DNA of 63,359 nt, the filler included, from Licmophora abbreviata (taxonomy: Eukaryota): the NCBI GenBank assembly GCA_900291995.1. It is 12 parts of 12 records of this genome, joined end to end, with 100 filler letters (N's around TTAATTAATTAA, not from the genome) between each part and the next. Parts side by side here need not be neighbours in the genome. Positions count along the whole stretch, not along the records: positions 37,732 to 41,148 come from OLMU01000649.1; 11 more parts are not named here. One strand, given 5' to 3'. A program made the translations under genes and the position numbers. The notes beneath the pieces were generated by a model. The model saw only the letters and a list, made by a program, of their open reading frames with translations, was not told where the DNA came from and did not search any database. Positions 1 through 63,359 of this stretch are shown here, in pieces. Numbering within the stretch: position 1 is the stretch's first letter; each line of letters begins with the position of its first letter.

Positions 1-259
1 GGGGACGGACGGACGGGAACTTTCCTGCGCGCCCCTTGAACCTCGATTGATTGATTCATTTTCATGAGTACGATGCGCCATGACGATGGCGCCATCGAGA
101 AATTGGCGACGTTGATCTTTCCAACACGAAAATACGCCATTTGAAGATCACCAGAAGTGCCATTGGCGGTCCATCACCGGGCAAGCTTGAATTCAGAGGA
201 CAGACAACGAGTGAGAAAAAGTCACATACCTGTGACCGAAGTCCGTATCTGTGAGCATC

Positions 260-2752
260 ATGGGCGACGCTCAGGAGCGAACTAGCAGTCCAACGATCGA
301 CGAAGCAACCTTTGATACCCTGGAGGAAATATTTAACCCGGACTCTCCTCTTTCGCCAACAGGAACACTGCCGCAAAGAGCATCGATCACGGGTTTCGCA
401 TCGCCTCACGTATATGCACCATCTAATGCCGTACACATGGAGATTCAGGAGAATTCCAAGCTTCCGACGTTCAATCTTTCTGTGGATCGATCCAATGGTT
501 GGCGACCAAGCGCTGGTCCCCACCGACGTTCCAGTGGACCATTCTCTCCGGCGACACGACATGATTTGGACGAAATGCTCCGTCTCTCGGAAAATGACGT
601 TAGCTTGACTGAAATGTTCCTCGGAAGTAGCGATCGGTCCAGTCGAAATCTCAATTACGGGTCGGTAGGAGCTCTATGGGAAAACGCCGCGGATAGTTTG
701 CAAGAACCATATGCCGTGAAAGAATCAAAGAGTGCGGTGGTGTCGGACATCAGCTCGTCGCCACACTCAAGTCCCACGATGGCAAAAGGTGCTTCCAATA
801 CATCGAACGGCCTTCTGACTCCACCATCGAGTCCCATCGTATTCAAGCCACTCGCGTCCCCCTCATTGCCCTTTCCACTGTCACCGACAATCATACCAAA
901 CTCTTGCTACCCATACGGTCGACTGAACCCGCTGCCGATCCCTAAGGCGGCTAGTCCAGATGACACCGCAAAGAAAGTGGCTTCACTTGCCACCCCGCTG
1001 CAGGATGCGTTGAAGACAGCAGCCGCAATCGCTTTGACTGATCATTCGAGCCCTTCAGGGGAAAGGAAGGAAGTTGCGAACACAAAACATTCTCCTTTGC
1101 CGCCGTCGGTAGCTAAGAAGACGGCAGCTCCGTCGATCTCTATTTTGCAGCCTATGCTGAGGGCAACAGCCGAAAATGAAAGTGGAAAGTTTTCCTCTCC
1201 ATCACATGCGACGGATCGGTCGAGAAAGCCTGTTACGGGACGCTCACAGAAGTCACCGACAGAGTCCATCCTAGAGGCAACCAAGCGACGATCGCAGTTT
1301 GGCTTTGGCGAGAACCACGTAGTGCCGTCGGTGCCACTGCCACCGCCTAGCAACGGCGTCCACACGAAGGGACCAGCCATCCCCTCTTTGGTTCATCACG
1401 CGTCCAACTCCGCTGCTGCATACGAGAGGAAGAAGCAAAGAGCCAAGGATGCGCGAATTAAACTGAACGAGTCGATTGATGACTTGGCAGTAGCCATAAA
1501 CCTTGCCGGTACGGAAACGAGCCAACGAGCAGCACAGATGCGGTCCTTGGCGGAGCCGGCCTCGTTTGCATCATCAAGACAGAATTTGCTGCAGGTGATG
1601 GATACCTGTGTCGAAGAAGCAGAAAACGCCAAGAAGTGGGATCGTCCAAGCTTTGTCGGATCGGCAGCGACATTGCTCCAATCTCTTAACGCTCAGTGTG
1701 AGGCGCTCACGCGAGAGCTGCTTTTGTGGAGGAAACAGGCAAACGGGTCTCAGCAATCAAGGGCGACACCGGCGAACAAGAACTCCTCGAACTCGGGCGG
1801 TAAACGCGATTGTACTTCCATCGTTTATCCAAGTGGATCCGACTCAGCCGTACCAGCAAAACGTCAACGCTTGGAATCGGAAGGGAATGTCAGCGAGCTG
1901 CACACCGGTATCTTCGAGGGAAAAGAGACGTTTGCCTCTCTGAGAACTCACAGAAGAGTTACGAAGCGCATCGCTTCACTCCTTGACCCACGCTCTCTGC
2001 TCCGGTGTCTCGAGGTATCAAGGCAATGGAGGGAGCTTGGGGTGTTTCAGAGCGACGAAATATGGTTAGAAGAGGCGATCAATCGATTTGGAGCGTTCAA
2101 TGTTCGACAATGGAAGGCCAAATTAGATGATCACGACCAGAAGCTGTCGTCGTGCCCGATCAAGCTCTACAATACTATGGATTCTGCGAATATACGTCCG
2201 TACAGTAGGCAAGAAGGATCGTTGCTTCTTGGAGAGGCGCGAATGCCGGGAAAAGTAAGCGCATGGGTATCCATGGTCGAGAGAAGTAACGGCGAAACGT
2301 TTCGCAGTGTCAAGAAGGAATCGAATGGAGGTTCGGGACAGTACAGCTCTCTACCTGTCATTGAGCTTCGTATTCTGATCCAGAACACAGGAATGACGGA
2401 CAACGAGATTGTTGTAAAGGATCAAGTTATATGTGTGGACGCCTCTACTCGCCGCCGGGGGGAAGAAATGAAAGAAATTGAGTGGGATGATCGCCTGCAA
2501 AAGTCGGTTCTCAATCTGGATGGTTCGCTCCGACAGCGCGTTCGGGTCCCAGAAAGCCACGAGGTCGTCGGAGAGCTGTGTCGTTTGCGGCTGTTTGACG
2601 CTGTGGTATTGGTTGCTCACATCAACGCTCGAGGCTGCTCCACAACATCCAAGTTCCAGCACAAAGCCAACTTTACGAAGGTCCTTGTCACCATTAACGG
2701 CACCACTGTGCCTCTTGTGATTCCTTTCTTCCGGGACACAACCATTACATAG
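260..2752 (+). CDS. bHLH-like + F-box domain protein
   Basis: Single long ORF (first ATG at 260). Ser/Pro-rich N-terminus, helix 1 'RKKQRAKDARIKLNESIDDL', helix 2 'KWDRPSFVGSAATLLQSLNAQCEAL', F-box-like 'RIASLLDPRSLLRCLEVSRQWRELGVFQSDEIW'. Confidence 0.75.
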   Translation: MGDAQERTSSPTIDEATFDTLEEIFNPDSPLSPTGTLPQRASITGFASPHVYAPSNAVHMEIQENSKLPTFNLSVDRSNGWRPSAGPHRRSSGPFSPATRHDLDEMLRLSENDVSLTEMFLGSSDRSSRNLNYGSVGALWENAADSLQEPYAVKESKSAVVSDISSSPHSSPTMAKGASNTSNGLLTPPSSPIVFKPLASPSLPFPLSPTIIPNSCYPYGRLNPLPIPKAASPDDTAKKVASLATPLQDALKTAAAIALTDHSSPSGERKEVANTKHSPLPPSVAKKTAAPSISILQPMLRATAENESGKFSSPSHATDRSRKPVTGRSQKSPTESILEATKRRSQFGFGENHVVPSVPLPPPSNGVHTKGPAIPSLVHHASNSAAAYERKKQRAKDARIKLNESIDDLAVAINLAGTETSQRAAQMRSLAEPASFASSRQNLLQVMDTCVEEAENAKKWDRPSFVGSAATLLQSLNAQCEALTRELLLWRKQANGSQQSRATPANKNSSNSGGKRDCTSIVYPSGSDSAVPAKRQRLESEGNVSELHTGIFEGKETFASLRTHRRVTKRIASLLDPRSLLRCLEVSRQWRELGVFQSDEIWLEEAINRFGAFNVRQWKAKLDDHDQKLSSCPIKLYNTMDSANIRPYSRQEGSLLLGEARMPGKVSAWVSMVERSNGETFRSVKKESNGGSGQYSSLPVIELRILIQNTGMTDNEIVVKDQVICVDASTRRRGEEMKEIEWDDRLQKSVLNLDGSLRQRVRVPESHEVVGELCRLRLFDAVVLVAHINARGCSTTSKFQHKANFTKVLVTINGTTVPLVIPFFRDTTIT

Positions 2753-2872
2753 AGAAGCGGCACCGGATAGAAGGAGACGAGACGATATAATAGGAGTGTA
2801 CCAAGTCGATCATCCTACTAGCATTACACAAAAATCTTACAGAGATCTGGGCGTGTCTCGATTCTGCGCATG

Positions 2873-3496
2873 TTAGCTGATATTCTTCCATTTGCGCCAA
2901 GGAGCAACGACCTTTTTTAAAACCCTGAAACCCTTTCGAGCTGGCCCTCGTTCCACCACCACCTCCTCCTCCTCCTTAGTTGTGTCAATATCCCCTGTTT
3001 CGACCGCCTTTTCTTCCTTCTCTTTGTCAGCCTCTTCAGCCATTTTCAGTAATTCCTCCGCTCGTCGAAGTTCCGCCTCTCTGATACGAGCTTCTTTCTC
3101 CATCTCTCCCTCGATCGTACTCGATACTTCCTTCCTTATCTTGGAAATGTCTCCCGTAAGCTTTGTGCTGACGGGTGTCAACTCCACTACTTCCTCATCC
3201 TTCGTCACGGAGACTTCCTCCATGGCTACTTCCTCGACCGCAGCCTTGGAACTGTTCACGGATGACTGGATCTGTTTTGACATTATCTCGTTATCCCCTG
3301 AGAAAGCAAAGGTTCCTGCTACTCCAAGCAAAAACAGGGTGACTGGAACAAGTTCCTGTGCGTCGGCCATATCTCTCGGTACCAAGCTGGCCCGAGCTGC
3401 AGGACGAACATACATTGCCGTCGGATGCTGCGGACAGAATGCCGAAACGAGTACGCACGCCGTCGTCGATAGGAGCGCTAGCAAAATTATTTTCAT
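2873..3496 (-). CDS. Putative plastid-targeted single-TM hypothetical protein
   Basis: Signal peptide ending VSA-FCP (diatom ASAF-type cleavage motif), one hydrophobic segment 'LVPVTLFLLGVAGTFAF', acidic coiled-coil, basic C-terminus. Confidence 0.7.
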   Translation of the reverse strand: MKIILLALLSTTACVLVSAFCPQHPTAMYVRPAARASLVPRDMADAQELVPVTLFLLGVAGTFAFSGDNEIMSKQIQSSVNSSKAAVEEVAMEEVSVTKDEEVVELTPVSTKLTGDISKIRKEVSSTIEGEMEKEARIREAELRRAEELLKMAEEADKEKEEKAVETGDIDTTKEEEEVVVERGPARKGFRVLKKVVAPWRKWKNIS

Positions 3497-3681
3497 TCTG
3501 TCTCAGCTGCTTCAACGGTCGAAGTGTATTCTGATTCTACAGCTATAGCGTGTTGCTTGGAAAGGCAAGTTGCTCACATGAACCGCGCCTTGACTTTGCC
3601 ATTTATTTTGTGAGCTCAAAGCACCCACATCAAGTTGAAACGAGAAACTGAGAGGCCAAAGTTGAAGTGCCAAAGATACCG

Positions 3682-3689
3682 TGACGTCA
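3682..3689. promoter_or_regulatory. TGACGTCA (CRE/bZIP-type) palindrome
   Basis: Exact TGACGTCA about 190 nt upstream of the ATG at 3496. Function is inferred only. Confidence 0.25.
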
Positions 3690-3799
3690 TCACTACAACA
3701 GAAGTCTCAATTTCAAAATGGATGCGAGCGAGGGCGAAAAATAAAAGAATGACGCGCGGGCATTGACCATAACGTGCCGACATTGCTACACATCAGTTA

Positions 3800-4971
3800 G
3801 ACCGGTGTGCTCATCGAACCATCTCATGCATCATAGTATCATACAGGTACATCGATCTCAATCGAACGAAGCAACATCGAGAAGATCATGACCTCCGCGT
3901 GGGACAGAATTGGCACAGATTTTCGTGCATACCTCGAGGCTGCTGGGGTCCGTGCTCTTGAATTTAACGGCCTTTCAGTCATGAACGACGACATATTCTT
4001 TGTAACTTCCTCAGTTTTGACAAATTCAGGCGTCAGCAGCAGCAGGATCAGTCGACGCCCCGCAGCGCGAAGAGGAAACGTAGTGAGGAGGAGGCAACAC
4101 CAGGCTCCACGGCTCAAGCAGCCTTGTTGAGTTTGGTCGAGACCATTCAGAATACCGAATTTTCGATCAAATGGTGCCGCGGCGGCGGCGATACCAGTAG
4201 TACGACTTTGCAAGAAAGAATTTCCAAATCGCCCAGGAGTCAAAAGACTATTCCTGAAAACTGCTCCAGTTTATTGACCGAGAGAATGGGTATTTCATTG
4301 GCGGACATTTCCACTGATGGGCTGAAAGACTTAGATTTTTCCAAACTCCGCACGGAAAGCGAATCCCTATTCCAAAAAGGCCACCTGCAAGACAACTTTC
4401 AATGTGGAAAATGCCAAAGCCTTGGCTTTATCCGTCAAGACTGTGGATGGCCCCTTCTTGGTGGGATACTTCTCTTGACATTATGCGAAGTATAACGTCA
4501 GCGAGGCAACTTTACAAGAAGAAAGATACGTTGCCCAGGCAAGTGTCCGCCAACCTTTTGAAGTCCCTTCAACAGGCCCATTCGACTGGAATCTTGCACT
4601 GCGATTTGCGAAGGAGTAACTTTGTCAAATTCAACGATTCATGGCAAGTGATTGATTATAGTTTGTCAACTGAAGTCGACTCCAACGTTGCATACGACAT
4701 GGGAGGTGGAGCACAAGCTGATTGCGCTGGTTATCGCATCAAGGATTTGTACCGATTGAGAGATCCGATTCAATGAACGAAAGTTGACGACTTCCAGATG
4801 CTCATTGCCAACACCGTGTCATTAGTGGATGACGCGAAACTTACATGACATGCCCAGATCCTGGAAGACGACAGTAGTGAGAATCTCAACGCAGGAGGTA
4901 GCCTGGAAGAAGACAAAGCTCCACAGTCGAAAACATATGGACCACAGAGTGGACGACGACAGAAGAGGTAG
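3800..4971 (+). pseudogene. Degraded protein kinase-like gene
   Basis: Fragments in three frames (3888, 4124, 4402). Catalytic loop 'QAHSTGILHCDLRRSNFV' and 'QVIDYSLS'. In-frame stops at 4774-4776 and 4846-4848 with plausible coding sequence continuing after them. Confidence 0.65.
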
Positions 4972-5339
4972 CAGTGACCTTGATATTCAATAAAGACGAC
5001 CAAAAAGGTTGTCGACTAGAAACCCTCGAAAAGTCATATTAGTAGGAGAGAGCAGGCGCCAAAATCACGCATTACAGTACTGTAGTCACAATTGGGATCG
5101 TCAAGATAAGAGCTAGATTGGGAACTACAATACCGCCGGGTAGGCCACAATTATACTGACAAACTATGGCAAAGCCATGTGTGTTACCGGCCACATCCAA
5201 GGGGCTCACAGAACGCCGCCGTTCGACAAAGGAAGTATCCTGACTACAAGTAAGCTTTTCTTAAGAGTAAGATGCCGAAACCATATTCCAAAAGAGAACG
5301 AATCGTTACTTTGGCATGAGCGACAGACTGGCAATGGCG

Positions 5340-6679
5340 CTACTGGCGCATGACGTCCCGAATTCGATCTGTCAAATCAAGCTTGTCACCTTCCTTCGTG
5401 ATATTGACTCCCAATCGCTTCAACAGACGCAGAGCTTCGGCCGGTCGACTACAGTTGAGTGCTTTTTCAATCACCTTGGGCTTGAACTGTTGGACCTCCT
5501 GTCCCATACCCACCCACAACACGTTGACGGACGCCCAGTAGTCGCGCGGAAGCCATGCCTCTAGTTGCACCCGTGTTTGCTCAGGATTCTTGCTTTTGAC
5601 CCAGCGCAGTTCGTTGAACATGCGATGCATGTGCGTGTCGACTCCAATCCCTGTTGTAGCATTCCATGCGACATTTTCCACAATATATGCCATCTTTGGT
5701 CCCACCTGGAGTTACGCAGCGAAGGAGACACATGGACGTGAGGATATCAGGTACATCATTGGGAAATCGGAGCCACATAGTCTAGAGTCGAAGCCGATCG
5801 ACCGGTACGCACCCCTGGAAGCTTCATAATCTCAACCGCATTCGGTGGAATATCTCCGTCGTACTCGTTTCGAATAATCTCGACGGCCTGTTTGATATAC
5901 TTTGTCTTGTTGTTGTGAAAGCCGACTCGCTTGATCAAGAAATTCAGCTCGTCGTGGGGCGTTTCCAGAATGGATTCCAAATCCAAGCCATGGGCTTGCA
6001 AGTTGCGCATCGCTTCCCCCACTACAGCGTCCTTTGTCTGACTGCTCAGCATGAGTGCAACGAGAACCTGAAATCGAAAAACTACTTCCCCACGATGCTT
6101 TTCCGGAAGCGCCTCGCTGCCAGAATGATCTACGGGTGCCGTCCGATCCTGGCGTAGCTCTTCAACCAAAGAGTAAATCTTCTCAAAATCAGCTGGAGGA
6201 GACGTCGCTTCTGGAGACGGTGGGCTTCCTTTTTTGCTGATGGCTTTCTTCTTTCGCGAATACTGTGGCGTCGAGGCTGGCTTGGCGTCCGTTAGGTCTG
6301 GCGTCGCCAACGTCGTACTTCTGGCGGTACTTTGTTCAGTTTTGACTCTCTTGGCTGCAGGGGTAGAGCTTTCGGCACCACTGGAATCCTGCGAATAAGT
6401 CACAGTGAGCGTTCTTCGAGAAGATGTACGTACTACCGGTATGGGAGTTGTTGCCGGCGAGGACACCTCCAATCCTCGGCGGGTACGGACAGGCATGATA
6501 TTGACTTCGTGCCGATGACGATGACGACGATGATGGAAGAAGTGATGCGCGTAGTAGCTTCGTGAGATGGGACAAACAAAACTAGATGCCAAGGGCCACG
6601 GACGAGACAACGTCGCAATCGCAAGGAATCGAGCTGCTCCGGATGCCAACAAAAGAGCCGCCGACGAACGTGGCGCCAT
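5340..6679 (-). CDS. NTH1: Endonuclease III-like DNA glycosylase/AP lyase (exons 6679-5813, 5705-5340)
   Basis: 'RFQVLVALMLSSQTKD', 'VGFHNNKTKYIK'. Splicing intron 5706-5812 restores the HhH motif 'LPGVGPKMA', followed by 'IGVDTHMHR'. Confidence 0.92.
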
Positions 6680-6957
6680 GGCGAGGACTGCCGCATAAGC
6701 TGCGAGAAGCTCGGAAGAAAAAACGCGCGCCCAGACTTTTCGGAGCGCAGACTTCGCGGTGGGTTTACGTCGGCGGCGGGGGACTAGACTATTTGACCAG
6801 CCTACGGTACCAAGACATATCTATTTGTTGTTCTAGAGTAGCGTTGCTCATCCGCAGGCCGTGGACAGCAACCAACTTAGGGCTAGCATCGACATATCCG
6901 TAGTGATCACAGTCACTCCCCAGCCCATGAGAAGGAGGACGGCGAGGAAGCCATCTC

Positions 6958-9900
6958 TTAAATCTGCAACAACTGGCTTGACGAAGGCGTTCGCTTCGCA
7001 ATCATGTCGTTCACACGATCCAAGTCCTGTGTACAGAGCAAGCACAAAGCAAAAAGACGAGTGATGAGACTCTTGTCAAACCAACACAAAGCGATTCGAC
7101 TTATGGAGCTGTCCGCACCTGAATTGAAGCTTCGCCAAAGCGGTAAAATGCACGGTATAGCGGAGCTGTTCCATTGGGTTTCGTAACAGCACGGGTCGCA
7201 GCAGAGCTCTCTGGATGACATAAATGTAACGTTACGTTGCCTTCCTTTATTTCCATGTCATCCGGAAACTGACGGACAATTACCCCGGCGCGCTCCGCGA
7301 TAGATACGCCACGCGTTGTAGACGGAGTGTCGCTCTTGTCTTGCGCGGCATTCGCTTGGCCTGCTAGCATTCTATGGAACTCGTTAGTAGCCTCGCGCAA
7401 TGATTTACTTTCCAGTAAGTGTTTCCTCATGGCAGGCACAAAGACATGATTGTACAAGACAATCACGTTTCCATACTTTGGCACCGTCTGGTCTTCAGCA
7501 ACAAGACTGTCTTGAGATTGAGACACTAGTCGAGCGACGCGAGCAATCATGTGGCAGCTACGCTCCCCGAGGTCGTGTCCACGAACTTCGGTGTAGACCT
7601 CAACAATCTGTGAGAACGAGAGCTCCGGTTCGTACCTCATCATCTTGCAGACGCCGTACAGGCAGCAGAGCAGAAGCTGGTCGACATGACGGTTGAAAAG
7701 AATCTCAATATTATTGCGCAGGAGGTATCGGAAGGCGAACCACGCCTGCGTACAGACGGGGTGTTGAGATGGGATTTTGAGAGCTTTACACAGCGACGCG
7801 ATTCGAAAGAAGGACATTCGGAGTAGCTTACGAAGCAGGTACGCGAAGAAATGTTCGTCTGGAGACTGCCTTCGAATATCTTGGATTGGCATTTCCGTCT
7901 CGCCATCACGTTCTTCCGGAAGTGGGCAGAGTACCGACGGTGGCCAGCTCATCGGGTGACTACTTTCCCCATACGTGTGAATAGGATTCTTGAGCCCATC
8001 GATGACGCGTCGGACAGAAGACGAAGACCTAGCGGCTTCGTCAGACCAAATCGTGGAATCTATCAATGATACTTCGCATTCGCTGAGCCGCTTCTGGAGC
8101 AATCGCGGAAAACCATGAAGAACCAGCGATGGCCCCCGTGTGTCCCCCTTGAGTGCACGGCAAAATGCCTCACTCACTTTCAAGAACGTATAAGGAGAAA
8201 TGTTGAGGACTTGAAGGATGACCAGAAAGTCGAGTCGCTTCGATTTGTCGCTCAGCACGAGCGAGCTGTTGCATTGGACGGCCTTGAGCATGGACACGTA
8301 GCAACAAGATACAAGAGCTAAATGAAACGATTCGTTTAGAACCAGAGAAGGATGAGATGCCGACTTGAGCCGAGATGTTTCTTGAAACAGCACGGATTCC
8401 AGAGCGTGGTAGAAAACAACCATGACTGCCCGGAGAAACAGCGATTCGCTCTCGGCAGATTGATTGGAGAAAGTTACTTTGCCCGTCTCAGAGTCAATTT
8501 CAACTTTGGGGATTTGCTGCGTGAGACCCGAACTTTCATTGATAGGCGTGCCTGTCACATGACAAGCAAGCCTCTGTAGAGCTAGTCTCAAAGTAGGTAC
8601 TAGAACCGACTTCCAGGTCTTTGGCTCTATATTTCTTCCGCTGTTCCCAGGTCTCCTGCGCTTTTTCGAGCCACCGCTCGCGTTTAAGTAGAGCAGAAGT
8701 CTGGTGCTCGGTTTGCACAGTGTTATAGAAAGGACAGTAACCGTCCATTCGTTGAGTTCCATTGCATCAGTTAAATCACGCCCGGGTACTTTGCTAACAG
8801 ATAGGAGAGCGGATGCAGCCTCGTTCGAGGCACTGTTGTGAACCACAAACCCAGACACTGGAGAGCCAGCCGATTGATCCTTGCGACAGAGGTCGGCCAT
8901 ATTCGGGGGCTGAAAGTCCGTCAGATACGCCCGATCAACAAATGGAAAGGTATCCAGCTTCTCGAGTTCAGGCATCACTGTACGATCTGTTGCTTGCGTG
9001 AGCACTGTAGCCAGTTTGCGAGTGATACTCTCGGCGTCTGTGAAGTCTACTGCACCGTCCATGGTCGCAAGGATTGCCTTCACGGACGATAACACAGAGC
9101 CATGTCTCGTTTTCTTCATGTCCGTGTTCTTGTTAGGCAAGAACATCGATACGAGCCGCTTGGCAAGCGATTCAATCTCCTTTTCCACCTGTTCGCGCCA
9201 GAGACGTGTTTCTTGCAATTGTTGATTCTCCGGCTGCGTCGAATCTTCGAGCAAGGATTGAAGCCTATACGAGGTCTGTGTCACGAGGAGAGTTGCGTGT
9301 TCCGTAAGAGTGCCATAGTCGACCAGAGCGTTCCCTTCGATGGTCTGGGTATCGTTTCTACCAGAAATCATTCGAAGTGCGTCAATGGCGTCTGCCTCTT
9401 CCGGAGGTCGCATCGGAGGGCCAACCGGTCCTTCCGTTGATTCGCCTGTCAAACTTGTGCTGTCCGGTAAGCAGTCTTCCTTTTCTAGCATACGGCGTCT
9501 ATTGTAAAAGTACTCAGAAAGAAAGGAGAGAAGTGCCAGACACGCACTGTCTGTCACGATGCGTTTTCGACGATGCAGCAAAGTCGACGCTTCGTCCTTG
9601 TCATCACTGGGGGTCGAGAGACACGACATGCGCCACGCACATTCCATCAAGAGTCGACGATCTCGTTGCATGCCAGCCGATTCTTGTTGGAGTCTTTTTT
9701 GTTGGCTTGCATCCGTAGAAATGCCCGTGAGCGATCGGCAGTAAGTTTCATCGGCCGTGCAAGAAAACCATAGGTACTCAAAGTCATAGTGTGCCTCCAT
9801 GGCGACAATGGATGCCTTTTGTATGTGCTTTAGTGCCTTCAACAAGAACACTTTAAAGTCGAGAGCGTGCCCAACAATCGTGGAGAAGAGCTCGTCGTGA

Positions 9901-10541
9901 TCAATAAACTCATTGCATAGGGACACACAGAGGTCGGATTCGCCAGTGTCGCGCTCCGTGGAAGTTGACACCAACGCCAAACACCGGGAGGCAATTTCCG
10001 CAACTGTAGGCGTCTTCACTTGTTCGGGCAAGATGCCTAGTCGAGTCGTATCTTCGCGCTTGACTCTTGCCAGTAGAATAGCCAGATCCGAAGCAATGTG
10101 TACCATGTACTGTTCTTTGGACTTGGTGATGGTAAGGTTTCGTCGCCTTTTCGCTGTGGCGGTGCTGGAACCTCTTGGGGGGAGCTTCTGTTCAGAACCG
10201 CCTTGGCTCATCTCCCTCGCATTCACCGTAGCTCCAGGAGAATCTTTGATGTCAGAAGAAGTCGTAACGGGCGAGGTCTTGTCCGATGATGCTCCCGCAT
10301 CTTGATTTCCATGTCGATTTTCTACGCTCGTTGAACTGGTACTGTCGGCTGCGTAAGCTAAAAACAAGCGTGCCACAAGCAGAGACGGCACAATTAAGGC
10401 TCCATACTTGCGCAACGCATTCTTGGTTGCCTCAAACACACGTCTCTCATCGTCAAGTATGAGCTTCATGTCTTCCAGACCCTTTGTTATAGAGACTTCC
10501 TCTGGCGGGTCGGCCATAACGCCGTCGTTCTTGCCGCTCAT
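6958..10541 (-). CDS. RBR: Retinoblastoma-related protein (exons 10541-7119, 7026-6958)
   Basis: Pocket A 'FHLALVSCCY', pocket B 'RHVDQLLLCCLYGVCKM' and 'GNVIVLYNHVFVPAMR'. GT-AG intron 7027-7118 gives the RB C-terminal-like 'YRFGEASIQDLDRVNDMI'. Confidence 0.9.
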
Positions 10542-10570
10542 GGTTCAGCGGTTGGCAATTTGGAATTTGG

Positions 10571-10660
10571 GCGCGAAACAAAGAAGTGCAAGGTTCCCGT
10601 AGAAATTCAGTATAGTTTCTACACAGGTTTAGAGAGGATCCAAATGAAGAGCTTTCCCGC
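10571..10660. promoter_or_regulatory. Two canonical E2F consensus sites upstream of RBR
   Basis: GCGCGAAA (reverse complement TTTCGCGC) at 10571-10578 and TTTCCCGC at 10653-10660, 30 and about 112 nt upstream of the RBR ATG. Confidence 0.5.
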
Positions 10661-10818
10661 GCTTTTCTGAAAGTTCCAGGTTCCTTCGTCAACCTCCGCT
10701 GACATCAATCAAAAATTTGACACAGCAAGACGACGCCGTAAGCAACACGAAGTGACACCTCCCAGTGCATCCAAAGATATCCGTACACCTGGTTTTAGGA
10801 AGCTTGCTCTACCTTACC

Positions 10819-11586
10819 ATGAGCTCCACAAACCCCAAGAAACGCCGGGGGAAGAAAACGGAACCTCCAAAAAAAGAGTCAATGGCACAACAGCTGGACA
10901 AGGCCGAAGGACTCGTTCGCTTGTCGAAACAGCGAGCCGAGGAGCTGCACACGCAATGGCGGGCTCATATGTTTCGATTGTCTCTATTGGTCTTGCTAGT
11001 TTCATTTCAGCAGAGTCGGATTCCGATGGACCAATGTATGGCGACCCTAAAGGTAACATTTAGAAGCATCGATGACATTGACGTGTTGCATCGTCTTCTC
11101 TCACCGAGTTTGGTCTCGTACTCCTTTCGCACATAGTCCTTCAACCAGGACAAAAACGACGAGGATCCGGAACGAATAAGTGGAATGCAGGCTGCATGGC
11201 TGGTAGTTCAAGACTCTCTGTGTGAAATCTTGGGCATCCTGCTCGTGTCATCGATCGCTCGTTTTCTGTTGGAGGAAAATCCGACCTTTGCATCTCCTTT
11301 TTACTTGACCGCTACAGTCATGGTTCCACTGCAGCTGGGTTCTTACTTTAGTCGAAAATACCTGGGGTGTCTACCTGATCAGAACAATATAGATGCAGAC
11401 GACTTGGTCCAGCGCAACTTCCCGGTAACGCTCTTGTTCCACGCCATTGTGACGGCTGCCTGCTGGTTCATGGGTATGCAAATCAGAGCCAAAGATAGAG
11501 AAGTGCAGGAAGTATTGGATTTAAAAGAGAAACTTGAAGAGGCACAAGATACCAACAAGTCTCTCAGAGAAAAGAAAGCAAGCTAG
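10819..11586 (+). CDS. Hypothetical multi-TM membrane protein (exons 10819-11052, 11137-11586)
   Basis: GT-AG intron 11053-11136 joins two ORFs in frame. About 4 hydrophobic segments and a C-terminal coiled coil ending KKAS (possible KKxx ER signal). Confidence 0.7.
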
Positions 11587-11883
11587 AAATACATCATGAT
11601 TCGCATGAGCTAGAGAGAGAGAGACCGTCAACTCACATAGTGCATAGGGCCATGTTGCTCAGGTGTTACATTGTTCTAAACGAGGTTTCCGTTCAATATG
11701 CCTTACTCACGAAAAGCATTCATGCCATCAAAGCTACTGGAGGACATGCGCTACGCTGATGTTGTTAGCTGCTGTTAGCTAAGTGCATTACTGTCTGTTT
11801 CCTATTGCACATCTCATGCATTGATCGTCAATTCGAAAGTCAACTCATACTACTGGTCGACCGACCATCTAGCCACTACGCTC

Positions 11884-12308
11884 TCAGACACTGACACCGG
11901 CCTTGTTTTCAACGACATACTTGCAGTTCTCCGACACCTTGTCCCAGTTGACAACATTCCACCAGTTACTCACATACTCCGGCCGACGGTTCTGATACTT
12001 GAGGTAGTAGGCATGTTCCCACACATCAAGGCCCATGATGGGAAACATGATGTCGTCCGTCACACCCTTCATCAAAGGATTGTCCTGGTTGGGAGTACCG
12101 ACCAACTCCAGCTTGTCGCCTGCCTTGTTGACACAGATCCACACCCATCCACTGCCAAAGACGGCACCGGGCGCCGCACGCGCTTCAAACTGCGCCTTCA
12201 TCTCATCCATGCTTCCGAAACTCGCGTTGATGAGTTCTTCGAGCTGAGCGGAAGGTTTGGTGTTCTTGGCCTCGTCCGGGGGAGCCATTTCCTCCCAGAA
12301 GAAGGCGT
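11884..12308 (-). CDS. SOD2: Mn/Fe superoxide dismutase, probably MnSOD (5' part lost in gap)
   Basis: 'FGSGWVW', 'NQDNP', 'DVWEHAYYLKYQNRRPEY'. Confidence 0.92.
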
Positions 12309-12408
12309 NNNNNNNNNNNNNNNNNNNNNNNNNNNNNNNNNNNNNNNNNNNNTTAATTAATTAANNNNNNNNNNNNNNNNNNNNNNNNNNNNNNNNNNNN
12401 NNNNNNNN
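12309..12408. other. Artificial 100-nt contig linker N44-TTAATTAATTAA-N44 (first of 11)
   Basis: Same structure at 14308-14407, 20723-20822, 25029-25128, 27414-27513, 29021-29120, 32392-32491, 37632-37731, 41149-41248, 58148-58247 and 60535-60634. It carries stop codons in all six frames. Confidence 0.98.
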
Positions 12409-14307
12409 CGCACACTGCCAGTTCTTCTTTTCCGCTTGGTGTGCCATCATCCTCACATAATGCAATCCAGAAGGATGAAGAATCGATCCTCGCAAAACTA
12501 TCCGTCCCTGTCACCGGCGTTTCGTTGGAGCCCCTGTCGGGATCGGAAGTCGTCAAGAGAACTCACGAAAAGACGCAACACGTCGTGTCACGTTTCTTGC
12601 CGTGTGTGGCGTTTCTAGTGCAGTGCCAACAAGACTTGCGCGCTGGATTGGAATTCACAGCGGCAGCTAGATCGTCGTATGGATACTCGAGAGGAAGAGG
12701 AGGGCATTCCATGACTGCACGACAATACTACGCAAAGTACCTGCATCCTCTTCCCGACAGGTTCTCTCGTACCAACCTTCGTCTCATGCCCACAGAACAG
12801 CTTACCTTGGCGGTACAAGAAATTCATAAACTTTGTCAGAATGCCAAGCTAGTGGAGTTCCAAGGCTGTGAAGCAATAAAGAGTACGTTTCTGGGTGGTA
12901 TCAAGGATGGTGAATCGTGGGGACTGCGCAAGTGGTTGTCGAAGCATGGCGGAGCATTGCATATTTGTAACGACTTGGAGTGTATACTACGCGCGTGTCA
13001 AGAGCTCGATCGGAATGACAGCATGACGAAGACTCTCTGTGCGAAACTACGACCAATGGCTCAGTATGGACTGGATCGGCTGAGAAAGGGGGTACCAGAT
13101 TCATACCAGGAAGTCAGCACTGCACATCCGTATTTACCATTTTTCCATCGACTCGAGTCGGCCCTGAAAAACTTAGCTACATTTGACCCCGAAGACGACG
13201 ACGTGATCTGCATTGATGATGAAGATGAAATAGAAGAAGCAAAGGCTTCCGCGAAGCGAAAGCATGCAGCTGTCACAGTAGATGAAAACGGCGGACAGAA
13301 CGTAAAGACGCGTCGTGTGGACAAGGGCAACGTAGGCGCATCGGCTGGTCGCGGCGTCGACAATGAGATCGAGGTATGGGAAGCAAAACCTGCGGCCATG
13401 CCGAGTCCACCACCTCAGAACACGGATGAGTGGCGCTGTCCTCAGTGCCAAATGCTCAACCCAGCGGACAACGCTACCATGTGCATACTCTGTCGTTGTC
13501 CTCATCCGGAAGCCACGGCAGACCTGCCTCCCGGAGATTCTGCTGAGTCGGCACCCGCTTCCAACGAAGGAGAGGACGACGACAGCTTCCGCCAAGTGCT
13601 GGAAGGCATCGCAAATCTGGACGATGAGGACTGGCCTGATATATCACGACATACATGTGAACAGCTAGCGGCAGTTGACAACACGATTCAAGGACAAGGC
13701 AGGAGGATGTCGGCCAATGATATGGCCGATCATCTGGAACATCTAGCGTACGTATTTGAGTCAAACCTGGGTGCGAAGGTTCGACCGTCATCACTGGTGT
13801 ACGAGTCATTCTGGGATCGACTTTTTGCCAACGTACTTCGCATATTTGTCTCCTTGCTCCGACAGCGAAACACAGGACGCTTCGTGGAACCCATAGACGA
13901 GGAGGAGCAATCACGAAATGGCAAGCTCAGGTACTCGAAAGTTATTCAACATCCTCTATGCTTCCGCACTATCGCTGAGGCACTTCTCGGCAGCTCAGAA
14001 AAGCGGTCGACTGACCCACACGTACCATATGGCAGTGGTTTGTTGAACGACAGTTTCCTTTACGAATTGTGGAACATGTGGCACGGGCAACACTTGGTAG
14101 AGGCTATTGACCTTGTGTTTCTGAACTCCCTCGCATATCATAGCAAAGAAAAGACACAGCAGCGCTCTCAGACAAATCAGTTACGGCGCGAACTCTGGGA
14201 TGGCGTGGACAACATCATGTCTCGCGCAACCGTTGTCGATGGAGACGAGGCCTTGCGGATGTATCCGACAAGGCGCGGGGAAACAAGCAGCATAGTTTCG
14301 GTGAAAA
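12409..14307 (+). CDS. RanBP2-type zinc finger + bromodomain-like protein (partial at both ends)
   Basis: 'WRCPQCQMLNPADNATMCILC'; 'RFVEPIDE...RYSKVIQHPLCFRTI...IDLVFLNSLAYH'; SIM-like 'DDDVICIDDEDE'. Confidence 0.7.
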
Positions 14308-14475
14308 NNNNNNNNNNNNNNNNNNNNNNNNNNNNNNNNNNNNNNNNNNNNTTAATTAATTAANNNNNNNNNNNNNNNNNNNNNNNNNNNNNNNNNNNNN
14401 NNNNNNNCATCAGCGTTGAGCTTTTGTGTTTATCATATCATTTTCCCTTCGCTTGCTTTACATCGGAGATTCAAA

Positions 14476-15018
14476 ATGATGCGTCGTTGCTCTGCGTTCC
14501 TTGCTCTTCTAGTGGCCTGCCTGTCGGGCTCTGCGTCTGCGTCGGTCTTTCTTCCCTACAACATGAAGAAGTCGAGCCTCGTTTCCACGCAGATGAAGTA
14601 CCGAAAGGACATTTCCCATAAGACGAGACAGTTCCACCAGACCACGGCCATGGCCATTCCTGGCAACGGTGTGGCGGAGCAGGTCTTCGTCGGGGGCTTT
14701 GGAAACTTCTTGTCCATCTACAACCTCGTAATTACGGGCCGTATCCTTCTCAGCTGGTTTCCTCAAGCTCAGGGCATCGGAGCGCTTCAACCCGTTTACG
14801 CCATTACGGATCCTTTCCTCAACTTGTTTCGAGGAGTGATTCCTCCCATCTTTGGTCTTGACTTGTCTCCTCTTGCAGCCTTCTTCTTGTTGAACGTTGT
14901 GACGAACGCGACGGCGGCTGTGGGATGTGAAATCCCGGCTCACTTGAAGCAACAGCCGCACATGAGGAGGTCGCGCTTCAGCCGTGCGGCGACTCGTGGA
15001 GCGTGCATGCTCAAGTGA
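14476..15018 (+). CDS. YGGT/YlmG family plastid membrane protein
   Basis: Signal peptide, then 'FLSIYNLVITGRILLSWFP...ITDPFLNLFRGVIPPIFGLDLSPLAAF'. Confidence 0.9.
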   Translation: MMRRCSAFLALLVACLSGSASASVFLPYNMKKSSLVSTQMKYRKDISHKTRQFHQTTAMAIPGNGVAEQVFVGGFGNFLSIYNLVITGRILLSWFPQAQGIGALQPVYAITDPFLNLFRGVIPPIFGLDLSPLAAFFLLNVVTNATAAVGCEIPAHLKQQPHMRRSRFSRAATRGACMLK

Positions 15019-15237
15019 AAGGAGTAGGCTATGGGGCGGTAATCCTCAATGAGAAAAGGAGCAGGAAATTGCAGTCAATTGCATGGAGAGTTGTGAGCGA
15101 TACACTGCATACACTTATTGCTAGACGTAATCGGAAATATAGCTATGTCGCAAAAACTATAGCATTACGACTCTCAAGGCTCGTCTAAAGTATATAACGC
15201 TTCTTGATAGATTCCAATCACTAAATACCCCATGTTA

Positions 15238-16154
15238 TTATGCCGTCTTCCTTTTCTTTGGCTTGGAGTAGGAAGCGACATAAAACTGTGCAAAGAGGAA
15301 GAACAGAGACAGAATGTAGATCACATACGCCCAACTCGCGCGAAGGCTGATGGATTTGCAACTTGTAGCGACGAGGTAGGTACCCTGGCTCATCATGGTC
15401 ACAAACTGAATCATCTGCATCATGGTCAACGAAGACTTCCACCAGATAGGAAGTGACTTGCCAGTCTCGGGGACCTTGGTGTGCATACAGATAAAGTAGT
15501 ACGTGTACATGACGGTATGGATGAACCCGTTGAGGAGAATAGTGAGATAGATATCACCATCGTAGTTGACATTCGCGTTGAGCCAGTAAAAGAGAAAGAT
15601 CGTAAGGTGATGGTACACATGAAGGAACGAGAGCTGCCTCCACTTCTTGCCAATCACAATGAAGAACGTGTCCCAAAAGTCCCACACCTTGGACACGTAA
15701 AACAGCCAGAGCAAGTTTCCAATGGGCGGGTTCTCCTTGTCGTATCCAACGCAAGGGAGGACAGTGTAATTGTTGCGGTATGCCAAAAGCAGAGCCTCGA
15801 TCGTCATGTATGCACACAGCATGATTTGGGAAACGTTGTAGACAAACTTGATCGGGTATGGGTCGATAGGGCTAACACCGGCCTTCATGATTGCAGATCC
15901 GATGACCACAAACAAGAAGTAGGCGAGGGCAATATTGAACGCCGTTGGAAAGTCCGTCAATGGCCATCCCTATTCATGAGAAACGCCAGAATGCAGCCGG
16001 TCAGCACGTGGGCATTGCTAAGCTAAAACTACATGGTTTCAAACACAGTTCCATAGTTCCATACCTCCATATGCCCTCGGAAGTTGCCTTCAGGGTCGGT
16101 CCATTGAAGAATGGACTCTCCCACAGACTCAAGCGTCTCGAAATAGTCGTCCAT
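15238..16154 (-). CDS. ELO: Fatty acid elongase, Delta6-type ELO (exons 16154-16065, 15969-15238)
   Basis: 'SKVWDFWDT', histidine box 'SFLHVYHH', 'NGFIHTVMYTYY', C-terminal KKRKTA. Intron 15970-16064. Confidence 0.93.
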
Positions 16155-16630
16155 GGTATGAAAGGCTCTGCAACAAACAAATAGGAGAGTCTTCGTTTCG
16201 ATCGTCGTCGACACCTCTCGTCGTCTTGTCTCCTTGAGAAAGATATCCCGCGGTCGATTTGGTGTCGTGATGTGATGACTGACGTACGCGTCCGTCTGTC
16301 TGCAGGTCGCGAGGTCATTCTCGATGGCCGTCCGCATAGAGTTCGTCTGTCCGACGATGGATATGGAAGAGCTAACAGACAATAGACGGATTGAGTGATT
16401 GGGACTCGAAAAAGTGATAGACAAAAGAGCTACAATACGATCCGTTTTCCATGTAAGAAATCTAGCTGACATTTTATGTTTCCTGCTGAAAAGATTGAAG
16501 CCTATCGTATGTCATAATGGCCGCGCAGTGGTACGTATCAAACTGAGTGATGATTTGTGATTTGGGGAGGAAGGACTGTATTCGATTTGATGCTCCTGCT
16601 CCGGAGGTAGTCGTCGAGTCGCACACTGAC

Positions 16631-18607
16631 TTAGAAATGAGACTGAGAGGATACACTGTTGCGTTCCTGTTTATCGACATATTTCTGAAGTTTCACCAAA
16701 CCAACCAACAGAACTAGACCCTGAGTCAAGCCGAGAATGCCCATGGGCCCGTCGATGGCCGCGTCGCTCTCAATGTCGTCTTCGTCCTCGTCCAAGGTGT
16801 CTGTCATGTATCGAAAGACCATGAACGCAACAGCAGCACAGGCGACACGCATGGCATTTGCATTGTGCTGGGCGCGTTGATGACGGCGACGCGTCTTGCT
16901 GCGACGGCGCATACGTCGCTTGGCTACGCCGGCCTCGAAGGTGACGTTTTCGCTGTACAAGCCAGTGGTCGAGCCATCGGAGAGGTACGTCAGACTGTTG
17001 TTTGAGCTGTAACCAGCGGCAGTGTGGAAGTCAGAGGCACGCGTAAGAGCAGCAGAGTAATGACCAGTCGAGTGGTAGCCGGTGGCGACGCTTTCTTCCG
17101 TCGAGCCAACACGTCTCAAGGGGGATCGGACGTCGTCTTCCTCCTCCATGATGACGCTACTAGTGCTTCGTCCGCTTCGAGTGGACGCTTGATCTCCGTC
17201 TGGAATTCCTGCGTTGGCGGCGGCAGCAACTTGAATGGCATGTTCCATCGCCCGATGAACCTCCTCTCCAAGAGACAGATCGTCCTCCGAATTCTCTTCC
17301 TTTACAGTTTCCACGACGGAGATGGTCTCATGGAGGCGAGAGCCGCCGCGGCTACGACGCCGAGAGGAACGAAGCCGATCGGCCTTGCTACGACGGGCCG
17401 CGAGAGGGTCAGAACGCTTCAGAAGCTTGACGATGCGCGAATTGGCAAGGATGGGAGCTGCGAGCGTCGAGACGTGACTGCCCGAGTATCCCGCGGGAAC
17501 GGCAACCAAGATTTCGCCTCGCGTAATGCGTGCGCAGCTACTTTTGCAACTGGAGCCGCTGGCCATGACGGAGGTATCCAAAAAGGCGACCCCATCCTTG
17601 GGACGGCAGAGTCCAAGATACTGCTGCGAGCCCAAGGCCGGCTCGGTCGAGTTGTCGGGGATCATTTCGAGAATGCAACCAATCGTCGCCGAGCTCGGCG
17701 AGTAGATGAGCTGGATAAGTTCAAATATCTTGGCGGCAGGATTAAGCAACAAGACAAAAATCTTGAAGCTGGCATCCCTGTCGCGAAGGCCCTCTGTCAC
17801 GGGTACGCGCTCCAACGGCTTACGAAGGTGTTTCTTGCTGGCGCGTCTCATCGACGAAGGCATCCCTCGTCTGCCCTTGGTGAGACTGTACCGAATATCT
17901 TCATTAGGAGTAGACAGCGCCTGATTGTTGAGGAGGTAGTGGCCTTCGGCGGTCTGCTTGTGGACCAAGCGTTCGACCGAGTCGTCTTCACTGACGTGCG
18001 ACGCGCTGTCCGACAGGAGCAGCTGGTCAGCATGGGGAGAATGGATCGATTGACTGCCACTGCTCCAAGGAGACTTGGTGCCTCTGCTATCGTCTTCCTC
18101 AATCTCAATTAGGTGGGGCGGCGGGGAGGCTCCTTTCTTGTCTAGATACAGATTCAGAGGAGACAGCGGAATGTCGCCGTCCGGCAAGATATAGGCAGTT
18201 CTTTCGATGCCAATTCGATGGGACGTGGAACTCTGCTTCGACTGGTCGTCATCCGATCGATACGAAGGTCGCTGGATACCGAGACGGCTTCTCGTGGAGC
18301 GCAAGGACACAGAATCGGCGTCGCTCTCCGAGGACGAGATCGCTCCGCCCTTGTTGGTCCATCGAGCAAAGATCCCAAGAGGCGAGACGATCTTGGGCGT
18401 CCGAGCCATGGTTCCTGGCGTCGATTGCCCGTACTTCAACGCCGAAGCTGGAATGCTGTCATCCTTCGTTACAATGGAAGAGACTGGCGTCGAAGGAGCG
18501 CGACTCTTCGTTTTCTTCATGGTCGACATTACAGAACCCAAGAGAGGTGCGCTGGTTTCATGTGAGATCTGATGTGTGTGTGTGTGCTTCGGACGCGAGG
18601 CCATCAT
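16631..18607 (-). CDS. Hypothetical protein with central globular domain and two C-terminal TM segments
   Basis: Long ORF with Ser-rich N-terminus, ordered-looking block 'FKIFVLLLNPAAKIFELIQLIY...GEILVAVP' and two terminal hydrophobic helices. Start uncertain (18607 or 18529). Confidence 0.7.
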   Translation of the reverse strand: MMASRPKHTHTHQISHETSAPLLGSVMSTMKKTKSRAPSTPVSSIVTKDDSIPASALKYGQSTPGTMARTPKIVSPLGIFARWTNKGGAISSSESDADSVSLRSTRSRLGIQRPSYRSDDDQSKQSSTSHRIGIERTAYILPDGDIPLSPLNLYLDKKGASPPPHLIEIEEDDSRGTKSPWSSGSQSIHSPHADQLLLSDSASHVSEDDSVERLVHKQTAEGHYLLNNQALSTPNEDIRYSLTKGRRGMPSSMRRASKKHLRKPLERVPVTEGLRDRDASFKIFVLLLNPAAKIFELIQLIYSPSSATIGCILEMIPDNSTEPALGSQQYLGLCRPKDGVAFLDTSVMASGSSCKSSCARITRGEILVAVPAGYSGSHVSTLAAPILANSRIVKLLKRSDPLAARRSKADRLRSSRRRSRGGSRLHETISVVETVKEENSEDDLSLGEEVHRAMEHAIQVAAAANAGIPDGDQASTRSGRSTSSVIMEEEDDVRSPLRRVGSTEESVATGYHSTGHYSAALTRASDFHTAAGYSSNNSLTYLSDGSTTGLYSENVTFEAGVAKRRMRRRSKTRRRHQRAQHNANAMRVACAAVAFMVFRYMTDTLDEDEDDIESDAAIDGPMGILGLTQGLVLLVGLVKLQKYVDKQERNSVSSQSHF

Positions 18608-19330
18608 CTCTATTTGAATTCTGGGAAAATAGAAACTCCACGGTCGTAGCTTTCTACGCAATCCTGGTATTTTGCAGAGCAATGATATTTTAGTTCACGT
18701 TTGGTATTTAGACGTTGACTTGAAAAAAACTATATACACTCACGAGGTACACATTATCCATTCAAATCTGTCGAATCTGTATCCCACGTCATCGTCATTC
18801 TTCACATGCATCCTTGCTACTCGGAGTACATAAGAACGCCAGACAGCGAATAGGGTCATGCTACAGTACCATGAAACTTGCTCGAGACTAGCAAATGTAG
18901 CTAGCAATGAGACCGGTATACCCTAGCTAGCCTAAGCAAGGTTCCTTAGCGCGAAGTAGTTTTCGTAGGTACTTTGAGAATGGAATCTATGGTAGGGTTT
19001 AGATGTGCCTCGAGGCTCATTGGACTCTCCAATTCTAGAACCACCAGCTACTCTAGGAGCTCGTTGGATTTGATTGCGGTTGCTGTTTGTCGTAACACGG
19101 TACAGAAGAAAGATCCGTACATATCGTATCACTGGAATACCACAACTACATCATCCAATTGGGTTCGTTTGGAGCGGGGTGCCGGGGCACGGGGTCGGTT
19201 GCATCCGGCCGTGCGTGACTGAGGTATGATTACTACATCATGTAACTTACAGGCTTGGTTCTCCCTCACGCTTGTACGTCATTTTAGCACCCTTACACCA
19301 AATCCCAGCATTTCAATAGAAGTAAGATTG

Positions 19331-19816
19331 CTAGGCTGTTACACGATCGCCAAACCCAATCATAGAGTCTAGATAGGACTCTCCCGATTGGGTCATTTGT
19401 CCTGCATCCATCATGGCTTGCATTTTAGGTCGGTAGTCCAAAAAAGGTTTACTGAAGCGATGTGTTTTCAGAAAAGCATTTTCTTTGTCCTTGTATCGTT
19501 CGAGAACCAACACTCTCAGTGGATCTTTGTCCGATTCCAAGACTTCGTAGGCGACCGTATCGAGTTCGTGTTCTTTGATGTATTTTGCGAGAGGGGCAAA
19601 GTACTCCAAGAATTGCTTCTTGTACTTAGCTTCTTTGAATGTCAACGCAACCAATAAAGAGAAGCGCGGTTGCAGTTGGCTTTCGAGCAACAAAGGAGCT
19701 GGGACCAATGGACTGTTAGACAGTATCATGCCAATAAGAATACCGAGACTAATCAGGACAAGGCTGTTGAGATATTTATGGCGAGGGACGGAAACCTCGC
19801 GACGCATTCCCGACAT
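19331..19816 (-). CDS. ABM (dimeric alpha-beta barrel, YgiN-like) domain protein with N-terminal TM
   Basis: 'FAPLAKYIKEHELDTVAYEV...DPLRVLVLERYKDKENAFLKTH'. Confidence 0.75.
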   Translation of the reverse strand: MSGMRREVSVPRHKYLNSLVLISLGILIGMILSNSPLVPAPLLLESQLQPRFSLLVALTFKEAKYKKQFLEYFAPLAKYIKEHELDTVAYEVLESDKDPLRVLVLERYKDKENAFLKTHRFSKPFLDYRPKMQAMMDAGQMTQSGESYLDSMIGFGDRVTA

Positions 19817-20364
19817 TTGTCCAAGATAGAGGAGCAAACTGTAGAGAATAGAGCAATCGAATGGCAAAGGCAGGAGCGGTCAGCGGCGTTATGCTTTGTG
19901 CTGGTCGCATCTGTCGTCGTCGCGCCATTCACGAGGCAGTCACGCGGGACTCGACTGAACCGGTTCTACTGCCCTCAATGAGATCAACTGAACTCATCAT
20001 ATCGTGTAACGTAGCTGCTTATGCAACGCTCTTTATCTCACTATCGGCCTGCAAATGTGCTCCAATACACCTGGGCGAAGGAAACGCTAAGCCGAATTGT
20101 GAGCCGAAGGCTGGGTGCAGATGAATCATGAGATATCAGACAGTTACGAGAGAGATCGTCTCTACGAAGGCGTTACAACGTATTTGACGAGGAAGGATCA
20201 TACTTATGCATGCGCCATATTGAAACAATATTTTGAATTGACAGAATGGAATCTAAATCTATCGTCTTTAAACTAAAACGAACTGTACATGCGCAGAGTC
20301 GTACGGAAGAAGCGAGAACAAATCATGCCCTCCATCCCGATGCGACGTGATTTGATGTCTCCTC

Positions 20365-21537
20365 TTACCGAAAGTACCCGAGCCCAACTTGCTTGCGCAT
20401 TTGTTCATAAAGAGTACTGTATGTCAACATGACGGGTGTCAGGCGCAGAAAGAAGATTGGCCAGCCTCTCCAAAAGCCAGACATGCCTCCCCGTTGGTGA
20501 ATGTCGCGGACACATCCCCAAACCGACGAGTGACTCGACGACGAGGACATGTACTTGGCCATGACCAGGTCCGGTGGGGCAGACAGAAGAGAAGCAAAGA
20601 AACTAGCGGAAACACTAGAGCAAACATGAAGAGCCACACCATCCTCGTGGCCACGGTGTCGTGCCAATGTCTTGAGGCCGTCGTAGCCTGAGAGGTGAGC
20701 CAACGAAACAAATGGTACACAGNNNNNNNNNNNNNNNNNNNNNNNNNNNNNNNNNNNNNNNNNNNNTTAATTAATTAANNNNNNNNNNNNNNNNNNNNNN
20801 NNNNNNNNNNNNNNNNNNNNNNCTTGGAAAAAACGGTTACTCATCGTCCTTCACGTACCAACCATTTGTCCTGCTGTAAAGCACGCTCCTCTTAAACTCA
20901 GCGGGAGCGTTCCCTTGTAGAGACTGGCGATACCTCCTTCTCGGACTATTCGTTTGACACCACTATAAAACTCCGTGACAAAGGGTTCCTGACCGACCCG
21001 TGATCCCGTCAAGTATCGATTGGTGAGTGGATCTAGTCTGCCGTGTTCCGCCTGAATTCGTGTCTTCAACAAGTGAAAGGGTGTCGACACGGCATAGCCT
21101 ACAGTACCACAGACAAGGCCCGCCGCTACCATGTGCCAATACTTCTTTGATTGCACTGTAGAAGTATCATCATGCGAAACAATGAAGTCACGTACACTCT
21201 CATAGTAACCAAATCGTATCGCTGCCGAGATACACATTCCTGCCGCGTTCGCACCGACGCCCGGTTTCCAGAGTCCCCCGACGAGGCCTTCTGTCCGCAC
21301 AATCTGCTGGTAGAACTGATAGATCGTTTCATTCGGCGTGTGCGGCATCACCTGCCACCGTACTCGGAGACTGTCGAGTGGGTTGTATAGGGCACTGCTG
21401 AAGGCGGCGGCTGACCCAGCCACGAGAAAGTGCTTGATTTGAGGAGACATCGTAGGTGACGCCAAGCGTGTCTCGACGTGACACTCATGAAGCGGGTCTC
21501 CAATCAGGACGAAGTCGTAGGACGAAGACGATGGCAT
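20365..21537 (-). CDS. Mitochondrial carrier family protein (interrupted by linker 20723-20822)
   Basis: Three Px[D/E]xx[K/R]xR-type repeats: 'NPLDSLRVRWQ', 'TPFHLLKTRIQ', 'APPDLVMAKYM'; also 'GFWRGW'. Confidence 0.85.
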
Positions 21538-21896
21538 GATGAATAACAGACTGGCTTAGGATCACAACGAGGCACGTTCGCTCAACAGCACTTGTGGCGA
21601 GTCGTTCTATGGAATTGACGCACCGGTACTGTTCCGTTGTGTCAACATGGGAAGACAGTCTCGTCGCTCTTGAGAAAGATGAGCTGGCACAGAATTTCGA
21701 CTCATCGAATTCCCAGAGTTCCTATCATACGGCCTAAGTGCTTATGTCACATTCTATGTCGCAGTGACAATTTATATATGGTATACATGATCGTATATAC
21801 TTATAAAAAAGAATCCGCGCGATCTAATTTTCGCGCGTAAGGCATTGCGTGCGGTCATTTTTGTGAGCGGCGGCGCCGTCCTCTCCAGCCACGACC

Positions 21897-24800
21897 ATGG
21901 TGCGTCTCATGTGGCATTTTCTGCTGATTGTAGCAGAGGTTTCATGTTGTTGAGGTGTTCAGAAGAAGCTAAATGAATGTTAGAAGCCCTGTACAAAAGA
22001 GAATGAGGAGAAAGGGAAGGAAAATGACAAAGTCGAGTGGAGGCCATATCTGCCTGCCAGATATCATGCATACTGCTCGCCTGTGAACAGTAAATCGACT
22101 TGCGCTCCTTGATTCCTCAGCATTTCTTGCAAGCAATCGCTCTCTTAAATATGTCACTGACAGAGTCTGATATGGAATTCTTGAAAGATCCAAGAAATCT
22201 GATCCAAAGCTCTCTCACATTGTATTTTGTATTCGTCCGCCTTCATCGCTAATTGTCATTTCACACACACATCCCTCACCATCTTGTCTTCTCTCAGCCT
22301 CTTCGTTTGGATATCAAGAAAAAGCTTTCCGCTTCGTCGGAGCGTGTCAAGAGTGTTGACATTCACCCGACCGAACCATGGGTGCTCGCCGCTCTGTACA
22401 GTGGCAATGTCATGATTTGGGACTACGAGACGGGTGGCGTGTGCAAGTCGTTCGAGCTCAGTGAATTGCCAGTCCGTTGTGCCAAATTTGTCGCCCGCAA
22501 ACAGTGGTTTCTGGCGGCTTCTGATGACATGCGTCTGCGTGTTTACAACTACAATACCATGGAAAAGATCAAGGAATTCGAAGCGCACGCCGATTACATT
22601 CGCAGCGTCGAGGTGCATCCGAGTCTCCCGTATGTGGTGAGTAGCTCCGATGACATGACGATCAAGTTGTGGGACTGGGATCGTGGTTTCGATTGCACGC
22701 AGCTGTTCGAAGGACATGCGCACTACGTCATGCAAGTCAAGTTCAATCCCAAGGATACCAACACGTTTGCAAGTGCCAGTCTGGATCGTAGTATCAAGGT
22801 GTGGGGTCTTGGCAGTCACACTCCTCACTACACCCTGGAAGGTCACGAAAAGGGAGTCAACTGTGTAGACTACTATCCGTCCGGAGATAAGCCGTACATT
22901 CTGTCTGGAGCCGATGATCGCACCGTCAAGATTTGGGATTATCAGGTACGTAAGAATATTGCCACTGCTTCGCGGCGGAAGTAGTCGAGAATCTCACGCG
23001 CGTTCCTCTTTTGCTTGTCAACGCCCTAGACCAAGTCGATTGTGCACTCGCTCGAGGGTCATTCGCACAATGTGTGTGCTGTCTTGTTCCATCCCAAGCT
23101 TCCGTTGATCTGCTCCGCCTCCGAGGACGGTACAGTCCGCATCTGGCAGAGCTCTACCTACCGTGCCGAGACGACGCTCAACTACGGCATGGAACGCGCA
23201 TGGGCCTTGGCGGCCTCGCCACAGACTAACAAGCTTGCCATCGGTTTTGATGAGGGCTGCGTCTGTATTGAGCTCGGTTCTGACGAACCCGTCGCTTCCA
23301 TGGATGCCACTGGAAAGGTCGTCTGGGCCATGAACAACGAGATCAAGACGGCATCTGTACGGGGCGTGGCCGGATCGGGAGAAGACGGTCTTCCTGATGG
23401 CGAACGCCTCCCCATCGTCCCTCGTGACTTGGGTGCTTGCGAATTGTATCCGCAGATGCTTCGCCACAACTGCAACGGCCGCTTTGTCGCTGTCTGTGGT
23501 GATGGCGAGTTCATCATCTACACGGCTCAGGCCCTGCGTAACAAGGCTTTTGGTCAGGCGCTTGACTTTGTCTGGTCGGGCTCTGGCACGGGTGACTATG
23601 CGATCCGCGAATCTACCAACAGCGTCAAGATTTACAAGAACTTCAAAGAATCAAGTTCCTTTGTCCCTGCCACGACGTCTGCTGACGGCCTCTTTGGCGG
23701 CCACATGCTCGGTGTCAAGGGTGGCGACTCGGCCGTCTTATTCTATGACTGGGATAGTGGCGAGTTCATTCGCAAGATTGACGTGAGTCCCAAGGAAGCC
23801 TTCTGGTCGGATGCAGGCAACATGTGCCTTCTAGCTTGCGAAGACACTGCCTACGTGCTGTCGTACAACTCGCAAGTGACGGCAAACGCTGTTGCTATGG
23901 GCAACATCTCTCCGGAAGAAGGCGTAGATGGTTCCTTCGACCTTCTATACGAAATTAGCGACACTATTTCTTCTGGAAAATGGGTTGGCGACTGCTTCAT
24001 CTACGTGAACAACAAGGGGCGCCTCAACTATAGCGTCGGCGGACAGATCCAGACGCTTGTCCATTTGGACACTTCGGCGGCAGGAACGACCGTGCACACG
24101 ATCCTCGGCTACCTTGCCAAGGAGGACCGAGTCTACCTGATTGACAAATCGCTCGGCGTAATTTCGTACAGTGTCCTGCTGGCCGTCTTGCAGTATCAGA
24201 CTGCTGTCATGCGTGGAGACTTTGACGCTGCCAACGAGTTGCTGCCCGCGATCCCAGAGTCTGAGTACACTCGTGTCGCCCGGTTTCTTGAGTCTCAAGG
24301 TTTCAAAGAAGAAGCGCTCGCTGTGACAACTGATCCTGATCACAAGTTCGATCTTGCTCTGGAACTCGGTCAGATCGACATCTCTCACACCCTCTTGTTG
24401 GAGACACCCGAAGAAGATAAGGAATCGACGGATACTCTGGCAAAGTGGAAGAAGCTTAGTGACGCCGCTTTAAAGGACACCAACCTCGCCCTTTGCGAGT
24501 CGGCAAGTATCTCAAGCAACGACTTCTCCGGTCTGTTGCTACTGTATTCTGCCACAGGAAATCTCGAAGGCATGGAGAAATTGGCGAAGCTGGCCACCGA
24601 AGGCGGCAAGACGAACGTTGCCTTTATCGCCAATCTTCTCACAGGCAACGTCGAAGCTTGCGCCGATTTGCTCATTGCTACAAAACGTCTGCCCGAGGCC
24701 GCCTTCTTTGCGCGAACGTACTTGCCTTCTCGCGTTGACGAAATCGTTGCTTTATGGAAGGAGAATCTGTCTTCCATCAGCGAATCGGCAGCCAACGCTT

Positions 24801-25028
24801 TGGCGTCTCCCAAGGACAATCCCGAACTCTTCCCCGACATGAACATCGCTATGCAGGTGGAACAAATGTTCTTGGCACAACGTGATGCCACGAAGGCGAC
24901 TGGAATTCCTTCGTCGGACTATCTGACCGCCAAGGACGACTTGGAGCTTAATTTGATTGACTTGATCAAGGCTCGTTCAGCCCCCGAAGTCAGCGCGCCC
25001 ATGGAATCTAAGGAAACTGAACCGGAGG
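21897..25028 (+). CDS. COPB2: Coatomer subunit beta' (ATG-only exon 21897-21899, exons 22298-22945 and 23030-gap)
   Basis: Spliced start '[29 protein letters not shown]', WD40 repeats, '[21 protein letters not shown]'. Introns 21900-22297 and 22946-23029; 3' end lost in gap. Confidence 0.95.
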
Positions 25029-25128
25029 NNNNNNNNNNNNNNNNNNNNNNNNNNNNNNNNNNNNNNNNNNNNTTAATTAATTAANNNNNNNNNNNNNNNN
25101 NNNNNNNNNNNNNNNNNNNNNNNNNNNN

Positions 25129-25389
25129 ACAGGAGCTATCATTCTTAGCTCGGTACTGGATCACTTCTTATTGGGTGGACCGTTGACTCCAACCATGACT
25201 ATTGCGGGACTTCAAGTCATTGTCGCGATCTGCAACTATACATTCGACAGTACCCCACATATGGAACTGTCCACAATCGAGATGAAGCGGAGCGGCAGTG
25301 ACGACGAAGCTACCCACATCACTGACTGCGGAGACTCTTTGTTGGAAGAAGGGAAACCCAGTTTCGAGAATTCCAGGCATGGGTACTAG
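25129..25389 (+). CDS. Nucleotide-sugar transporter paralog, 3' fragment
   Basis: 'TGAIILSSVLDHFLLGGPLTPTMTIAGLQVIVAICNYTFD' closely matches the C-terminus of the gene at 25952-27164. Confidence 0.8.
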   Translation, partial: TGAIILSSVLDHFLLGGPLTPTMTIAGLQVIVAICNYTFDSTPHMELSTIEMKRSGSDDEATHITDCGDSLLEEGKPSFENSRHGY

Positions 25390-25951
25390 AGAATAGCTAG
25401 CTTGGCGGTCATCAGTGAAAGCAACTTTCGCGGGGTCGGGGCTCGTAGGTGTTTGATGCAGTCATAGATATATGTTACTTTCGACAAGCGTTCACTACTA
25501 GAGACTTTCATGGGTGTGAGACGAAGGGAATGCACGGTCTTCCATGCTAGCCATCACGAAAGGCAGCTTCCTCGACGACTGATTTGCTTTTCAGATGTAT
25601 CAAGCAGGAATCCACCCGGCGCGCGCAGGACAGTATAATTAGGTACGGATACATTACTTTTCCACTATTGGTAAACGTTAGCTAAATTGATCGACGGTGC
25701 ACCATGCATGCGGTATTGATTCGACAGCGGCAATGACAGAAAGGTCGCTTCGAGATAAGGCGTGCATGTGAAGCTCGAAGCATGCTCGTGAGCCCAAAGT
25801 CTACGCTAGCTTTGCCATTTACTCTTGCAGTACGAAGGGCTAAGTCCTTATTCATCTTCTCACGACCCAGAGTCTGCATTGCGCCAATAGTGTGTTCCAA
25901 AGCAATTACAAAAGCGACACATCAAGCTCTGTCCTTTTTCAAGATCCATAC

Positions 25952-27164
25952 ATGCGCAGTGACAATCAGTCCTCATACGACAGCTCAAAGCAAAAACGAA
26001 GTGGAACCATGTCCTTCAACTGTTTGAGTAGCACCAAGATCATGGTGCTCATGATCTTGTGTCTCCAGAATACGTTGTTCACCGTGCTTCGGCGGTACTC
26101 GCTCGGTGTTCTGAAGGAAACGTACAGCAAGGTAAGCGAAAACCTCTTGTTGTATATCCTGTGCCGCGACAGACACTACCATGAACATGCACGATGCAGA
26201 CCAACACCCCCCTCCCCTCTTTTTGGTTTCGCCTCAGCACGAAGTACTGTTGGTCGGCGAAATCATCAAGATCGTCTTTTCCGCCTACATGATTTCAGGC
26301 ACATTGCCCGACTCTCAATCCTTATCGTATCGCCTGCGCCACCTCGTGCAAAAGTCGGGCAAGATGTTCTTCCTCGCAATTTTGTACGGTGCCATGAACA
26401 TCTTGTCCTTCGTCTCGTTGCGCAACATTGGCGCCGGCATGTTTACAATTTTTGCGCAGCTCAAGATCTTGACGACCGCCACCTTTAGCACGGTCCTTCT
26501 GGGCCGCAAGCACTCTTGGACCAAATGGAGGGCGCTCATTGCGCTCATGTTGGGTACTCTACTCTTTAGTGAACCGATCTGGGGTGATGCAGAGAATCGC
26601 CTCAGTGCTGATGGGAGCGTGTTCTTGGGAACATCTGCTGTACTGATTGAGGTCACACTCTCCGGATTCGCATCCATCTACTTTGAAAAGGTCATCAAGA
26701 CTGACGGCGAACAATTGAATATCTGGGAGCGCAACTTTCAGTTGGCTCTGGGCAGCTTCCCTATCTACGTTGTCTTCCTGATCCAGGGCCAAGGTGGACC
26801 CGCTGGCTACCTGGGTGGCTGGAGTTACGTGGCGCTGCTACTGTCCTCGTTGGGCGCCGCGGGCGGTCTCCTGGTGGCGCTCAGTATCAAGTATGGCGAC
26901 TCGATTCTCAAAACGCTGGCGACCACGGGCGCGATTGTCTTGAGCTCCGTGCTAGATCACTTACTGTTGGGTGGTCCGCTCACTCCCGGCATGGCGCTTG
27001 CCGGCCTGCAAGTTATTATCTCCATCTGCAACTATACCTTCGACACTACCCCAACCGCGGTCGTGCCGCCGCCGGTAATCGAGATTCCCAAGAGCGACGA
27101 TGGAGAAGTCGAATCTCTGTTGGAAACAGGAAGAGTTAGTTTGGATCGATCCAGGCATGACTAA
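25952..27164 (+). CDS. SLC35A-type nucleotide-sugar transporter (exons 25952-26131, 26238-27164)
   Basis: 'QLKILTTATFS', 'SGFASIYFEKVIK', 'IWERNFQL', 'GGLLVALSIKYGDSILK'. Intron 26132-26237; start may instead be 26009. Confidence 0.9.
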
Positions 27165-27695
27165 ACAGTTTGTGGGTTGCCGACGGTGTTCCATGTTCGT
27201 AACTCGTTTTACTATTTAGTCAATGTTTTCAACATTGTTGTTGCTCTTGCTAGATATAAGATGCCCATCTCTGCTACCTACCTCTCTATTAATCTATAGA
27301 GAAAGGGTTCGCTGTGCAGCTGTATTCGTTTGTTATCGTCTCGTCTAGTCGCCTATACACTTTTCATTGATGCATTCGATCACGGAGCGAGAACGCGCGC
27401 CGATTCATTCTCANNNNNNNNNNNNNNNNNNNNNNNNNNNNNNNNNNNNNNNNNNNNTTAATTAATTAANNNNNNNNNNNNNNNNNNNNNNNNNNNNNNN
27501 NNNNNNNNNNNNNTTTTGTGTGATCACCCCGCGAACTCCAACATTCTTCCGACTTCCTACGCGACGCCGACGGAGGAGAGAATCACAAACCTATACATAC
27601 ATATGTGGTACAGCCCTCTCCCCTTTCATCCATACGAGGTTGTCTGAAAAGACCAGTGTTGGAGGGGTGGAGAATCGTGAGGACGACGGCTTCTG

Positions 27696-28667
27696 ATGTC
27701 AACCGGCAGCAAGTATGGATCCGTCACCAGCAGAAGCAGCAGCAAAGGGGACAATCATTCTCAGTCGTCGATACACCCTCTACTCGCGCCGTCCGAGGCC
27801 GAGGTCGCCCTCAATGAAAAGCGCATGCAGCTGTTCGTGCGGGGCAAGTCGGCTGGGCTACTTTACGTGGTCATCATAGTTTGTGGCATGTACGCCGAAC
27901 TCGGTGTCCGCAGCTCACTCATTGACTTTGAGTCTCCTAGCGAGACGGCAGCGAATGTCGCCGGGTATCCGATTGCCTTTCGAGCCGCACTCGTTTCTGA
28001 TTTCATCATGTGCATTGCGGACGTGTTTGTCGCGATCCTTCTTGCAGCCATCCTTATCACAGCGGGCGTTGGTCCTGTAATGGTTGTACTCGCATCGGTC
28101 TTTCGACTCCTACAGACAGCGTTCATCTCGGTGAATCTAATGCATCTCTTTGCTGCCTCGCTGCTACTCGACAAGACACTTCCCGTTGCCGCCGTCGTGT
28201 CTACCACTGTCTTTGGGGAAGGGTCTACTGCTACCGACGTCGGAAAAGACCTCGCGTTTCTCTTTCTCCTCTTGCACAAGTACGGGTACCTGCTTGCTCT
28301 AGGTAAGCTAATAGTGTCTCATCCGCGCAGCCAGACAAAGAGTAGAATCACGATGTGACGTTACATCAGCCAGCTCACACTGTAGGACTCGACTCCCTTA
28401 TCGATGTACAACTCCACAGTCTTTTTTGGCATTTCCATGACTCTCTTCGGTATCATCATTCTCAAGTTTGGTGTCTTTCCCAAGGTGCTCGGTGGTCTCA
28501 TTTTGGTCTCGGGCCTAGGCTACATTACGGACAGTGCCAAGTTTTTCTTGGAGAATGACTACAATGGCGAAATGACCTCCATTCTGATGCTTCCCGCCCT
28601 TGTGGCCGAGTTTGGACTTGCTGGGTGGTTGCTTCTCAAGACTCCGACCTTCGTCGTGAACTATTAG
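27696..28667 (+). CDS. DUF4386-like membrane protein (exons 27696-28302, 28420-28667)
   Basis: 'AGLLYVVIIVCGMYAELGVRSSLI...TAANVAGYPIAFRAALVSDFIMCIADV' and 'FPKVLGGLILVSGLGYITDS...AEFGLAGWLLLK'. Phase-1 intron 28303-28419. Confidence 0.8.
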
Positions 28668-28852
28668 TCTCCTTGCACTTTGAGTTGTTGTAAGATTCCT
28701 GCTTTTTTCACTATTTCAGAATCAACTATAAAGACTCTATACAGCACGAGCAAGTCCACTTGTCAAATGTAATTGTTATATTTACTATACCATGTCTCAC
28801 ACTCCTCTTGCTAGCAACCAGCTCTCCGTCCACAAGCGCGCAGAAGTGTTCT

Positions 28853-30164
28853 TCACACCATTTCCGCAGGGTTGGGTTCAGCAGCCGCAACCTCACTCCG
28901 AAGTGCTCGTTTGGTCCGTGGTGTCGTCGACTCGGGAGAAGCGACAATGGAGGACGGGCCCTCCTCGGTGGCGAGACGGGCCTTCTTTTTGGCCACCTTG
29001 GCATTCAATTCTTCCGAGACNNNNNNNNNNNNNNNNNNNNNNNNNNNNNNNNNNNNNNNNNNNNTTAATTAATTAANNNNNNNNNNNNNNNNNNNNNNNN
29101 NNNNNNNNNNNNNNNNNNNNCTCTTCTGGAGCGGGACGTTTCCGCGGGTGCTTGATTGCCGTAGCGGCAAGCGAAGCCTTTAACTTTTTGTGATGCGTCA
29201 GCTTGGAATGCATGATTTTCTTGGCAGGAGGCATCTTGCGAGAAGCGTGCATTGCAGCGGCACGATGGTCGGCCGTCACAGGAGAGGAAGATCTGCGGGC
29301 TTCGGGCATTGTCATTCGTGATGCACGCTTCGTTCGAGGCGATGAAGGACGCTCGTCTTGCACGTGTCGGTAGTTCGACTCGAGGAGACGAGTAATCGAA
29401 AGCTTGGACGTCAAATCATCGATAGCGTCCACCGCCGATAGTCCTCGTTCTGACATGACCCGGGAGACTGCTCTCGATACGGTCAACGCTTGCGAGGCAT
29501 CTTCCATGCCCATTCCGAAAAGATTCATGGCATAAAAGATCTGTAAGCAAGGTAACGACGTCAGATAAAAGAACGGCGCAAGATGAGGGTGAGATCATGT
29601 TCGTGCAACAGTTGCATAGAAAGCGGAGTTATGGTCGACAAGATCGAGTGCTTGTGTCCCAACTCAAGACCGACGACAGACTGACGCAATGCGTGAGATA
29701 ACGGTAGAGATCGCACGTAGAATTCTACGCAACGGGTTCTCGGCCGCGAGCCGGGACCGAGCCGTGCACGACCACCACCATGGTGATGTCTCCTTTTTCC
29801 GCTCCGTCAATTGCGACTCGTTCCGTCGTAGGTTCCGTAGTTTCACACTGCGCATCCACTGTCAAAGCGAATACCACGAGGATTCGACAGTGAACCCTTT
29901 CTCGGAGCTTACCTCGTCATCCGTGGGTGGAGAAACGGAGCCCGTGGTGCTGAGCTCTCTCAAAAGCGTCGAGGTGGCTCGTTCTCGACTATACCCGCAT
30001 CGTCGCATGAGTTCCAGGATACCCTTGGTCACGGACTGTGTGAAACGAAGATGGGCCTCTGCTAGCGACTGGGAAGGACACGGAGACGCTGCTCGGTGTG
30101 GAATGTGGTCATTCGTGTCGGAACCTGCTGTACCACCGGTAGGATGTGCTCGAATGGCCGTCAT
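28853..30164 (-). CDS. Hypothetical basic (probably nuclear) protein, interrupted by linker
   Basis: Exon 30164-29913, intron 29541-29912, exon 29540-gap. Continuation 'VSEELNAKVAKKKARL...EMV*' after the linker is inferred. Confidence 0.6.
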
Positions 30165-30717
30165 GATTTCTTTCGCTTGTTGGGATGTCTAGTTTCGTTT
30201 CTCTTTCGTCACACGTCCGCGGGATCGGGGGGATGCTGTGCGATGAGGAGGAGTGTCTAGATTGATCAAGAGAGATGAGTGGAAGACGATCGTTGCTTGG
30301 GAGGAGTACTTTCGCCGCCGGTCAACACGGCAGAATTCTGGAGAGTCGATTGTGTCCGCGAGAAGGTTGAAGGAATTCGAACTTGATGAAACGAGCTCTA
30401 CGTAGCAAGTCTACTGCACGCAACGCCAGAACGGGCACGCTCGGGAAAAGAAGATACGATGAGTCGGAGTAGTCGAATACGATACTTGATGCTTGATGGC
30501 AAAAGCACAGCGCCGCCGACCTGCTCCTCGCCATCATCAGCACTACAATATCATACGAGTAAGCGCTTCGAAGGCTCTCACTGCTTGTTGTATTGAACGT
30601 GATCGCTAGAGATCGATACAGTGCGCAAGGGTCTTGCTGCTACTCTCCGTCGAGGCTGTGCCTTTGTAAAAGTGTCGCGAAAGCTGCATCAGAGGTACAC
30701 CTCACATCACTGCTAGT

Positions 30718-32343
30718 ATGTCCGATCCTCCGATGATTCAAAACCATATCGGTGGCGCTTTCCTCCCTCCCTCTAGTCTCGAAACGATTTCAGTGGTAAA
30801 TCCTGCCACTGGAAAGGAAATTGGACGCGTTGGTCTCTCGACCGCGGCCGATGTCAATCAGGCCGTGGCAGCGGCCACGAAGGCCTTCCCAGCGTGGTCG
30901 GCCCTCACGATCAAGGCACGGGCCGCCATGATGCTCAAATTCCATGCCTTGATTCGTCAACACTCGCAAGAACTGGCTGAACTCATTGTCCAAGAAAACG
31001 GAAAGAACATTACGGAAGCTCTCGCCGACGTGGCCAAGGGCAACGAGACGGTCGAATACGCGTGCTCGTTGCCGCAGCTTGCGGCGGGATCGGTATTGCG
31101 AGTGTCGAGTCAAGTGACGTGTCAGGACCGACGGGTTCCGTTGGGAGTTGTGGCGAGTATCGTTCCTTTTAACTTTCCGTTCATGGTACCCATGTGGACG
31201 ACACCCATTGCCTTGGTCATGGGAAACTGTGTGATTGTCAAGCCGAGCGAGAAAGTGCCGCTTACCATGCACCGGGTTGTTGGGCTCATGAAGGAAGCTG
31301 GATTTCCAGATGGCGTGTTTGGGATGGTCCAGGGAGCGAGGGAAGCTGTGGAAGCGATTATTGATCATCCTGATGTCAAGTAAGTACAATGGCATGTGTT
31401 CAAAAATGGCAGCATGCAGAGTGAAGCTCGTGCTGAGAATGCATTGCCTCGTATAAAACGTTTTTTCTCACGGCTCACATACCACCATATCAGGGCCATC
31501 ACCTTTGTGGGGTCCAGCCCTGTCGCATGCGCGGTGGCAAACCGAGCTCGCTCGCTGAACAAACGTGTCACCGCCTTGGGCGGAGCCAAGAACCATTTGG
31601 TTGCCCTACCTGACTGCGAGGTGGAGGGAGCTGCGTCCGACATTTGTGTAAGCTTTGCAGGATGTGCTGGACAGCGATGTATGGCGGCATCGGTCTTGTT
31701 GCTCGTAGGAGAACAGCCGGCGCTTGTTTCCAAGCTTGTCGAGAATGCTCGGAAGATTCAGCCCGGCAATGGGCCTGGTCAAATGGGACCTGTCATTGAC
31801 GAAGCGTCCTACAAGAAGATTGTCGGCTACATTACAGCTGCAGAATCCGGTGGAGCCAAGATTCTCTTGGACGGTCGGTCATGGAAGAATGATGAAGGAA
31901 ACTGGGTCGGTCCCACCGTCATCCTGCACTCGACACCGGCCGATGCGGCCATGAAGGAAGAGATATTCGGGCCTGTCCTTTCGGTGTATGTGACATCGTC
32001 GTGGGAGGAAGCTATTGCTATTGAGAATGAAAGTCCCTTTGGTAACGCTGCATCTGTATACACAACCAACGGCGGGAGCGCGGAATGGTTCTTGTCGAAG
32101 TTTAACGCAGCTATGCTGGGCTTGAATATTGGGATTCCTGTACCACGGGAACCGTTTTCCTTCGCCGGAAAGTACGGAACTCAGAGTAAGTATGGTGATA
32201 TCGACATCACCGGAGATGGAGGGATGGAGTTCTTTAGCAACCGCATAAAGGTGACGAGCAAGTGGCCTCTGGTACGAACGGCAGCAGCTGCTCAACAGAA
32301 TGGTGGTCCGACTGATCATGCAAACTTTGCCGGGACCATGTGA
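30718..32343 (+). CDS. ALDH6: Methylmalonate-semialdehyde dehydrogenase (exons 30718-31379, 31494-32343)
   Basis: 'PFNFPFMVPMW', 'KPSEKVP', 'GGAKNH', catalytic 'AGQRCMA', 'EEIFGPV', 'NIGIPVP'. Intron 31380-31493. Confidence 0.92.
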
Positions 32344-32780
32344 AAAGTACATACATTTTCTATTGCTCGGTCGAAACCAATGGTGACAGTCNNNNNNNNN
32401 NNNNNNNNNNNNNNNNNNNNNNNNNNNNNNNNNNNTTAATTAATTAANNNNNNNNNNNNNNNNNNNNNNNNNNNNNNNNNNNNNNNNNNNNCTATTGCTC
32501 GGTCGAAACCAATGGTGACAGTCATCTCGAGTTCGATCACGCTGCAGAATCCAGTAATGATAATACTAATATGTACTTCCTTGATTATACTGCCCTAATA
32601 CAGCCTTCAATTGTGTTTGATGGACGCTGACGCGTTGTAGGAATGGACCACCCCTCTATATCCCCATCACATGAATCGAATCAATACGGTGCGCTCGCCG
32701 TCACATTTCTAGTCAGTTTCACCTGTAACTTTCTGGCACCCCATCCCATCATCCGTCATCATTCCTCCTCGTCAGCTATT

Positions 32781-33290
32781 TTAGGTGACAATTGCGCTCT
32801 TCGGAGACGGCTTATCGTGAATCTTCTTGTTCCCCTTCGCATGCTCCTCCAGCCAATTGAAAAATACCAAAGATATCAACATCTGCCAGAAAGCGGTTAC
32901 GACATTGGCTGCGGGGGGCTGGCTAGCCTGCGTTTCTTTGGTCGTCTTTTCGTCATCCAGTTCGGGGAGGTCAAATTCACGTGGCTTCGACTCGGTCACC
33001 AGCAGCTTCTTTTCACTGACGTTATCAGTCTCGTCCCCAACGATCGCTGAAGAAGCAACTTGGAAAATATGAGTTCTCGGAGTTCTGACGACGAAATGTT
33101 TTTGGTCCGTCCTATAGCGTGGCTCTCTCTTACCTTTGGAGCTCACTTCCGTGTTTCCCTTTGGAAGACAGCACCCAAAAATGTTCATACACGGCGATCT
33201 GGGGGTCAGATCCAGACTTTCCACCGACTGATCCTGTTTCGTTTCTTCGTCCATTGCGGCGAAAACGTCGTTCATTGCGTGGGGCGCCAT
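32781..33290 (-). CDS. Small hypothetical protein
   Basis: ORF with coding-like composition and one hydrophobic segment near the C-terminus. No recognisable family. Confidence 0.5.
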   Translation of the reverse strand: MAPHAMNDVFAAMDEETKQDQSVESLDLTPRSPCMNIFGCCLPKGNTEVSSKGKREPRYRTDQKHFVVRTPRTHIFQVASSAIVGDETDNVSEKKLLVTESKPREFDLPELDDEKTTKETQASQPPAANVVTAFWQMLISLVFFNWLEEHAKGNKKIHDKPSPKSAIVT

Positions 33291-33567
33291 GATGGTGACC
33301 CAAGCGTGGTGTGAGGAAGAGAACAAAAAGACACACACGACGGGTTGATGCGTGAAAAAAGTGGTGACGAAAGACGAAAGAGTGCAGTCCCTTCAAATCG
33401 AAAACTCTACGAGAGAACCCTACTGAATCTTACGTGCTACGTTTTTAGTATGTTGAACCAGCAAAGATCTCGCGCGGTCCGCGTCCCGGCGCGCAAAAAA
33501 GGATTCGAAACGCATTTTCTTTACGCGCCACACTGTTGTGGCCAAGTAATAGTGAGAAAGGTTCACC

Positions 33568-34575
33568 ATGAGGTCCACGAAGGCTCTTCTGCTCGTATCC
33601 TGGCATGCTATTGCCCTCTCTCAAGCATTCTTGTCCCCTACTGTTACTCGCAAGCAACCTGCCACATCTTCGACCGCCCGAAATCTCAATAATTTCTTCA
33701 ACTTCAACAAGCCCGATGAGAAACCAAAACAAGAAGCCCAGCAGGAGGAAGAAGACACGAACTTGCAGGACGGTGCCTATGACCCGGACGATCCAGTAGA
33801 AAAGATATTTGGCTTTTTCTTTGGAAAACGAGAGGCTGCACCCGCTGGACTAGGTATGCAGTGAGCAGCTACTACTTGCAGTTATGTCGTCCAGATTTGA
33901 AACACTTGTCCCCAAACTCAAAATTCTCACGTTCTCACAGCTCGCTTCGGTCCCGATCGATTTCCCGAACAGTATCCAGCTACAACCACGGAATGGGCAG
34001 ACCCGGTCGATTCTGACGACAAGGCAATGGCTAAAGTCCGACCATTACTAAAGAATACGAATTTGGAGACACGAGGATTGAAACTTACATACGACGCTTC
34101 ACGGAATGGCTGGAATGCCGATACCTTTCACAAGGCGGTCGACAGACTGGGTGGTGCGTTGGTCGTCTGCACCACCCAAAGTGGACTGGTTTGTGGAGGG
34201 TATAATCCGAAGGGGTGGGTTGGATACGGTGAAGCGCGTGGATCGATTGCTGCGTTCCTCTTCGTTTTGAAACCAAACGGCGCTGCCACCAAACTTCGCA
34301 AAGTAGGAGGAGCGGGTCTAGCGCAGATTGACAATCCGGAAAATGGACCGTCGTTTGGAGCCGATTCTCTTGTCATTCCATTATCCAAAGACAATCCACG
34401 TTTGGCGCGGAGTAAGCTGGGGTCGTACTATGAACGCTTTGAGGATGGAACCAACTCGTTGTTCGGAAAGAAGAAGGCAGCAGTGCAGCTGAAAGACTTG
34501 AAAGTATATCACGGGGTGTATGCCGAGGGAGAGTACATTCCATTTACAGACGCCGAGCCTTTTGCCTTGTACTAG
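33568..34575 (+). CDS. Plastid-targeted TLDc domain protein (exons 33568-33853, 33941-34575)
   Basis: Signal ending SQA-F. TLDc motifs 'YDASRNGWNADTFHKAVD', 'GGYNPKGW', 'AFLF', 'GPSFGADSL'. Confidence 0.85.
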
Positions 34576-34791
34576 TACACGGCAGGCAGAATCAAGCTCA
34601 ACCGGCGGGGTTTCACTGGAATTACGAAGGTCGGGACAGGCGCTACAGTTGAACCAAGAAAGATAGAATCATGAACGATTAGCCCTATGTTAGCTGCTTT
34701 CACGGCTTGCTAGTGAGCCAAGTAGCGCGAATAACAGAGAAACCCTATCACACCTTTGACTCTCTCCTTCAATCGCGCTACGCTAGCCAAT

Positions 34792-35327
34792 CTACAAGTC
34801 TTTCGTATTGTCATCTTCTGGCTTTCCTTCGTTGTCAAGATCCATCAAGACGTCAGACGCTTCATTTAAGGCTTCCGATATCATGGCCGCTTGTCCACCA
34901 GCGCTCTCCGTATTGACCGATAGAAAATCATTCTGCCTACCGACATTGATTGGTGTTTGCTTTGGCTTGGGGACCGTTGGCGGAACAGACCGAACATACA
35001 TGGCGAAAGCAATCAAACTCAAGAATACGAGTCCTCCAATGTAAGGCAATACTTTGAAACATTGCTGTAAACGCACGAAAGACGAAGGGGGTTGGTATGT
35101 TAGGCATGCAGGATAGTTTACGATGAATCTAAATAAACCCGGAGGTCGTACACGAGCTCTCTCGGAAATGACTGAATCTATGAATCTAGCCGGTATGACC
35201 CAATGATGTTGTTGCTCACCTCACGGGCTTTCGCCTCCGCTTCCAAGCGGGCTTTTCTCTCTTCTTTATTCTCAGCACGACGATTTCCATCCTTCTTCGT
35301 CCCTTTATTTTGTTTGCTCCGAGCCAT
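34792..35327 (-). CDS. Small single-pass membrane/coiled-coil protein, SMCO4-like (exons 35327-35220, 35064-34792)
   Basis: Basic coiled-coil 'ENKEERKARLEAEAKARE' spliced to 'QCFKVLPYIGGLVFLSLIAFAMYV'. Family resemblance judged by eye only. Confidence 0.65.
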
Positions 35328-35651
35328 AGCAAAATCAATAGCACAGACAATATGTAAGATGAGAGAGGTAGATGGGACGGTGACTTTCTTTGATTTCGTC
35401 AAGGGATTTGATTTTGAGCAAGGAGCTCGACGAAATATGTTCTACGCAGAGTTCAACGTGGGATCTTTTTTTTGCTAAGTGAGCGCGCTGGATCGCACAT
35501 GAGCCCATCGGTCATGTTTTGAGTTTGGTTGGTGAGATCAGAATTGAGAATGGCGCTGAGCGACACGCCGATGACGATTGGATTGTGAAGAGAGGGCACG
35601 TACATCACACGTCTTGATCGAAGCTCAAACAAGAAGCCTCTAAGGTGTACA

Positions 35652-37080
35652 ATGTCAGCGTCAAGTCGAATGTGGTGTCGATGTCTGATTTTGACTGCTT
35701 TCTTTAGACTTTCGAACAGTTTTGTGTTTCCCTCTAGAGTTCGGCTTCGACCGACATCAGCGCAACGATGTCTCCGCCTTGGTTCTCCTCGTCTTGCGAT
35801 GAGCGGGAGAAGTTATTTCGAGGCCCACAAAAACATAGAGATCCCCCTATTGGACCTCAGAGACTCGGAATATGCTGAAAAGATCATTACGCCACTGCCA
35901 TCCGCTCATTTGCCCGATGAACTGAGGACCGTTCACCTCTACGGCATGGAGCTTCGTCGACCTGTTCATAAAATGTTGATTGAACAAGCGATTGAGGCTG
36001 GAGCTACCACACCGTCCCAGGAGCGGCTCTATGGTCATCTAGTCACCAAACGAGATACGGAAGACTTGGTGGGGGCGATTGGCTGTAGCTCGGAGATCCT
36101 CATCAATGCGCTACCAGAGGAACCACAGAATGCGGGAAGTGACGTCGGAGACGATGCTCCGATCACCGTACTATGCCGCGGGGCTTTTCGGTTTCGAGTC
36201 AAGGAAATCAAAACGACGTTTCCGTATCCTGTAGCGATTGTGGATGAGCTGATCGATGATACTCCATCCACCAAGGAAAACACTGATGTTGATGGTGAAA
36301 ATGTCTTTGACGACGACGACGACGATGATGATGATCCATACGCATCTCTCGACACTCCCGAACTTGTTCAACGGACCTTGACTGGGATCAAGGCATTGGT
36401 GGACCAAAAACTGGGCAAAGAGGAGATTTCACCTCTGGAACAAGTGATTTTGGAGGATAGCGGGATAGACGTCACCGCGCAAAAGGACCAAGCCGAAGAG
36501 ATGGCGGCTGTGCTCGGAGTATTTATAGCATCGCTGATTGATATTGCTCCCATGCCGGTGGATCGCTTTTTTGCCATTGGTATGTTGGCAGCAGAACTTG
36601 CTAATTTTGATAACAAACAACGGGAGGAGATTCTTTGCATGACGGACGGCGTGGCGCGACTAAGAGTCGTTCTCGAAGCAGTGGACGGGAAGGTTGCACT
36701 CAATCGAGCCAAGAAGGTCGCCGAAGAAGTAACAGAGACAGTTAATGAAGTCAGCAGGGATCTCACAGTGGTAGGATGAGCTCATATGTGGTATGTGTGC
36801 GCCAGTGAAGAACTGTTGCTCGGTCCTCACACTGTATGACTTCATCCAATTCGCCCCGCAGGGAGAACCTGAGTTACCTGTTTGGGCCAAATCCCTTACT
36901 GATGGAACGCGGCTTGAGTACTTTTGGAACGAAATGTACGGCTGGGTCGGTGGGGTGGTCGTTGGCGAACCCATGAAGATAGTGGACGAGCTAGTTGTGA
37001 CTGTGAAGTTCGACGACGGCGAAACCCACAAACTTCCCTTTCGAGCCGACGAAAAGGTACGATGGAGACCTCCGCAGTAG
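35652..37080 (+). CDS. Plastid-targeted Lon N-terminal (substrate-binding) domain protein (exons 35652-36770, 36862-37080)
   Basis: Signal ending SNS-F; 'VGAIGCSSEI', 'CRGAFRFRVKEIKTTFPYPVAIVDELID', 'REEILCMTDGVARL'. C-terminal Tudor/SH3-like segment. Confidence 0.7.
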
Positions 37081-37431
37081 CAGCACGATTGCTGAAGCGC
37101 TACTCATTACGACATACTTGGAAGGGCGAAGACTTACAATAGTGCTAGCTAGCTATTGCACGAATATCATCGACTCTATAGAGAAAGTCCCTAGCTAAGG
37201 AGGTACCTGGGATGGTCGATCGTAAGAGATGTCATACATAGAGTTTCGTTCTGTGTTTCAGTCGAGCCAGTCGTGGTCACGAGCTCTCACACGTCCGCCG
37301 CGCCGCCTTTGTGTAAGGAGATTCCTACCTGGAGTCGCGTAGAAAGTGTTTCAACATTGGAGCTTGTCGTGATGGCGAGAGAGCCGCACAAGTCAAATCC
37401 TGGCGCGATCACCACCCCAACAGCATCAACC

Positions 37432-38293
37432 ATGAGCGGAAAAGGTAAGTTTACGACCATAAGATCGTCTATCGACTGCTTGTTACTGTAAGGTTTGGCT
37501 ATTTGGATCGTATGAGTAATGTGTCCAAGCGATTTGGGAGGATAATGAGCTTAAAACGGTCAAACCGTCTTGATAGACACGACAACGCACTTCTCACGCC
37601 GCAGCCTTGCTCTCGTATCGCTTTTACTGTTNNNNNNNNNNNNNNNNNNNNNNNNNNNNNNNNNNNNNNNNNNNNTTAATTAATTAANNNNNNNNNNNNN
37701 NNNNNNNNNNNNNNNNNNNNNNNNNNNNNNNGGCAAAGCTGGAAAGTCTGTCTCTTCTTCCACCAAGGCTGGATTGCAGTTCCCGGTCGGTCGTATCGGC
37801 CGCTACCTCCGTCAGGGAAAGTACGCCACTCGCATGGGTGCCGGCGCTCCCGTGTACCTTGCGGCCGTCCTTGAGTATCTCTGTGCCGAGATCCTCGAGC
37901 TCGCTGGCAACGCTGCCCGTGACAACAAGAAGAGTCGCATGTATGTTTATGATACGTTCTGTACAATCTTGGACGTAATCTGTACGATGCGACCTCTCTA
38001 GAGAGTAATCCTGTGTTACTCACAGTCCTCCCTGTCTTTGTGTATCCAGCGCTCCTCGTCACATCACTCTTGCCGTCAAGAACGACGAGGAGCTGAATAA
38101 CTTGCTCGGAAATGTGACGATTGCATCTGGTGGTGTCCTTCCAAATATCCATGCGGTGAGTGTTTTGGAGTACTGAAGCGTCCTCGGTGCGAATCGTCAC
38201 TCACACGTGACATTGTTCTCTCTCGTCATATGGCAGGTGCTCCTCCCCAAGAAATCGGGAAGCAAGGGCAAGGGGGCCAGTCAGGAATATTAG
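37432..38293 (+). CDS. H2AX: Histone H2A.X with at least three introns
   Basis: '[15 protein letters not shown]', '[26 protein letters not shown]'. Introns at 37445-(gap), 37941-38049 and 38156-38236; spliced C-terminus '[18 protein letters not shown]'. Confidence 0.93.
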
Positions 38294-38660
38294 CAATCTT
38301 CTGTGTCTTTGTGTATGGGGTCGTAAAGCGCATCGCTGTATGTTTGGGGCATCCACAGGTACCATTCATCTCGACTGTCGCAAGCCTGCGACTGTTTGGG
38401 TGACTTGATAAGGAAGCTTCTGATATGTAATGCCTACGATAGCAGTATTAGTTCTTGGCCCATTGATCATGAGTAGATTTACCCGTGCACTAGACAGAAG
38501 TCGTCCTGTTAAGCTGTGTGATTGCGTTGTCGTGGTGGGCCCTCTAAAGTAGATCTACTCGTAGACTTTATGTCGCAATGTTTCTTTGGTCCAGGGGAAG
38601 ACATAGATTAACACGACCTGTTATGATGACATGTCAGACTAAAGATTGCTAAAATGCAAT

Positions 38661-39788
38661 CTAGTCGCCCCTGTCGTCCACACCGGCCTTGGCGTTCGCC
38701 CAATGATTCCCGTTGAGCTTGACATCGACCGTGATCTTGCTCGCCCGCTTGGTGTCGTCAAGCTCCGTCGTTTCCAGCACGGAATACGATAGATCCGCCA
38801 ACCCATTTGACTTCCATGTAGTTTCGTGCTCATCTAGGGCTTCCCACTTGACCATACACTTCCATTCCTTATTACTCTTCAAGAAATCCAGTTTCTCGTG
38901 CAATGTCATTTCCTCAAGATCCTTCAGTGTTCCTTGATCGGGCCATTCCCACCTTATCCCTAGTTTCTCGAGCCGTTTTTGCATTTCATCGTCTTCGCCT
39001 CCCCACCCCCAGAACGTATTGGGATATCCATTGATTCGCTTATAGTCCGACAAGGAAAAACTCACTACGCCGCCGAAATACTTGGGATTGTTGGAGTATC
39101 GATCCCACACCCGTGCAATATGAATCGGCACCTTGGGAAACTTGGCATAGTAGGCACCCAGATCCGTTTGAGGCAAGAGATCAACGTCGTGAAAAATACA
39201 CACATCATGTCGCCTTTTCGACTTGCGCGCGAGATCAAACCCAATGTTTAAAAGTTTTCCTCGGTTGAACTTCCGGCCATCATTGCTCTGCTCGATAATA
39301 TAAATGGCGTAATCACTGACACGTTTCGTCTTCAAGAGGTGTCTCAGAAACTCGTGCATGTGCGGAATAAATTGTTTCAGATGCTTCGCTCGATGCTGAG
39401 AGGGATGCAAGTCCCGGTAAGGAACAATGATTGCTACCGAGGTGGCATCTGCCAAGTCCAAGTCTTCATCAGGAGCCAGCGGCTTGGAGGCAGCAGTCGC
39501 TGTGCGAGCACGCTTGGCCGCCGGTGGCTCGACTCTAACTCGCGAAACAATATCTCCCAGATCAGACGAAGACTTGGCCACCGATGCCTGCTTTTGTTTC
39601 TGTTCTCGTTTCACATTCATTTCCGCTCTTCGTTTGGCTTTCGAGGGGTCGGCAGCTTCGGATGCGGTTGGGAAGTGCCACTGTGTGTGCTTCGTCTCGG
39701 AATGAGAGTAGTAATGGCGCTTCTGCGAATTTGAAAAGCCACGAGACCAGCCGGGGGGCAGAGGAGCGTCACTGCCGGAGTCTGACAT
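38661..39788 (-). CDS. WW-domain + GT7 (beta-1,4-galactosyltransferase-like) protein
   Basis: WW 'LPPGWSRGFSNSQKRHYYSHSETKHTQWHFP'. GT7 motifs 'IIVPYRD', 'FNRGKLLNIGF', 'FHDVDLLP', 'YFGGV', 'INGYPNTFWGWGGEDDE'. Confidence 0.88.
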   Translation of the reverse strand: MSDSGSDAPLPPGWSRGFSNSQKRHYYSHSETKHTQWHFPTASEAADPSKAKRRAEMNVKREQKQKQASVAKSSSDLGDIVSRVRVEPPAAKRARTATAASKPLAPDEDLDLADATSVAIIVPYRDLHPSQHRAKHLKQFIPHMHEFLRHLLKTKRVSDYAIYIIEQSNDGRKFNRGKLLNIGFDLARKSKRRHDVCIFHDVDLLPQTDLGAYYAKFPKVPIHIARVWDRYSNNPKYFGGVVSFSLSDYKRINGYPNTFWGWGGEDDEMQKRLEKLGIRWEWPDQGTLKDLEEMTLHEKLDFLKSNKEWKCMVKWEALDEHETTWKSNGLADLSYSVLETTELDDTKRASKITVDVKLNGNHWANAKAGVDDRGD

Positions 39789-40060
39789 GGCTTTGAGTAA
39801 TGGTAGAGAGGAGAGACGACGGATAACAAGGCTGCAGGCACGGCAATAGAAATCTAGACCTTCATGGTTCTCATGCTGCGGTCCGTCGCCACGCGACACG
39901 TTGGTCAGCGGTCGCCGTACGTACCAGGTACCATTACGTGACATTTTTTTCGGCCGCAGACGGGACGTGGGAAGCTAACATAGATGCGGCCCGAAGGGAG
40001 GCATCGCCTATGCATCGCGCCTATGGATCACCTCTATAGCATTATTGATCGGATAGATGC

Positions 40061-41765
40061 TTACGCTGCCATGTACGCCGTCGGTTTCTCCTTGAAGTCT
40101 GCTATACGTTCCACTTCCTTCATGACACGCAAACACTTTTCATCCTGAAAGGCCGGTGTCATGACGCTTACTCCCAGGGGCAAGCCGGCACTGCCTTGCA
40201 TGACCTTGTTGGCGAGTCTCGCCAAGTGATCTTGCTGGTTGGTTGGGAGAACGTCCATGGGATAGCTCTGCTCGTGTTCTTGAACCGTTGTAACGGGTAC
40301 AATGCCGGCAGGCCACAACAACATGTTGGCCATGAACATGTACGAAAATGCCGACGTAAGGTCGCCCGAGATGCCATGTGGCAGTGCGGGAAGCGGTAGA
40401 GCTGGACTAATAATGGCATCGACTCCTGATCGAACGACCGCATTGGCCCATGCCCTACGTAGTTTAATCAGCTCTGCAGTCAGCTGCCATAATTCCCACA
40501 CAGATATGCCACCAGAGCCTGTTCGGGAAAGACGTACAATCGCAGGTGAGCTTTCACATCGGGGTTGACAAAGACAGTGGAACTCAACCATTACTCACGT
40601 CCAGCTCCAAGGAGATGACCTCGACGCTTGTCAATCAGCATACAAACGAGCGGGCGCAACACGTTAGGAAGATTCGCCGCCTTGTACAGCGTTCCGTATT
40701 CGGAAATCAATTCTTCTCCTTCTAGTGCCTCTACAAAGCTCCGCATGTTTCCTTCCGCGGCATTGATAGCTACCAACAGTCCATAGGAGTGCCATCCGTC
40801 TGTCGGGGCTTCGAACGGAACACACGTGTGTCCTGCCTGCGTCAGGGCGTCAATCGTTTCTCGCAGACCTCGCTTCGCGGCAGCGCATGGTTCGAACCAA
40901 TGGTCCGTCTCGAAGTATCCAATCGTGAGCCTGCCACTCGTTCGGTAGGCGTTGTCGTCGAATGGAATCCGTGGGATGTTAAGATCGGCGTCGAAGAGCT
41001 CTGTCACGCACACAGCTTTCATGAAAAGCGCACAGTCGTCGACCGAACGAGCGATTGGTCCGACCGTAGCTGGAATGGCCACGGTAGTTCCGGACTTGTT
41101 GTCCTTCCGAGGTCTCATGTTGCCCATGTCAGAGAGACGTGTTGATGTNNNNNNNNNNNNNNNNNNNNNNNNNNNNNNNNNNNNNNNNNNNNTTAATTAA
41201 TTAANNNNNNNNNNNNNNNNNNNNNNNNNNNNNNNNNNNNNNNNNNNNGTCTGAGCCGACATGCCAGTCCGCCCGTCGAGAAAGAACCTTTCAAGCCGAT
41301 GCAGTCCTTGACTGAAATCGGAACACCATAGAGAGGCTGCTTGTCCGAAATATTTCCTTTCCAGGCCGGTGTTTTGGCTGTCGCGTACGCATCGTCGTAG
41401 AGCTCCTCCGTTATCGCGTTGGCGCGCTGCTCGTCTCGTCCGTACCGTCTACAGCGCCTTGCAAGAACGACCACGTGCTCTGCAGGCTCCAGTTTTCGAG
41501 AAGCAACTCTGTCTCCTGTCTCCGATGCCGTCAGCTCACTGTTCGATTCCTCTTGCTGGATGGGAAGCTCCAAGCAATGGTGTACCTTGGTACGTTCCTC
41601 GCGGACGGCTCGGGCGATCCATTCGTCGAGCTCGGCTCTCCGCGTCCGCCGTTTCTGAATCTTTAGGACAATTAGGGACGATACGAGCACCACAGCGCCT
41701 GCGACGACGTATTGTGTCATTGACATGGTTGGAAGAGTACCGCTGTGCGGCGTCGTCTCAAGCAT
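40061..41765 (-). CDS. Fatty acid amide hydrolase / amidase-signature enzyme (middle lost in linker; intron 40519-40598)
   Basis: N-terminal TM, 'PLYGVPISVKDC', 'GPIARSVDD', 'GLPLGVSV...DEKCLRVMKEVE'. The GGSS signature presumably lies in the gap. Confidence 0.88.
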
Positions 41766-42476
41766 CACATCATGGTTAGATGCTCTACTATGATGTTTTC
41801 ACATCGATGCTGGAGTTGCCATTGCACAGACATCCATCTTTGTCCTCTCTTTCGATCTCTCGATCGAGCACAGTCCCAAAAGATTCTCCTGCCAAAATGA
41901 CACAAAGGTTCAAGCAGCGCTGCTGGCTCGTGCGTGTCAAGTGCCTACGTAATTTCTACTGCAGATCGGTACTGTGTAGCTGCCACCAGCAAGACACCGC
42001 GCAGTGTGATGTGTGTGTTCCGGGAACGCAAAAAACGCGGGAAGCGCAACATCACAAGAATCTACACATGTGGTGAACTGGGCTTGCCTCAAAGGTATCC
42101 TCATCCACACTGAACTGTTATCAACCAAGAGATCATCCCGACAGCAAGGTTTCCCTGTCTTAACTTCCCTGATACTGACCTCACAGAGTTTTGCGATCGC
42201 GAGTGACTTGTTTGCTTGCTTGTGGCTTGGACTTTCCAAGTTTGAAGAATCTGAACCACGCAAGAGTTGGACCGTACCGATTCGGTAAGGTATCCTCCCT
42301 GAATCAGGACTGACTTTCTACGTGCCAGGTGAACACTACAAGGTACCCTACTTTTCCCATCGATACCACGACCAATTCTTTCCGAAACTGTGGCGCTGTG
42401 CTTGTGCCTCCAGACGAACCCTCCGAAAAACAGAATTACGTGAGACTCACCTAAGTCGTTCCCCAAGAACATCGCC

Positions 42477-44651
42477 ATGATGGACTCAGATCCATCGTTG
42501 CACCCTCATGGCCCTACTTCGTCAACTCCGGTGCCCACGGATGCCCTCTTGAGGCATCCTTTGCGACAGAGGAAAGGCTCCCTGCCATTCAAGAAGCGTC
42601 GACTTTTTGATACGATGCAGCCTCTCTCCACTCCTTCTGGACTCCGCAGCATGCTTCATCCAGTGACCCCTTCACCTCATCGCACCATGTCTATGATGGG
42701 CAGTAGCGACGAAACTATCGCTGCATTGGCCTTAGTAGCTGCTGCTGCCTCTCCCTTGATGGCTCGGTCCGTGTCAGAGATGGCACCGAGCGACGAAGAT
42801 CGAGCCACCCCCGTGAATCCCATACTGATGCGCAACAACGACGTTTCGTTGTTGGAATCGTCCGTTTGCAAACTGGTTTCTCCAGAAGTTACCCATTCAA
42901 TCAAGGAACTGCCACCTCCCAGTCCGAGCCCCGGCGGTAGCCGGCGGGTGCACCACCCTCCTCTCTTGGCGCCTAACCCAAATGGTTGTCACGGTATAAC
43001 TTCGCGCAACAACTCCTACTGTCGTCGCACGCCCTGCTATAAGAATAGCAAGTTCTGCAAACTACACTACCAACAGAACATGGTCTCGGGGAATCAACCA
43101 ACAGAGGAGGAGCCGTCGTCGATTGATCTGGAAGAACAAGCCACCGCAACTACTACCACACCATCGACAAGTTCTACATCTGGTGTGACCTTTCAGGATA
43201 GACGATTCTCAGGTCTGAGTGGAGAACGGCGTTGCTCGGCCACTACTACAAGAGGGAGATCGTGTGCGTACGTTGCAGTCAACGACACGCAGTACTGCTA
43301 TCTCCATGCGGATTACGATAACAACCCACCCCCGAGACGTGGTGGCGCTTCTACCACGATATTGATGGCGCAGGCGGGTCTGCTGTCTTCGAATGATCCT
43401 AAATTCTCGGTAAAGACGCCCCTGGTGCCTCCCCTCAAGCTCAATACGCTGTCCGCCCCGTGCCTTCACTCTTCGCCTCCGTCTGTCACATCAGAAGAAT
43501 CGAATTCGTCGCACTTGGCGACGCAAGATGCACATGTTGTACCTGCTGCTGGAGGATCTCCATATCCGATGCTGAGTTCTGTTTCCTCCAACCATTGGTA
43601 CGATCTCAAAGTCCTCATCACGACTGGGCCTTTGATAAATCGTGTGGGGCGTGTGACCAGGTGGGGAAATGGATGGGTTTCCGTACAAGTCCTGACCAGC
43701 TCCGGTGAGATTGCCCAAGGTTTGGTGCACAATCGTCGATCTGTCGAACTGTTGCTTGTTCCCGAAGACCATCCACTAGAACCAATGCCATCACAGTCCA
43801 AGAGCTTGGTCGTAGAACACAGTGGGATGTCATATGACACGGAGGATTCACCTCTCAAGCGGTGTGTGTCGAATGGAATTGACGGCTCGAGTTTGCGAAA
43901 AGCGGGCACGGCCTTTTTGTCTGTAGCAAACGACGAAGCAGCTGCTGAGCAGCAGTTCATGTCGCCCTGTGTGAGCGACTCTGTCGACGAGAATGACAAG
44001 GTAACAAACAACCATTCCAACATTGACGATGGTGCATTTGCGACGCCTGCGCTTTCTCTGAAGACGACTCCATTGGGCGACGTCTCCCAGAAAACGGCAC
44101 CAGATGAGCAAATCACCGCCCTGGCATCCTTGTCGAAAAGCGACTCACTAGTCGTAGTTGACATGGCCCCTCCAGAGCCTGCAAAGCATCAAAGTGTGAC
44201 AATGGCAGATACTTTAGAGGGAAAATCGGTCGCTGAAGGCGCTACAGAGCATGCTAGAAACGCTTCTCGCTCATCGTTCGAGAGCGTGAGAACGAAGCCA
44301 CTTGCCAGCACTGATATAACTTCGCTGCCATCAGAAGAAAATCGGGAGAGTTGCTCATTGCCTTCAGCAATCACGCCGACGCAGTATTCTTCCAGCGACG
44401 GACACACGCCGGGGAAGGAGAAGGAGCTAGGTCAAGTTCTGACAACGGAAGGTCGTGGCCGTAAGCACTCGCTCGACTTGCTGTTTGGTACTGCCGCACT
44501 GGACAGAAGTCGCCGAAAAGTTCAAAAACCGTCGCGGTACGAAGATACTGCAATGTTGGAAAAAGCAATAGCTAGTCAACAGGTCCTAGAAGGTGCACTA
44601 AAGGCAGCTTCCCCTTCGCCCCGAAAGCGGGGCTATTCTGGGTCTACGTGA
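42477..44651 (+). CDS. Hypothetical nuclear protein with two C3H zinc-finger-like motifs and a KOW/SH3-like domain
   Basis: 'CHGITSRNNSYCRRTPCYKNSKFCKLH', 'CSATTTRGRSCAYVAVNDTQYCYLH', 'KVLITTGPLINRVGRVTRWGNGWVSV', 'LPFKKRR'. Confidence 0.7.
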   Translation: MMDSDPSLHPHGPTSSTPVPTDALLRHPLRQRKGSLPFKKRRLFDTMQPLSTPSGLRSMLHPVTPSPHRTMSMMGSSDETIAALALVAAAASPLMARSVSEMAPSDEDRATPVNPILMRNNDVSLLESSVCKLVSPEVTHSIKELPPPSPSPGGSRRVHHPPLLAPNPNGCHGITSRNNSYCRRTPCYKNSKFCKLHYQQNMVSGNQPTEEEPSSIDLEEQATATTTTPSTSSTSGVTFQDRRFSGLSGERRCSATTTRGRSCAYVAVNDTQYCYLHADYDNNPPPRRGGASTTILMAQAGLLSSNDPKFSVKTPLVPPLKLNTLSAPCLHSSPPSVTSEESNSSHLATQDAHVVPAAGGSPYPMLSSVSSNHWYDLKVLITTGPLINRVGRVTRWGNGWVSVQVLTSSGEIAQGLVHNRRSVELLLVPEDHPLEPMPSQSKSLVVEHSGMSYDTEDSPLKRCVSNGIDGSSLRKAGTAFLSVANDEAAAEQQFMSPCVSDSVDENDKVTNNHSNIDDGAFATPALSLKTTPLGDVSQKTAPDEQITALASLSKSDSLVVVDMAPPEPAKHQSVTMADTLEGKSVAEGATEHARNASRSSFESVRTKPLASTDITSLPSEENRESCSLPSAITPTQYSSSDGHTPGKEKELGQVLTTEGRGRKHSLDLLFGTAALDRSRRKVQKPSRYEDTAMLEKAIASQQVLEGALKAASPSPRKRGYSGST

Positions 44652-44790
44652 AGTTGGCGATTACGAGCTTTGCATATTTGCATCTGTACGTTCGACGTCT
44701 TCTGACATTTTTCATCTAGCTTCTACATTTATCAAACGCCTTTGGCAATTTTACAATGGTAGTCCATAGGTGGCGCTATCGAAAAGCTTA

Positions 44791-47700
44791 TTAAAAGAAG
44801 AACGCTTCTTCGTCGTCGTCATCTTCGATCGTACCCAATCCGAGATATTCGTTCAAGTTAGAGCTGACCTTGATTTCGGCATGGTTGTTGTTCAAATTTC
44901 TCGTTGCATGGGTGAAGCTGACCGATTTCGACATCGCCGGGCTGAAACTTTCGACATAAGATGACGATAGAGTGTCCATGGCCTCGGGACGGCCTTCCAC
45001 ATATGACCTCAAATCCACAGCTGAATTGAACTTCCGATCTCGGGTAGACACTTTTACGAGACTCTCCAGAAGCTCCTGTACCTCAGACACATCGTGCAGA
45101 TAGTTTGCTGCGGCACTGGGCTTTTTCCCGACCGTGCACGTGAAGACATCAAGCTCTAGAGATACAAATGGGTCGCACGACGAGACGTCGACAAGCGTCA
45201 ACGATGTCGGCACAGGAGGCAATGGATCGTCGCCCCCCTTTGCAAGCCGTGCGCCAATGATTCGACGACCGACTTGTCGCATGACAGATAACATTGGCTC
45301 GTCGCAATGATCATCGCCCAGCACGAGGGCGAAATCGACTTTTGTCGACGCTGCAATGGTTGGAAACTTCTGAATAACATGCATTGCCAATACCCCTTTG
45401 TTCACACCCTTGGGACGCACTTCAACATAGCCACCTTCCTCGACGCCACCGAGAAGGATGTCGACAGCAAAGCTTGATAGGACATTTGCGAGGTGATCTT
45501 CGAGCTCTCGTGCTTGGAGGTATCCAAATTCAGGATCGGCATCGCGGTACTGCCAGAGCACCTTCATCTCGGTTTCTTCGATATAGCTTCCGTGCGTCCG
45601 TGACGTGTAGACTTCCATTATACTGATGGCAAGAGGTCTCCACGAGCGGTCGCGATCGGGAACAATGGTTTCCCACATACGTTTATCATGCGCCTTGGCC
45701 GTGGGCCACGAGATGAACATACCGTGCTCAGCAGCCAGTCCCAAGTGTGGAATGTGGCTAAGCGTACTTGTCAGCGAGTGGCGCTCCTTTCCACTTACGA
45801 CAAACACCGTGTTGCGGCGATCTGAGCAAAGCTGAGTGAGCGCTGTCATCATTTCTTCGGTGGGGGCAGATGGGGCTCGAGTCTGTTTGACCATCTGAAA
45901 GCGTTTGAGATTGTCGAGCTGAGGATTCAAAACAGCAGAGCGGCGTGAGAAAATTGAACAACTGAGACTATCTACAACCCGTTCGCCGCGGAACTCACGT
46001 TGTCGTTGCTAACGATAGTTCCTCCGTAGTCAACAAGAATTAGCCGGGAACGGGCATTCCTATATGCCTTCGCGACACGCCCAATGTCAAGGGAACCGAA
46101 ACCGGTGTCCATTCCAAGAAGACGGTATCCAAGACCCAGTCCCGCCCCTGTGTTCTGCACTGGATTGATGTTCTTATGTACTCCTTTCAAATCGAGCATA
46201 ACGGCGAGAGCCCATCGCTGAGTGGTGACCCGTGTTACAAACTCCGATGCGCAGCTGAGTCGCCGCAGCCTCTCGTCGTCGGACATGATCAGCGATTGAT
46301 GAAAAGCGGTCGCGATTTCAGATACCTGCTCGGAAATAGAAAGAGGTAAGGGATGAGAGGATGGAATGACGATGCTCGTCTGACACAATGACTGTTGCGT
46401 TCATTACCTTCCAAGGATTCACATGTAGAGCCCCACGCATGATGCGGGTGCAGCTCGAGAATTCGGAAAGTATACACAGTCCGCGTTTTCGACCATCTCT
46501 CTTTCCCGACTCCGTAAGAGCATCTTGATGAGCAATAGTGAACTCCTGCGTAGACAAAGGACGTGAAAATTTCAGCAAAGAATCGGGTGACGGGAGGGCA
46601 GAGCAGCAACAAATTAGCACACGTTTGTGCTTACCAGAGGGATAAGATTCAACCCATCACGGATAGGTGTTACAAGCACCACGTCAGCCGCCCTCATTAA
46701 CGCCATGCGCTGTTGTAACCTCATCTCCGATTCTCTGCATTCTTGGAACTGCACGACGCCTGGCCAGGCTTGATTCAGTTTCGAGACCATATGCAACACT
46801 TCTTTCTTGGTGTTCACGTAGTCGTCACCTCTTTCGAAGGCCGAGATTCCGACTTGAACTAGAACAATCTTCCCAACCCACTCCGGGCACCGACGAAGGA
46901 AGCGCTCAAGTCCCAACAATTTCAATGGGATCCCTTTTAGGGACTCAAGTCGATCGATGGCGCAAAAGATGATTTTCCCCGTGAACTGGTTCCTGATTGA
47001 TAACGCCTGCGGCCAAGCATCCAGGTATCAAGCGTGAGGAATGCGCAACGCAACGCAAAGCTAAAGAACAGATCTATCATCATCACATACCTTCTCGAGC
47101 GTCGTGTTGTGGGTCAAGATCTGGTACAGTACCGGCGGTTCAACACCTGCATGAATGCTTGTGACTGCGACGTGGCGTCCATTCGTATCGATAGCCAGTG
47201 TGTGACCACCCGACGAATCTGGAATCATTCCATAATCCAGACCCAGAAGCCGACGGCAGCATGTCAGAAAATGGCGGGCGTACTCGTAGAGATGGAAACC
47301 AACCTGGTCGGCATTCAACATGCCACGCAGAAGGTCCTCACGGCACCACAGCGTACGAAAGATTTCAGAGCTCGGAAATGGCGTGTGCAGGAAGATACCT
47401 ACCTTAGCCATTGGAATGCGACGTGTAAGATAGGAGGGGAGAATTAACAAATGGAATCCATGGATCCAGACAAGATCTCCTTCGTTGAAGCACTGCACCA
47501 CAGTTTCAGCAAATTTTCGATTCACAGAGTTGTACGCAGACCAAAGCGCGGCTTCCTGGCCAGCACCTCCATGAATCGGCCCTTGCTCCACGTCGTCCAT
47601 CGAATACTCGGAGAATTCGCTCTGATCATGAATAGGTGATGCCATGTTCTCATTGCTTTCCTTAGCGTTCTCTCCCTTGGAGTACACAGATGTCATGTGA

Positions 47701-49169
47701 TGAAGCAGCGGCCAGAGGACGCCCTTGCAGAAGCCATTGTACCTGAATTGCAATTTGGGAAGACGTTCAGTCTGATCCTTTACTCTGCGTACTAGAACAC
47801 GAAACTTTCGAATACTTACATATCTCCAAACATTACCGGGTCGACCCAGACTGGCACGCAGTTGAAAGGCGCCAAGCAGGCCTCGACCTTATGGCGTTCC
47901 TCGACAGGAACACCCGCTTGAGGACTGGGTTCACTGTGTCTCTCTGATCCTTCTGTTCCCGACATTCGTCGATTCCCGTGCCATCCACGCCACTTCACGA
48001 CCCCGACACGCGTCACTCGCAAATGTGTCTGCATCGATAGTAACACCTCATAGTCCCAATCGGCCGTCCATTCGCCCGCATCACTACGATGCAAGTGTAC
48101 AGGAAGAAACGCGCTCACCACGACGAGCCCATCGGTCGAATTGAGATGCACAGCTTGTCGATTGATCAAAGGCTTTTGGTGCAAGGGAGGAGGGACAGGA
48201 GCAAATCCTACCTTTTTGCCGTCTCGCTTGCGCCCACCTCCCTGCTTTGGCGTGGCCTGCGTCCCTCCCAGTTGCGGTCTGGAGTCGCGTGAGTGCAAGG
48301 ACGAGGCCGATAAGGTTACTTGCGTCTGATTGACACGAATGTGATCAATGTCGGGAGGTCCCGTGGTAATGCCCAAGACGTCATTGACAATGTAAGTTTC
48401 GCGGTTCGCCAAAAGCTTCAATGGAAACTCATGACGCAATTCGTCCGTCACCGCGTTGTTTTGAAACGTGAAATTATCATCCATGGTCACGTCATCCTCA
48501 CCAGCTCCCAATTTTTGCTGAGTGATCCCTCCATGTCGACTGTCCCCTTCGGGCGGACCATCCGACGGCTGCTCCCATCGGTGAAAGACCCCTGCGCGAT
48601 GGATTGCGTACTTATAGGAAAAGAACCTCTTGTCCCGAGGCAGGGAAGCATCATCCTTGCGGTCCGGAGGAATCGAGATGGCCAGTGGCGAGACAGTGTG
48701 ATACCAAGGGTACGAGGACGCCGTCGTATACAAGGGAATTGACTGTCAGAATCGTCGACATAGGAACGAGGCGGGAGTGAGTTCAGATTTCACGATTCGC
48801 TTCAAGAGATGTTCCCTCAATCAAGTAACAAACTTGCTCTTCAGCAGCTATCAGAAGACCAGTCCTGGCCTAATTCGGATCAAAATAGTGCCAAACAGGT
48901 CTCCATCGAGGCACATACAACCACTTCGAATGACATCCAGGTGCGTACGCAAAGCATGATATTTCGCCCGGTACGATTCCTACGAGCTGGTACGGACAAG
49001 AGTTCGAAGAGTTCGCACTGACCTTCGAAAGATTGGGGTCATCAGATTTCACCAAAAAGACGTCTTCTCCATGGCCCAACGTCTCACATCGCACACGAAA
49101 GTCCGTATGAGCAATGTACCCGCCAGTAGCTGCCTCCACCTGCTCATTTGTCTGCAGAGTCGCGCTCAT
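44791..49169 (-). CDS. TPS: CBM20 + trehalose-6-phosphate synthase + phosphatase fusion (7 exons)
   Basis: Introns 48743-49022, 47743-47819, 47007-47090, 46546-46634, 46326-46407 and 45919-45998. 'YNGFCKGVLWPLLH', 'FLHTPFPSSEIFR', 'RDGLNLIPLEF', 'AAEHG', 'VEVRPKGVNKG', 'GDDHCDE'. Confidence 0.92.
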
Positions 49170-49441
49170 GGTGAAGCTTGATGACGGGCTGCTCTTCTTC
49201 TTTGGAGGGACGTGACATGACATTCCGTAATGTCCGTAGAGCTTGTACATGCGCGAATCTCCGTAGACCTGGTACATTCGGTACCTCCAATTCCTGCATC
49301 GGTCGATTGATTCATTCGATTCGATTCATTCAAGATTATTTCGCCGAAGGGTTCAAATACGATTTCCCGCCGACGTCCCGATGCCTAGAGCAACGCAAAT
49401 GGAAAATGTCGCCCAGCGCCTATTTCATATGTGCTACTGAT

Positions 49442-52400
49442 TTATCTGCTATCTCTTATCATACTGTCCAGCTCAGCAATGAGCTTTCCGACGGGAGCGA
49501 CAATGGCCACACTTAGCTCACCCAAGGAGTAGTGATAGAAATTGCAGAACGCCTTGAGAGTCTTCTGAATAAAGACAAGGCCGTTCTCGGGCAGTTCTCC
49601 AAGGATAGCATCTCGAATAGAGCGGGAGTCGAATGGCTCTTCTGTAGCTGCATTCTGTCTCATTAGACAGCACACGAGAATACACCCGTTCCCGGCGAGA
49701 ACGAGAGGTTCCTCCTCGTGTTTCTCTAGTGACCGACTTACTTCGATGCCTTGCTCTGTGCTGCTCTCACCAAAACTTCCATTGAGTATTGCACCTTGAA
49801 AGGAGCTTGTTTCGTTGACAATCCACGCTGACAACCATGGAATAAAGTTGTGACCCGTACTAGACGTGTACGCACCCAAGCTTTCCCTGATACCCGTGGT
49901 TCCAATGACGTTCGTCAACGTATTGAGACAAAAGACAACCATGTCAAAGGCGACGTGATCATGGTCACTGGATACCCTATCGTCAGTCGAGCGACTCCTA
50001 GCATTCCTTGATCTCGATTCAGCGGCTCGGATCAGCAGATCCACCAGGATGCTTGTTCCCATGCGGGATTCGTTGGTGTCCACAGGGCATACACTCTTGA
50101 TGCGGTACGAAAGCATTAGCTGCTCTCCCGCTTCACGATTGTCGTGTGTAAGACTTGTCAATGTCCGAAGAGCAGTCAGCCCAATGTCCTGGATTGCCGT
50201 CGATTCAGGCGAAGGCGATGAGCCGATACCGATTGACTGATGATCCGACATCGTCTGAAGCAAGAGTAAAAGGCTACCAATCAAGGAACCGCTCTTGTCG
50301 GAGCACAATTCAATGCGATTTTCCGCGGTGAGGCAACAAGCACTGTCTATCAACGATGCAAGCGTCGACACACGCCGCTGCAAGTGCTCAAGGCATGGTC
50401 GACACGGAGCCTGTTCGGGTGAGATTCCCGATTGAATTAGACGAGCCACCGTGAGGAGCGTTTCGCGCATGGAGTGCGCCAGAACGGGAAGGGACCCGCT
50501 CTCCCTCAGCAGTGAGTTTGTAACCAGCAATGGATTCTTCTTAAGATCGTCTTCATTCAAATCGGAAGGACGGCCATTTCGATTCTCCGTTTCCATTTCG
50601 CTCTCCATGCAGGACACCCCGTCCCCTTCCTTGCCAGTAACGATACGATTCAGTGCATCCAGTGCCATGACGCTTGCATGCGGGAGACTGTCGTCCAACG
50701 TGTCTTCAAGATCAACAGTGCACGTGTGCGACTGATAAACTTCAGGCCGTGCGTTGGTAGCAGCTAGCTGTTTCTTTAGTCTAGACACCTTCTCGTCGAG
50801 TCGAGTGGATGAGGTCGTGTCTACTGTCGTCACCGAGACATCGTCCCGTCCTGTAGTGAAGCACGAATTTGTTCCAGCCGACAAGTTATTTTCCTTCGAG
50901 AAGCTCAAGTTCATTGTATCAGTTGAGATCGCTTTCGCGGGCGATTCGGAAGAAAATGCAAATAGATCCGCCTCTTCGTTCTCCGGAAGTGGGTCGAGGA
51001 CAGTTGGTCGCAATTCAAGCTGGAGCCGTCGTTTCTTCCTTCGATTGCGACGACCTAACAAGGTTGGGTCCGAGTGTTTTCCGGCGGAGAAGGAAGACGA
51101 GTCGTCACTGCTTCCTATTCTTTTGGTCGCTTGCCGCTTGAGTTGATCGTGATCGGCTTCGGGAGACTGGAGAACTGTCGTAGGTGTCTCAGATTGTTCT
51201 CCATTGTCCGGACTTGGGCTCCCAAGTACACGCCGCACGAGTGAATCTTGCTTAATGTACTCACACAACAGTCGCAAGACTCTACCGTCGTGCTTCATTA
51301 CGGCTGATCGTACTTTGCTCGCGGCCAGTGCAGAAGGACTCGATGAATGAGGTTCATGGGTGGTGCAGTCCCAAGAGATAAAGTGCAAAGCCGCGACAAC
51401 TGGAAATAGGTCACTCGGTTGCTGTAGAACGATTTCCAACGACTCTGATGAGCCACCCTCACTCGACCCAGCTAGCTTCAATCGTCCCGTTCTGGTCCGC
51501 GGGGCATTCTTGGTGTCCTTGATCGACGCCGCTTCGGTTGGATGAGAATGTGATTGCATGCGAGAACCCCCAAACTTTTCTTGTGCGCCTCCCGTCACCT
51601 CAATTAAGTCATGATATCTTATACTCATCATGGAATTTTCTGCACCCCTACTCCCCTGACCTACCACCAGTGCATCCAACACTGAAACCAACGCCGCCGT
51701 CCCTTGCGTAGAAAAGAGAATACCACGAGTCTTCTTGTTGGCCAACAGCAATGCCAATTCGTAGACGGCCTTCCTTCCACTCCTACTACTTGCCGAAGCG
51801 CCACTTCCAACGATTGTGCTACACAGATAGCTACAGTCGTCATTAAGCATGCGATAGGATCCCGCATCTTGAACGGCAAACACGTCCGTGCCGGCGCCAA
51901 GGATGGACACCGTGGGTTGTCTGTCGTTTCGCTCTTGCTTTTGTCTGCTTGTCAGTGAAGATGCACCAGAGGACGAAGAATCTCTCGATGGCACTCTGCT
52001 ATCATGTCCGTTATGACGTCGAATGTTCCGGCCCTTCTGATGGCGTTTATGATGAGATGTACTGTTGTAGTTTGAAGACGACGCGACCGATTCCTCTGCT
52101 TCATCCACGCTGATGCTGGCCCCATCTGATTGCAATGTCGACGAGGACGGCAGTGACAAGGAAGAGCACTCGTCATCATCAATATCAGATTTCGTTCGCG
52201 CCGCTTGTTTGGTTTTGAGCTTGAGAAGCTGCCTCATTCTCGTGCGTCGACTGGCAAGCCCGGACGAGGACGACAAGGATGACGATACGTTGCTGCTGCT
52301 GCAGACACTCGCGGACTCGCGCTTGTCCGGTGAAAGAGAGAACCTTACCATCTTTTCCAAACTGCTTGTACTAGGTGCCCTATTGCTCCCTCCTTGCTTA

Positions 52401-52531
52401 GAGTGCGGTATCGGAAACTGTGGAGGAGGAGCGCTCATCGTCGTGGATAGATGGCTGATGCTGTCATTGCTTTGCTGGCCGACAAGACTACTTTGATTGT
52501 CCTCCTCATCAAAGTCAAATATGTCGCCCAT
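49442..52531 (-). CDS. WAPL: WAPL (wings apart-like) cohesin release factor-like
   Basis: Disordered Ser-rich N-terminus with FDF/FAF motifs; C-terminal helical domain with 'ALRTLTSLTHDNREAGEQL' and 'FDMVVFCLNTLTNVI'. Confidence 0.65.
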   Translation of the reverse strand: MGDIFDFDEEDNQSSLVGQQSNDSISHLSTTMSAPPPQFPIPHSKQGGSNRAPSTSSLEKMVRFSLSPDKRESASVCSSSNVSSSLSSSSGLASRRTRMRQLLKLKTKQAARTKSDIDDDECSSLSLPSSSTLQSDGASISVDEAEESVASSSNYNSTSHHKRHQKGRNIRRHNGHDSRVPSRDSSSSGASSLTSRQKQERNDRQPTVSILGAGTDVFAVQDAGSYRMLNDDCSYLCSTIVGSGASASSRSGRKAVYELALLLANKKTRGILFSTQGTAALVSVLDALVVGQGSRGAENSMMSIRYHDLIEVTGGAQEKFGGSRMQSHSHPTEAASIKDTKNAPRTRTGRLKLAGSSEGGSSESLEIVLQQPSDLFPVVAALHFISWDCTTHEPHSSSPSALAASKVRSAVMKHDGRVLRLLCEYIKQDSLVRRVLGSPSPDNGEQSETPTTVLQSPEADHDQLKRQATKRIGSSDDSSSFSAGKHSDPTLLGRRNRRKKRRLQLELRPTVLDPLPENEEADLFAFSSESPAKAISTDTMNLSFSKENNLSAGTNSCFTTGRDDVSVTTVDTTSSTRLDEKVSRLKKQLAATNARPEVYQSHTCTVDLEDTLDDSLPHASVMALDALNRIVTGKEGDGVSCMESEMETENRNGRPSDLNEDDLKKNPLLVTNSLLRESGSLPVLAHSMRETLLTVARLIQSGISPEQAPCRPCLEHLQRRVSTLASLIDSACCLTAENRIELCSDKSGSLIGSLLLLLQTMSDHQSIGIGSSPSPESTAIQDIGLTALRTLTSLTHDNREAGEQLMLSYRIKSVCPVDTNESRMGTSILVDLLIRAAESRSRNARSRSTDDRVSSDHDHVAFDMVVFCLNTLTNVIGTTGIRESLGAYTSSTGHNFIPWLSAWIVNETSSFQGAILNGSFGESSTEQGIEVSRSLEKHEEEPLVLAGNGCILVCCLMRQNAATEEPFDSRSIRDAILGELPENGLVFIQKTLKAFCNFYHYSLGELSVAIVAPVGKLIAELDSMIRDSR

Positions 52532-52882
52532 GGTTGCAAGAGGCGATGCTAGAAGGTGACAGGCGAAGTAGAAGGGAGAAGATTCACAACAGTGTAGAAG
52601 CAATGATGTCGTGATGCATTTGGAGTCGAATTACCATTGTCGAGCCCAGATTGGAAATGAAATGTGAAAACAAATACGACGACATACCATACTTATGTAG
52701 GTTTCTACGTAAGGTATCATCAAAATCTCAAAATGTAACAAATTGACCCCCGAAATCAAGAAAATCATCCGAAAATGACAAAATGACAAACCAGTCACGA
52801 TCGATGCGTTCACCGATCTGAGTCGCGAGTCAACACACACAATGTCCTTTGTCGCCGGCGCTCTTGTCGTCGTCGTCGTTGT

Positions 52883-54298
52883 ATGAACTATCGACGTGCC
52901 GTTGTAGGTGGAGCCATCTTTGTAGTCGCCTGGCCTAGTATTGTGCCTACTGGTGAAACTTTCTTCTTGCGTCGAACAAGTCCATCTCTTATCCTGCAAA
53001 CGACGACTCAAGGTGCCGTTTGTCTTGACTCGGCTCACTCTACTACTGGCGTTGAGACCCATAACACGACCACCATCATGACCACTACTACTACTCTTTC
53101 GTATGAGCTACTCTCCAAACAGAATGCTGAAACTAGTAATGCTTTGATTCAGCATTGGGCTGACTCTGGACCCTTCCAGTTCTTGAGCAAAGCCGAAGGG
53201 GACATGACGGTCGCCCGTGACTTGGAGGACGATCAGAAGCTGCAAGTTGGAATTGATTTCGCCAAGTCCAAGGGTGTTATCGATCCAAAGTTTGTCCCAG
53301 AGCCATATATTGAGATTGATGTACTCGGAAAGACACCCGACACAGTTGCCGACGAGATTCTCGCCTCTGTCGACGCAAAGTCCAATGCGACGACTAAAAG
53401 TGAAGGGTCGGTCATTGTCTTGTGCGGACTCTCGGGAACCGGCAAGGTAGGCGCAATTGAGCACGATGATTGTGATGCTCTGAGTAATTTTACTGGTAAG
53501 ATGACGCGAGATCTGACAGGCCCTCTCATTATACTACTGCTTCCGTTGCAGGGGACCACGGTCACCAGGTTGCGTCAGAAGCTCGAGGCTTCGGAACATG
53601 GACAGCAGCAGGTGGTCACGTGGAGCAACGGAAACATCTTCCGCAGCGTTACTCTGCTGGCAGCCACGTGGTGTGAGCAACAAGAAAAATGTGGAGGCAA
53701 GTTTGATGCTGACAAGGCACTTACCAAAGAAAACTTGGAAAAGTTCATTGGCATGCTTGAGTTTGGAAAGGTAATGCGACGAGCGAAAGATGTGATGTAA
53801 ATCACGTCGATCGCGCATGTGCGTACTGTCACTGTTCTATCTAGCAGGCCGCATGTCTTAACGCTTCTCTTCATCCTCTCGTTACAGTTCAATGGGCACT
53901 ACGATACACGCATTCGTGGACTTGGGCTGGATCTTCTTATTTCCAACGTGCAAAACACTGAGCTGAAACAACCCAAGGTGAGCAAGAACATTCCGACTGT
54001 CGCCCAGGTGACGCAGGGCGAGGTAATTCTATTTGCCGCCAACGCCGTCGAGACCATGGGAAAGGATGGGCTTGTAGTGTTGTTGGAGGGACGCGAACAG
54101 ACGGTCAACTATGTACGAACACCGCATCGATTCACCCTCATTTTGAGCGACGAAAGTCTGATTGGCAAACGACGTGCTGCGCAACGCATCATGGCGGAGG
54201 CCTTGAAGAGTCTCAGCGAGGGAGCGAGTAGTGAAGAGGTGGAAATTGCATTGGAGGGGTGTTTGGAAAAGATGGCGTCGGAAGTTTCTCCGAAATAG
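52883..54298 (+). CDS. Cytidylate kinase-like P-loop protein (introns 53447-53551, 53771-53887)
   Basis: Spliced P-loop 'GLSGTGKGTT', 'SNGNIFRSVT', 'VVLLEGREQTV'. Start uncertain. Confidence 0.75.
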
Positions 54299-54600
54299 AA
54301 ATGCGTGGTGACGACTTGCTTTGCTTTTGTTGCCGAATTGACAGTACCCGACTTCTCGTTGACAGTAGAGCGCTATCGAAGCACATACGCAGAACATAAG
54401 GCAGCAAAAGCTCTAGCTACTCGAATCTACAGAAGACATGAATTTAGGGTGTTCCGCGCCGCCGCTCACAGCCCCCAGCATCCCTCGCATTTTTGTATCA
54501 TACGTCTAACCCGAAGACGCCGTCTGGCCTGCGCCCGGCGCTCGTTTGATTTTTGCAGCCACGCCGCCACACAAAATTTAGATTTGACATCATATCAACC

Positions 54601-55924
54601 ATGGCGACGACGTCTGACAGCGGTGCATGTGCTTCTCCAGGATGCGCCAAGGTCGTCGGACAAAGACTTGCATGTCCCAAATGCATACAGATGGGACTAC
54701 CGCCTGTCTACTTCTGCGGCCAAGAGTGTTTCAAAGATAATTACAGCAGTCACAAACAAGTCCATGTTTTGGCCAAACAGATCATGGCCGCAAGCTCGTC
54801 GTAAGTTCTACACGACAGCTTCACTGCAGAGAACACTGCCGGTATGCAAGTCAGATTGCTAACGTTAGTGCTTATCAATTTTCTACAGGGGTACGGGACA
54901 TCGTAAGACACCTCCAGCAACGGGAGTGTCGTGTGACGAGTCGGCTCCTGCCGAATTGAAACTTTCCCTGCCGAGCTGGGCCAAAAACTACGACTTTACG
55001 GGTAGCCTTCGTCCCTCTCTATATTCTCCGCGTCGCACTGTCCCATCGCATATTCGTAGGACGGATTACGCAAATGATCCAAATGGTATATCCGATTCGG
55101 AGCAGCGGGACCGTGCCACCAACAATTTGATCCGTGTGTATACCGACGAAGAACTCGATGGCGGTCTGCGACATGCCTGTCAGATGGGACGCGAAGTACT
55201 TGATATTGCTGGCAAGGCATTGAGGCCCGGTATCACGACGGATGAGATTGATCGAATTGTTCACGAGGCGACCATTGAACGCGATTGCTACCCATCTCCT
55301 CTCAACTACTATTCATTTCCCAAGACTGTGTGTACATCAATCAACGAGGTAATTTGTCATGGCATTCCAGACTATCGCGAGATTCAGGATGGCGATATCG
55401 TCAATATTGATGTGACAGTTTACAACAAGTTTGGATACCATGGAGATTTGAATGAAACATTTTGCGTCGGAGACGTGGACGAGGAGGGTCGCAAGTTGGT
55501 GAAAACATCGTTTGACTGTCTGGCAGCTGCGTTAGCTCTTGTCAAGCCCGGAACGTTGTATCGCGATCTGGGCACTGCTATTCACAAAGTGGCGAGCGCG
55601 AGCAAATGCAGCGTCGTGCGCACATATTGTGGACATGGCATTGGAAGTCTCTTTCACACAGCACCTAATGTTCCGCACTATCGCAAGAACAAAGCTAAAG
55701 GTGTCATGAAGGTAGGCCATGTCTTTACCGTGGAGCCCATGATAAATTTGGGTGTTCCTGGCGACACGACATGGGGCGATAAATGGACGGCGGTCGCAAC
55801 GGATGGAAAGAGAAGCTCGCAATTTGAGCACACCGTGCTTGTTACAGAGACTGGCTGCGAGATATTAACTGCCCGCGAGGACGAGCCGGTCATGACATGG
55901 AAACCTGAGATCAACCATCGCTAA
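54601..55924 (+). CDS. MAP1: Methionine aminopeptidase 1 (exons 54601-54800, 54889-55924)
   Basis: N-terminal Zn finger 'CPKC...[15 protein letters not shown]', '[14 protein letters not shown]', 'HGDLNET', 'GHGIG', 'FTVEPM', 'QFEHT'. Confidence 0.95.
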
Positions 55925-56535
55925 AGAGTGTAATAACAGCATGTGTCGGCCGAAATAGGTTCCCTAGCATACATAATATCACTAAAACATCTTCTAAGCT
56001 CTAGTTGCGATGAGCATGCATCTTCTGTTCGACTGCCCTGGCATAAGACTTTGTCGAGATCCAGATTGCCAAAGGGCACTTACAAGTGTAGCCCATGTCT
56101 AATAAGGCCTCCTTATTTTGCTAACTCAAGATCCAGCATCACCACCGACGCTGCCATCCCCCGGTCATCACATTGAACTGCGTTGGTTGCATTGAAGCAC
56201 AGTGGTCAGCTTCACAACGTCGACGGTTAATTGAAGTTGGTCCATGCGTCTGCAAGATGACGACAGTTCAATGTGATTCTTCCGTCTGAGTCACAATATC
56301 AGACCTCGTGCGTTGCACTCTTTTACGGTAGTGCGTACTACAGTACCGCAACGTCTCCTCAAACATGTATTTTGCTACGTGCGTACCTCGCAATGACGTG
56401 GCAAAATGAAAACTTGCTCTTTTCAAAGTCTACAGCTCTGAGGATTGGATAGATTTCATCGGTGGCTTGGCGAGCCGTCCATTTCTTGCTCACACTTTTG
56501 CCACGACGAGCCCTCCGACACCCTGTAGTTGAAGC

Positions 56536-57731
56536 ATGAGTCTCCCTGAATACCGTCCCCTGGCTACGTCCAGCGCTGCTGTCGCCCCACCACTCCTCAC
56601 GCAGGTGGGAATGGCTGGGACTGCGGCAGTGATCACTGTTACATTCATCCATCCGATCGATGTCGTAAAGGTATGTCGACATAAGCAAGGTGTTTCGATG
56701 GGGTTCTCGTTTGATGATGGCTGTGTTTTCGGACGGATTTGGGACCGGTTTTGTCGTCTTTAAGAGAAGCTTGACGTAGAAACGCGCGCCTTTTGTGACG
56801 CAAATGAGAACGTTGAGGAAGACTATGGGCACTGCATCACTGCGACTCTGACGGACCGTTAAGAGAGTGTAGGCGTTCCCATGACCTATTTGGGCCAGTG
56901 TAAACCACATCGCGCTCATATGCTCATAATTTCCACCCCACCCCTCACTTTTGTTATCATCAGACACGTATTCAGATTTCCGCGGAATACGGAAAGCTCG
57001 GTATGGTGGGAACCACCAAGAAGGTCGTTGGTGGAGAAGGGGTCACGGCGCTTTGGAAGGGTGTCAACGCCGCATGGCTCCGAGAGGCCTCCTACACGTC
57101 GCTCCGACTGGGGCTTTACGAGCCGTGCAAGATTGCATTTGGCTGCACCACGCCCGAGTCGACGACCTTTCTCAAAAAGTTTGCGGCTGGCAGTGCTGCG
57201 GGAGCACTCGGGTCTCTGGCTGGAAATCCCTTCGACGTACTCAAGACCAAAATGATGGCCAGTGAAGCTGCTGGACAGCCGTCCATCGTTGGTACCGCCA
57301 AGGACCTATTCAAAAACCAAGGCATGGGAGGATTCTACCGTGGCATTGACTCGAACATTGCCCGTGCGATGGTCTTGAACGGAACCAAGATGGCATGTTA
57401 CGATCAGGCAAAGGGATACGTCGTCGACGCAACGGGATGGTCCAAGAGCTCCCTATTGACGCAGTTCTGTTCCGCCGTTACTGCCGGCTTCTTCATGACA
57501 TGTACCGTCAGCCCTTTTGACATGGTTCGTACTCGTCTCATGAACCAGCCGGCCGATGCCAAGATTTACAACAACGCTGTTGACTGCATGGTCAAGATTG
57601 CTACGCAAGAAGGGCCCCTTACTTTCTGGCGAGGCTTTATTCCTATCTGGTCCCGGTTCGCGCCGACCACCACACTACAACTCATAATCTTTGAGCAACT
57701 TCGCTCCGTGCTGGGAATGAAGGCTCTCTAG
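56536..57731 (+). CDS. Mitochondrial carrier, dicarboxylate/oxoglutarate/UCP-like (exons 56536-56670, 56964-57731)
   Basis: 'HPIDVVK|TRIQ', 'REASYTSLRLGLYE', 'NPFDVLKTKM', 'SPFDMVRTRLMNQ', 'WRGFIPIWSRFAP'. Confidence 0.92.
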
Positions 57732-58247
57732 GAGGAACAACATGGGCGTGAGCGAATGACTTGCCTTTGTAAATGATATGATGAAAGTATTGTGTGTGTG
57801 TATGTGTTGAACCCGAAACGCAGTTTCGCTGCGCATAACATAGTAGGTTTCACTAGTTTTGATTTCTGTAATATGAGTCCGTCAGTAGCCAACGTAGCAA
57901 CATGAATCTCCTCGAACAACGAAGTACAAGCTTTACCCTGGCCAGCAGTGAACAGTCGACCGTCGGCCTTTCCGATCGTTATCCTCAGCGGAAAAGTTAC
58001 TTGGTTAGTTTCCCGTCATACTTGGTTTGCAATGATTGTTATACTTGGTGATCAATGTTAGTTGGTTATTCCTCACAACCATCAGCGACCCTAGTAGGAC
58101 ATCGTAGTTCGTTGTCTTGGTCATCATACAGAAATGTCAAGGATGAANNNNNNNNNNNNNNNNNNNNNNNNNNNNNNNNNNNNNNNNNNNNTTAATTAAT
58201 TAANNNNNNNNNNNNNNNNNNNNNNNNNNNNNNNNNNNNNNNNNNNN

Positions 58248-59262
58248 CCAACATAGACGTAGTCGTTGACTGACCGCCAATCAATATCAAATGCACTTCG
58301 GGGTGAATTGCATTTTCAAGGTGTTCATGATTCAGCATGGTGTATAGCATGGCAGGAACGACCACAAGAGTATTGACGCCTCCCCTCGACGGCACCAGTG
58401 ACTTTAACACAGATTCTGTCTCAAATCCATTCGCAGGAACGTCTTGGGTACCGCTACAGATGGGAAACACAAGCGTCCCACCTGCTAGCAGCACCGCCAG
58501 CACACTGCTCAAGCCGCCCACATGAAAAAATGGTACAGTGGTAGCCTGCATACGTGTACTGCGGTTGTATTGGCAGGGGGCTTGGCACTTGGCACGTGCT
58601 TGAATGCACAGTGCCCTGTGCGATAGTCTTACGCCTTTGGCTCCGCCAGAGGTACCCGAAGTAAAGACCACCAGAGCGTCGTCTTCATCGTCGGTGTCGA
58701 GACGAGCGCCCACAAGATGAGCCTTCGAAGTATCATCGCTCACCATCATCTGACGTCGCAATAGCTCGAGGGAAAACGACGGTATCGGTAGACACCAAGC
58801 CATACTACGCGACACTATGAGCTCGACGGCTCGTCGTGCTTGCTCTTCATGACCCCGCCCAAACAAAATCAGAGTGCGACTGTTCTCGCACGACGACTGT
58901 AGAGCGGTAGATATTTCTGCAGGGGTCCATCTCGTGTTGAGAAGAACAACGTGGGCAGAATAATTATCGCCGTTAGAATTCAGTGTCGTCGCGGCCAACA
59001 GAGATATGAGGTAGTCGGGTGAATTCGACGATAGATATGCAATCACTGTATCAGAGCGATTTGCTCCGCTGCCAATACATCGCCGTATTAGCCATCGTCG
59101 GTGCTTCCGAGCTGCTTCGTATACATCACGATATGACAAGGTCGTCGGTGATGGCGGTGTGCCGTCGTCATCCTTGTCCGTACAATCATAGAAGGCGAAG
59201 CAAGGACAGCATGTCGTGCTGTCTTGCGCAACCGCTTGTTCGAGGACCTTCCATACTTTCAT
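58248..59262 (-). CDS. AMP-dependent acyl-CoA ligase, o-succinylbenzoate-CoA ligase (MenE/AAE14)-like, 3' truncated by gap
   Basis: AMP-binding signature 'VVFTSGTSGGAKGVRLSHRALCIQARAK' and 'PFFHVGGLSSVLAVLLAGG'. Confidence 0.75.
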
Positions 59263-59602
59263 CCTCTAAATTAAGAAAACGCTAGTCAAGTTGCTGTATC
59301 AGGCGTGCAGGAGGCTGAAATCAGCTGCCGTATCCTCTTTGCTTTACTGGCGACCGCCGCCATTGTCATGGTTGATGACGTGAATAAGTGGATTTCAAAG
59401 TTCAAAGAGAGTTCGCCCTCTGCGCGAAAAATACTGAGAAAAAGCGCGAAAACGCTTGCGCCGGACAGACGTGTCCTTCAGAAATCGTTGGCTCTCGATC
59501 GACGGCGCGAAAGCGACGAGCGAGAAGACGACGGCCATTCGTAAAAGACAGCGTCGTTGCTTTCACAACTGAGCTCGCCCTTACACCCCAATATACCCCA
59601 CC

Positions 59603-60098
59603 ATGTCGACGAAAATGCAATTCAACACATTTGGTAAGCCGATACGAAAAAAAGAATGGAAAGCGAATCGCAGATTTGGAATTTGAAACGTGCTGATGGG
59701 GGGCCATTGGCAGACAGTCGCGGGATAAATTGAGTTGCCTTGTAAGTTCTTCAGACTCACCTTGCCTTCTCTTTGTTACTTTTTCTCGCTGTCCAGACGC
59801 CTTTGAGGATGCTGGAGACGCCGGGGGTGCTGCCAGTGAAGAAAAGGTGCATGTTCGTGTGCAACAGCGAAACGGCCGAAAGTGTATCACGACGGTGGCT
59901 GGTTTGGCGGACGATTTGGATGTCAAGCGAATCTGCAAGGCCTTCAAGAAGAACTTTTCGTGTAATGGAGCTGTACAAAAAGACGAGGAGAGCGGTGAAG
60001 TGATTCAGCTATCGGGAGACCAGCGAACTAATGTTAAGGAATTCTTGGTGGATCAGGAGATTTGCCATGGAGACAGCGTCGTGTTGCATGGGTTCTAA
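59603..60098 (+). CDS. SUI1: Translation initiation factor eIF1/SUI1 (exons 59603-59633, 59797-60098)
   Basis: 'KVHVRVQQRNGRKCITTVAGL', 'FSCNG', 'VIQLSGDQR', terminal 'HGF'. Confidence 0.95.
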
Positions 60099-60792
60099 AG
60101 ACGAAGACAAAAGGCGAGGTATTTGGTGGGGCTGGATTGTTGTGGTGGGGGCGGGGGGAATGTCGACGAGAAGTGACGATCGCCTCTCCGTGTGTGTTGG
60201 CGTTCGTTTCCCAGCTAGAGTGTAGGTGGGCTCTTACCCGCCGCCGAAACTCATTGCACGTCGTAGAAGAAAGGTTATGTTTGTGCGTAAAAGTAGCGAT
60301 GAATATCAATCTTACGCCCGATTAGTAGCTACTTTGTCTTGTCGTCTGTCGAGAGAACGTAGCTCATCTACGCATTGATGTCAACCCGTAGTGTAGTCCA
60401 GTACTGTGGTGTTGTCTGGCTCTTGACTGTACCTAACGACTGACTTCCAAAGTCCACCTCATATTAGGCATATTCCGTCATGAGCGCTGCTCTGCGTACC
60501 ATACACGTTGTGACACTGTGGCTCTGTCTACTATNNNNNNNNNNNNNNNNNNNNNNNNNNNNNNNNNNNNNNNNNNNNTTAATTAATTAANNNNNNNNNN
60601 NNNNNNNNNNNNNNNNNNNNNNNNNNNNNNNNNNTGATTTTCAAGTCAGATCGCATCATCCACGACCAAGACTGCCACGTCATCATGATTTATGCAAGGA
60701 TCCTATTCTGCACGACTGAAAACGGTACTGCATTTATTGCGCTTTCACTTCATGACGCACAATTTTATTTTGAACTGCTCTCGAGAAAAAAA

Positions 60793-61713
60793 ATGACGGA
60801 AACTGATCTCGATTGGCTGCTCCCACCCCTTCTTCTTCCGGATCTCCAGGACGAAGAGGCAACGTCGAGCAGCGTCTGCAGCGGCCGCGTCGCTGTCGTT
60901 TCTCCTACTGGCAGTCCGCACAAGACTATGTCTACGGCAGTCAAGCCCAAAAAACGTCGGTACTGCCGCGTTCCGGGATGTCTCAAGATCGTCAAGTCGC
61001 AGGGCGTCTGTCAGCGGCATGGAGCCAAGACGCGCATGTGCAAAATGGACGGATGTCAGAAACAGGCTCAGGGCAACTTCGACGGGATGTGCAAGTCGCA
61101 TTTCAAGCAATGTCGGCTCGAATTGAAGGAAGATCCGATTCCTCAGGAGCAGCTTTCGCTCGATCCGCCTCCGCCGGAAGGAGAGAGCGTGTACGATCGT
61201 ATCTTGCCTGCCTCGCTAAGCTACCGCCCGACTGGTAGAGATGACGAGCTCATGCCTCTCGCGGCCTTTTTGAAGGAAGGCTTCGATGAATCCCGCCCCC
61301 GTGGATGGCATCGGAACCAAGAACGTCGCGCAAGAGGCCTCTGGCCGGTTGCGAATCCTGCGGTCCAGCTGGAGGGATGGGAGCGCGAGTTGGTGTGGAT
61401 GGAGACTTGCGCCCTGTCAGGGGTTCGCGAGGCAAGCTTTCGTCACTTGGCACGTGCCTGGGGTCGAGACAAGGGCTTTCACATGGTTCTGATGCAGTTT
61501 ATATGTGAACGACAAGGAGATGTGGAACGGAAGAAGCGTACGAGGGGGACACCTACCGTGAGCGGAACGAGTCGGCACGCGCCTGTCTCATATTCCGACG
61601 GAGAGTTCGATGACTTTGACTTTGATGAGATACCGCTTGATCTCCTCGATGTCTTTCACCACAACTACTACCATGTTGACGCTCAGAATGCCAGCAAGAA
61701 GGCGAAGCGGTGA
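60793..61713 (+). CDS. WRKY19-like Cx4Cx9-11Cx2H zinc-finger protein
   Basis: 'CRVPGCLKIVKSQGVCQRHG' and 'CKMDGCQKQAQGNFDGMCKSH', followed by an ordered-looking domain. Confidence 0.75.
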   Translation: MTETDLDWLLPPLLLPDLQDEEATSSSVCSGRVAVVSPTGSPHKTMSTAVKPKKRRYCRVPGCLKIVKSQGVCQRHGAKTRMCKMDGCQKQAQGNFDGMCKSHFKQCRLELKEDPIPQEQLSLDPPPPEGESVYDRILPASLSYRPTGRDDELMPLAAFLKEGFDESRPRGWHRNQERRARGLWPVANPAVQLEGWERELVWMETCALSGVREASFRHLARAWGRDKGFHMVLMQFICERQGDVERKKRTRGTPTVSGTSRHAPVSYSDGEFDDFDFDEIPLDLLDVFHHNYYHVDAQNASKKAKR

Positions 61714-62025
61714 TCTTTTGTTGATCTTTGTGTGTGTGTAACAGATGTAAACGAGCCGAATATGTTCGACAGGAGCAGCATATTCTAAGTCCTTGGCTCT
61801 CGACTTTCGCTGCATATTTTATTAAGATGAATTGTTTTGTTGTGTTATATGAATGACGCTAGTTAGATTGAATGGACTCCATTCTCCTGCAGTGTGAGAT
61901 TGATGGCGATGTGAGATTCTCTAACCCCGTCTGTCCGCCGACCATGTACGCGCATCGTTGTGTCGGGTTAGACGTTGCGCACGACACCCACAATGTGAGA
62001 GCGACGGTGGCGGCAGACTACAAAG

Positions 62026-63359
62026 ATGGCAGCGAGCAGATGTCTGAGCGCTATACCACGTCAAAGACCTTTTTTAATTCGTGAGGGTACGCTGGGAACC
62101 GGTCGGAGGAAGTTCCTTCTTGAGATTTTGAATCATGTCAGAATATCGATCACACGACGCCGGCTTGGCACTAGTGCGTCGGCCACTGGTACCGAGACGA
62201 AGTTTTTCCACGTCGAAGAGTATCCTGTCGGAGACAACAGCCTGCCAAGCTACAAGCGGTCTATCACTGTGTATACTCCTGCAGGTGCATCATCCGACTG
62301 GAAGGTCGTGAAGCGAAAACAGGCGGACAACGAAGGAGCTGCCGACAATGACACCCAGCCATCAGAATCCACCAACAGGTCAATTGTCGATTCTCTTCGA
62401 GACAATATCATTACCCATTTCCTCCCGGCGCGCTACCCTGAAAGTGTCGCCTCGGGCTACTCTCGTTTCGCTGGATTCGGGTTTTGCGCTTCGATCGCAG
62501 GAAGTGCCTCAATGGTCTTGTCGACACAGACCCTGCTGCTCGCAGTCGGCGTGGTCGGGTCCTCCCATCAAGCCTCAGTCATGGCGGGCGCCTTGAATTG
62601 GGTACTGAAGGATGGTATTGGTCAGCTCGGAGGTGTATGGTTTGCCTCTCGCATGTCTCGTGCTGGATCGGCGAGGTTCGATGCCGACCCCAAAACATGG
62701 CGCATCGTTTCGGCGCTCGCTTTGGATGGTGCTACGCTGTTGGAAATTCTGTCCCCGCTTGTGGCGCCCTCGCTGGTGCTGCCTACTGCGAGCGTGGCTA
62801 ACATTGGCAAGAACATTGGATTCCTGACAGCCAGTGCCAGCCGCGCAGCATTGCACCAGTCCATGGCGATATCGGGAAACTTGGCCGATTTGACTGCAAA
62901 AGCCGGATCGCAGAGCCTGGCGGCAAGTCTAATTGGAACAGCCGTGGGAATTGGGCTGTCCCCGATACTGGGAGATGTGCCAAATTATGCTCTGGGCTTT
63001 GTTATTTTGAGTGCGATTCATCAGGGGTGCAACTATGCTAGTCTGAAAGCCGCGCCATTGTTTCATTTGAATCGACATCGGTTGCATCTCTTGCTGGATG
63101 AGTACATATCGAGCACGAAAGTTCTGAATCCGCATGAGGTTGCTGAACGCGAATTCATTCTCCCTTTCATGAAGAAAGACCAAACAAGCATGTGGCTCTC
63201 GATTGGTACGAGCCTTGGAACAATGTGCCCCAAAGGCCCGCATGAGCTCGACCAGCTCATTTCAGCATGCTCCGGCGAAAAGTATGTGGTTACAGTCCTG
63301 GACAATATGACACATTTGGTCTTCTTTAAGGATGCATCAGGCGAAGATCTCATGCGAGG
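62026..63359 (+). CDS. RUS1/DUF647 family protein (runs off window end; absent from ORF track)
   Basis: Frame-1 ORF from ATG 62026 with Arg-rich transit-like N-terminus; 'HFLPARYPESVASGY', 'MVLSTQTLLLAVG', 'ALNWVLKDGIGQLGG', 'FDADPKTWR'. Confidence 0.88.
   Translation, partial: MAASRCLSAIPRQRPFLIREGTLGTGRRKFLLEILNHVRISITRRRLGTSASATGTETKFFHVEEYPVGDNSLPSYKRSITVYTPAGASSDWKVVKRKQADNEGAADNDTQPSESTNRSIVDSLRDNIITHFLPARYPESVASGYSRFAGFGFCASIAGSASMVLSTQTLLLAVGVVGSSHQASVMAGALNWVLKDGIGQLGGVWFASRMSRAGSARFDADPKTWRIVSALALDGATLLEILSPLVAPSLVLPTASVANIGKNIGFLTASASRAALHQSMAISGNLADLTAKAGSQSLAASLIGTAVGIGLSPILGDVPNYALGFVILSAIHQGCNYASLKAAPLFHLNRHRLHLLLDEYISSTKVLNPHEVAEREFILPFMKKDQTSMWLSIGTSLGTMCPKGPHELDQLISACSGEKYVVTVLDNMTHLVFFKDASGEDLMR

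What the first reader, a model, noticed from the sequence alone, without database searches (positions are those of the whole stretch)
38661..39788. Soluble WW-domain GT7 glycosyltransferase: candidate nuclear, phospho-directed glycosylation system
Seen: a GT7 domain with intact motifs (DVD, FGGV, WGWGGEDD) but no signal anchor or TM helix. Instead there is an N-terminal WW domain and basic NLS-like segments (KAKRR, PAAKRAR). Known: characterised GT7 enzymes are type II Golgi membrane proteins. The loop 'FSNSQKRHYY' resembles the pSer/Thr-Pro-binding WW domains of Pin1, PCIF1 and CMTR1, which dock on the phosphorylated RNA Pol II CTD. Inference: a nucleocytoplasmic sugar transferase recruited to phosphoproteins or transcription complexes, modifying a protein, nascent RNA or a DNA base. 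This is the best candidate for an undescribed system in the window.
Basis: partly seen in the sequence, partly recalled or inferred. Interest (0 to 1): 0.78.

Follow-up and report, generated by a model that had tools for sequence, protein, structure and literature searches.

The report
Soluble WW-linked sugar transferase tied to mRNA capping
A diatom-type gene encodes a membrane-less galactosyltransferase-like enzyme carrying a Pin1-type docking domain, and its closest relatives are repeatedly fused to mRNA-capping enzymes, which points to an undescribed sugar modification made at the transcription machinery.

Summary
Window 38661-39788 (minus strand) is one open frame of 375 aa. It holds a WW domain (res 9-42), a basic helix, a disordered linker with a KRAR motif, and a GT7 (beta4-galactosyltransferase-like) catalytic domain with DVD, FGGV and WGWGGEDD intact. 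There is no hydrophobic anchor.

The architecture is conserved across diatoms. It also occurs in a brown alga and a xanthophyte.

- A profile of WW domains from WW-GT7 proteins hits Pin1 WW domains best (56 bits, gapless). Prp40, Ess1 and PCIF1 follow.
- The nearest relatives of the GT7 domain (45-56% identity, far closer than animal B4GALT1) are mostly membrane-less. Of the 120 listed long relatives, 88 are fused to mRNA-capping guanylyltransferase, cap N7-methyltransferase or PCIF1-like domains, and 18 to helicases. Many lie on giant-virus contigs.

A residue signature separates this cap/WW-type GT7 from viral GT7 genes that sit in glycan clusters.

Most likely this is a nuclear enzyme docked on the Pol II CTD that adds a hexose at the mRNA 5' end or to an associated protein glycan. 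The substrate is inferred, not shown. Ten open-access literature searches found no description of it.

The parts
38661..39788 (-). Single-exon coding sequence of the WW-GT7 protein (375 aa plus stop codon at 38661-38663)
   Evidence: Translation. Pfam domains. Collinear with orthologues over the full length.
39663..39764 (-). WW domain, res 9-42 (PLPPGW...QWHFPT). Pin1-type: long loop 1 (FSNSQKR) and Trp-Trp spacing of 23.
   Evidence: Pfam WW. AF2 strands 14-19 and 24-29 at pLDDT above 90. Gapless alignment to Pin1/Ess1 against a one-residue gap to NEDD4L/Itch. Family profile hits Pin1 best.
39561..39662 (-). Conserved segment after the WW domain (SEAxDPxKAKxRAE) that continues into a long basic helix, res 43-76
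   Evidence: Conserved columns E96, P100, K104 and near-invariant A103, R106 in alignment A1. AF2 helix 48-73.
39444..39560 (-). Variable, disordered linker, res 77-115, holding an NLS-like KRAR at res 92-95 (window 39504-39515)
   Evidence: pLDDT below 50 for res 77-102. K[KR]x[KR] occurs in the linker of 108 of 112 orthologues in which both domain borders were found.
38679..39443 (-). GT7 (beta4-galactosyltransferase-like, GT-A fold) catalytic domain, res 116-370
   Evidence: Pfam GT7N and GT7C. phmmer to B4GALT1 E 3.9e-30 and to B4GALT7 E 2.4e-22. Foldseek to 1nf5_B E 1.2e-20, TM 0.72. pLDDT 95-98.
39180..39188 (-). DVD motif (res 201-203), equivalent to B4GALT1 D252-V253-D254
   Evidence: Read in the sequence. 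Aligned to B4GALT1. D201 and D203 are present in 99 of 99 clade domains.
38988..39011 (-). WGWGGEDD (res 260-267). It holds the equivalents of B4GALT1 W314, E317 and the catalytic base D318.
   Evidence: W262, G263 and D266 are in 99 of 99 clade domains and E265 in 98 of 99.
39789..39944 (-). In-frame upstream extension (52 codons from an ATG at 39944), probably 5' UTR and not part of the protein
   Evidence: No counterpart in 26 aligned orthologues. No TM-like segment in any case.

Best explanation
The gene encodes a soluble, most likely nuclear, UDP-sugar transferase of the GT7 family. It is not a Golgi enzyme.

Proposed mechanism:
- The N-terminal Pin1-type WW domain docks the enzyme on Ser/Thr-Pro-phosphorylated proteins. 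The favoured partner is the RNA polymerase II CTD.
- The basic helix and the KRAR motif in the disordered linker would serve nuclear import.
- The catalytic domain keeps the full inverting GT-A machinery (DVD, catalytic Asp in WGWGGEDD). It also keeps the two residues that favour UDP-Gal in B4GALT1, the Arg228 and Tyr289 equivalents.
- It therefore probably transfers a hexose, most likely galactose, to a sugar hydroxyl of a substrate at the 5' end of nascent transcripts.

Favoured acceptor: a ribose of the mRNA cap structure. Second choice: a sugar already attached to a CTD- or RNA-associated protein.

Shown here: domain composition, absence of a membrane anchor, conservation, fold, WW subtype by sequence, and fusion of the same GT7 subfamily to capping enzymes. 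Inferred: localisation, phospho-dependence of binding, donor sugar and acceptor.

The confidence of 0.5 is for the general statement (a nucleocytoplasmic enzyme that works at the transcription / mRNA 5'-end machinery). The cap as acceptor I put at about 0.3.
For: Soluble:
- No TM-like segment in the 375-aa or the 427-aa reading, nor in 119 of 121 orthologue-level proteins.
- 133 of 150 clade representatives also lack one.

A real, expressed, conserved gene:
- 1784 hits at E<=1e-3. Of the 120 listed, 104 carry WW+GT7N+GT7C in the precomputed Pfam column, and 11 carry MMETSP transcript names.
- Every organism named is a diatom.
- WW-GT7 also occurs in the brown alga Nemacystus decipiens and the xanthophyte Tribonema minus.

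Catalytically competent:
- B4GALT1 E 3.9e-30, with DVD, WGWGGEDD and the Arg228, Tyr289 and Met344 equivalents aligned.
- AF2 mean pLDDT 88.2. Foldseek puts B4GALT1 and B4GALT7 on top.

Pin1-type WW:
- W-W spacing of 23 in 112 of 121 proteins. The loop reads S-x-S, with x = N in 48, K in 48, R in 10 and other residues in 6.
- The profile of 14 WW domains scores Pin1 56 bits, Prp40 52, Ess1 45 and PCIF1 42, against 35 or less for single class-I WW chains.

Fusions in relatives (Rosetta-stone evidence):
- 10 of 99 representatives scanned carry cap N7-MTase, capping GTase or a PCIF1-like domain, and 24 of 99 carry WW.
- Of the 120 listed long relatives, 88 carry PF01331, PF03291 or PF12237 and 18 carry helicase domains.
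- A MAST-4 stramenopile protein reads WW-like / PCIF1 (E 5.6e-48 to 6irx) / cap MTase / GT7 / O-MTase-like.
- Oomycetes have GT7 fused to a DEAD-box RNA helicase. A diatom has RGG-rich / GT90 / GT7. Both are without a TM segment.
- Giant-virus contigs carry single ORFs reading GT7-GTase-N7MTase, or GTase-N7MTase-GT7. A gene with a FtsJ-like MTase match follows in 3 of the 7 such loci scanned (clear in L108 at 75.5 bits; at or just below the Pfam cut-off in L009 and L018). One stand-alone GT7 sits between TBP-like, TFIIS and RPB1 genes.

Signature:
- R230, Y231, Y237, D290-x-E292, K299 and L303 are shared by the WW-fused, helicase-fused and transcription-adjacent GT7 domains, and by the cap-fused ones with only single departures in two of them (P0243 at 230/231, P0169 at 237).
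- They are replaced in 10 viral GT7 genes lying in glycan clusters and in the GT90-fused L112.
Against: - Nothing was measured: no localisation, no binding, no activity.
- No RNA run could be laid on the gene, so the 5' end rests on orthologues alone.
- Every characterised GT7 enzyme extends a glycan (established knowledge). None is known to act on RNA.
- The same clade is also fused or adjacent to GT90 (five of the 120 long relatives, including a diatom protein whose GT7 domain is 68% identical to this one). Some viral GT7 genes lie among GT90, sugar-methyltransferase-like and fucosyltransferase genes. That fits protein or capsid glycan synthesis.
- The Pin1 Arg17 position is Asn here and in 48 of 112 orthologues. 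The Arg14 position is Gly (Pin1 roles recalled).
- As a single sequence, the window's WW scores about the same against class-I WW domains (Nedd4-2, 28.0 bits) as against Pin1 (25.7 bits).
- K[KR]x[KR] is easy to find by chance in a basic linker.
- The domain tree is poorly resolved (48 of 108 inner branches open, FastTree only). The number of independent fusion events is therefore uncertain.
- Giant-virus RNA polymerases may lack a CTD (not examined here). The WW-CTD part and the capping-fusion part of the argument therefore rest on different organisms.
Confidence: 0.5

Rival explanations
1. It extends protein-linked glycans in the nucleus or cytoplasm. The WW domain binds a proline-rich or phosphorylated substrate protein, such as the Pol II CTD, RNA-binding proteins or capping factors. 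The GT7 domain adds Gal to a sugar already placed on Ser/Thr by another enzyme, for example a GT90 or an O-GlcNAc-type transferase. RNA is not the acceptor.
For: - Every characterised GT7 enzyme uses a sugar acceptor (established knowledge). B4GALT1 is the closest solved relative.
- GT90, a protein O-glycosyltransferase family, is fused to this GT7 subfamily in TM-less proteins. These include the diatom Seminavis robusta protein (68% identity in the GT7 domain, RGG-rich N-terminus).
- GT90 is adjacent to or fused with GT7 on viral contigs.
- WW domains bind proteins, not RNA.
Against: - 88 of the 120 listed long relatives are fused to enzymes whose only known substrate is the RNA 5' end.
- In the viral GT7-capping-enzyme proteins no priming glycosyltransferase is present in the polypeptide or in the two flanking genes on either side that were scanned.
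- The viral GT7 genes that sit beside GT90 mostly carry a different residue signature from the window's domain.
Confidence: 0.27
2. It glycosylates a modified DNA base, as base J glucosylation does. The enzyme would be brought to chromatin through the transcription machinery.
For: - 18 of the 120 listed long relatives are fused to SNF2, ResIII, Helicase_C or DEAD domains.
- P0135 combines SNF2 with GT7. From recall, this resembles JBP2, which joins a hydroxylase to SNF2.
Against: - No hydroxylase (TET/JBP-like) domain appeared in any of the architectures scanned.
- The oomycete helicase partner is a DEAD-box type annotated as an RNA helicase.
- Fusions to cap enzymes outnumber fusions to helicases by 88 to 18.
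Confidence: 0.08
3. It is an ordinary secretory-pathway galactosyltransferase for cell-surface or frustule glycans. Its targeting signal was missed by the gene model, or targeting is unconventional.
For: - GT7 enzymes characterised so far are Golgi type II membrane proteins (established knowledge).
- Some viral relatives sit in glycan-synthesis clusters.
- The 5' end was not confirmed with reads.
Against: - There is no TM-like segment in either reading of the N-terminus, nor in 119 of 121 orthologue-level proteins.
- Those orthologues include the 11 of 120 listed hits that bear MMETSP transcript names, some marked type:complete.
- About 270 nt of upstream intergenic space leaves little room for another exon.
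- WW domains are intracellular modules.
- The aligned B4GALT1 disulfide cysteines are absent.
Confidence: 0.05
4. It is a giant-virus-derived gene kept in algal genomes. Its function belongs to virus-host conflict, for instance marking or unmarking RNA 5' ends as self or non-self, and not to routine host mRNA processing.
For: - Beyond the protein's own diatom cluster, the nearest ESM Atlas clusters are Nucleocytoviricota GT7 proteins.
- The best BFVD structural match is the 805-aa Aureococcus anophagefferens virus protein annotated as a putative beta-1,4-galactosyltransferase (E 4.3e-24). [quoted passage not shown] That the two are the same protein is my assumption.
- Many relatives lie on IMG/VR giant-virus contigs.
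Against: - The WW-GT7 architecture is conserved across diatoms, a brown alga and a xanthophyte, which fits long vertical inheritance.
- GC content of the region matches its surroundings.
- This reading concerns origin and is compatible with the best explanation.
Confidence: 0.1

Closest known systems
Animal beta-1,4-galactosyltransferases B4GALT1 and B4GALT7 (CAZy GT7)
   Same: - GT-A fold and both Pfam halves.
- DVD motif and WGWGGEDD with the catalytic Asp.
- Equivalents of Arg228, Tyr289 and Met344.
   Different: - No cytoplasmic tail, TM anchor or stem.
- The aligned disulfide cysteines are replaced.
- His347 is not conserved among orthologues.
- The clade has its own invariant residues: W228, R230, Y231, D290, E292, K299, K310, K314, E316.
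- It carries an N-terminal WW domain.
- Sequence distance is large: E about 1e-30, against 1e-60 to 1e-98 for the protist and viral clade.
Pin1 / Ess1 WW domain (group IV, pSer/pThr-Pro binding)
   Same: - Same length, aligned without gaps.
- Ser16, Arg21, Tyr23 and Trp34 equivalents are conserved.
- Pin1 is the best PDB match of the family profile.
   Different: - The partner domain is a glycosyltransferase, not a prolyl isomerase.
- The Arg17 position is Asn in the window protein, and K or R in 58 of 112 orthologues.
- The Arg14 position is Gly.
- Phospho-peptide binding is untested.
PCIF1/CAPAM (WW domain plus cap-specific adenosine N6-methyltransferase docked on the Ser5-phosphorylated CTD)
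   Same: - The layout is an N-terminal WW domain followed by a modifying enzyme.
- The PCIF1 WW domain is among the profile hits (2jx8, E 4.7e-10).
- PCIF1-like domains occur in one polypeptide with this GT7 subfamily: P0129, P0311 and P0312.
   Different: The catalytic domain here is a sugar transferase, not a methyltransferase. The window protein has no PCIF1 domain of its own.
Known nucleocytoplasmic glycosyltransferases: OGT/SPY (GT41), the Skp1 glycosylation enzymes, and the tRNA queuosine galactosyl- and mannosyltransferases (all recalled, not tested here)
   Same: They are soluble enzymes that use nucleotide sugars outside the secretory pathway. The queuosine enzymes show that RNA can be a glycosyl acceptor.
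   Different: They belong to other GT families and folds. None has a WW domain, and none is linked to capping enzymes.
Giant-virus mRNA capping enzymes carrying a GT7 domain (uncharacterised; IMG/VR contigs L006, L009, L018, L099, L102, L104, L108)
   Same: The GT7 subfamily and residue signature are the same as in the window protein, at 44-54% identity.
   Different: In the viral proteins the GT7 domain is covalently joined to guanylyltransferase and N7-methyltransferase and there is no WW domain. The host protein is a separate polypeptide that would be recruited through its WW domain.

Membership tests
CAZy GT7 (beta4-Gal/GalNAc transferases) | GT-A fold with Glyco_transf_7N and Glyco_transf_7C | tested here: met
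   Pfam E 2.7e-21 and 2.4e-22. Foldseek to B4GALT1 E 1.2e-20 and to B4GALT7 E 1.8e-18.
CAZy GT7 (beta4-Gal/GalNAc transferases) | DxD metal/UDP site, and WGWGGEDD with the catalytic Asp (B4GALT1 D252/D254, E317/D318) | tested here: met
   Aligned residue by residue to bovine B4GALT1. D201, D203 and D266 are in 99 of 99 clade domains and E265 in 98 of 99. B4GALT1 numbering is recalled and agrees with the chain offset.
CAZy GT7 (beta4-Gal/GalNAc transferases) | Type II membrane topology (N-terminal signal anchor and stem) | tested here: not met
   Highest 19-residue hydropathy mean is 0.81, or 0.97 with the upstream extension, against a threshold of 1.6.
CAZy GT7 (beta4-Gal/GalNAc transferases) | Lumenal disulfides of B4GALT1 (Cys176, Cys247, Cys266; recalled) | tested here: not met
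   The aligned positions are Leu, Val and Lys in the window protein. The family has a single conserved Cys, in the WKC motif.
CAZy GT7 (beta4-Gal/GalNAc transferases) | Transfer of Gal or GalNAc from a UDP-sugar to a sugar acceptor | not testable with these tools
   Only donor-side residues could be compared. The Arg228 and Tyr289 equivalents are present, which by recall favours UDP-Gal.
Group IV (Pin1-type) WW domain | Two Trp 23 residues apart, a long loop 1 with the Ser16 equivalent, and the Tyr23/Trp34 clamp | tested here: met
   Spacing of 23 in 112 of 121 proteins. S, Y, W and P are invariant in the 14-sequence profile. Gapless 34-residue alignment to Pin1 at 56 bits.
Group IV (Pin1-type) WW domain | Basic residue at the Arg17 position of the phosphate-binding loop | tested here: not met
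   The window protein has Asn20. Among 112 orthologues the position is N in 48, K in 48, R in 10 and other in 6. Most non-diatom WW-GT7 proteins have Lys.
Group IV (Pin1-type) WW domain | Binding of pSer/pThr-Pro peptides | not testable with these tools
   This needs peptide-binding assays.
PCIF1/CAPAM family | PCIF1 helical and methyltransferase region (Pfam PF12237) | tested here: not met
   It is absent from the window protein. It is present only in relatives that also hold the GT7 domain. The resemblance is in layout, not in membership.
Classical monopartite NLS | K-K/R-x-K/R in an exposed, disordered segment | tested here: inconclusive
   KRAR at res 92-95 lies in a segment with pLDDT below 50. 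The pattern occurs in 108 of 112 orthologue linkers. The linkers are basic, so chance matches are likely, and import was not tested.

The most novel reading that the evidence does not exclude
This GT7 subfamily writes a sugar onto the mRNA 5' cap, on a ribose hydroxyl of the cap structure. In ochrophyte algae the enzyme would reach nascent transcripts through a Pin1-type WW domain docked on the phosphorylated Pol II CTD. In many giant viruses the same domain is built into the capping enzyme itself. A glycosylated cap could then serve as a self/non-self or stability mark in the conflict between algae and their giant viruses.
Probability: 0.3. Interest if true: 0.95.

Novelty: categorically new. 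Interest (0 to 1): 0.85.

Why it matters
No glycosyltransferase is known to belong to the mRNA-capping or CTD-coupled RNA-processing apparatus. No sugar-modified mRNA cap has been described either; this rests on my recall and on the ten open-access searches.

This subfamily occurs in diatoms and other ochrophytes, which are major primary producers, in oomycetes, and in many giant viruses of protists. If it acts at the RNA 5' end, it adds a new chemical layer to eukaryotic and viral mRNA.

That would bear on translation, decapping and virus-host discrimination. It might also explain why a giant virus packages a GT7 enzyme in its virion.

Even under the more conservative reading, CTD-directed extension of protein glycans, it would be the first GT7 enzyme working in the nucleus.

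The idea can be tested directly by cap LC-MS and a knockout in a transformable diatom.

Tried and rejected
- RNA evidence for the 5' end: no RNA holder was listed for window 38300-40300.
- Whole genome: none is held for this window. Paralogues and CTD, OGT or PCIF1 genes of the same organism could not be sought.
- Earlier findings of this scan: nothing found by place, sequence or words.
- Search for short proteins with the WW region: it returned only 10 fragments of orthologues and no Pin1-type proteins. The WW subtype was settled with a profile against PDB instead.
- IQ-TREE quick search on 111 domains did not finish in 288 s. The FastTree tree is poorly resolved. I use it only to say that cap fusions are scattered (at least 5 placements forced by starred branches) and that the window groups with P0102, P0126 and P0131 at 96% support.
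- The P0148-type architecture (capping enzyme - GT7 - MTase) was sought in IMG/VR. The 80 loci kept match only the capping-enzyme part (residues about 5-1220), not the GT7 part.
- Rejected: that the whole viral GT7 clade is glycan-synthetic. The residue signature separates the cap/WW type from the glycan-cluster type.
- Rejected: that the upstream ATG at 39944 adds a targeting signal.
- Literature: ten searches found no description of WW-GT7 proteins or of GT7-capping-enzyme fusions.
  - One search was uninformative because I set min_terms to 1.
  - The GT7 matches I checked in two of the papers turned out to be GT74 or GT75.
  - One search failed on a term that was too short.
  - Subscription journals and supplements were not searched.
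- Complex prediction was not used. A phospho-CTD cannot be modelled there and no CTD sequence was in hand.
Full report
**The object**

Window 38661-39788 on the minus strand is one uninterrupted frame of 375 codons plus a stop.
- FSNSQKRHYY at res 18-27.
- KAKRR at res 50-54.
- PAAKRAR at res 89-95.
- DVD at res 201-203.
- FGGV at res 238-241.
- WGWGGEDD at res 260-267.

Pfam finds a WW domain (E 6.1e-07, above its cut-off), Glyco_transf_7N (E 2.7e-21) and Glyco_transf_7C (E 2.4e-22).

The neighbours are ordinary nuclear genes. Upstream on the same strand lies an amidase read in three ORF pieces. Downstream lies a histone-fold fragment. GC content is about 0.50, like the rest of the window. 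All named close homologues come from diatoms. The ESM Atlas places the protein in a Bacillariophyta cluster.

**N-terminus and topology**

The frame stays open up to an ATG at 39944. Those 52 extra codons have no counterpart in 26 aligned orthologues. In most of these the WW motif follows the first Met by about 8-20 residues.

Neither reading of the N-terminus holds a hydrophobic segment. The best 19-residue Kyte-Doolittle mean is 0.81 for the short reading and 0.97 for the long one, against a threshold of 1.6. Of 121 proteins (the window protein plus the 120 listed hits), 119 have no such segment. The two exceptions look like gene-model artefacts: one at an odd N-terminus, one inside an insertion.

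Only about 270 nt lie between the ATG at 39788 and the stop of the amidase gene. No RNA run was listed for the region, so the 5' end rests on comparison with orthologues. At least 11 of the 120 listed hits bear MMETSP transcript names, some marked type:complete.

**Distribution**

- The word-indexed search gave 1784 hits at E<=1e-3. The 120 listed are 46-80% identical, and 104 of them carry WW+GT7N+GT7C in the precomputed Pfam column.
- The exhaustive search of 50%-identity representatives gave 5931 proteins at E<=1e-3 and 370 at E<=1e-30.
- I scanned 99 of the 150 listed representatives with Pfam. The 51 not scanned are mostly under 300 aa. Of the 99 scanned, 24 have a WW domain.
- Two of these WW-bearing representatives are named: the brown alga Nemacystus decipiens, and the xanthophyte Tribonema minus, where the protein is annotated only as 'galactosyl transferase'.

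The architecture is therefore at least ochrophyte-wide.

**Catalytic domain**

phmmer aligns res 111-356 to bovine B4GALT1 (E 3.9e-30) and to B4GALT7 (E 2.4e-22). The AF2 model built from a 50-sequence alignment has mean pLDDT 88.2, with 95-98 across the GT7 domain. Its best structural matches are B4GALT1 (E 1.2e-20, TM 0.72 on the target) and B4GALT7 (TM up to 0.79).

I recalled the B4GALT1 numbering and checked it against the chain offset of 116. On that numbering:
- D252/D254, W314, E317, D318, R228, Y289 and M344 all have identical counterparts.
- H347 aligns with His in the window protein but varies among orthologues.
- The three aligned disulfide cysteines (176, 247, 266) are Leu, Val and Lys. 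This fits a reducing compartment.

By recall of the B4GALT1 mutant literature, Arg228 and Tyr289 favour UDP-Gal over UDP-Glc and UDP-GalNAc. The donor prediction is therefore an inference.

**WW domain**

As a single sequence the window's WW is ambiguous. The Nedd4-2 WW scores 28.0 bits, Ess1 26.3 and Pin1 25.7. However, every class-I hit needs a one-residue gap, while Pin1 and Ess1 align without one.

The Trp-Trp spacing is 23 in 112 of 121 proteins. The loop reads S-x-S, with x = N in 48, K in 48, R in 10 and other residues in 6. Non-diatom WW-GT7 proteins mostly read SK[ST]xxRxY[WY][FY]N.

A profile of 14 such WW domains gives these PDB scores:
- Pin1 WW: 56 bits, E 1.9e-14, 34 residues without a gap.
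- Prp40: 52 bits.
- Ess1: 45 bits.
- PCIF1 WW (2jx8): 42 bits.
- TCERG1 and WBP4 also appear.
- Single class-I WW chains reach 35 bits at most.

In that alignment Pin1 Ser16, Arg21, Tyr23 and Trp34 face conserved S, R, Y and W. Arg17 faces K, N or R, and Arg14 faces Gly. The domain is Pin1-type in sequence. Phospho-peptide binding remains an inference.

**The decisive new observation: what the GT7 domain is fused to elsewhere**

The nearest non-orthologous relatives share 45-56% identity over res about 110-370. Their E-values run from 1e-98 to 1e-45, against 1e-30 for animal enzymes. Of the 150 representatives, 133 have no TM-like segment.

Among the 46 representatives of 400 aa or more:
- Nine carry the mRNA cap guanine-N7 methyltransferase domain.
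- Four of those nine also carry the capping guanylyltransferase domain.
- Two carry the PCIF1 region.
- Others carry SNF2/Helicase_C, an Rpb3/11-like domain, extra class-I methyltransferases, GT90, GT17/GT61 or a fucosidase.

A search restricted to proteins of 658-2000 aa found 255 at E<=1e-20. The 120 listed divide as follows:
- 88 carry PF01331, PF03291 or PF12237.
- 18 carry helicase domains.
- 5 carry GT90.
- 3 carry other partners: Arm/HEAT, Sel1, and WW plus DUF3431.
- 6 carry nothing else.

The cellular examples are all without TM segments:
- A MAST-4 stramenopile protein reads WW-like / PCIF1 (E 5.6e-48 to PDB 6irx) / cap methyltransferase (5.5e-16) / GT7 / a methyltransferase weakly resembling small-molecule and glucose O-methyltransferases.
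- Two oomycete proteins annotated as 'RNA helicase' read GT7 / DEAD-box helicase.
- A Phytophthora protein reads HEAT-like / GT7.
- A Seminavis robusta (diatom) protein reads RGG-rich low-complexity region / GT90 / GT7. Its GT7 part is 68% identical to the window's.

**Giant viruses**

IMG/VR giant-virus contigs carry single ORFs of 1563-1618 aa that read GT7 / (unassigned) / guanylyltransferase / N7-methyltransferase:
- L006, L009 and L018.
- L099, L102 and L104.
- L100, L103 and L123 have ORFs of the same size that I did not scan.

L108 has the order guanylyltransferase / N7-methyltransferase / GT7.

A gene with a FtsJ-like methyltransferase match follows in L009, L018 and L108. The match is clear in L108 (75.5 bits). 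In L009 and L018 it sits at or just below the Pfam cut-off (24.0 and 23.0 bits against 24.1).

In L109 a stand-alone GT7 gene lies between TBP-like, TFIIS and RPB1 genes.

The best BFVD structural match is an 805-aa Aureococcus anophagefferens virus protein. [quoted passage not shown] Its authors proposed a capsid-glycan role. That the BFVD protein is AaV_274 is my assumption.

**Counter-evidence and how far it goes**

Other viral stand-alone GT7 genes (L111, L113, L115, L117, L119, L121, L122, L125, L126, L128) lie among GT90, Methyltransf_24/FkbM, GT10, GT11 and GT2 genes. That looks like glycan synthesis. L112 is a GT90-GT7 fusion next to NUDIX and SNF2-like genes.

I aligned all of these to a profile of the diatom GT7 domain. 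Positions 230/231 (R-Y), 237 (Y), 290-292 (D-L-E), 299 (K) and 303 (L) are shared by several groups:
- The window protein.
- The WW-fused, helicase-fused and RPB1-adjacent forms.
- The cap-fused forms, with only single departures in two of them: P0243 reads D-R at 230/231, and P0169 reads C at 237.

In the ten glycan-cluster genes and in L112 these positions are replaced, for example by T-K, F or T, and E-L-P. Their profile scores are 60-188, against 215 or more for the first group. Across 99 clade domains these positions are 91-98% conserved.

The window's domain therefore belongs to the capping/transcription-associated type.

The GT90 fusion in a diatom, and the fact that all characterised GT7 enzymes extend sugars, keep the protein-glycan reading alive.

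**Mechanism proposed**

The proposed sequence of events:
1. Import into the nucleus. The basic helix at res 48-73 and the KRAR motif in the disordered linker would mediate this. The pattern K[KR]x[KR] occurs in 108 of 112 orthologue linkers, but chance matches are likely in basic sequence.
2. Docking through the Pin1-type WW domain on pSer-Pro sites, most plausibly the Pol II CTD.
3. Inverting transfer of a hexose, probably Gal, to a sugar hydroxyl.

In the viral proteins the GT7 domain shares one polypeptide with enzymes that act only on the RNA 5' end. No priming glycosyltransferase appeared there or in the two genes scanned on either side. The only sugar at hand is then the ribose of the cap structure, which is why I favour the cap as acceptor (about 0.3). 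Extension of an O-linked sugar on a CTD- or RNA-associated protein comes second (about 0.27). DNA-base glycosylation (0.08) and a missed secretory signal (0.05) follow.

**Literature and novelty**

Ten full-text searches found nothing on WW-GT7 proteins, soluble GT7 enzymes at the transcription machinery, or glycosyltransferase-capping-enzyme fusions. I read only passages of PMC9614988, PMC7507832, PMC10583209, PMC11468063 and PMC12507850. The library holds open-access papers and bioRxiv only, so a description in a subscription journal cannot be excluded.

In public databases the proteins carry generic names such as 'WW domain-containing protein', 'galactosyl transferase' and 'hypothetical protein'.

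**Verdict**

The system appears undescribed. The substrate is open.

Noticed in passing
L006 7713-12407, L009 7599-12374, L018 7677-12368, L099 5647-10353, L102 1248-5990, L104 5518-10371, L108 3733-7881: Giant-virus contigs encode single ORFs of about 1380-1620 aa joining a GT7 domain to the mRNA capping guanylyltransferase and the cap N7-methyltransferase. The GT7 domain is N-terminal in six and C-terminal in L108. In L009, L018 and L108 the next gene has a FtsJ-like methyltransferase match, clear in L108 and borderline in the other two.
   Followed up: partly
P0309 (Seminavis robusta, 1192 aa): A TM-less diatom protein has a long RGG/Gly-Arg-rich N-terminal region with a repeated Cys/His motif, then GT90, then a GT7 domain 68% identical to the window's. 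This is a second nucleocytoplasmic GT7 architecture in diatoms.
   Followed up: partly
P0321 (Peronospora effusa), P0327 (Phytophthora kernoviae), P0316 (Phytophthora citrophthora): Oomycetes carry the same GT7 subfamily fused to a DEAD-box RNA helicase, or placed behind HEAT-like repeats. Apart from one marginal hydrophobic window inside the GT7 domain of P0321, none has a TM-like segment.
   Followed up: partly
P0129 / P0311 / P0312 (MAST-4 and unnamed sources): Polypeptides of 1119-1560 aa read Pin1-type WW / PCIF1-like / cap N7-methyltransferase / GT7. P0129 and P0312 add an O-methyltransferase-like domain at the end. Almost the whole protein is devoted to cap modification.
   Followed up: partly
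L109 7232-12571 (minus strand): The giant-virus RPB1 gene next to a stand-alone GT7 gene contains an intein splicing domain inside the polymerase ORF.
   Followed up: no
L107 8443-9552: A hybrid histidine-kinase ATPase / response-regulator receiver protein is encoded on a giant-virus contig, close to a GT7 gene and a NUDIX gene.
   Followed up: no
window about 37690-37730 and about 41150-41250: Runs of N (read as X in the ORF translations) interrupt the histone-side ORF and the amidase gene. The coordinates are estimated from the ORF list.
   Followed up: no
window 42477-44651 (+): A 724-aa Ser/Pro-rich ORF has two Cys/His-rich motifs (around CRRTPCYKNSKFCKLH and CAYVAVNDTQYCYLH). It has no Pfam match at E<=1e-3.
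   Followed up: no
window 36793-37080 (+) and 35652-36779 (+): A small ORF has a sub-threshold BAHCC1-like Tudor match. A 375-aa ORF has a sub-threshold LON substrate-binding match and an acidic D-rich stretch.
   Followed up: no
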